Assembly: GCA_016180645.1 (NCBI GenBank)
Contig: JACPAV010000053.1
Location: forward strand, 1 to 35,430
Length of the DNA stretch: 35,430 bases
Source: Nitrospirota bacterium
Lineage (GTDB): Bacteria; JACPQY01
Reading direction: 5' to 3'
This document shows positions 1-35,430 of this stretch, one piece after another (within the stretch, counting starts at the first letter, position 1; every line of letters starts with the position of its first letter). Below the pieces are notes generated by a model. It was not told the DNA's origin and made no database searches. It saw nothing but the letters and a program-made list of their open reading frames with translations. Both the position numbers and the translations under genes were made by a program.

Positions 1-1
1 A

Positions 2-1330
2 GGCAACGTACTCGGTGTGTTCGCCGCGGCCCGCGACGTGACCGCGCAGAAGCAGGCTTCGCAGTACGCCCGCAGTCTCATCGAAGCGAGCCTCGACCCT
101 CTCGTGACGATCAGCCCGGAAGGCAAGATCACGGATGTGAACGAAGCCACCATCAAGATCACGGGCGTCCCGCGCGACAGATTGGTCGGAACCGACTTCT
201 CCAACTACTTCACGGAGCCTGAGAAGGCGCGCGAGGGCTATCAGCAGGTGTTCGCCAAGGGGTTCGTCACCAACTACCCTCTGACCATCCGTCAAAAGGA
301 CGGCCGTCTCACCGACGTCCTCTACAACGCGTCCGTTTACAAGGACGCGCGAGGCAACGTGCTCGGCGTCTTCGCGGCGGCCCGGGACGTCACCGAATCC
401 AAGCGGGTCATGAAGGAGTTTTCCGAAACGAAGAACCTCCTCGACAACATCCTGCAAAGCTCCATCAAGTACTCCATTATTGGAAAAGATCTCAACCACC
501 GCATCCTTTCATGGAACGAGGGGGCGCAGAGGAACTACGGCTATTCGGCGGATGAGATTCTCGGCAAGAACTCGGAGATTCTCCACGCGCCGGAGGACGT
601 CAAGTCCGGCGCCGTCAAACGCCTGCTGGATAACGCCTATGAGAAGGGTTTGGCCGAGGGAGAGTTCGAACGCGTCCGAAGGGACGGCGCCCGCTTCGCC
701 GCAAGCGTCGTCGTCACCCGCCGCAACGACGCGTCGGGCAATCCGGTCGGCTACCTGCTCATGTCGAGCGACATCTCGGAAAAGAGGAAGGCCGAGGCAC
801 AACTGCGCTTCGCCTCGCAGTATTCGAGGAGTCTCATTGAGGCCAGCCTGGACCCGCTCGTCACCATCAGTCCCGAAGGCAAGATCACGGATGTCAACGA
901 GGCCACCATCAAGATCACGGGCGTCCCCCGGGAGGAACTGATCGGGACGGACTTTTCCAACTATTTCACCGAACCCGAACGGGCCCGCGAGGGCTACCAG
1001 CAGGTGTTTGCCAAGGGCTCCGTCACCGACTACCCGCTCACGATCCGGCACAGGAATCACCGATTGACCGAAGTCTTGTACAACGCGTCGGTCTACAAGG
1101 ACGCGCAGGGCAACGTGCTCGGCGTGTTCGCCGCGGCCCGCGACGTGACCGTGCAGAAGAGGGCCGAGGTGGAGATCGCGGAACAGAGGGGCAAGGAACT
1201 GGAGCGCCTGGCGGAATTGGAGCGGTTTCAGAAGCTCACCGTGGGCCGCGAGCTCAAGATGATCGAGCTCAAGAAGGAGATCGAGGAACTGAAAAACAGG
1301 CCGGGGAGCCGGGGAGCGGCCGGAGCGTGA
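2..1330 (+). CDS. Multi-PAS sensor protein without kinase domain (5' end outside window)
   Basis: Frame is open from base 2 (GNVLGVFAAARDVT, the end of an upstream PAS copy). Two near-identical PAS/PAC modules (SLIEASLDPLVTISPEGKITDVN...AARDVT) flank a different PAS module. Ends in the helix ELERFQKLTVGRELKMIELKKEIEELK; no H-box or HATPase. Confidence 0.88.
   Translation, partial: GNVLGVFAAARDVTAQKQASQYARSLIEASLDPLVTISPEGKITDVNEATIKITGVPRDRLVGTDFSNYFTEPEKAREGYQQVFAKGFVTNYPLTIRQKDGRLTDVLYNASVYKDARGNVLGVFAAARDVTESKRVMKEFSETKNLLDNILQSSIKYSIIGKDLNHRILSWNEGAQRNYGYSADEILGKNSEILHAPEDVKSGAVKRLLDNAYEKGLAEGEFERVRRDGARFAASVVVTRRNDASGNPVGYLLMSSDISEKRKAEAQLRFASQYSRSLIEASLDPLVTISPEGKITDVNEATIKITGVPREELIGTDFSNYFTEPERAREGYQQVFAKGSVTDYPLTIRHRNHRLTEVLYNASVYKDAQGNVLGVFAAARDVTVQKRAEVEIAEQRGKELERLAELERFQKLTVGRELKMIELKKEIEELKNRPGSRGAAGA
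56..1150 (+). repeat. Intragenic duplication of a PAS module (56-394 and 812-1150)
   Basis: Two highly similar 113-codon segments exactly 756 nt apart; the tail of a third copy occupies bases 2-43. Confidence 0.9.
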
Positions 1331-2448
1331 GCGGAGACCGGGGGCAGGATGACGCGCGCAGCACGACGAGCGCCATTCTCAACATCCTGGAGGACGCCGC
1401 GGGTGAGAAGGCGCACGTTGAGGCCACGCAAAAAGCGGTCCTGAACATCCTCGAGGATTCCGCCGAGGAAAAGGCCCGCCTGGCGGACACGCACCGCGCG
1501 GCGCTCAACATCCTTGAAGATGCCGCGGGGGAAAGAGCGCGCGTGGAGGGGACGCAGAAGGCGGTCTTGAACATTCTGGATGACTTCGCCGAAGAGAAGG
1601 CCCGGCTCGCCGATACGCAGCGCGCGGCGCTCAACATTCTCGAGGACTTCGACATTGAGAAGAACAAGGTCGAGAGCGTCAACGTCGAGCTTCGAAACGA
1701 GATCGCCGAGCGCACTCGGGCGGAGGAGGCCCTGCGCATCGCCAACACCGCGGTCGAGAGGGCCAACAAAGAACTCGAAGCCTTCAGCTACTCCGTATCC
1801 CACGATCTGAGGGCTCCGCTCCGGCACGTGGACGGCTTCGTGAACCTCCTGACGAAAAGCGTGGCGCCGCAACTCGATGAGAAACACCGACGCTGGCTGG
1901 ACATGGTGTCCGAGTCCGCGAAGCAGATGGGCCGCTTGATCGACGACCTTCTGGTATTTTCGCGCATGGGCCGGTCGGAGCTGAAAACCGAACGGGTCGA
2001 TTCGGAACGCCTCGTCGGGGAAGTCGTCCGCGATCTGGGCGAGCAGGAGACCGGACGCTCGATCGAGTGGGAAATCGGCGCCCTGCCGCCGGTCCCCGGA
2101 GATCCTCCCATGTTGAGACTGGTCTGGGTCAATCTGATCTCCAACGCCTTGAAGTACACCCGGCCGAAATCGCCCGCCCGGATCGAAATCAGCTCCCGCG
2201 CGGAAGGCAGCGAGGTCATCTTTTGCGTCCGCGACAACGGGGTCGGCTTCGACATGCAGTATGTCCACCGGCTCTTCGGCGTTTTCCAGCGGCTGCACGG
2301 CGCGACGGAGTTCGAAGGAACCGGCATCGGCCTGGCGAACGTCCGCCGGATCGTGAGCCGCCACGGCGGGCGCACCTGGGCCGAATCCACCCCCGGCGAA
2401 GGGGCGATCTTCTATTTTTCACTTCCCAACGGAAAGGAAGGATCATGA
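1327..2448 (+). CDS. Cytoplasmic histidine kinase (Cph1-like HisKA/HATPase) with N-terminal 21-aa repeats
   Basis: H-box SHDLRAPLRH, N-box NLISNALKY, G1 DNGVGF, F-box LFGVFQRLH, G2 GTGIGL. GTGA overlap with the upstream stop. Confidence 0.93.
   Translation: MSGDRGQDDARSTTSAILNILEDAAGEKAHVEATQKAVLNILEDSAEEKARLADTHRAALNILEDAAGERARVEGTQKAVLNILDDFAEEKARLADTQRAALNILEDFDIEKNKVESVNVELRNEIAERTRAEEALRIANTAVERANKELEAFSYSVSHDLRAPLRHVDGFVNLLTKSVAPQLDEKHRRWLDMVSESAKQMGRLIDDLLVFSRMGRSELKTERVDSERLVGEVVRDLGEQETGRSIEWEIGALPPVPGDPPMLRLVWVNLISNALKYTRPKSPARIEISSRAEGSEVIFCVRDNGVGFDMQYVHRLFGVFQRLHGATEFEGTGIGLANVRRIVSRHGGRTWAESTPGEGAIFYFSLPNGKEGS
1372..1686 (+). repeat. Five tandem 63-nt (21-aa) repeats with core AxLNIL[E/D]D
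   Basis: AILNILEDAAGEKAHVEATQK / AVLNILEDSAEEKARLADTHR / AALNILEDAAGERARVEGTQK / AVLNILDDFAEEKARLADTQR / AALNILEDFDIEK. Alternate units match best, giving a 42-aa higher-order unit. Confidence 0.9.
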
Positions 2449-2900
2449 ACCAACTCAAACGGATTCTATTGGCTGAGGACAACCCGAAAGATGTTGAACT
2501 GACGCTGGCCGCGCTGGAAGAAAACCACCTTGCGAATGAAGTTCTGGTGGTGAACGACGGCGCGCAGGCATTGGACTTCCTGTATCGCCGCGGCGCTTTC
2601 AAGCTCCGCGCGCCGGAGAATCCCGCCGTGGTATTGCTGGATCTCAAAATGCCGAAGGTGGATGGCCTGGACGTGTTGCGGAAAGTGAAGGCGGATGACA
2701 CCCTCAAGATGATCCCCATCGTGATGCTTACGTCCTCGAGGGAGGAGAAGGACCTGGTGGAGAGCTACCAATTGGGCGTCAACGCCTATGTGGTCAAGCC
2801 GGTCGATTTCCAGCAATTCGTCGATGCCGTGAAACAGCTCGGAGTCTTTTGGGGACTCATCAATGAGCCACCCATCGGAAGCGTCCGGCGCGTGAGGTAG
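2445..2900 (+). CDS. Single-domain response regulator, Rcp1-like
   Basis: ATG at 2445 overlaps the kinase stop (ATGA) after GGAAAGGAAG. Motifs ILLAEDN, LLDLKMP, MLTSS, YVVKP and FW near the C-terminus. Confidence 0.93.
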   Translation: MNQLKRILLAEDNPKDVELTLAALEENHLANEVLVVNDGAQALDFLYRRGAFKLRAPENPAVVLLDLKMPKVDGLDVLRKVKADDTLKMIPIVMLTSSREEKDLVESYQLGVNAYVVKPVDFQQFVDAVKQLGVFWGLINEPPIGSVRRVR

Positions 2901-2902
2901 GT

Positions 2903-4465
2903 ATGGCTGCGGGGGGAGCAGCGTTGAAGATCCTCCACCTGGAGGACAACCCCGGCGACGCGGAGTTGGTGCGCGCATTTCTTCACGAGGACGGCATCGT
3001 GTGCGAAATCATTCGCGTGGAGTCCTTGACCGAATTCGAGAAGATTCTTCGAGAGAATGGCGTGGATCTGATCGTCTCGGATTTCACGCTTCCGACGACG
3101 GACGGCCTGTCCGCCCTCTCCGTGGCGCGCAAGGTGCGGCCCGAAGTGCCGTTCATTTTCCTTTCCGGAACCATCGGTGAGGAACGGGCGGCGGAGGCGG
3201 TCCGAATGGGCGCGACAGACTACATCCTCAAGGATCGGCCGCTCCGATTGGTCACCGCCGTGCGAAGGGCCCTCCGGGAATCGAAGGAAAACAAGAGGAG
3301 CGGGAGCCTGGAGGCCCAACTCCGGCTTTCCCAGCGGATGGAGGTGGTGGGCCGACTCGCGGGCGGCGTGGCGCACGATTTCAACAATTTGCTGACCGTC
3401 ATATCGGGTCGTTCCGAGATCGTTTTCAGCGAACTGGGGCCGACGCATCCGTGCTCCGAAGATCTCTCCGAGGTCCTGGAGGCGGCATCCAGGGCCGCGA
3501 GTTTGACTCGACAACTCCTCGCCTTCAGCCGTCAGCAGGTTCTCCAACCGAGAATTCTGGACCTGAATGCGTTGATCCGCGACCTGACCCGGATGCTCCG
3601 CCGGCTGATCGGGGAGGACCTCGAACTCACGACGCACCTGGCTCCCGGCGTCCTACCCGTGAAGGCGGACCCCGGGCAGTTGGAACAGGTCATCATGAAT
3701 CTGGCGGTCAACGCCCGGGACGCCATGCCGGATGGCGGGCGGTTGTCCGTCGAGACGCTCATCGAAGACCTGGGGGAAGAGTACGCCCGCCGCAATCTGG
3801 ACATGAAGCCGGGACGATACGTGAGCCTGTCCATCGGCGACACCGGGGAGGGGATAGCCGCGGAGAATCTCCCTTTCATCTTCGAGCCGTTCTTCACGAC
3901 GAAGGAGCCGGGGAAGGGCACGGGACTCGGCTTGGCGATGGTCTATGGGATCGTCAAACAAAGCGGCGGCCACATCAACGTCTCGAGCGAACCGGGGCGA
4001 GGGAGTCTTTTCCGCATTCATCTTCCCGGCATCGAGGAGGCCCCTGAGGAAGTTCAACCTGCGGGCGGCGCGCGTTCAGTTCCGGGAGGGTCCGAGACGG
4101 TTTTGCTGGTGGAGGACGACGAAATGGTCCGCGCCGTGACGGCGCGGATGCTGCGGAAGATCGGGTATGTCGTCCTGGAGGCGCCGCATCCGATGCTGGC
4201 GCTCCAAGCCGCGGAAAATCACCCAGGTGATATTCATCTTGTTGTATCCGACATTGTCATGCCGGTGATTGACGGCTGGGAATTTGTGCGCCGGCTGCGG
4301 GTGGCCCGTCCCCTGGTGAAAGCCCTCATGATGTCCGGCTACCCGGGTCGTGGCTTTCCATCCGCCCAGATGGATTTTCCCAGCGTGGTCTATCTCCCCA
4401 AGCCGTTTTCGGCCGAAGTGCTGGCGGTGAAGGTCAGAGAGGCCCTGGACGGAAATAATAGGTGA
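2903..4465 (+). CDS. Hybrid histidine kinase REC-HisKA-HATPase-REC
   Basis: N-terminal REC (LEDN, SDFTLP), H-box [29 protein letters not shown]-terminal REC (VEDD, SDIVMP, KPF). Confidence 0.93.
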
Positions 4466-4514
4466 CAGTATACTCTATTAAGGCTTGCAACGGCAATAAT
4501 AGTATACTGTCACC
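4461..4514. repeat. AT-rich 14-bp inverted repeat between convergent genes (possible bidirectional terminator or REP-like element)
   Basis: GGTGACAGTATACT (4461-4474) and AGTATACTGTCACC (4501-4514). The left arm supplies the TGA stop of the hybrid kinase. Confidence 0.7.
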
Positions 4515-4520
4515 GATTAT

Positions 4521-5192
4521 TCACGCGCCGGCGAGGGCTTGGCGCATTTTCTTGATCGTGTCCTTGTATGGCTTATTCTTGAAGACGCCGGCGCCTGAGA
4601 CGAAGACATTTGCCCCGGCGGAAGCCACTTGGGCGATGTTCTCCAGCTTCACGCCGCCGTCCACCTCAATGTCGAGGGCGGGATTCCGCTTGTCGGCGAT
4701 TTCCCGGAGCCGCTGGATCTTCGGCAATACGGCCGAGATGAACGCCTGACCGTAGAATCCTGGATTCACGCTCATCATGTTCACAAGATCGATGTCCGGC
4801 AGGATCTCGGAAACGGCCTCAATGGGGGTCGCGGGGTTGACGGCCACGCCGGCCTTCGCGCCGAGTTTCTTGATCTCCTGAATCAGCCGGTGGAGATGGG
4901 TCACGGCTTCGACGTGAACCGTGAGGATGGCCGCTCCCGCCTGGATGTAGTCCTTGAAAGAAACCTCGGCGTTGCTGATCATAAGGTGGACGTCGAGGGG
5001 AAGGGCGGTCGCCTTCTTAATGAAGGCCGTAATCTCCGGCCCCAGGGTCAAATTGGGTACGAAGTGGCCGTCCATGACGTCGACGTGGATGTAGTCCGCC
5101 CCGCCTTCCGAGACTTCCCGGATTTCATCTCCGAGATGGAGATAGTCGGCGGCGATCAGGGAGGGAGAGATCTTCCAGTTGTTCTTAGTCAT
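4521..5192 (-). CDS. rpe: Ribulose-phosphate 3-epimerase
   Basis: HVDVMDGHFVPNLT, DVHLM, MSVNPGF and EVDGG motifs. Confidence 0.97.
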   Translation of the reverse strand: MTKNNWKISPSLIAADYLHLGDEIREVSEGGADYIHVDVMDGHFVPNLTLGPEITAFIKKATALPLDVHLMISNAEVSFKDYIQAGAAILTVHVEAVTHLHRLIQEIKKLGAKAGVAVNPATPIEAVSEILPDIDLVNMMSVNPGFYGQAFISAVLPKIQRLREIADKRNPALDIEVDGGVKLENIAQVASAGANVFVSGAGVFKNKPYKDTIKKMRQALAGA

Positions 5193-6148
5193 TGGAACCT
5201 CGCAGACTTCTTAAGTCGATAGCCGTTGACGAACTCGGCGGCGGTCATTCTTTTTTTGCTCTCGGGCTGGATTTCGTGGATGACCAGCGTGCCTCGGCCG
5301 CAGGCGACCTCAATACCGGAGGGGCCGGCGCCGACGACGGTTCCGGGATCCGCTTGAACGTTGTGCGCCCGCGTCGTGGCCGAGAGAATCTTGAGTAATT
5401 TTCTATCGAGGTGTGTATGGGTTCCGGGCCAGGGCTGGAAGGCTCGGAGCCTTCGCTCAATCTTCGGAGCCTCGTCTTTCCAGGCGATCAGGGCGTCTTC
5501 CTTGCTGATCTTCGGGGCGGATGTGGCTCGAGCGTCATCCTGTTCGGAGGGCCTGATGCTCCCCGCCGCGAATGGGTCGATCGTGCCCGCCAGAAGTTCG
5601 GAGCCGAGCCGGGCGAGGCGATCGTGCAAGGCGGGCGCCTCCTCGGCATCCTTCACCTCCACCCTGCGCTGGGCGAGAATCGGGCCGTGGTCCACCAGGC
5701 GATCCATCAGGAAGGCCGTCACGCCGGTTTCGGCGTCGCCGTTCAGGATCGTCCACTGGATGGGCGCCGCCCCGCGGTATTTTGGGAGGAGCGAAGGGTG
5801 GAGATTGATGAACCCCAGTGGGGGGAGGCGGAGAAGGGCGTCCGGAAGGATCTTCCCATACGAGGCGACGACGCCGAGGGCCGGGCTGAGCCGCGCGATG
5901 AGTCCGATGAAATCGGGATCTTTGAGTTTGTCCGGCTGGAAAAGCGGCAGTCCGAGCTTTTCCGCGCGGGTCTTCACGGGGGAAGGCGCAGATTTCATTC
6001 CGCGGCCCTGGGGCTGGTCCGGAGTGGTGACGACCGCGACCACGCGATGGGGGCCCCTCGCAAGGGATTCAAGCGTGGGAATGGAGAATTCACTGCTCCC
6101 CATGTACAGGATGCGGAGCGGGGGGCTGCCGGGGATCACAGAGCTCAT
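5189..6148 (-). CDS. fmt: Methionyl-tRNA formyltransferase
   Basis: INLHPSLLPKYRGAAPIQ and PWPG motifs. Start placed at ATG 6148, which overlaps the def stop (ATGA). Confidence 0.96.
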   Translation of the reverse strand: MSSVIPGSPPLRILYMGSSEFSIPTLESLARGPHRVVAVVTTPDQPQGRGMKSAPSPVKTRAEKLGLPLFQPDKLKDPDFIGLIARLSPALGVVASYGKILPDALLRLPPLGFINLHPSLLPKYRGAAPIQWTILNGDAETGVTAFLMDRLVDHGPILAQRRVEVKDAEEAPALHDRLARLGSELLAGTIDPFAAGSIRPSEQDDARATSAPKISKEDALIAWKDEAPKIERRLRAFQPWPGTHTHLDRKLLKILSATTRAHNVQADPGTVVGAGPSGIEVACGRGTLVIHEIQPESKKRMTAAEFVNGYRLKKSARFQ

Positions 6149-6705
6149 AGTCGCGCACCTTCGTGATCTTCGAGCAGGAGCCGCCGCTGCTCGGGAGTGC
6201 CGTAGAACTCCTCCTGCCACTTCCGGAGGCGGCGATCGTAGAGGTCTCGCACGCTCTTGGCTACCCGATCGATGAAGAGAACACCGTCCAGGTGATCCAT
6301 TTCATGCTGGATCGCGATGGCCTTCATGTCCTCGGCTTCGATTTCGACGGGACGGCCGTCCAGACCGAGGGTGCCCACCTTGACCCGGCTCGAACGGGTG
6401 ACCTTCGCGTTGAATCCCGGGAGGCTCAGGCATCCTTCCTCGTAGACGATGGACCCTTTCCTCGACCGGATCTCCGGGTTGATGAGGGCGACCGGCTCTT
6501 TCTCACCCTTCACCCACGAAACGTCGATCACCAAAACGCGCCGGAGGACGCCGATCTGCGGTGCGGCCAGTCCGACGCCGGAAAAGCGGTACATCGTGTC
6601 CGTCAAATCGCGTATGAGAGACCGGACGCTGTCGTCGACCTCGCGGACCGCCTCGGCCTTCTGCCTGAGTTGCGCATCCGGATAGTAAAGTACGTCTCGA
6701 ACCAT
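6145..6705 (-). CDS. def: Peptide deformylase
   Basis: GVGLAAPQIG, EGCLS and QHEMDHLDG motifs; adjacent to fmt. Confidence 0.97.
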   Translation of the reverse strand: MVRDVLYYPDAQLRQKAEAVREVDDSVRSLIRDLTDTMYRFSGVGLAAPQIGVLRRVLVIDVSWVKGEKEPVALINPEIRSRKGSIVYEEGCLSLPGFNAKVTRSSRVKVGTLGLDGRPVEIEAEDMKAIAIQHEMDHLDGVLFIDRVAKSVRDLYDRRLRKWQEEFYGTPEQRRLLLEDHEGARL

Positions 6706-6754
6706 GTGGGCTATCTTAGACCATCTGGAGGAATGAATCCCTATCGCGTAGCGA

Positions 6755-6888
6755 CCGCAGGCTAAAGCCTGCGCCTACCCCGGAGGAGTCTTCGGTAGCC
6801 GCGGGCCATGTTACATGCCGCACCATCCGTGGTGCGGCGACATATCATGGTCCCATACCCTCCGTGGCATGGGGCTTCAGCCCGCGTC
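6755..6888. repeat. Composite GTAG-type REP element, copy 1
   Basis: REP GTAGGCGCAGGCTTTAGCCTGCGG on the minus strand (6755-6778), followed by a 95-bp block (6794-6888) that is the exact reverse complement of 21201-21295. Confidence 0.85.
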
Positions 6889-6946
6889 TTGCTTGGAAAC
6901 ACGCGATGCCACTTGGGAGCTGGACCCTCATGCGGGTGATTCGGCG

Positions 6947-7213
6947 CTATCGCGTCGCGGTCTGGAGGACCGAGGCATACCAGAGAGTCACCACCCCTGC
7001 GACGAAAAGGGCCGGCGTGAGAATCCATCGAATGAGGTGAGTGGAGGGCCTCTTGACTCTGGGGTCGCTCAGCATCGAGAGGCGCACGAAGGCTTCGGGA
7101 CGAAGGAGGAGGAACAGTCCCGCGGCCAGGGAGAGGCAGCCGGCGAGCCAGAGGAACCAGGGTCGGAGGACAATCGGCGGCCAGAGAGCGCGGAAGAAGA
7201 CTTCCATCTGCAC
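6947..7213 (-). CDS. Small hypothetical membrane protein
   Basis: 88 aa with two hydrophobic segments; fills the gap divergent from the glycosyltransferase. Confidence 0.55.
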   Translation of the reverse strand: MQMEVFFRALWPPIVLRPWFLWLAGCLSLAAGLFLLLRPEAFVRLSMLSDPRVKRPSTHLIRWILTPALFVAGVVTLWYASVLQTATR

Positions 7214-7261
7214 GGAAGTCTACACAATCGGATTTTGGCTGGCTATTCGGAAGTGGACCGG

Positions 7262-7267
7262 TAGAAT
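7262..7267 (+). promoter_or_regulatory. Putative sigma70 -10 box just upstream of the glycosyltransferase start
   Basis: TAGAAT ends 6 nt before GTG 7274; no Shine-Dalgarno in between. Confidence 0.4.
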
Positions 7268-7273
7268 GCCGAC

Positions 7274-8566
7274 GTGAGATTCCTGTTCTGTGTCCCCGGT
7301 CCGGCTGGACACTTCTTCCCGACGGTTCCCGTTGCGCTCAAGCTCAAGGAGTGGGGTCACCACGTCGCATTCGTGAGCGAGGCGGATCTCGGCGTGGTCG
7401 AGACGGTGAAGCAGTTGGGCCTGCCGGCGTATCTTTCGGGCCCGGCCGTCCGGTACAAGGATTGGCCCCGGCTCCATCCGGGGTTCTGCAGGAAGCGCGG
7501 ACTCGTCCAGACGCACTACATGATCAAACGCGTGGTGGGTCCTTTGATCGGGGAAATGGCCGAGGGCACGCTGCGGGCCATAGACGCGTTTTCGCCGAAC
7601 GCCGTGGTGGTGGATACGATCGCCTTCGGGAGCGCCATCGCCGCGGAGCGGTCGGGCCTGCCCTGGGCGACCAGCGGGCTCTTCCTCACCCTGGTTGAGG
7701 GTCGTGGATCCACACCGCCCGGGCTGGGACTCGGCCCGCCGAACGAGTGGTGGCAATTCTGGATGAACCGCTTCATCTGGTGGGGAGGGAAACTGTTTTC
7801 CCGGCAGTACGATTCGGTGTTCAACAATCCTCGACGCCGCCTGGGACTTCCGAATCTGCCGCACGGATTTTTCTCGACGACCTTCTCGCCTTATCTTTAT
7901 CTCGCGTTCTCGACATTGGACTTTGAGTATCCGCGCTCCGATTTTCCTCCGCATCTCCACTTCGTAGGCCCAAGTCTGTGGGACCATCCTGTCGGACGTC
8001 CGCGTCCGGACTGGCTGGACCGGCTGGACGCAGGAAAACCGGTGGTCTATGTAACCCAGGGAACCGCCGTCGGTCCCATGCGAGAGGAGTTTTTCGACCT
8101 GGCGATGGACGCCTTGAAGAAGGAATCGGTGCACGTGATCGTGACCACGGGCGACGCCGTGGATCACTCCCGGCTGACGGCCCCGCCGGGGAATGCCATT
8201 CTTCAACATTTCGTACCCCACAGCTATTTTCTGGATCGCGTTTCCGCAATGGTACACCACGGCGGATTCTCCACTTGCATGGGCGGGCTCCGGCACGGGG
8301 TGCCGATGGTGATGGTGCCCTTTAATTGGGACCAGCCGGACAACGCGCGGCGCGTCGAGGAACTGGGCGCGGGGGTCATGTTGCGGCCGGCGCTCGTCAC
8401 GAAAGGCCGATTGAGGGGCTGGGTACGGCGGATTCTTGAGGACGGGCGATACCGGGATCAGGCGCGGCGATTCGGCGCGGGTCTTCAGGGAAACTCAGGT
8501 GCGGAGGGCGCCGCCGCGCTTCTGGTGAAGCTGGCCGAGACGAAGCAGCCGGTCCTCAGAAACTGA
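7274..8566 (+). CDS. GT1/MGT-family (UDP-sugar) glycosyltransferase
   Basis: N-terminal GHFFP, VYVTQGT, and PSPG-like box FVPHSYFL...HHGGFST...GVPMV...DQPDNA. Confidence 0.92.
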   Translation: MRFLFCVPGPAGHFFPTVPVALKLKEWGHHVAFVSEADLGVVETVKQLGLPAYLSGPAVRYKDWPRLHPGFCRKRGLVQTHYMIKRVVGPLIGEMAEGTLRAIDAFSPNAVVVDTIAFGSAIAAERSGLPWATSGLFLTLVEGRGSTPPGLGLGPPNEWWQFWMNRFIWWGGKLFSRQYDSVFNNPRRRLGLPNLPHGFFSTTFSPYLYLAFSTLDFEYPRSDFPPHLHFVGPSLWDHPVGRPRPDWLDRLDAGKPVVYVTQGTAVGPMREEFFDLAMDALKKESVHVIVTTGDAVDHSRLTAPPGNAILQHFVPHSYFLDRVSAMVHHGGFSTCMGGLRHGVPMVMVPFNWDQPDNARRVEELGAGVMLRPALVTKGRLRGWVRRILEDGRYRDQARRFGAGLQGNSGAEGAAALLVKLAETKQPVLRN

Positions 8567-8588
8567 ATGAAGAATGTGGTGAAGTGAC

Positions 8589-8655
8589 CATCGAGTCATG
8601 TAGTCATCGACTTTCCGGGCGGTGATTCCATGATTACATGGTTACATGATTACAT
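8589..8655. repeat. Octamer (CATG-based) short repeats, left locus
   Basis: CATCGAGT CATGTAGT CATCGACT, then CATGATTA CATGGTTA CATGATTA CAT; the two halves are roughly inverted relative to each other. Confidence 0.65.
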
Positions 8656-8658
8656 CCC

Positions 8659-9354
8659 TCATTTGCTCAATGACTCCAGTGGTACATCAAGTAGATCGTA
8701 CCGTCCTTTCTCCTCATCGTCGAAGTGCCACCATTCGGTCCGGATGGTGGTGAAGCCGGCATTGAGCATCGCTTTCTTGAGAACTTCGCGGTTTTGCCTT
8801 ACAGCTTCAGGAAGATCCGCGTATTCCGCCTGGGCTTTCTCTGAGAAATCGTCGTGATCCGTCGGCATCGGGACGTCGGCGCCGCTGAGGTCCGTCAATG
8901 TGATGTCGACCGCTGCGCCACGGTTATGGTTTGAGCCTTTCTTCGGGTCCGCGACGAAGTCCGGATTCGGAACGATCTCCCACATCTTGTATTGGATGGA
9001 CCGCGGCCGGTAGCAGTCCCACACTTTGAGGCGAAAGCCTTGCGCATGCAAAGTCTTCGCGACCGCGACCAGTCGTTCCGCGGTTTTCTCGCGCAGGAGG
9101 CATCGATTCGCCGGGTAGACGGCTTTGTGAAACAGATTGCGGTCCCCCGCGTACCGCATGTGGACGACGAGGGAGGGTACCACGCGAGATACATCGACGA
9201 GATTGGGTTTCGCCGTCGCATCGGGGTCGCTTCCGCGGCGGGTGGCGGCTTTTGGACCACCGCCTAGAAGCATTCCGAAGGTGCAGGAACTGAGCGTGAG
9301 ACAAACAGACAGGACGATCCAAGCCCGGAGAGGCGGGGCGGCCGATCGCAGCAT
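8659..9354 (-). CDS. ddpX: D-Ala-D-Ala dipeptidase (M15, VanX/DdpX family), predicted lipoprotein
   Basis: DCYRP, SNHNRGAAVD (SxHxxGxAxD) and EWWHF motifs; lipobox-like LSSC after a hydrophobic stretch. Confidence 0.88.
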   Translation of the reverse strand: MLRSAAPPLRAWIVLSVCLTLSSCTFGMLLGGGPKAATRRGSDPDATAKPNLVDVSRVVPSLVVHMRYAGDRNLFHKAVYPANRCLLREKTAERLVAVAKTLHAQGFRLKVWDCYRPRSIQYKMWEIVPNPDFVADPKKGSNHNRGAAVDITLTDLSGADVPMPTDHDDFSEKAQAEYADLPEAVRQNREVLKKAMLNAGFTTIRTEWWHFDDEEKGRYDLLDVPLESLSK

Positions 9355-9356
9355 GC

Positions 9357-11234
9357 TTAACTCCCGACGGCGAGCACGTCACTCAGGAGGTTCATGAGGC
9401 AGAGGCCCGGAGGGCCGCTGAGTTTTTGAAGCTCAGGTTTGACGCCGCAAGGAACGGTCGAACCTTGCGGGAGCGTCACGCCGTACTTCTTCCAATCCAG
9501 CGCAGTAGGATCCACAAGCACGGCGCCGCCGAATCCGGGGTCCTGCCACAGAAAATGAACGTAGGCGGATTTCTTTCCGTCCTTGGGAACGCCGTCGCCC
9601 CATGCGGTGGAGAAATCGGGATCATCGATGGAGATCCCGCCGATGTCGTAGATACCCACTCCCAACTGATCCATGGGCCATTCTTGAAAATGAGTGGAGT
9701 CCGTAAGGGGCCGCCCGGGCTCGCAGGAAAGCTTGAGGGTATTTTGAGGCGCTTTGACACCGCATTCGAATTCCTCGAGGAAGTAGCCATCGGTAGAGCC
9801 GATGGCCCGAGTCCAGGCGGGGAGATAATTCCTGGCATTCTCGAGGGATTTGAAGAGCTGGTGCATGTCCAGGTAGAAGACGCTTCGATTGATTCCGAGT
9901 TGAACGCCGGCGACGAATTGGACCATGTCGCCGACCGTGTCCAAGAGGTTGGTCACGGCGGCCTGGGTGACGTTCGCGGCGGCTCCCGTGTCGGAGGTCA
10001 GCGACGAGAGCACGGCCTGTGTCGCAATCGAATTGAACCCGGCGGACACGTTGTTGAGAAGGGGACCGAAGACATCGGCCGCATTGACGTATGGGTATTG
10101 CTTCGGGTTCGTCAAGTGAAGCCTGAGATTCTCCGTGGATCGGGCGGCGGTGGGCGAGGGTTCGACCTTTCCCAGACGGTAGACGCCGCTGCTGGACGAG
10201 GAAGACCCCGTGCTGCGGACATTCATGTAGTTTTCGGCATCGAGGAACGCCATGAAGGAATCGGAATAGTGCCCTGGGTTGTCCACGGGGACCGTTTCGT
10301 TGATGCTGCTCGAGAGCAGGTAGGCGAACAGGAGGTCCCTGGCCTGCGACAGGTGCTCGGGGAAGAAGGTGAGAAACGTGGGATCGCTGTTCAGCAGGCG
10401 GGTTGTCTGCTTGGCGCCTTCTCCTTCAAAGAAGTTCTCCAGGAGCTCGCTCATGTCGAGGCCGGCGGTCATCTGCTTGATCAGGTTTACGGAGTTGAGG
10501 CGGAGAGAGATAACCGCGTCAGAGGCCATCCCTATCAAGTAGAGCAGGTCCCGCAGATAAAGAGCCACCGCCTTGTTGTGGTAGCCGACAAACTCGCCCG
10601 CGGCGCTGACCCCGGCCGCGGAGAATCCCAGAGTGACGCTCTTGGCGGGGAAGACAAAATCCTCGCTATGGAGGACCGATTCCAGCTTCGGGATGCTCCG
10701 GGCGACGGCATTCAGGAGATAGACGTTGAACAGGTCTTCGAGCACGCCGTGGGAGATCTCCCCTGCGGCGTGGCGGCGGGCGCCCACGGGAAACGGCGGG
10801 GCGAACATCGGGGATGACGGAGGAGCGGCGAGTATCGCGTCCCTCGGCGGCGCGCCCTCCATGCCGAAAAGTTTCAGCATCGCGCTGGTCAGTTCGTTCA
10901 GGTCTTGGAGCGTGATAAGAAAGTCGGTGGCGAATTCCCCGTACGTAGCCGCGCCGGGGTCCACATTTGGATCATTCTGGGCTCCCCTGAAATACTCGCG
11001 TGCTTTTTCCCATCCGGCCCGGTCCGGCTGGGAGAGCAGATCGGCGTAGCCGATGAAGGTCTTGGGAAAAGTGTGGGCATGATCCCCCGTCTGGATCGTT
11101 ACATTCGGGTTGGGGGGCTCAATCGGTTTCACGACTTTCTCCTCGGCGATGAAGGTGGCGGTGCCGCAGGAGGAAGTGAAGAGTGAAAAGAGAAGAGTGA
11201 AAAGAATGGGGAGGGCAAAGGATCTTCGCGCCAT
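9357..11234 (-). CDS. Hypothetical lipoprotein (about 625 aa)
   Basis: Long ORF. ATG at 11234 gives MARRSFALPILFTLLFSLFTSSC (signal peptide plus lipobox). Stop lies 2 nt from the ddpX start. No family recognised. Confidence 0.75.
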   Translation of the reverse strand: MARRSFALPILFTLLFSLFTSSCGTATFIAEEKVVKPIEPPNPNVTIQTGDHAHTFPKTFIGYADLLSQPDRAGWEKAREYFRGAQNDPNVDPGAATYGEFATDFLITLQDLNELTSAMLKLFGMEGAPPRDAILAAPPSSPMFAPPFPVGARRHAAGEISHGVLEDLFNVYLLNAVARSIPKLESVLHSEDFVFPAKSVTLGFSAAGVSAAGEFVGYHNKAVALYLRDLLYLIGMASDAVISLRLNSVNLIKQMTAGLDMSELLENFFEGEGAKQTTRLLNSDPTFLTFFPEHLSQARDLLFAYLLSSSINETVPVDNPGHYSDSFMAFLDAENYMNVRSTGSSSSSSGVYRLGKVEPSPTAARSTENLRLHLTNPKQYPYVNAADVFGPLLNNVSAGFNSIATQAVLSSLTSDTGAAANVTQAAVTNLLDTVGDMVQFVAGVQLGINRSVFYLDMHQLFKSLENARNYLPAWTRAIGSTDGYFLEEFECGVKAPQNTLKLSCEPGRPLTDSTHFQEWPMDQLGVGIYDIGGISIDDPDFSTAWGDGVPKDGKKSAYVHFLWQDPGFGGAVLVDPTALDWKKYGVTLPQGSTVPCGVKPELQKLSGPPGLCLMNLLSDVLAVGS

Positions 11235-11296
11235 GGGAAGAGTCCGTTGACCGAATGTACGGCCGGACAGGGCCTCCATGGATCTGGAGATTGGGG

Positions 11297-13108
11297 TCAT
11301 GGCTCGAGTTTGAGAGTGAGGTCGAGCGTGCCCCGGAGGACGGGGTTTTGCTTGCCGTCGGTTTTCTCGCGTACGGAGGCGTAGGTCCAATTGTGGAGTT
11401 CTTCGAGGGTCAGGAGGCGGTCTTCGTTCAGGTCGGCCTTGCCGTCCATCGCCTCCAGCAGGGCGGAAGTGTAGATCCCGTGTTTCAGCTTGGGGTCCTC
11501 GCGCGCCACTTCGAGCGGTCCGGCGGAGCTCATTACGGCGCGGCCCCTTGCATCCGACAGTCGATTGAGGAACTTGTCCGAGAGCTTCCCGACGGCCTTG
11601 GAAATCGTCCGACCGCCGCCGCCCGAGTAGCAGGTGTCGAGGATGAACAGGATGTTCTTTGCCCGGATGCGTTCAAAAAGCGTGCGGAGTTCCTCCATGG
11701 GAAGAGCGGTGGAATAGAGGGAACCCGGACGCGTATCGTAGACGGCGAGGTATTTTGAAAACCCATCCCCGTCCGGTGAGGCGGCATCCTTTTCGGTCGC
11801 GCCGTGTCCCGCGAAATAGACCAGGACGTCGTCATTCGGCGTGGCCCGCTGCTTGAGTTCGGTTCCCAAGACCTCCCTCACGCGTTCCAAGGTCGCCTCC
11901 TCGTTGGCGATGACGAAGGAGTTGGAGGAACCGACGAGGCCTTTTTGTGTCATCAGTTCGTGAAGGGCGCCGGCGTCTTCGGCCGCGAACCCGGTGGGCG
12001 GCAGCGAGGCGTACTGGGAAATGCCGATGAAGACGGCGAAGACCTGCGGTGGGGAGGTCGAGCGTTCGACATGGACGAGCCGCTCAATGGAACCGGTTCG
12101 CCCCTGCGCCCGCACGCGGAGGACGTTCAGCCCCGCGGCCAGTTTGACGGCCGCGTTGAACGCGTAGTCGCGTTGGAGGACTTTCGGCTCGTAATCGAGC
12201 TCCTTCTTGCCGTTGACGATCACCACGAGCCGGCGGAGTCCGACGGGGTCGTTGACGAGGCCGGAAAGTTCGATCACTTCATCGTCGACTTGGATGAATT
12301 CCTCGTTCGGTTTGAGCACCGTCAGCGTGGGCCCGGGCGTCAGACCGGTGCTCACGGCAAAGGTCGTGTAGGTTTTCTCGTTGGCCGGATAGACCAGCCG
12401 TGCGGGAGTCGGTTTATCCGGACTGAGGTACGGCTCGAGATCGTGAATGGGAATTTCCACGACGCCTTCCAGATCGGTCGACATCGGAACCGCCTGGTCG
12501 CCCGCCTGGGTTTTCAAACGGATTTCGACGGGTGTAAGGGTGGCGGCCGAAACCGATTCCACCACGCTACGGTCGGAATCCTCGATATAGGTCCACTTGG
12601 GTTTCAACTTCCTGCCGTGCCCGAACAGGCGGAACGCGAGGGTTCCGCCGAATACGGCGTCGCTGGCGAAAAGCGCGGTGGAGCCCCAGGTGCGGAGATC
12701 GGACCGGCCGTTGCGTATGCCCTGGCTCATCAAGTAGGCGCCGCCTCCAAGCGCGGCGGCCCACGCGGTCCCGGCCGCAATCCAGCCCGCCGTGGTCATT
12801 TGGATGCGCGGCTCGATTTCCTCCTCGTAGCCGACGCGCTTGAGATTGTAGCGTTGGAGCTTGTAGCGGAAGATGGGATCGCTCGATGTCGGCGCGGAAA
12901 CCATCTCAAAGGCCGTATGCGTTGTGGCGCGACCGAGGTCGAGAGGGCGAATGGCGCCGGTCGAATCCGCCTTCAGGTGGACGCAAGAGAGGGCCGCGAC
13001 CCCCACGCCGGCCACAAGGGCTATGCGCCCGAACGCGCGACCGATCAAAGCCCGAGTCGTTTTTCGATGGAACCCTTGAGGGTTTGCCCCGGACCCGACG
13101 CGGGACAT
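11297..13108 (-). CDS. Caspase-family (peptidase C14) protein with lipoprotein-like N-terminus and Ig-like domain
   Basis: Dyad motifs YFAGHG and LDTCYSG, plus VFIGISQY, HGIYT and QNP. Ig-like segment VKLAAGLNVLRVRA. The true start may be TTG at 13048, overlapping the upstream stop (TTGA). Confidence 0.88.
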   Translation of the reverse strand: MSRVGSGANPQGFHRKTTRALIGRAFGRIALVAGVGVAALSCVHLKADSTGAIRPLDLGRATTHTAFEMVSAPTSSDPIFRYKLQRYNLKRVGYEEEIEPRIQMTTAGWIAAGTAWAAALGGGAYLMSQGIRNGRSDLRTWGSTALFASDAVFGGTLAFRLFGHGRKLKPKWTYIEDSDRSVVESVSAATLTPVEIRLKTQAGDQAVPMSTDLEGVVEIPIHDLEPYLSPDKPTPARLVYPANEKTYTTFAVSTGLTPGPTLTVLKPNEEFIQVDDEVIELSGLVNDPVGLRRLVVIVNGKKELDYEPKVLQRDYAFNAAVKLAAGLNVLRVRAQGRTGSIERLVHVERSTSPPQVFAVFIGISQYASLPPTGFAAEDAGALHELMTQKGLVGSSNSFVIANEEATLERVREVLGTELKQRATPNDDVLVYFAGHGATEKDAASPDGDGFSKYLAVYDTRPGSLYSTALPMEELRTLFERIRAKNILFILDTCYSGGGGRTISKAVGKLSDKFLNRLSDARGRAVMSSAGPLEVAREDPKLKHGIYTSALLEAMDGKADLNEDRLLTLEELHNWTYASVREKTDGKQNPVLRGTLDLTLKLEP

Positions 13109-13875
13109 GCCTTGAGCAGATCGAGAGCCGCTTCCAGGCGGGATTCCCTGACAAAGTAAGAGACGCCGGTCTTGCAGAGAGCCTCTTTCTGCGTGGGTGT
13201 GGCGTTTTCCACCGCCTGGCGGATCATGCCGAGGCTTTTCACATCCTCCTGGCTCACAACCCGGAAACAGGCGGTTTCCAAAGATTCCCCCTTGGAACCG
13301 GTGAGTTCCCAGCAGTAACTCTTCCCGGCCTCGAGAGGTTCCGACCCTGAGGGATAGCCAAGTTCTGTCCCCGCCACCGGAGTGTCCCAGAGGATTCCCT
13401 TATGGTCAGGTTTGTTCAGGACGACTTTTCCCACCGTTTTTTCCCGCCACCGGAATGAGGGAGTGGCTTGTTCCACGGCGATGGACACGGGATAGGCGAG
13501 CCGCGTAAGGAGGCCGCCGGAGCGAAAATAGGCTCCTCCTGTGGCCGTGGCCGTCTCCTTGGAGAACACCTTGGCCAGACCTTTCTCGGCCACTTTGCTC
13601 TCCTCGGCCTTCAGCGTGCCATCGACCTTCCATCCGTTTTGCTCGGTGAGAACCAGGCTGCCGGCTCCCTTGAACGTGACGAAGCGGTCGGGTGAGAAGA
13701 AGATCGTCGCCTCCCCGCCCTTGAACTCCAAGGTGTCCTTCGCCTTCAGTTCGGACATGACTTCCGGGGGGGTCTTTTTTCCGGCGCGGACAAGGGTGAC
13801 CTGTGCCGGGTCGGCCGAGACCAAGCTGCTCCACTGAACGAGCGATAGAAAGACCGCCATGTTACATAGAATCAT
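13045..13875 (-). CDS. Secreted DUF928-like protein
   Basis: N-terminal signal-like segment; TPSFRW...LGYPSGSEPLEAGKSYCWEL resembles DUF928/FN3-like segments; helical C-terminus. ATGA overlap with the cyclase stop. Confidence 0.55.
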   Translation of the reverse strand: MILCNMAVFLSLVQWSSLVSADPAQVTLVRAGKKTPPEVMSELKAKDTLEFKGGEATIFFSPDRFVTFKGAGSLVLTEQNGWKVDGTLKAEESKVAEKGLAKVFSKETATATGGAYFRSGGLLTRLAYPVSIAVEQATPSFRWREKTVGKVVLNKPDHKGILWDTPVAGTELGYPSGSEPLEAGKSYCWELTGSKGESLETACFRVVSQEDVKSLGMIRQAVENATPTQKEALCKTGVSYFVRESRLEAALDLLKACPASGPGQTLKGSIEKRLGL

Positions 13876-15620
13876 ATTTTACCTCGCGTAATCGGCTTGA
13901 TCTTGACGATGGCAACGGCTTTCCCTTTTCCCTTAACGTGGACTTCGCTTGTCTCAATATACTCATACATTTGGGCAGTTGCCTGTGTGGCCGATAGTAG
14001 CACATTCTCGGTGGCTACCAAACCTTTGTCGTCCGAATAGGATTCGATTCGGAAGGCCGTGTTGACGGTGTCGCCGATCACGGTGAAATCGCTCTTGAAC
14101 CGACTGCCGATCCGGCCGATGACGAGGGGACCCTTCGAGACGGCCACGTGGATGCTGACTTTTCTTTTTTCCGCTTCTTCCCACAGACCGAGGGCGGCCT
14201 TGAGGGCGGCCGATGCGCCGTTGTCGCTCGCCTGCACCGGCACGCCGAAGACCGCGAGGATGGCGTCTCCCGGAAAGCTCAGGACGAGTCCGTCTTCACG
14301 GCGGATGATGTCCGTCGTCCACTCGAAGTACTCGTTCAGCATGGCCACCAGATCCCGTGGGTCCATCCACTCGGAGATGGTGGTGAATCCTTTGAGGTCG
14401 GTGACGAGGATGCAGGCTTCGACCATCTTTCCCGATTCATCGATCTCGTCCTCGTGGTCCAGGATGGACGCGAGCACGAGGGGATTGACGTAGCGGCCGA
14501 ACGCTTTCTCGAGGGTCCGTTTCTTGCGATCGAGGAACCAGAATCGGACGCCGGTCGCGACGGCGGTTTGAACCATCCAGGGAATGAGGATGGGGAGAAC
14601 CGGAAGCCCGATGTTGTGGCGCAGCGCGACATAGGCTGCGGCAAAATAGAGGGGGCAGAGCATGGCGAGGGCCAGGGCGAGGCGACCGATGGACTCTCTG
14701 GCGGCAAGGAGAAGAACAAACGCCCCGAAGAGCAGGCCGGCCGCCACCGGGAGTGGGGGCGCGTCACGGATGAACCGACCGCCCGACAAGCTGCCGAAAG
14801 TCGTAGCGTGAACCTCGAGACCGGCAAAGAGGTCTTTGGGATCGTTGTGCAGGAGATTGAAGGGTGTGGTGAACAAGTCCGAGAGGAAATCCGGCGAGGG
14901 TCCGACGAAAACAACTCGGGCCTTCACGTCCATCCCCGGCTGGTTTTGAATGACCGTCAGTATGGAACCGGACGGAATCGAGCCTTTGGGCTGGAATCCG
15001 AGTCGGATCTTTTTGGGGAAAGCGGCGGAGAATTCCTGGGAGGAAAGCCGGTTCAGAGCGGCGTGGGCCGCGGCGGCCAGCGAGAGGTGCGCCCCATCGT
15101 CCGTCTTGACGTAGGTTTCCTGGTGGCGAATCACGCCGTCTTTCGAGGGGCTCAGGTTGAAGAATCCCGCGGCAGCGGCCGCCTGGCGAAGAAGCGGGTA
15201 GGGATACTTGATCCCGCCGCTGGGGGCGATTTCGGAGGCGATGATGATGGGGACGCCCCGGGCCGCTGCCCGCATGAGGGCGCCGGCGAGGGGCAGAGTG
15301 GATGCCGCGGCCGAATCCGTCGGAAGGAAAAGGAAGTCGAACACAATGGCCCGAGCTCCTCCGGAGATCAATCGGTCGACCAGTTCCGCCATCGGCCCAT
15401 ACCAGGCGGAGAGGGGTACGCCGTAGTGGCGGTAGGTATTCTCATCCAAGTACAAAAGGATCTCACTGCTTTCCGGATTGTTGCGCCCCCGTAGGCACAT
15501 CAGCAGATCGCGGCTCTTTTCGTCCAACCAACTCAGGCTGGGCTGGGAGAACAGGAGAAATAAGACCGGCGAGACGAGGGCGGAGAGCGCGAGGAGCCAG
15601 ATCCGAGAAAATGTAATCAT
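13872..15620 (-). CDS. CHASE2-domain class III nucleotidyl (adenylate/guanylate) cyclase
   Basis: N-terminal TM; CHASE2 motifs (GARAIVFDFLF, DGVIR, GLEVHA); three TMs; FGRYV linker; catalytic TDLKGFT, GDA and GDTVNTAFRIE. Confidence 0.92.
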   Translation of the reverse strand: MITFSRIWLLALSALVSPVLFLLFSQPSLSWLDEKSRDLLMCLRGRNNPESSEILLYLDENTYRHYGVPLSAWYGPMAELVDRLISGGARAIVFDFLFLPTDSAAASTLPLAGALMRAAARGVPIIIASEIAPSGGIKYPYPLLRQAAAAAGFFNLSPSKDGVIRHQETYVKTDDGAHLSLAAAAHAALNRLSSQEFSAAFPKKIRLGFQPKGSIPSGSILTVIQNQPGMDVKARVVFVGPSPDFLSDLFTTPFNLLHNDPKDLFAGLEVHATTFGSLSGGRFIRDAPPLPVAAGLLFGAFVLLLAARESIGRLALALAMLCPLYFAAAYVALRHNIGLPVLPILIPWMVQTAVATGVRFWFLDRKKRTLEKAFGRYVNPLVLASILDHEDEIDESGKMVEACILVTDLKGFTTISEWMDPRDLVAMLNEYFEWTTDIIRREDGLVLSFPGDAILAVFGVPVQASDNGASAALKAALGLWEEAEKRKVSIHVAVSKGPLVIGRIGSRFKSDFTVIGDTVNTAFRIESYSDDKGLVATENVLLSATQATAQMYEYIETSEVHVKGKGKAVAIVKIKPITRGKI

Positions 15621-15684
15621 GTCTTCATGTCAGCATGGAGTCATCTTGCCATGACCCCATGGCCCCATGGCCACATGACTACAT
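15611..15684. repeat. Octamer (CATG-based) short repeats, right locus
   Basis: CAT recurs at exact 8-nt spacing nine times (15618, 15626 ... 15682): CATGTCTT CATGTCAG CATGGAGT CATCTTGC CATGACCC CATGGCCC CATGGCCA CATGACTA CAT. Confidence 0.75.
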
Positions 15685-15688
15685 TCTT

Positions 15689-16786
15689 CTAGGTCTCGTT
15701 CCAGAGGGGGCTGTCGGATTCGAAGACGGCCCAGCCGGTCTCTTCGTACCAGCGGATGACCTCTTCGATGGCGTCGAGGATCGAGGGGTACTGGAAGGCG
15801 TAGCCGGTGGCACTCAGTTTCTCGTTCGAAAGGCCGTGGCCGCAGGTGATGTAGTCGATCGAGTCCACTTCAAACCACGGCCGCTTGCGGATCGCTTTCG
15901 CGCCCATTTCCACGAAGAAGGCCGACGTCTTCAGAAGCCAGGCGGGGATCCGCACGTTGAAGAAACCCAGAAGGCCCTTCTCGGGCATGAGGGCGCTGGC
16001 CTTTTCCAGCAGATCTCCATTGAAGGTTGGGGAGTGGTCGGACACGTTGAACGCCATTTGGTGCGGCTCCGTGGCCTTCGGATTCCAAATGTCTTCACGC
16101 CGGCTGAGGTACAGGGCGGCACGGGCCATGTCCCGGACGTGAATATGGGAGGAGATCACTTCCTTCAAGCCCGGCTTTCCGAAGAGGAAACCGCGTTTCA
16201 TGAGGTACAGAGCCTTCGCATCGCCGTACCGGCTGCCCGGACCGTAGATGGCCCCGGGCCGCAGGCTGACCGCCTGAAGCTTACCCGTCGCATTGGCTTC
16301 GAAGACTTCTTGTTCCGCGGCCCACTTGCTGGCGGCGTACTTGTCCGAGGGGTACGGGCGATCCGTTTCCTTTACAAGATTGTTCTCGTAGGAAGTGCCG
16401 TAGATGGCGCCGCTCGATATATTGACGAAGCGGGATGCTCCCGCATCGCGGCAAGCCGCCAGGAGGTTGCGTGTGCCGACGGCATTGGTTGCGTAGAGTT
16501 CATCCTGGCGCGCGAAGAAATCGAACAGGGCGGCGGAGTGGAACACGAGTTCCTGGCCCTCGACGGCCGGGCGCAGGGACGACGGTTCGCGTAGATCGCC
16601 GGGCACGTATCGGACGCCGGCGTATTTGGGGCGATCAAGATAACGGGGACGATGGCGGCTCGTGGTGGTGACGGAGCAGCCCTCGTCTACCAGGACATCG
16701 ACCAGGTGCGAACCGACGAAGCCGCTGGCGCCGGTCACCAAGGTGTGCGGCTTTGAACGATCCGACGGATTCTCAGCGTTGGACAT
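15689..16786 (-). CDS. Extended SDR, NAD-dependent epimerase/dehydratase (3-beta-HSD-like)
   Basis: TGASGFVG, HSAA, YAASK and RPGAIYGP motifs. Confidence 0.9.
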   Translation of the reverse strand: MSNAENPSDRSKPHTLVTGASGFVGSHLVDVLVDEGCSVTTTSRHRPRYLDRPKYAGVRYVPGDLREPSSLRPAVEGQELVFHSAALFDFFARQDELYATNAVGTRNLLAACRDAGASRFVNISSGAIYGTSYENNLVKETDRPYPSDKYAASKWAAEQEVFEANATGKLQAVSLRPGAIYGPGSRYGDAKALYLMKRGFLFGKPGLKEVISSHIHVRDMARAALYLSRREDIWNPKATEPHQMAFNVSDHSPTFNGDLLEKASALMPEKGLLGFFNVRIPAWLLKTSAFFVEMGAKAIRKRPWFEVDSIDYITCGHGLSNEKLSATGYAFQYPSILDAIEEVIRWYEETGWAVFESDSPLWNET

Positions 16787-16815
16787 TTGTGTGCCGGATG
16801 ATAGCGTGACACACC

Positions 16816-19674
16816 GTGATGCGCAAGCGACGTGCCGCCCTGCTTCTCTCCGTGCTCCTTTGGCCCTGCGGGGTTCATGCCCAGGCGAAATGGAATCCTG
16901 ACTTGATCTGGAGAACGACGGAGACGGAACACTTCGCCATTCATTTTGATTCCACCTTGGAACCCTTGATTCCGCGCGTGGCGGAGGTGGCCGAAGAGGT
17001 TCACCGGGAGCTTTCGCCGAGGATCGGATGGCTTCCGCGGACGAAAACCCATCTCGTTATGGCGAACCGGTCGGATGACGTGCAGGGTCTGGCCACCCCT
17101 GCCCCCTACAACCTGATCGTCCTCAATGCGGCGCCGCCTCTGACCGAGGAGATGATGCTCGATTTCACGGATTGGTTTCGCGATCTGATCGGACACGAGT
17201 ACACCCACATTCTCCATACGGACAAAGTGAGCGGGGTGGGGAAGGGGCTGAGGGCCGTATTCGGAGGGGCGTGGGTGCCCAACGGATTGGCGCCCCAATG
17301 GGTGACGGAGGGCTATGCGACGCTGGAGGAAAGTACGCTGACCTCCGGCGGACGGACGCATTCGGCCTACACCGACATGGTGGTGCGCACCGCCGTGCTG
17401 TACGGGCGGTTTCCAAGCCTGGACCAGGTGAATGGCGGCTTGCTGGAAGGGATGGGCGGGAATGCGGCCTACCTGTTCGGCGCCCGGTTCCAGGAGTACT
17501 TACGAAATCAGTACGGGGCGGAGGGATTCAAGGTCTTTACGGATAGTCAAGGTGGACGAATAGTCCCGTATTTCACCGTTGGGCTGTCGGGGCAAGCCGC
17601 TTATGGGAAATCCCTTAAAGCCCTCTGGTCCGAGTGGAAGGAACGGACCCACGCCGAGGTGGATGAATGGCGGGAGGCCCGTCGCCGGGAGGGTCTGGTG
17701 GAAGGGGAGGCGGTGGTGAAAGGCCGGGAACCCGTGCTTCGAATGGCCCACGAGGCCGTTGCCGACCGGCTATTGTTCTGGACGCGGAGCCTCGATCGTT
17801 CCCCGCGATTGGTGGAGTGGAGCCTGGAGGAGCGGGACATCGTGAGCGACTTTACGGCGACGGCGCTGACGCTCCATCCGTTGAAACCGTTGGCTGTGTA
17901 TGCCGCCTCCGCCAGCGTGGGGCCGTTCGAAACGATGTCCGATCTGTTCCAAGTGGACGTCGAGTCGGGTTCCACCCGCCGACTGTCCCGAGGGAAACGG
18001 CTCCTGTTCCCGGCATTCGATCCGACCGGTGAGATCCTGGTGGCCGTGCAGTTCGAGGGTTCCCGACACCGGCTGGTGAACTTCCGCCCATCAGACAAGA
18101 ATGTCCAGCCCCTCGATGCTCAACCATCGGCGAAACACCTCGGCGCATTGGCTGTTTCGCCGGACAACCGCACCCTGGCTGTGTCGGTGTGGCGGGAGAA
18201 GAGGGGTACGGAGGGATCGTGGGACATCCTTCTCCTCGATCGGCAGGGTGGGTTCCTCCAGGCCATCACGGATGATCGCGCCGTGGACTACAATCCATCG
18301 TTCTCGTCCGACGGCGAGTGGGTGTTGTTCGATTCGGACCGCTCAGGCGCTTTCAATGTTCTTTCGTGGAATCGGACGACCGGAGAGATCCGACAAGCAA
18401 CAAACGTCGAAACCGGGGCGTTCCAGCCGGTGGTTTCGGGTGACAAGGTCTACTACCGTCGATATCAACCGGAAGGTTTCGATGTGTACGCTGCTACGTG
18501 GGATCCGGCGAGTTGGCCGGTGGTTCAGTCCCCTCACCCTAGCCATCTCCCGCCGGCGGGAGAGGGGGGTGATACGGAACGTTCCGACGGTGATCGCGAA
18601 CAGAATCATCGACAGGCTCCCGTGTCACGCCCCTATTCGGCCTTCCCGGACCTTTTGATTCCCCGCCTGTGGAGTCCGATCTTCTTCTTCAACGACCGCG
18701 GAGTCGCCCAGTATGGCGTGGCCACTTTCAACCTCGATCCTTTGTTCCAGCATGTGTGGTACGTGGAGGCGGACTACCGCCCGGACGCGGCCACCTCGGA
18801 AGGCGAGGCGTTCTATCAGAACGACACACAGTTTCCGTCGATCTTTGTTTCGGGAAGACGACGGGTCTTCTCGGTGGGACCGCTCGACAGCGATTTCTAC
18901 CAGCGATCGAATCGCGCCGAAGCCGGCATGAGTTTCCCGGACGTGAAATACGGCGCGCTCGCCTCGTACACGCTTGAGGACCGGATGAACTTTGGAAGCG
19001 ATGCGGATCCCGAACTCCTCTTCCCCGGTCGGTTCGCCGGTGTGAGGACGGGCCTGGGATACGACTCGACGAAAGCGCATCGATATTCCATCAGCCCGGA
19101 GAAGGGGATCCGGTTCTCATCCTCCTGGGAAATTCTCCATAATCTCTTCGGAAGCGAATTCGACCAGCAGGTTCTTCGCGGCGACGCGCGATGGTACCGG
19201 CGCGTGCCCCTATTGCCCCGCCACGCCGTGGCCCTACGGGGGGCGGCGGGGGCTGCGGTAGGCGAAGCCACTCGCGGCGCCTTTGCGTTGGGCGGTTTCG
19301 TCGGCGAGAGTCCGATTGTGCTCGTGCCTGAGCGGACCTTCATGCTCCGGGGATACGATTTCAACGCCTACCGGGGGAGGCGATTTGTGCTCGGCAGCGC
19401 CGAGTATCGTTTTCCGTTGGCCAAGGTCGAGCGGGGAGTCGGAATCTATCCGTTGTTCCTCCAACAAGTTCACGGGCTGATGTTCGCCGACGTCGGGCAG
19501 GCATGGAACCGCGCGTTCGATGCCCCGCGCACGGGAGTGGGCGTGGGCGGGGAAATCGTTTTCAACTCCGTGCTGTTTTACGGCCTACCGGCGGATATTC
19601 ATCTGGGGGTCGGCCGGGGGCTCACCGATCAAGGCGCGACGACCGTCATCTTTCGGATCGGTCCGAGCTTCTAG
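16816..19674 (+). CDS. Omp85/BamA-TamA family outer membrane protein with N-terminal zinc peptidase-like and PD40 propeller domains
   Basis: Signal peptide; HEYTH plus WVTEGYA (gluzincin-like); PD40-like repeats (PSFSSDGEWVLFDSDRSG); barrel motifs LRGY and EYRFPL; terminal Phe. Confidence 0.85.
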   Translation: MMRKRRAALLLSVLLWPCGVHAQAKWNPDLIWRTTETEHFAIHFDSTLEPLIPRVAEVAEEVHRELSPRIGWLPRTKTHLVMANRSDDVQGLATPAPYNLIVLNAAPPLTEEMMLDFTDWFRDLIGHEYTHILHTDKVSGVGKGLRAVFGGAWVPNGLAPQWVTEGYATLEESTLTSGGRTHSAYTDMVVRTAVLYGRFPSLDQVNGGLLEGMGGNAAYLFGARFQEYLRNQYGAEGFKVFTDSQGGRIVPYFTVGLSGQAAYGKSLKALWSEWKERTHAEVDEWREARRREGLVEGEAVVKGREPVLRMAHEAVADRLLFWTRSLDRSPRLVEWSLEERDIVSDFTATALTLHPLKPLAVYAASASVGPFETMSDLFQVDVESGSTRRLSRGKRLLFPAFDPTGEILVAVQFEGSRHRLVNFRPSDKNVQPLDAQPSAKHLGALAVSPDNRTLAVSVWREKRGTEGSWDILLLDRQGGFLQAITDDRAVDYNPSFSSDGEWVLFDSDRSGAFNVLSWNRTTGEIRQATNVETGAFQPVVSGDKVYYRRYQPEGFDVYAATWDPASWPVVQSPHPSHLPPAGEGGDTERSDGDREQNHRQAPVSRPYSAFPDLLIPRLWSPIFFFNDRGVAQYGVATFNLDPLFQHVWYVEADYRPDAATSEGEAFYQNDTQFPSIFVSGRRRVFSVGPLDSDFYQRSNRAEAGMSFPDVKYGALASYTLEDRMNFGSDADPELLFPGRFAGVRTGLGYDSTKAHRYSISPEKGIRFSSSWEILHNLFGSEFDQQVLRGDARWYRRVPLLPRHAVALRGAAGAAVGEATRGAFALGGFVGESPIVLVPERTFMLRGYDFNAYRGRRFVLGSAEYRFPLAKVERGVGIYPLFLQQVHGLMFADVGQAWNRAFDAPRTGVGVGGEIVFNSVLFYGLPADIHLGVGRGLTDQGATTVIFRIGPSF
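18530..18567. repeat. Palindromic element in-frame within the Omp85 gene
   Basis: CCCCTCACCCTAGCCATCTCCCGCCGGCGGGAGAGGGG resembles the common CCCTCACCC...CTCTCCC...GGGAGAGGG intergenic repeat; translates as PHPSHLPPAGEG. Confidence 0.65.
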
Positions 19675-19708
19675 GACGATTCATTTTCTGGTAAAGTCCT
19701 CTCTCATC

Positions 19709-20065
19709 ATGGGGGCAACGAAACCATCAGCCGACGGAACCGAACCCGCATGGGTGATGCCGCTGGGCAGCGACATCGTCCTCGAGGGGAAACTCAAATT
19801 TTCGGGCAGCATGGTCCTTAACGGGCAGTTCACGGGTACCATCATGAGCGACGGGCAGCTCACGCTCGGCCCCGAGGCCCTCGTCAAGGGTGATATCGCG
19901 GCCGATTCTGTTCTCGTGGAGGGGAAAGTTCTGGGGAATATCCGTGCGAAGAACCGCGTTCAACTCCGCCGTACCGCCAAGGTGATGGGGGATGTGATTT
20001 CCGCGCTCTTCGTCGTTGAGGAAGGGGCCATCTTCTCAGGCCGCTCCGAGATGGGGAAGGCGTAG
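19709..20065 (+). CDS. Bactofilin (polymer-forming cytoskeletal protein)
   Basis: Beta-helix pattern LEGKLKFSG...GQFTGTI...VKGDI.A..V.VEGKV.GNI...V.GD...VEEGA.F.G. Start at ATG 19709 avoids overlap with the Omp85 gene. Confidence 0.9.
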   Translation: MGATKPSADGTEPAWVMPLGSDIVLEGKLKFSGSMVLNGQFTGTIMSDGQLTLGPEALVKGDIAADSVLVEGKVLGNIRAKNRVQLRRTAKVMGDVISALFVVEEGAIFSGRSEMGKA

Positions 20066-20096
20066 GGGAGCAGCTTTAATGCGTCTAGCAGAATGC

Positions 20097-20239
20097 GTAG
20101 GGGAGGGTCTTCAGACCCTCCCGACAAGAGGGAGCAAGTAGGGGAGGGTCTTCAGACCCTCCCGACAAGAGGGAGCAAGTAGGGGAGGGTCTTCAGACCC
20201 TCCCGACAAGAGTGGGAGGACCTAAAGGTCCTCCCCTAC
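20097..20239. repeat. Tandem array of GTAG-type REP units (41-bp unit, about 2.8 copies) closed by an inverted REP
   Basis: GTAGGGGAGGGTCTTCAGACCCTCCCGACAAGAGGGAGCAA starts at 20097, 20138 and 20179 (third copy partial), then GGGAGGACCTAAAGGTCCTCCCCTAC. Confidence 0.9.
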
Positions 20240-20273
20240 GGCAGGTGAGTTTCCGGACGGATGGTTGGAACCG

Positions 20274-21200
20274 TTACTCGCAGAGATAGGGCTTTGACAG
20301 GGGCACGATTCGGTCGAGATCCGTCTCGAAAGCTTGCTTGGAGTGATTGCGCGACCGAATGAGCGCTCGGTCCAAACCGCATCTAAATACAATAATCCTG
20401 GATTGAACCTTCCACGACCGGAACAGATCGGCGCGGATGGGTGATACGTCCACGAAGATCGTCCCGTTCAAATCGCGCGAAATCTGGAGGTCATCCGGGT
20501 GATGGTTGTCGGCATGGATGTGGCCGGAGATCCAGAGGTCCACAGGGTGGAGTCTCAGCGCGTCTACAAATCGTTTCCCGTCGACGATGACCCGGGTGCG
20601 ATTGCTCGTATAGGGGAGGCCGCTCTCCTTGAGGGGAGCGTGGGTGACCGTGACAATGATCTTGTCCCTGTTCGCCTCCAGCTCATGCCGCCACCACTCG
20701 AATACGGTGTCCGGAATCTCGGTGGGGGAACTCTTGTTTTCATCCGACATCAGGAGGAATAGGAGGTTGCCTTTCCGGAATTCTCCGTGAAGTTCGGGAT
20801 TCACCCACTTGCGGAAGAGTTCACCGTTGTCTCGCTGATCATGATTGCCCGCAATCTCATGCCACTCGGACAGGCCGGTCATCCGCTTGGTGGCATCGTA
20901 CCAACGGTATTCATCCTCTTCGGCGTTCTGGGCGATGTCTCCCGCGACGATCGCGAAATCGACTCCCCGCACGTTGTTCCGGATGTCGTGAGCGGCCAGT
21001 TCGTACTGCTTTCGCTGACTCATCGTAAACGGCTGGATATCCGAGTGCGCCCAGATCATGAGCACCTGGTCCGGAGGACTTTCGAAGGCAGCCAGGTTCG
21101 GGGACTCTTGTGCGGCGGCGGTGCAGGATGCGAGGAGGGAGGCGAGTGTGACAGGAAGGAGTCTCAAGCGTTCCGTGGATCTACGAGCGCCCTGCCTCAT
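20274..21200 (-). CDS. Calcineurin-like metallophosphoesterase, probable lipoprotein
   Basis: SDIQ, AGDI, GNHD, THAP and SGHIH motifs; LASC lipobox. Start at ATG 21200 or TTG 21167; the longer ORF runs into the repeat. Confidence 0.85.
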   Translation of the reverse strand: MRQGARRSTERLRLLPVTLASLLASCTAAAQESPNLAAFESPPDQVLMIWAHSDIQPFTMSQRKQYELAAHDIRNNVRGVDFAIVAGDIAQNAEEDEYRWYDATKRMTGLSEWHEIAGNHDQRDNGELFRKWVNPELHGEFRKGNLLFLLMSDENKSSPTEIPDTVFEWWRHELEANRDKIIVTVTHAPLKESGLPYTSNRTRVIVDGKRFVDALRLHPVDLWISGHIHADNHHPDDLQISRDLNGTIFVDVSPIRADLFRSWKVQSRIIVFRCGLDRALIRSRNHSKQAFETDLDRIVPLSKPYLCE

Positions 21201-21337
21201 GACGCGGGCTGAAGCCCCATGCCACGGAGGGTATGGGACCATGATATGTCGCCGCACCACGGATGGTGCGGCATGTAACATGGCCCGCGGCTACCAAGAG
21301 AGGGAATCTCTGGTAGGCGCAGGCTTTGAGCCTGCGG
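21201..21337. repeat. Composite GTAG-type REP element, copy 2 (inverted relative to copy 1)
   Basis: 21201-21295 is the reverse complement of 6794-6888; followed by REP GTAGGCGCAGGCTTTGAGCCTGCGG (21313-21337). Confidence 0.85.
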
Positions 21338-21373
21338 AATTCTCCGTGATGGACGTTCACTCTGCCTGGACCT

Positions 21374-22540
21374 CTACGCGGCCGCTTTCCGGCCTTTGTT
21401 CGAGAGGTTCATGAGCTTCTCGATGATGGGCGGAAGGGCTTCGAGGAGGGCGTCAATCTCCTGCCGAGTGTTGGATGGACCGAGGCTGATCCGAACGGCA
21501 CTGCGGCTTTCTTCGTCGGGCAATCCCATGGCTTTCAGCACGTGGGAGGGTTCAACAGATCCGGCCGAGCAGGCCGATCCGGTGGAGACGGCGATGCCCA
21601 GCAAGTCGAGGTTGATCAGAATCGCCTCGCCCTCCACGCCTGGGAACGAAACGTTGACGGTGCCGGGGAGGCGACCGTCGTCTTTCGGCCCGTTCAGACG
21701 GGCGGACGGGATGCGTCGAAACAGTTCATCAAGCAAGTCGCCACCCAGTTCGCGGGCGGTTTCAATGCGTGTCGGGAGTCCGGCCAAGGCCAGTTCGGCC
21801 GCCTTGCCGAATCCGACGATGTTCGCGACATTCGGCGTTCCGCCGCGGAGCTCATTTTCCTGCTCGCCGAAAATCAGCGGCGCGATCGATTTTCCGCGAC
21901 GGACGTAGATCGCGCCGATCCCCTTCGGTCCTCCGAACTTGTGCGCGGAAATGGAATACGAATCGACTTTCAGCCGGCGGAGGTCCAGCGAGAGCTTTCC
22001 GGCCGCTTGAACGCCGTCACAGTGGAACCAAACGTCCCTCGCCCCGGCGATTTCCCCGATGGATTCGACGGGATGGATTGTGCCGATCTCGTTGTTCACG
22101 TGCATGACGGCGACGAGGAGGGTGTCCTCTCGAATCGCTGATCGAACCACCTCCGGGGCCAGGCGTCCTTCGCGATCAACCGGCAGGTAGGTTACGTCCA
22201 CGCCTTCCCCCGCCAGCGCCTTGCAGCCATCGAGAATCGAAGAATGTTCGACGGAGCTGACGATGATATGGCGGCCCTTTTCTGATCCCCTTCCACAGAC
22301 ACTTCGCAGAACGGTGCTGTTGGCCTCCGTTCCCCCGCTGGTGAAGATCAGCTCCTTGGGACTGCATCCGAGCAGCTTGGCCACCTGGCCGCGCGCCAGT
22401 TCGATGGGCCCTTTCACCTCGCGACCGGCCCAGTGGATGCTGGACGGATTCCCGAACTTCTCGACGAGGTAGGGCCGCATCGCCTCGAACACGGCCGGCT
22501 CCAGCGGCGTGGCGGCGTTATGATCGAGATAGATCTTCAT
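21374..22540 (-). CDS. iscS: Cysteine desulfurase (IscS/NifS group I)
   Basis: YLDHNAAT, GNPSS, TSGGTE, PLP-binding SAHKFGGPKG and active-site STGSACS motifs. Confidence 0.93.
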   Translation of the reverse strand: MKIYLDHNAATPLEPAVFEAMRPYLVEKFGNPSSIHWAGREVKGPIELARGQVAKLLGCSPKELIFTSGGTEANSTVLRSVCGRGSEKGRHIIVSSVEHSSILDGCKALAGEGVDVTYLPVDREGRLAPEVVRSAIREDTLLVAVMHVNNEIGTIHPVESIGEIAGARDVWFHCDGVQAAGKLSLDLRRLKVDSYSISAHKFGGPKGIGAIYVRRGKSIAPLIFGEQENELRGGTPNVANIVGFGKAAELALAGLPTRIETARELGGDLLDELFRRIPSARLNGPKDDGRLPGTVNVSFPGVEGEAILINLDLLGIAVSTGSACSAGSVEPSHVLKAMGLPDEESRSAVRISLGPSNTRQEIDALLEALPPIIEKLMNLSNKGRKAAA

Positions 22541-22591
22541 TTCCTTACCAGTTTAGCGCCGGCACGGGCGGGGGGCCAGAGCCGGATCGGA

Positions 22592-23614
22592 TCAGTTCTC
22601 TTGGTCGAGAAGGAAGTTTTCGGGATCGACGGCGATGCCGTTGACGCGGACTTCGTAATGCAGGTGGGGGCCGGTGCTGACGCCGGTATTGCCGAGGGCG
22701 GCGACGATCTGCTTCTGCTTCACCTTCTGCCCTTCGGTTACAAAAAGTTCCGAAAGGTGTCCGAAGCGCGTGCTGTAGCCGTAACCGTGGTCGAGGACCA
22801 GGAGCTTGCCGTACTGTCCCTTACGCGAAGCGTACACCACGACTCCATCGGCCGGCGCAATGATGGGCGTTCCGACGGAATTCGACATGTCGATCCCGCG
22901 GTGGAACTGCCGCAGACCCGTGTACGGAGACCGCCTGTAGCCGAACCGCGAAGTGTACCAGCCGGGTACCGGCCTCAAGGTCGGCATTGAATTGAGAATA
23001 GACTGCTGCTCCAAGAGATACGTTTCAATCTCCTCCAGGCTCTTGTGTTCCACTTGGGCGTCGTAATTGATGTTGGCGAAATCATCGAACATGCCATCCA
23101 CCAACTGCTGCTCATCTTCGTCCAGCGATTCGTACCGCATCGGCTCCTCCTCGGACGATCCGCCGGTGCCGAGCAGGGAGGTCTCTTCCTTCGGAGGTTC
23201 AAGATTCATGATCTTCCGGAGTTTGTGGTCGAATCGTTTGACCTTGAGGACCTCCTGATCCAGGAACCACGTCTTCTCTTCCATGGAGCGAAGCGCCACC
23301 GACTGGGCCATGTTTTGTTCCTCAAGGGTGTGCAGACGACGGAGTTTGCCGCGGACGCGGATGCCGTCCAGCGTGAGCACCACGGCGGAGAACAGGAGGA
23401 CGCCGGTGAATCCTGCGGCGAGGAGGAGGGTCAGGCGTGAGGCCTTGAACTGAACCATCCGGGAGGCCTGATGGCTGGGCATGACCATCAGCGTGTAGAC
23501 CTTCTTCCGCTCGCGGGAAATGGTTTCCCTGAGTCGGCTGAACCAGGAACCTTCGATCACACCCCCGGAGGTTTTGGGCTTTTCGACCCGCATAATCAGT
23601 CTAGGTGCTAACAT
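22592..23614 (-). CDS. M23 family murein endopeptidase with N-terminal TM and coiled coil
   Basis: HRGID and STGPHLHYEV motifs. Start uncertain (23614 or 23593). Confidence 0.92.
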   Translation of the reverse strand: MLAPRLIMRVEKPKTSGGVIEGSWFSRLRETISRERKKVYTLMVMPSHQASRMVQFKASRLTLLLAAGFTGVLLFSAVVLTLDGIRVRGKLRRLHTLEEQNMAQSVALRSMEEKTWFLDQEVLKVKRFDHKLRKIMNLEPPKEETSLLGTGGSSEEEPMRYESLDEDEQQLVDGMFDDFANINYDAQVEHKSLEEIETYLLEQQSILNSMPTLRPVPGWYTSRFGYRRSPYTGLRQFHRGIDMSNSVGTPIIAPADGVVVYASRKGQYGKLLVLDHGYGYSTRFGHLSELFVTEGQKVKQKQIVAALGNTGVSTGPHLHYEVRVNGIAVDPENFLLDQEN

Positions 23615-23658
23615 CGGGTCACCCGCGGTGTCAAGCGGAAATTTCGATCTGAAGGGAC

Positions 23659-25563
23659 TTACGGCATCTTCCCTGAACCGGGGTCGTGGGCTTCCGCCTT
23701 GGAGAGCGCCTCAAGGTACTTCTGCCGCAGGGGAGAAGTCGGGCTGAGCCGATCGAGAGCGTTGCGGTACAACCGGATCGCGTCTCCGGTTCGGCCCTCC
23801 AACTCGGCCACCCTCCCCAGCCCTTCAATGGCCGTGGCATACCGGGGCTGGATCGCCAGCGCCATTTCAAACATGCGCTTCGCTTCCGCAGTCCTGCCGT
23901 TCCAGAGGTGCCAACGGGCCTGCGAGGCGGTAATCCGGGCGATGTTGGCGGAAGTGGGCAGATCCGGCGGGGGCGGCGATGCGAATCGCTCGGCAACCTT
24001 CACCCACTTCCTCCCCAGGACTTCGAAGGAGGGGTGGCTTGGATGCGGCCGGATCAGGAATACCGGACCGGCCACCTTGGCTCCTGAGAACAGGGTTGTG
24101 TCGATATCGGTCCGGAGCGTGGTGGGTCGCCGTTCGGACAAGTGTGGCAGGATGATTCTAAGCTGATCCGGTTCCGTAAGTCCTTCCCGTAAGAGACTGA
24201 AATATCGGATGTCTGGACGTCTGTGCTCGATGCTGCTCAGGTAGTTGGCCTGGAAAACGAACTGGCCCGAATCGACCAGCGCTCCGTTGGGGGGAACGGC
24301 GTCAACGGTCAGATCGACGGACGCTTCCTGGGAGAAGGTTCGAAAGCCGGATTGTGCTTCCACGCTTTGGTAGAGGAGGACCACGGCCAGAACAACCACA
24401 GTGGCTCCGACCATCGCGCGAAGCACGGGAACTCGCGAGAGCTCCAAGACTGAGCGAGAACCGATTCCCGCGGCAAAAGCCGCTACGGCCCAGATGAGGT
24501 AGTACTGCGCCGGGAAACTCTCGAATCGCATGAAGAAGACGATTTGGAGGCCGGACCCGAGAAGGATGGCTGCGGTGAGCCGTAGTCTGGATTTGAGACC
24601 GTAGACGAGGCCCAGTCCCGCGAAGGTGAGGAGAGACCACGGGTACTCCCAAGCCAGCTTCCTGAGGAATTCCTGAATTTCGGGGGGCAGATCCGATCCT
24701 GTCAGTCGCCAGAGGTAGCCGTATTCGCTGGTTCCCAGGAGGTGGCCGAGGAGGCGAGCGGGCTGCGAGAGATCGCCCCAATATAGGGGAGCATCGGGAA
24801 TCGAGCGCAAGGCGAGGAAGAGGTGAGTGGAGTAGCCCAAGGCCACAACAGGGAGCGTCGAAAGGATGCGGCGGACGATGGGTGACCCCGTCTGCGTCCG
24901 AGCATCGGCCGGGGCAGCCGTGCCGGTCGAGACCGACGCGCTCCACGGCCCTCCCCGGCGTTCCGGGGACGGCACGCCCTCGTGGCGCCGCGCCGCCGCG
25001 GCCTCCGGACCGCGGGCCGGTCGAGGGATCGAAAAGAATAGGGGCAGGTAGAAGAGGGTGGAGAAATGCACGCACGCGGCAATTCCAAGGGCCATGGCGC
25101 CGGCGTACGTGCCCCGCCGGCCCGGCACGGTGGCCACAAGGCCGAATGCAGTCGCCAGCATGGCCGCGTGGAAGGGGTAGACTTCGGGAACCAGCGCGTA
25201 CGTCCGGAGGGTGACGGAAGTGACGAAGGCGCCCCCAAGGAAAACGGCGGTCGGTATGGATTCGAGTCCGGAGGTCCGGGGCGTGGATCGCGAGGGAAGG
25301 GCCGCCCAGTGGGCAAGGGTCGCCACGATCAATCCGCTGGAGATGGTCGAAAGGAGAGCCACACGGGCTGGAATGGGGCCGATCGGCAGCCACGTCAGGA
25401 CATGGGCGACGAGGGAGTAGGCCGGCGAGCCGGCCGGATGCGAAGGGAGGAGGAAGAAGGATGTCATGATGAATTCGGGGCTGTCGTGCCAGAACATTCC
25501 GCCGTGAATGAACGCGGCGCAAAAGGCCACCGTGGCACAGTAGAGGATGAGAACGGGCGGCAC
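23659..25563 (-). CDS. DUF2723/TMEM260-like polytopic GT-C glycosyltransferase with C-terminal TPR
   Basis: DSPEF...SHPAGSPAY, EVY, WGD and RRPD motifs; many TM segments; TPR-like C-terminal helices. Confidence 0.8.
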   Translation of the reverse strand: MPPVLILYCATVAFCAAFIHGGMFWHDSPEFIMTSFFLLPSHPAGSPAYSLVAHVLTWLPIGPIPARVALLSTISSGLIVATLAHWAALPSRSTPRTSGLESIPTAVFLGGAFVTSVTLRTYALVPEVYPFHAAMLATAFGLVATVPGRRGTYAGAMALGIAACVHFSTLFYLPLFFSIPRPARGPEAAAARRHEGVPSPERRGGPWSASVSTGTAAPADARTQTGSPIVRRILSTLPVVALGYSTHLFLALRSIPDAPLYWGDLSQPARLLGHLLGTSEYGYLWRLTGSDLPPEIQEFLRKLAWEYPWSLLTFAGLGLVYGLKSRLRLTAAILLGSGLQIVFFMRFESFPAQYYLIWAVAAFAAGIGSRSVLELSRVPVLRAMVGATVVVLAVVLLYQSVEAQSGFRTFSQEASVDLTVDAVPPNGALVDSGQFVFQANYLSSIEHRRPDIRYFSLLREGLTEPDQLRIILPHLSERRPTTLRTDIDTTLFSGAKVAGPVFLIRPHPSHPSFEVLGRKWVKVAERFASPPPPDLPTSANIARITASQARWHLWNGRTAEAKRMFEMALAIQPRYATAIEGLGRVAELEGRTGDAIRLYRNALDRLSPTSPLRQKYLEALSKAEAHDPGSGKMP

Positions 25564-25569
25564 GGGCCT

Positions 25570-25597
25570 ACAATACTGTCGGGCCGGGCGATGTCAA
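25570..25597 (-). promoter_or_regulatory. Putative sigma70 promoter for the DUF2723 gene
   Basis: TTGACA (25597-25592), 16 nt, TATTGT (25575-25570), then 6 nt to the GTG start. Confidence 0.5.
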
Positions 25598-25779
25598 TCG
25601 ACCCGGCTTCCCAGAGCGGTTGGCGGACCCGCTCCATTCCTGCTACCATCTGCGCGCTTCATAGAGGGAATCGTGAGGAATTCCAGCAAACCGATGTCTT
25701 CATATGTCTACTCGCTTTCGCTGAACGAGATCTGGGACGGGGTCTCCACCCTGCCGGTCTTGCAATCCGGGGGTGAAAG

Positions 25780-26586
25780 TTGAGCCTCCTCGACAAAACG
25801 ATCCCGAAGGAGCTCTGGGTCAAGTGCGAGGGCTGCCATGAGGTCATCTTCAAAAAGGAAGTGGACCGCCTCATGGGAATCTGCCCGAAGTGCCAGTACC
25901 ATTTCCGCGTGCCCGCCCCGGAACGGTTGCAGTCGGTGCTGGATTCCGGAAGTTTCCAGGAATGGGACACGGATGTAGAATCGACCGACTTCCTCCGATT
26001 TCGTGATACGGCAGCCTACCCGGACCGGCTGAAGCAGGCGCAGAAAAAAACCGGCCTTCAGGAAGCGATCGTCACGGGCTCGGGGAAGTTGAACTCCCGC
26101 GCCATCGCCATCGGAGTGATGGACTTCCGATTCATGGGGGGAAGCATGGGCTATGCGGTCGGCGAGAAAGTGGCGCGCCTGTTCGACCGTGCCGCGGAAT
26201 CGAAAACTCCGGCCATCCTGTTTGCCTCGTCCGGAGGGGCGCGGATGCAGGAAGGCATCATTTCACTCATGCAAATGGCCAAAACGTCCGCGGCCATCGC
26301 GGCCTACCAGAGATCCCGATGCCCCTACATTGCGGTGCTGACCGACCCGACCACGGGCGGCGTTGCGGCGAGCTTCGCGTTTCTCGGGGACATCATCATG
26401 GCGGAACCGAAGGCGCTCGTGGGTTTCGCCGGTCCCCGTGTCATCGAGCAGACGATCAAAGTGCAGCTTCCCAATGGATTCCAACGGGCCGAATTCCTTC
26501 TCCAGCACGGAATGATCGACATGATTGTGAGCCGGCCGAATCTGAAATCGACCCTGACGACCGTCATAGACCTCCTGGCCCCATAA
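25780..26586 (+). CDS. accD: Acetyl-CoA carboxylase carboxyltransferase beta subunit
   Basis: LWVKC..C...CPKC zinc finger, FMGGSMG, SGGARMQEG, PTTGGV and GFAGPRVIEQT motifs. Confidence 0.97.
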   Translation: MSLLDKTIPKELWVKCEGCHEVIFKKEVDRLMGICPKCQYHFRVPAPERLQSVLDSGSFQEWDTDVESTDFLRFRDTAAYPDRLKQAQKKTGLQEAIVTGSGKLNSRAIAIGVMDFRFMGGSMGYAVGEKVARLFDRAAESKTPAILFASSGGARMQEGIISLMQMAKTSAAIAAYQRSRCPYIAVLTDPTTGGVAASFAFLGDIIMAEPKALVGFAGPRVIEQTIKVQLPNGFQRAEFLLQHGMIDMIVSRPNLKSTLTTVIDLLAP

Positions 26587-26655
26587 GGAGGGACGATGGG
26601 GGCGCGACCGATGCAGAGTGATCATTCGGAATTGACGAGTGGATTCAAACACCGC

Positions 26656-26684
26656 TTGACAAGAAGGGGCAATGGCGGTAGGAA
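26656..26684 (+). promoter_or_regulatory. Possible sigma70 promoter for the ino1 cluster
   Basis: TTGACA, 17 nt, then a weak TAGGAA; another -10-like TATACT at 26733-26738. Confidence 0.35.
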
Positions 26685-26748
26685 ACGCCCTGAATCGAGC
26701 CGGATGGCAGGGTCATCCGGTGAATGACCAGGTATACTGAGCGGGACT

Positions 26749-27855
26749 ATGAAGAAGAAAATTAGGTTGGGAATTGTTGGTGTAGGCAACTGCGCCAGCT
26801 CCCTCGTTCAGGGCCTCGAGCACTACAGGAAGGCCGATCCCAAGAAGCCGGTTGAAACCATGGGGTTGGTCCATTACGAAGTGGGCGAGTATCGGCCGGA
26901 AGATATCGAGATTGTCTGCGCGTTCGACATCGACAAGCGGAAAGTCGGGAAGCCCTTGCCCGAGGCGATCTTCGCCAAACCCAACTGCACCAAGACCTTT
27001 TTCACATCTTTTTCCAAGAACGGCGTATCGGTTCACATGGGACCGGTTCTCGACGGCGTCTCCCCTCATATGAAGGAGTATCCGGAGGACCGGGTATTCC
27101 AGCCCGCCTCGAAGGAACCGGCCGACCTCGTCAAGGTTTTGAAGGACAGCGGTTGCGAGATCCTGGTGAACTATCTCCCGGTCGGTTCGGAAAAGGCCAC
27201 CCACGCCTACGTGGAGGCGGCGCTCAACGCCGGCGTGGGAATGGTGAACTGCATTCCGGTGTTTATCGCTTCCAAGAAGGAATGGGCGAAGCGATTCGTC
27301 GAGAAGGGAATTCCCATCGTCGGGGACGACGTCAAGAGCCAGCTCGGAGCGACGGTGCTTCACCGCACGCTCGTAAAGCTGTTCCGCGATCGCGGTGTCA
27401 AGGTGGATCGAACCTATCAGCTCAACACCGGCGGTAACACCGATTTCCTGAACATGCTGAATCGCGAGCGTCTGATCTCCAAGAAAATTTCGAAAACGGA
27501 GGCGGTCCAGTCGCAGCTCCATGAACCCCTCCCGGACGATAGCATCCATATCGGGCCTTCGGATTATGTTCCCTGGCTGAACGACAACAAGCTGGCGTTC
27601 ATCCGCGTGGAAGGCCGCGGGTTCGCCGGGGTCCCTCTGGAACTCGAAGTCCGCCTCTCGGTTGAAGACTCCCCGAACAGCGCCGGATCGGCCATCGACG
27701 CCATTCGATGCTGCAAACTGGCGCTGGATCGCGGCGTGGGCGGGCCTCTGACCTCGATTTCCGCCTGCACCATGAAGCATCCCCCTCAGCAGATGACGGA
27801 CGAGCGCGCCCGCACACTCGTCAAGGACTATATCGAAGGCCGCGCCGAGCGATAG
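26749..27855 (+). CDS. ino1: Myo-inositol-1-phosphate synthase
   Basis: GVGNCASSL, YLPVGS, GDDVKSQ, NTGGNTDFLNM and DSPNSAG motifs. Confidence 0.96.
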   Translation: MKKKIRLGIVGVGNCASSLVQGLEHYRKADPKKPVETMGLVHYEVGEYRPEDIEIVCAFDIDKRKVGKPLPEAIFAKPNCTKTFFTSFSKNGVSVHMGPVLDGVSPHMKEYPEDRVFQPASKEPADLVKVLKDSGCEILVNYLPVGSEKATHAYVEAALNAGVGMVNCIPVFIASKKEWAKRFVEKGIPIVGDDVKSQLGATVLHRTLVKLFRDRGVKVDRTYQLNTGGNTDFLNMLNRERLISKKISKTEAVQSQLHEPLPDDSIHIGPSDYVPWLNDNKLAFIRVEGRGFAGVPLELEVRLSVEDSPNSAGSAIDAIRCCKLALDRGVGGPLTSISACTMKHPPQQMTDERARTLVKDYIEGRAER

Positions 27856-27867
27856 CTCGGCTTTCCG

Positions 27868-28641
27868 TTGGATCTCTCCCCCGTCTGGTCTCTCCTCGGC
27901 CCGCTGGCCGTGCTCTACGCCATCGCCGTCATCCTCCTGATCCTCTACGCGCTGACCGGCGTGGGAACGATGAACGTAAAGGAGGAAAAATATCTCAAGC
28001 TCCATATCCCTTTCGGCAAATACCTGGTGGAGTTCATCCTTTGGGTGTTCAACCCGTTCGAAAAATTCTGCCGCCGATTCGGAATCACGCCGAACATGCT
28101 GACCCTGGCGGGGACGGCTCTCGCCGGAGTCGCGGCCGTCTTCTACGCGAAGGGCCGATTCATTCCGGCCGCCTGGGCTCTGGCCTTCGGCGGGATTTTC
28201 GACACGATCGACGGTCACCTGGCGCGTCGGTTCGGTCAGGACAGCCGGGGCGGGGCGTTCCTGGATTCGACGCTGGACCGGTACACCGAGGGGGTCATTT
28301 TCATCGGGATCGCCACGTACTATCGGGAAAGCGTGTTTTTTCTCGCGGCGCTTACCGCATTGGTCGGCTCCATGCTGGTCAGCTACAGCAAGGCGCGGGG
28401 CGAGGGGCTCGGGCTCGACTTTAAGGGTGGATTCCTCAAGCGATCGGAGAGGGTTTTCTACCTGTTTCTCATTTCGGCCTTCACACCGATTGCCGACCTC
28501 CTCCGGCATCGATGGCCCGGGCTGCCCCCCGAATTCCTGTTCAAGGTGAACCTGATCTTCTTCGCTGCCGCAACGAACCTGACCGCGTTCTATCGGATCT
28601 ACAACATTCACAAAACTCTTGATCGAGGTCAACGACCGTGA
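27868..28641 (+). CDS. CDP-alcohol phosphatidyltransferase, phosphatidylinositol-phosphate synthase-like
   Basis: PNMLT, DTIDGHLAR...GAFLDSTLDR, VSYSKARGE and RSER motifs as in PIP/AIP synthases; directly downstream of ino1. Confidence 0.85.
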   Translation: MDLSPVWSLLGPLAVLYAIAVILLILYALTGVGTMNVKEEKYLKLHIPFGKYLVEFILWVFNPFEKFCRRFGITPNMLTLAGTALAGVAAVFYAKGRFIPAAWALAFGGIFDTIDGHLARRFGQDSRGGAFLDSTLDRYTEGVIFIGIATYYRESVFFLAALTALVGSMLVSYSKARGEGLGLDFKGGFLKRSERVFYLFLISAFTPIADLLRHRWPGLPPEFLFKVNLIFFAAATNLTAFYRIYNIHKTLDRGQRP

Positions 28642-28738
28642 TACGATCCTGCCCCAAGATGAAGGTCAACACGTGGCGGTCTATCCATCCGAACTTTCGC
28701 CGAGGGATCGCCCCGAGAACGGGGCAAGGATCGTGGCT

Positions 28739-30259
28739 ATGAGCGCGAATGGGGTGGTTACGAAAGCGGTCATCATCGCCGCGGGAAGCGGCAAGCGCCT
28801 CCAGACCTCCATTCGGAAGACTCCGAAACCGCTCACGAAGGTTCTGGGAGTCCCCCTTCTCAAGAGAGTCATTCTGACCTCACGCCAGGCCGGTCTCACC
28901 GAATTTCACGTGGTCGTCGGTTTTCATGCCCATGAAGTCATTCAAGCCGTGGAGTCGGACGCCGATCTGTCGGGATTGATCCGTCGGGGCGATCTGTCGA
29001 TCCACTGGATTTACAACCCGGAATGGAAGAAGTCGAACGGTGTGTCCGTGCTGAAAGCGGCGGAAAGTTTGTATGGTCCTTCTGCTCACCGTCCGTGGAG
29101 CGGAGCGGAAGGGACGGCGGATTCTGTGCGCGGGCCTTTCGTACTGATGATGTCGGACCACCTGTTTCCTCAAGATACGCTGGCGAAGCTCGTCCAAACT
29201 CCATTGGGCGAAGATGAAGTTATCCTGGCGGTCGATCGAAAAGTCTCCGACATTTACGATCTGGACGACGCCATGAAGGTCCAAACCCAAGGTGAGTTGA
29301 TCACGGGAATCGGGAAGGATCTGCAATCCTTTGACGCGATCGACACGGGGATGTTTCTCTGTTCGAACCGGCTTTTCGAACATCTCAAGGCGCACTACGC
29401 CGAGAAACGGGATTGCTCCCTGGCCGACGGCGTGCGTGCCATGGCCGAAGTGGGGAAATTGAGACTGTTCGACGTCGGGCCGGCTTGGTGGCAGGACGTG
29501 GACACACCGGGCAGCCTGCGCCACGCTCAACGCCTCCTTTTGAATGCGACACAGAAGACGACCGATGGCGTGTTCTCCCGGTACCTGAACCGGCCGGTCT
29601 CCCACCTCGTCAGCCGCTGGCTCGTGTGGACCCGCGTGAGCCCGAACCAGGTGACCTTTGCCAATTTTTCGCTCGCCCTCCTCGCGGCCTACCTTGTCTC
29701 CTACAAGAGCACAGTTCCCTTCCTCATGGGGGCGGTCTTGTTCCAGCTCACCTCGGTGCTGGACGGCGTCGATGGAGAAGTGGCGAAACTCAAGTTCAAG
29801 CAGTCCAAGCGCGGGGAATGGCTCGATACGATTACGGATAACCTTTCCTACCTTGCATTCTTTGTGGGCATAACCGTCGGGGCTTTCCGCCGAACTCCCG
29901 AGGACAGCGTTCTCTGGTTGGGCGGCGCGGCGTTGCTGGGCGGGCTGGTATCGCTCGCCCTCATCTATCGACACGTTCACCGTCAGGGTCGGGGAACCCT
30001 GGTGGTGCTGGGGACCGACCTTGAGAAAGTCATCGAGGAGTGTCATTGGTTCGTGCGCGCCGTGTGGCATCTGCGATTCGCCGTGAAGAGGGATTGCTTC
30101 GCCATCCTGTTCCTTTGCTTCGCGGTGGCCGGCAAACCGATGTGGATTTTATGGACGGGAGCGGTGGCGACGAACGTGATGTGGATGGTGGTTCTCCTCT
30201 CCCGCGCTCAGCTCTGGCAGATGACTCCTTCCGCCGCGATGCATCGGGCGGAGAAGTAG
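28739..30259 (+). CDS. Bifunctional NTP-transferase / CDP-alcohol phosphotransferase (IPCT/DIPPS-like)
   Basis: N-terminal AAGSGKRL..PKPL, MSDH, DTGMF and WQDVDT; C-terminal SRYLNRPVS, PNQVT and DGVDGEVA...GEWLD. ATG 28739 follows AAGGA; the ORF extends upstream to 28619. Confidence 0.85.
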   Translation: MSANGVVTKAVIIAAGSGKRLQTSIRKTPKPLTKVLGVPLLKRVILTSRQAGLTEFHVVVGFHAHEVIQAVESDADLSGLIRRGDLSIHWIYNPEWKKSNGVSVLKAAESLYGPSAHRPWSGAEGTADSVRGPFVLMMSDHLFPQDTLAKLVQTPLGEDEVILAVDRKVSDIYDLDDAMKVQTQGELITGIGKDLQSFDAIDTGMFLCSNRLFEHLKAHYAEKRDCSLADGVRAMAEVGKLRLFDVGPAWWQDVDTPGSLRHAQRLLLNATQKTTDGVFSRYLNRPVSHLVSRWLVWTRVSPNQVTFANFSLALLAAYLVSYKSTVPFLMGAVLFQLTSVLDGVDGEVAKLKFKQSKRGEWLDTITDNLSYLAFFVGITVGAFRRTPEDSVLWLGGAALLGGLVSLALIYRHVHRQGRGTLVVLGTDLEKVIEECHWFVRAVWHLRFAVKRDCFAILFLCFAVAGKPMWILWTGAVATNVMWMVVLLSRAQLWQMTPSAAMHRAEK

Positions 30260-30311
30260 CCGTCCGCCATCTGCAAATCCCTTAAGCCGTGAATACACCT
30301 GAAGCCTGTTC

Positions 30312-30368
30312 GTAGGGGAGCATCTTTAGATGCTCCCTCTTGTCGGGAGGGTCTGAAGACCCGCCCCT
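30312..30368. repeat. REP doublet of the same family as 20097-20239
   Basis: Reverse complement contains GGGTCTTCAGACCCTCCCGACAAGAGGGAGCA followed by TCTAAAGATGCTCCCCTAC. Confidence 0.85.
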
Positions 30369-30393
30369 CGCATTCATTGAGATGCCATAAGCT

Positions 30394-32790
30394 GTGAACA
30401 AACCTGAAGAGCCCGTAGAGTCCCGTTGGCTGGATCCCATGTCCTGGGGGGTGGCCCGCGCGGCCCGCTCAAGGCCCGGATTCACGTTGCTCGTCTCCCT
30501 TCTCTTGTTCGCCATGGCGATCCCCTTCCTCCGAAAGCTCCGGCTGGAAACGGACCTCAAGAAGCTTCTGCCGGACGACTACCCGAGCGTGCAGGAACTG
30601 AATCGCGTGCTGGATGCCTCAGGACAGGGAACCGGCGATCTCATTGTGGTGATCCAGTCGGACAATTTCGATGCCTCGTTGCGCTACGCCGAGGACCTGA
30701 AAAAACGGCTCCAAGGCCAGCCCTTTGCGCGGAGCGTGACCTATGAGCGCAAAGACGAATGGATGGACCGGCACGCGCTCCTCTACGCCTCGCTCGAAGA
30801 CCTCAGGGACCTCAAGGACAAGATTGCGCGCAAAATCAGAATCGAGAAATTGAAATCCAACCCCTTCTATTTCTCCCTGGGGGACGAGGAAGAAGTGAAA
30901 CTGCCCGAGGACAAAACGCAGCGCCGGGACCGCCGGTACTACGCGACGGAGGACGGACGGATTCTTTTGGTCATCCTCAAACCGTCCGGGACGACCTCAA
31001 GCATGGGCTACTTGCGGGATCTGACCGGAAAGGTGGAGCGGGTTGCGAAATCAGAGCTGAAGCCTGCGTCCTACGATTCATCCATCGAGGTCGGCCTGGC
31101 GGGGCCCATCCAGGCCCGCATCGATGAGTACTCATCGATCCTGAGAGACCTTCGTTCGAGCGCGGCCACCGGTGGAACACTCATCCTTCTCCTAGTGGCC
31201 ATCTACTTCCGAACGGCCTTCGCCCTCTTCCTGGTTTTCTTTCCGCTCGTGCTTGGAATTGCCGTGTCCTTTGCGCTGACCCAACTGGTCCTGGGCGAAC
31301 TCAACATGTTCACGGCGTTCTTGTTCCTGGTGCTGACGGGTCTCGGAGTGGACTACGGTGTGTTGCTGCTCAACCGGTATCTCCAGCAGCGGGCGGGTGG
31401 ACGGGATCCCACCGCGGCGCTCGCCCGCGTGGCGGGTGGGACCTCCCGCTCGGTCGCCACGTCGGCCCTCACGACGGCCGCCGCTTTCTCCACCCTCCTC
31501 ATTACGGATTTCAAGGGCTTTGCGCACTTCGGGTTCATTGCCTCCACGGGGATCGTGTGCGTGCTGCTGAGCTATTGCATCGTCCAGCCCGCTCTGATTC
31601 TGTTGTTCGAGCGGTGGAGACTCATCCGCCTCGTCCCCTTCCACGGCCTTCGGATCAAGTCGTGGCCGTTGTCACGCGGCGTCCTGCTGGGGTGCATGGT
31701 GCTGGTTTTCGCGGCGGGCTACGCCGCCCCGAGGCTCAAGTTCGAGTACGATCTCTCGAAGCTGAAGTCCCAGGCGGGGCAGTCCACCGTCTGGCGGAGC
31801 CGGATGCGGGACGTGCTCAAGAAATCCCTCACGCCCGCGGTCGTTCTCACGAAGGACTTGGACGAGCTCCACGCGGTGGAAAAAGCCGTGCGCGAGAAGA
31901 TCCGCACCGACCCGACTCCGACGATCGAGAAATTCAGCTCCATTGAAAACCTCGTGCCGTCGCAGCAGGAGGAGAAACGGGTCGTGCTCGGTCAAATCAG
32001 GGATTTGCTGGACCGGGAGCCGCTTGACGTGCTCCCGAAAGTCGACCGGGAGCGGGTTGAGGGCCTCCGAGAACGGTTGGAGGCGGAACCCATCACACTG
32101 GACAGCCTACCGGCCGACCTGAAGGAAAACTTCGTTCGGGGCGGTCACTACCTGGGCTTGATCTACTCCGACTCAGACAAAGTGAAACTCTCCAATGTGA
32201 AGGATGCCCGGCGGTTCGCGGAGGACGTGCGGACAATCGCCACGGAGCGGGGCGTTTTCCACGCCGCCAGCGATACGATTGTGTTGACTGACGTGTTCGA
32301 CCTCATGCTGAAAGACGGGCGCACGGCGTTTCTATCCTCTTTTCTGGTGATCCTGATCCTGGTGCTGGTGGACCTGCGGAGCGTGCGGCTCGCCTCCCTG
32401 GCGCTCGTGCCCCTCCTGGCCGGCATGGTGTGGATGTTGGGGTGCATGTACGTGGCCGGGATGAAGCTGAACTTCTTCAACATGATCGTGCTGCCCGCTC
32501 TGTTTGGAATGGGGACGGACTACGGCGTGCACATCCTTCATCGCTATTTGGAGGAACGGAGCGTGCTGAATACGATGAGGCAGCTCATGGGGGGCATTCT
32601 GGTGTGTTCTTTGACGACGATGTTCGGCTTCGGCGGCATGATCACCGCGCACCATGAGGGGCTGGAATCCATCGGCATCCTGGCCAACATCGGCCTTATT
32701 TGCGTGACGGTGGCGTCGCTCCTCTTCCTCCCGGCCCTGATCAGCTTCCTCCTCGAACGCCGCAACGGCGGCGATCAGGTCAAGAGCTGA
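30394..32790 (+). CDS. MMPL/RND family lipid transporter (HpnN-like)
   Basis: Two repeats of one TM, periplasmic domain and five TMs; GLGVDYG and GMGTDYG motifs. Confidence 0.9.
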   Translation: MNKPEEPVESRWLDPMSWGVARAARSRPGFTLLVSLLLFAMAIPFLRKLRLETDLKKLLPDDYPSVQELNRVLDASGQGTGDLIVVIQSDNFDASLRYAEDLKKRLQGQPFARSVTYERKDEWMDRHALLYASLEDLRDLKDKIARKIRIEKLKSNPFYFSLGDEEEVKLPEDKTQRRDRRYYATEDGRILLVILKPSGTTSSMGYLRDLTGKVERVAKSELKPASYDSSIEVGLAGPIQARIDEYSSILRDLRSSAATGGTLILLLVAIYFRTAFALFLVFFPLVLGIAVSFALTQLVLGELNMFTAFLFLVLTGLGVDYGVLLLNRYLQQRAGGRDPTAALARVAGGTSRSVATSALTTAAAFSTLLITDFKGFAHFGFIASTGIVCVLLSYCIVQPALILLFERWRLIRLVPFHGLRIKSWPLSRGVLLGCMVLVFAAGYAAPRLKFEYDLSKLKSQAGQSTVWRSRMRDVLKKSLTPAVVLTKDLDELHAVEKAVREKIRTDPTPTIEKFSSIENLVPSQQEEKRVVLGQIRDLLDREPLDVLPKVDRERVEGLRERLEAEPITLDSLPADLKENFVRGGHYLGLIYSDSDKVKLSNVKDARRFAEDVRTIATERGVFHAASDTIVLTDVFDLMLKDGRTAFLSSFLVILILVLVDLRSVRLASLALVPLLAGMVWMLGCMYVAGMKLNFFNMIVLPALFGMGTDYGVHILHRYLEERSVLNTMRQLMGGILVCSLTTMFGFGGMITAHHEGLESIGILANIGLICVTVASLLFLPALISFLLERRNGGDQVKS

Positions 32791-32852
32791 GCCCATTCTG
32801 GAGCTTACTGAATTTTCCGCGGCAAGGTCCCGGGCGGACTGGTTCAGGTCCC

Positions 32853-32891
32853 GAGGCTGAACCTCGATAGCCGCTATCGAGGTTTAGCCTC
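32853..32891. terminator. Strong hairpin downstream of MMPL (terminator or REP doublet)
   Basis: GAGGCTGAACCTCGATAGC-C-GCTATCGAGGTTTAGCCTC: 19-bp arms with one G-T pair; no U-tract. Confidence 0.4.
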
Positions 32892-32964
32892 AATGAGACG
32901 GTCGCAGACCGAATGCGCACGCCCCGTTGGGCACGAGGGAAATTCAGCCGTAAAGCCCCTTGTT

Positions 32965-33020
32965 GTAGCGCCCGATTTTACATCGGGCGAGAGATCGTCC
33001 GGTATAAAAGCGGACGCTAC
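32965..33020. repeat. GTAG...CTAC REP doublet
   Basis: GTAGCGCCCGATTTTACATCGGGCG, then AGAGAT, then CGTCCGGTATAAAAGCGGACGCTAC. Confidence 0.7.
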
Positions 33021-33200
33021 GAAGAAAGGGACCTGGCCCGCGGCAGATGTAACGCTAATAATGTGACAACTCCTTACTGGATCTCCCTCGTAGTGAGGAG
33101 AGCGGGGTTTTCTCCCCTTCAAGGCGTCACGATCGCCCTAGACGATATTCAATGTGCAAAACCGACCCCATGTGCCCTACTTACGCCGGAGCTTGGTCCA

Positions 33201-35426
33201 GTTTCAATCCTCGCCCGACCCGAAGGCCGGGCGCAATTCGCGTATCGCTTGATCACGCTCGCGGCGGAGAGCGTGTTTCAATCCTCGCCCGACCCGAAGG
33301 CCGGGCGCAATACGGCATCGACTGCCTTGCCCGTTTTGGTATCCCGGTTTCAATCCTCGCCCGACCCGAAGGCCGGGCGCAATGAGAAACGCCCCGACTC
33401 CGGCGGCGAGGCTTATCAGTTTCAATCCTCGCCCGACCCGAAGGCCGGGCGCAATGGCGTTTCACCGCATGAGTGGTCCCGCCGTCCATCGTTTCAATCC
33501 TCGCCCGACCCGAAGGCCGGGCGCAATGTTTTTTCCGAGAAGACAATCGCTCGACCCCTTCTGTTTCAATCCTCGCCCGACCCGAAGGCCGGGCGCAATC
33601 GGTAGGAGCCCCGCCATCCCGTCCCGTTGGTGTCGTTTCAATCCTCGCCCGACCCGAAGGCCGGGCGCAATGCGTGAAGGGAGGGAGAACGTGAGCGACT
33701 TACGCGAAGTTTCAATCCTCGCCCGACCCGAAGGCCGGGCGCAATATGATCGGGGGTGAAGCGTGAACCATGATATCGTCGTGTTTCAATCCTCGCCCGA
33801 CCCGAAGGCCGGGCGCAATATTCGTTTTCCGCGCGGATGGCTTGCACCTGTACGTGTTTCAATCCTCGCCCGACCCGAAGGCCGGGCGCAATGGGTCCAA
33901 GATCCCGAAGAGGCGGACTATTGGTGCGCGTTTCAATCCTCGCCCGACCCGAAGGCCGGGCGCAATATCGCGAGCGGTCATAACGGAAAGGAGTGTTAAA
34001 TGTTTCAATCCTCGCCCGACCCGAAGGCCGGGCGCAATCNNNNNNNNNNNNNNNNNNNNNNNNNNNNNNNNNNNNNNNNNNNNNNNNNNNNNNNNNNNNN
34101 NNNNNNNNNNNNNNNNNNNNNNNNNNNNNNNNNNNNNNNNNNNNNNNNNNNNNNNNNNNNNNNNCTGGTTTCAATCCTCGCCCGACCCGAAGGCCGGGCG
34201 CAATATGCGGGGATGGCGGGCCATGGCACGGCAACCGTCGTTTCAATCCTCGCCCGACCCGAAGGCCGGGCGCAATAGGGGTTGGTTAGTCGGCATGGGA
34301 TGCCTCGCTGCAGTTTCAATCCTCGCCCGACCCGAAGGCCGGGCGCAATGACGGCGTGTGCGCAAAGTGTGGAGGACGGAAGTGTTTCAATCCTCGCCCG
34401 ACCCGAAGGCCGGGCGCAATCGGTGCGAACCCTGCGTTTTACCGAGGTGACGTTTGTTTCAATCCTCGCCCGACCCGAAGGCCGGGCGCAATCCTCTCCG
34501 GGAGGCGCGATTGATGCTGCTCTCCGTGTTTCAATCCTCGCCCGACCCGAAGGCCGGGCGCAATGCTTCCGCTTCCTGACTCACGGGATCGATCATCTCT
34601 CTGTTTCAATCCTCGCCCGACCCGAAGGCCGGGCGCAATGGGATTTCCGGGTGCCGAGCGTCACCGGATCGCAGTTTCAATCCTCGCCCGACCCGAAGGC
34701 CGGGCGCAATAGGTAGACATCGGCGCTCCCATGATGGCGCGAGTAGTTTCAATCCTCGCCCGACCCGAAGGCCGGGCGCAATTACCTCGCGGTTAAAATG
34801 GGGGCACCGGAGTGATGTTTCAATCCTCGCCCGACCCGAAGGCCGGGCGCAATTAGCGCGTGTCGAAACTCGTAACCTCGTCCAAGCTGGTTTCAATCCT
34901 CGCCCGACCCGAAGGCCGGGCGCAATGTCCAGGCCCTCGGCGGCTGGATCGAGTTGTGTGGTTTCAATCCTCGCCCGACCCGAAGGCCGGGCGCAATTAT
35001 CCATACGCTACTCACTGAGATCGAGCGGAGGAGTTTCAATCCTCGCCCGACCCGAAGGCCGGGCGCAATCAGGGGTCGATAGGAGGGCCTGGTTGAACGA
35101 TCCGTTTCAATCCTCGCCCGACCCGAAGGCCGGGCGCAATAGGGCCTGGACGACGCTGTGACACACGGGGTCGCTGTTTCAATCCTCGCCCGACCCGAAG
35201 GCCGGGCGCAATTTTTGAAGCAGCCCAGCAGGGCAAGCCCGGAAATGTTTCAATCCTCGCCCGACCCGAAGGCCGGGCGCAATCTCCATTACGTTCACAG
35301 GTAGACGTATCGCGCCGTGTTTCAATCCTCGCCCGACCCGAAGGCCGGGCGCAATGACCTGATTTACACCGAGGCGGAAAGAGGTGTAAGTTTCAATCCT
35401 CGCCCGACCCGAAGGCCGGGCGCAAT
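33201..35426 (-). CRISPR. CRISPR array, 37-bp repeat, 30 visible copies, truncated by the window end
   Basis: Plus-strand repeat GTTTCAATCCTCGCCCGACCCGAAGGCCGGGCGCAAT with unique 34-38 nt spacers; 12 copies before and 18 after the N gap. Minus orientation is inferred from the ATTGAAAC 3' end typical of Cas6-processed class 1 repeats. Confidence 0.98.
34040..34164. other. Assembly gap within the CRISPR array
   Basis: 125 N. The 129-nt distance between flanking repeats is not a whole number of units, so the gap size is an estimate. Confidence 0.95.
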
Positions 35427-35430
35427 GACG

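Follow-up and report, generated by a model that had tools for sequence, protein, structure and literature searches.

The first two genes of the window, by which we mean the whole 35,430-nucleotide stretch of Nitrospirota DNA analysed here, appear to encode a conserved split sensor kinase whose halves would be joined by a cognate pair of helical docking modules, a reading to which we assign a probability of about 0.6 and in which the contact between the halves is proposed from comparative sequence evidence. The first half would be a cytoplasmic multi-PAS sensor ending in a 47-residue, near-invariant tail helix, and the second a kinase without a sensor of its own, whose repeats, predicted to form one long stalk helix, stand in heptad register to the DHp histidine. 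The GTGA overlap would couple translation of the two genes, and a putatively cognate receiver gene follows. We propose that docking of the sensor tails on the LNILED stalk, each partner being a dimer, yields a heteromeric helical bundle. A ligand-driven change in the PAS domains would then be relayed along the rigid repeat stalk to the DHp, altering autophosphorylation and phosphotransfer to the receiver. The facing ends are found together in more than 100 genomes of about twenty phyla, which suggests a hitherto undescribed means of coupling a sensor to a kinase.

Anatomy of the split sensor kinase

The relevant features of the window are as follows.

2..1330, + strand: 3' part of an output-less multi-PAS sensor gene, 442 codons plus stop (ORF, Pfam, AF2)
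1154..1294, + strand: conserved C-terminal tail helix, sensor residues 385-431 (alignments; AF2 helix 383-432)
1295..1330, + strand: variable sensor end, predicted to be disordered, with the TGA stop (mean identity 0.17; AF2)
1327..1330, + strand: GTGA start/stop overlap of sensor stop and kinase start (ORF positions)
1327..2448, + strand: soluble 373-aa histidine kinase without sensor or TM domain (ORF, Pfam, AF2, hydropathy)
1363..1677, + strand: five 21-residue xLNILED repeats, kinase residues 13-117, within one continuous predicted helix (TRF, AF2)
1678..1971, + strand: connecting helix and DHp (HisKA 151-215; Pfam), with the His159 codon at 1801-1803
2098..2430, + strand: HATPase_c catalytic domain, kinase residues 258-368 (Pfam)
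2451..2900, + strand: single-domain response regulator, 149 aa, third gene of the operon (Pfam Response_reg)
2903..4465, + strand: hybrid REC-HisKA-HATPase_c-REC kinase, 520 aa, probably the next relay step (ORF, Pfam)

The sensor ORF (2..1330, +; 442 aa, C-terminus ELERFQKLTVGRELKMIELKKEIEELKNRPGSRGAAGA) is open at its 5' side, the gene being interrupted by the contig end; its first 157 residues are encoded by a second contig, C46, of this assembly. Pfam finds three PAS stretches and no output domain, as had been proposed in the sequence-only reading; the string with which that reading ended the protein is also present but is not terminal, as the chain continues for another 15 residues. The motif GRELKMIELK lies at 1244-1273, 18 residues ahead of the stop, and a perfect 8-bp tandem (GCCGGGGA, 2.2 copies, TRF) occupies 1300-1317, just 5' of the stop codon. 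The AF2 model of the sensor has three PAS folds and a single helix over residues 383-432. Foldseek searches with this model matched the folds of FixL, LOV-HK, DosP and PpsR, that is, a generic multi-PAS architecture, and gave no hint of a ligand. Upstream proteins of related loci likewise match mainly PAS families (PAS_9 in 64/67), the 25 families listed containing no output domain, and in both the window and the related loci PAS families alone match by Pfam, heme H-NOX and NosP domains being absent.

The sensor TGA at 1328-1330 overlaps the kinase GTG at 1327, bearing out the translational overlap noted from the sequence, and the kinase proved to be built as that reading described it, lacking a sensor or TM domain and carrying five 21-aa repeats that lead into the DHp. 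Its only Pfam matches are HisKA (1.6e-12, residues 151-215) and HATPase_c (2.1e-25, residues 258-368), with none over residues 1-150, and its top Kyte-Doolittle 19-mer scores 0.76, from which we conclude that it has no TM helix. LNILED or LNILDD recurs at residues 18, 39, 60, 81 and 102 with a spacing of exactly 21, reflected at the DNA level in TRF periods of 63 and 126 nt at 1378-1637. In the AF2 model (pLDDT 88.7), residues 16-178 form one helix, so the repeats are predicted to pass directly into DHp helix 1, and the catalytic domain is an alpha/beta fold. The H-box SHDL holds His159. On its DHp histidine, its GHKL ATP-binding domain and the adjoining receiver gene, the second gene encodes a predicted HisKA-class kinase.

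The repeats mostly keep a heptad register with the phosphorylation site. In the window, 56 residues (8 heptads) separate the Asn of the last repeat from His159; across HisKA kinases this distance is a multiple of 7 in 87/100 and 7n+4 in 11/100, and in HisKA_2 kinases the distance from last repeat to His is a multiple of 7 in 11/16. The repeat consensus is TQRAvLNILEDFxxEKxRLEx, with a copy number of 2 to 9 across loci against five in the window. Position by position, conservation of the repeats follows no evident gradient once the two proximal units, present in every array, are set aside.

Tail and repeats adjoin one another across genomes

Related loci were collected from each side separately. 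The tail alone gave at least 601 pattern matches, of which 167 loci were confirmed and the best 80 examined, while the repeats alone gave 242 confirmed loci, again with the best 80 examined; both sets of 80 were picked by likeness to the window, and most of the records are metagenome bins. Together the two sets comprise 139 distinct records, 19 of them common to both, under about 21 phylum labels and including 5 archaeal records; cultured hosts of the operon include Duganella violaceipulchra HSC-15S17 and Ramlibacter albus GTP1.

In 79 of the best 80 of 167 tail loci, the ORF stops 10-28 residues past the tail motif. An array of at least two repeats follows 68 of these 80 tail sites, its first repeat lying 41-215 nt past the stop, and with four degenerate or truncated arrays recognized by inspection, a separate LNILED gene follows 72/80. 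In the reverse direction, the strict tail lies in a separate upstream ORF in 73 of the best 80 of 242 array loci and, counting two one-residue variants of the tail, in 75 of the 77 that could be evaluated (upstream sequence was too short in the other three). An earlier small array set had an upstream tail gene in 5/5, and a search with a single N-terminal query had returned 6 loci. The statement in the sequence-only reading that the two motifs often occur together was therefore an understatement; with adjacency at 72/80 and 75/77, they are far from independently distributed across genomes.

What follows the array varies. Downstream proteins are HisKA kinases in 57/69 and HisKA_2/HWE kinases in 11/69, and the array also precedes non-HisKA outputs: it heads a GAF/HD-GYP protein (P0002) whose 7174-base contig carries a tail gene upstream (L128). 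This variety of downstream proteins indicates that the array is modular. Third genes of related loci encode Response_reg in 58/67.

Exceptions occur on both sides. No array gene adjoins 6/80 tail sites, and at two Bdellovibrionales loci the tail gene is paired with a PAS protein without an N-terminal array. In the L159 kinase and in P0005, the array stands right after a PAS domain and the tail is absent, so a fused array can function in the absence of the tail. A phmmer search of the tail against 1.84 billion representatives returned 911 matches; among the best 150, 137 carry the strict motif, 124/137 end no more than 36 residues later, and 3/137 run on into LNILED within one chain, as rare natural fusions. 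Comparison of the window genome with 60 other genomes (one of the same family) gave 43 matches, mostly to the DHp-proximal part of the query, and no ortholog of the window kinase for direct comparison; a 952-aa ORF used for taxonomic placement had no relatives.

Conservation of the facing ends

Within each protein, mean pairwise identity peaks at the end that would face the partner: the tail in the sensor and the array in the kinase. It is 0.78 for the tail, 0.75 for the last PAS domain and 0.52 for the last two repeats, compared with 0.37 for the DHp, 0.38 for the CA domain and 0.17-0.19 for the residues flanking the split. Ten tail residues, among them G415, R416, E417, M420, L423 and K424, are invariant across some twenty phyla. 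From Acidobacteriota to methanogen-related Archaea, the sensor domain stays about 75% identical while the kinase falls to 37%, a disparity that points to a universal sensor input.

Neither the tail nor the LNILED motif is covered by any Pfam, NCBIfam or PDB entry, and a literature search by motif strings and topic found nothing relevant on the pair. Sequence searches of the PDB with the array and the tail-bearing protein gave only weak PAS matches (3ewk, 3lyx) and chance matches, and the ESM Atlas returned matches to unnamed clusters with scores of at most 0.90.

Docking or separate dimerization

Docking of the tail on the array fits with the conservation of the two ends, with the presence of the array before non-HisKA outputs and with the rare fusions. 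Against it stand the 6/80 tail sites without an array, the PAS-array fusions that lack a tail, and co-phylogeny: PAS-plus-tail and kinase-core distances correlate with a Mantel r of 0.10 (276/2000 permutations as high; not significant), and we therefore see no co-phylogeny signal. The near-invariance of the tail makes covariation with the array unreadable.

The strongest competing explanation, though in our judgement an unlikely one, accepts the conserved split but holds that tail and array do not touch. Each would be a homodimerizing coiled coil, and the sensor would act through other surfaces (PAS on DHp/CA) or on a different target. Both elements are indeed predicted as plain long helices, the heptad register between array and DHp is that of an ordinary dimeric stalk, and the missing co-phylogeny signal, like the fusion of the array behind a PAS domain without a tail (L159, P0005), would be expected if the two had no contact. 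However, a generic dimerization helix would not keep about 78% identity while the kinase core drifts to 37%, and tail and array track one another almost one to one in both directions, even before different outputs. We consequently retain docking as the preferred reading.

A question separate from contact is how many sensors one kinase would serve. The sequence-only reading had suggested that repeat expansion lets a single kinase integrate several tail-bearing sensors, each repeat or repeat pair forming a docking site. Such integration would be compatible with the docking model. It is in keeping with a repeat number that ranges from 2 to 9, with a minimum two-repeat array (42 residues) about as long as the 47-residue tail, and with the presence of an array gene elsewhere in 4/5 genomes whose tail gene has no adjoining array. 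Furthermore, one locus (L095) bears two tail genes, and an extra tail gene accompanies a complete pair under the same record label in at least two of these genomes, CALFNB (L059 with L085) and JBDTWH (L102 with L101), so that tail genes outnumber array kinases there. Nonetheless, 5/5 other genomes searched have a single tail site and a single array gene, adjoining each other, and the window genome has one of each with the queries used. The suggestion thus finds weak backing at best, and we consider it rather improbable.

The split is the native state

None of the 160 related loci examined is fused. Among 69 pairs, 37 have an NTGA overlap and the remainder have their own ATG or GTG a few nucleotides past the stop; relative to the sensor, the second gene lies in frame -1 in 49 pairs, in frame 0 in 12 and in frame +1 in 8. 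In addition, contigs from four sequencing runs (the sample of one run not being marked as a possible source) span 1238-1400 with zero indels. Because relatives and reads agree, we regard the split as the native state.

A fused PAS-kinase protein might still arise through programmed frameshifting or stop read-through, as might be suspected from the -1 frame of the kinase in the window and most pairs and from the three fused proteins among the best 150 database matches. The NTGA overlap alone, however, puts a second gene in -1, and the pairs occupy all three frames, each with its own start at or just past the stop, which one recoding mechanism cannot fit; on these starts recoding can be ruled out with little residual doubt. 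Least probable of all is an accident private to this genome (frameshift, pseudogene or assembly error) in which the 8-bp duplication at 1300-1317 split a single gene: although loss of one copy would join both frames, the 160 loci of other genomes are as a rule divided at this very point, the window is typical of the pairs in overlap type and tail length, and the contigs of four runs cross the junction intact. Both readings were dropped on the grounds of 0/160 fused loci, three frames and the lack of indels, and the frameshifted single gene that the sequence-only reading had named as a way in which it might be wrong was not found.

Comparison with known signaling systems

In the H-NOX/HnoK and NosP/NahK systems, a separate soluble sensor encoded beside a sensor-less kinase controls its activity in trans (PMC4436077). 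The window sensor resembles that of H-NOX/HnoK in lacking an output domain and in being encoded, as its own polypeptide, next to its kinase; it differs from both systems in being a multi-PAS protein and in that both partners have conserved helical end modules (predicted as helices). The NCBIfam model near_NosP_CTERM is among the matches of the kinase core, below its cut-off. We know of no dedicated helical end modules described for H-NOX/HnoK or NosP/NahK.

As in fused FixL, the Brucella LOV-HK (6ph4) and YF1-type proteins, a long helix behind the PAS domains stands in heptad register to the DHp. Unlike in these fused PAS/LOV kinases, sensor and kinase are parted within the helical connector in 160/160 loci, and the connector consists of two conserved modules without a Pfam or NCBIfam model.

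MopJ of Caulobacter is described as a single-domain PAS protein acting on histidine kinases in trans (PMC4432633, PMC4620464). The window sensor shares with MopJ, as presented in these sources, a PAS protein without an output domain and kinases that are separate proteins; the conserved tail, the repeat-bearing partner and the operon link set it apart, none of them being indicated in the MopJ abstracts. Docking domains of PKS/NRPS assembly lines, by the account in PMC9113145, are short helical C- and N-terminal ends that join consecutively encoded subunits. Terminal position and predicted helicity are alike in the tail-array pair, by analogy only, and the enzyme class differs.

Among NCBIfam models, LvrA (222 bits, cut-off 1200) scores best against the kinase core, and the fourth gene (2903..4465) matches LvrB at 231 bits (cut-off 500), its best matches being CckA models, also below cut-off. 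The combination of a kinase with a small stand-alone receiver presumably resembles the Cph1/Rcp1 type (COG4251-like), in which a small receiver likewise follows the kinase. Unlike Cph1/Rcp1 and the LvrA/LvrB of Leptospira, the window system has no phytochrome/GAF photosensor, and the repeat array and split PAS partner are foreign to those systems.

Implications for signal transduction

How a PAS signal passes through a helical connector to the kinase is still debated. To our knowledge, work on signaling through the connector has been confined almost entirely to fused proteins, in which a cut through it ruins the protein. In this operon the connector is naturally interrupted, at one shared position in well over 100 genomes, with both ends under very strong constraint. 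If the ends dock, the pair would provide a ready-made system for studies of signal transmission in trans, a candidate orthogonal connector for synthetic sensor kinases, and a function for two widespread motifs that are unnamed in family databases.

A broader proposal, to which we give slightly less than an even chance, is that tail and array form a portable, sequence-specific 'plug and socket' that wires a near-invariant, horizontally mobile PAS cassette in trans to HisKA, HisKA_2/HWE and GAF/HD-GYP outputs in Bacteria and Archaea, with repeat number setting valency or reach. If true, signal transduction would have a natural docking-domain system of its own, akin to that of polyketide synthases.

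Sensor and kinase genes

The window opens with an output-less sensor gene that is overlapped by a sensor-less kinase gene and followed by two further signaling genes:

2..1330, + strand: output-less multi-PAS sensor gene, 3' part, 442 residues, open at the 5' end of the window
1327..2448, + strand: sensor-less histidine kinase, 373 aa, HisKA and HATPase_c (ORF)
2451..2900, + strand: receiver gene, 149 aa (ORF and Pfam)
2903..4465, + strand: REC-kinase-REC hybrid gene (ORF and Pfam)

By Pfam, the product of ORF 2..1330, whose C-terminus is ELERFQKLTVGRELKMIELKKEIEELKNRPGSRGAAGA, has PAS matches in three stretches and lacks an output domain, and the sensor TGA (1328-1330) overlaps the kinase GTG at 1327. 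The only Pfam matches of the kinase were HisKA (151-215) and HATPase_c (258-368), residues 1-150 matching no model in Pfam or NCBIfam, and no membrane-spanning hydrophobic stretch was found in either protein. The ORFs, Pfam and hydrophobicity thus agree with the sequence-only reading, which described an output-less PAS protein coupled by a GTGA overlap to a kinase lacking sensor and transmembrane domains. The same reading had five 21-aa LNILED repeats leading into the dimerization/phospho-histidine region (DHp). This was borne out by LNILED or LNILDD at kinase residues 18, 39, 60, 81 and 102, spaced by exactly 21, and by an AF2 model (pLDDT 88.7, built with an alignment of 69 relatives) in which residues 16 to 178 form an unbroken single helix, making the repeats an extension of DHp helix 1. 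At the nucleotide level, TRF reported periods of 63 and 126 nt in the repeat region. The phospho-acceptor is His159.

In the AF2 model of the sensor (pLDDT 87.9) there are three PAS folds, and the protein closes with one 50-residue helix (383-432) and a disordered stretch beyond it. Sensor residues 1-157 lie on the end of contig C46 of the same assembly (4.7 Mb, 65 contigs; contig C16 begins with the window) and overlap the first residues of the window, indicating that the assembly broke within near-identical PAS repeats (window 1..1150 and C46 1..471). The contig from sequencing run X2 had a depth of 558-818 across 1002-1154 versus ~42 elsewhere, which suggests that numerous other organisms in those samples carry the PAS domain there.

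Adjacency of tail and repeat array across genomes

A search with the near-invariant C-terminal sensor helix (the tail) alone, using one genome per species, gave more than 601 pattern matches, 167 of them confirmed, and the best 80 of these 167 loci were examined. The strict motif GRELKMIELK was present in 79, all with the ORF ending 10-28 residues beyond it, and one locus (L095) had two sites, for a total of 80. After 68 of the 80 tail sites, a separate gene begins with two or more LNILED motifs spaced 21 residues apart, its first repeat 41-215 nt 3' of the sensor stop; inspection added four degenerate or contig-truncated arrays, and six sites had no array gene nearby. In L095, the tail genes (335..428 and 3103..3196, 2.7 kb apart) do not adjoin an array gene, which is on another contig of that genome. 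In two Bdellovibrionales loci (L032 and L037, ~3177..4970), the tail gene leads via an ATGA overlap into a 597-aa PAS protein with no N-terminal array and a single LNILED-like motif ~280 residues in, possibly the pair in rearranged form.

The reciprocal search with an alignment of two-repeat segments alone yielded 298 matches (242 confirmed). Among the best 80 of the 242, the strict tail lay upstream in an ORF of its own in 73, and three had insufficient upstream sequence to judge, leaving 77 evaluable. Two of the four apparent exceptions had tails with one-residue variants outside the search pattern, and one carried its array in the same chain as a preceding PAS domain, with no tail present. 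In the other (L118, 1030..2298), the PAS gene 5' of an intact five-repeat kinase stops early within its final PAS domain, lacks the tail, and is likely a decayed sensor half. The co-occurrence of the two motifs, which the sequence-only reading had put forward, therefore holds in both directions. With 19 records common to both, the two sets amount to 139 records, which include five archaeal ones and carry about 21 phylum labels, although most are metagenome bins and single labels may be wrong; several of the loci come from contigs 0.5 to 7.5 Mb long.

Upstream proteins mostly matched PAS families (PAS_9 in 64 of 67), with no output domain among the 25 families listed. The 69 downstream proteins (274-471 aa where complete) contain HATPase_c (64), HisKA (57) and HisKA_2 or HWE_HK (11), and only two contain PAS. 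These proteins have two (16), three (21), four (17), five (12), six (2) or nine (1) repeats. The array was at the extreme N-terminus in 9 of 11 longer proteins read; among longer proteins with an N-terminal array was a GAF/HD-GYP protein, whose 7,174-base contig (L128) has a tail gene upstream. A third gene with a receiver domain was found in 58 of 67 loci.

Conservation and helical register

Mean pairwise identity across loci was 0.75 for the last PAS domain, 0.78 for the tail (inflated, since loci were chosen by tail), 0.17 for the last residues of the sensor, 0.19 for the kinase leader, 0.52 for the two DHp-proximal repeats, 0.37 for the DHp and 0.38 for the catalytic domain. The strict decamer was still present in 73 of 77 loci of the repeat-chosen set, and ten tail residues were invariant across 67 sequences. 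Each protein is thus most conserved at the end that faces its partner across the split. The residues immediately flanking the split vary freely and are predicted to be disordered. The tail-adjoining PAS domain, ~75% identical across phyla and domains in the tail-found loci versus 37% for the kinase, has no Cys, and a Foldseek search of the sensor model for a ligand clue returned generic PAS matches only.

Counted from the Asn of the final repeat, the phospho-His lay a multiple of 7 residues away in 87 of 100 HisKA kinases (7n+4 in 11 and 7n+3 in two) and in 11 of 16 HisKA_2 kinases. In those 87 HisKA kinases the multiples ranged from 28 to 77, the value being 56 in 40 of them, as it is in the window. 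By this spacing the array and the DHp are mechanically in phase, which would be expected if the array passes signal into the DHp.

We infer, with a probability of about 0.6, that the tail docks on the LNILED stalk, thereby rebuilding the PAS-to-DHp connector non-covalently. The chief alternative has each helix dimerizing only its own protein, with the sensor contacting the kinase elsewhere.

Separate genes rather than a broken or recoded one

A single gene broken into two frames in this genome was considered because a perfect 8-bp tandem repeat (GCCGGGGA, 2.2 copies, 1300-1317) lies in the variable sensor end just 5' of the stop, and the two frames would be joined if one copy were lost. However, contigs of four groundwater runs from one study (three being a possible source of this DNA) cross 1238-1400 with no indel or length variant, and all related genomic loci examined are split at the same place. 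A phmmer search of 1.84 billion representative proteins with the last 62 sensor residues gave 911 matches at E <= 0.001 (80 at E <= 1e-10); 137 of the best 150 carried the strict decamer, 124 of these stopping within 36 residues after it, and only three of the 150 (P0070, P0142 and P0146) had LNILED repeats in the same chain. The broken gene is thus rejected, and the frameshifted single gene that the sequence-only reading had named as its refutation was absent, with tail and array in one ORF in 0 of 160 loci.

An NTGA overlap like that of the window occurs in 37 of 69 pairs (window included), the remaining second genes having their own ATG or GTG 2 to ~50 nt 3' of the stop. Relative frames were -1 in 49, in frame in 12 and +1 in eight, the -1 excess following from the 4-nt overlap alone; no single mechanism of programmed frameshifting or read-through fits this three-frame spread. 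Judged by sequence, sensor and kinase are ordinary coupled genes, not recoding.

Copy number and history

The suggestion that one kinase integrates several sensors found little support: the genome of the window (with the queries used) and five other genomes each have one tail and one array gene, adjoining in those five. Nonetheless, an array gene lay elsewhere in four of five searched genomes whose tail gene has no adjacent array gene; tails thus outnumber arrays in some genomes. A FastTree phylogeny of 66 kinases (three rows <250 aa left out) mixes phyla, with starred sister groups across phyla and domains and 34 phylum-label changes (minimum 17, shuffled mean 43.8). This fits frequent operon transfer, although metagenome-bin labels may mislead. 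Sensor and kinase-core distances were not correlated (Mantel r 0.10).

Other genes in the window

9357..15620, - strand: four-gene run of CHASE2/cyclase gene, 276-aa ORF, caspase protein gene and 677-aa ORF
11297..13108, - strand: 603-aa protein gene, C-terminal caspase (Peptidase_C14) domain (Pfam)
13872..15620, - strand: CHASE2 and adenylate/guanylate cyclase protein gene (Pfam)
16816..19674, + strand: 952-aa ORF

The 276-aa and 677-aa ORFs had no Pfam match, and the run may be a signaling or conflict cluster. The 952-aa ORF had no Pfam match at E <= 1e-8 and no relative in the genome contigs searched.

Relation to known systems

Tail and LNILED motif are unnamed in Pfam and NCBIfam models, match no solved structure and were absent from the literature searched, which covered few subscription journals, so that a prior description is possible. 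The pair is alike in logic to H-NOX/HnoK and NosP/NahK pairs (PMC4436077) and to trans-acting PAS proteins such as MopJ; its mechanical parallel is the fused PAS-coiled coil-DHp kinases, and its proposed docking recalls the docking domains of PKS (PMC9113145). Sensor and kinase belong to a widespread three-gene operon and were always separate polypeptides in the 160 loci, cut at the same point of a would-be helical connector from PAS to DHp, both cut ends being strongly constrained. The tail helix would dock on the LNILED stalk, and this docking would restore the connector without a covalent link.
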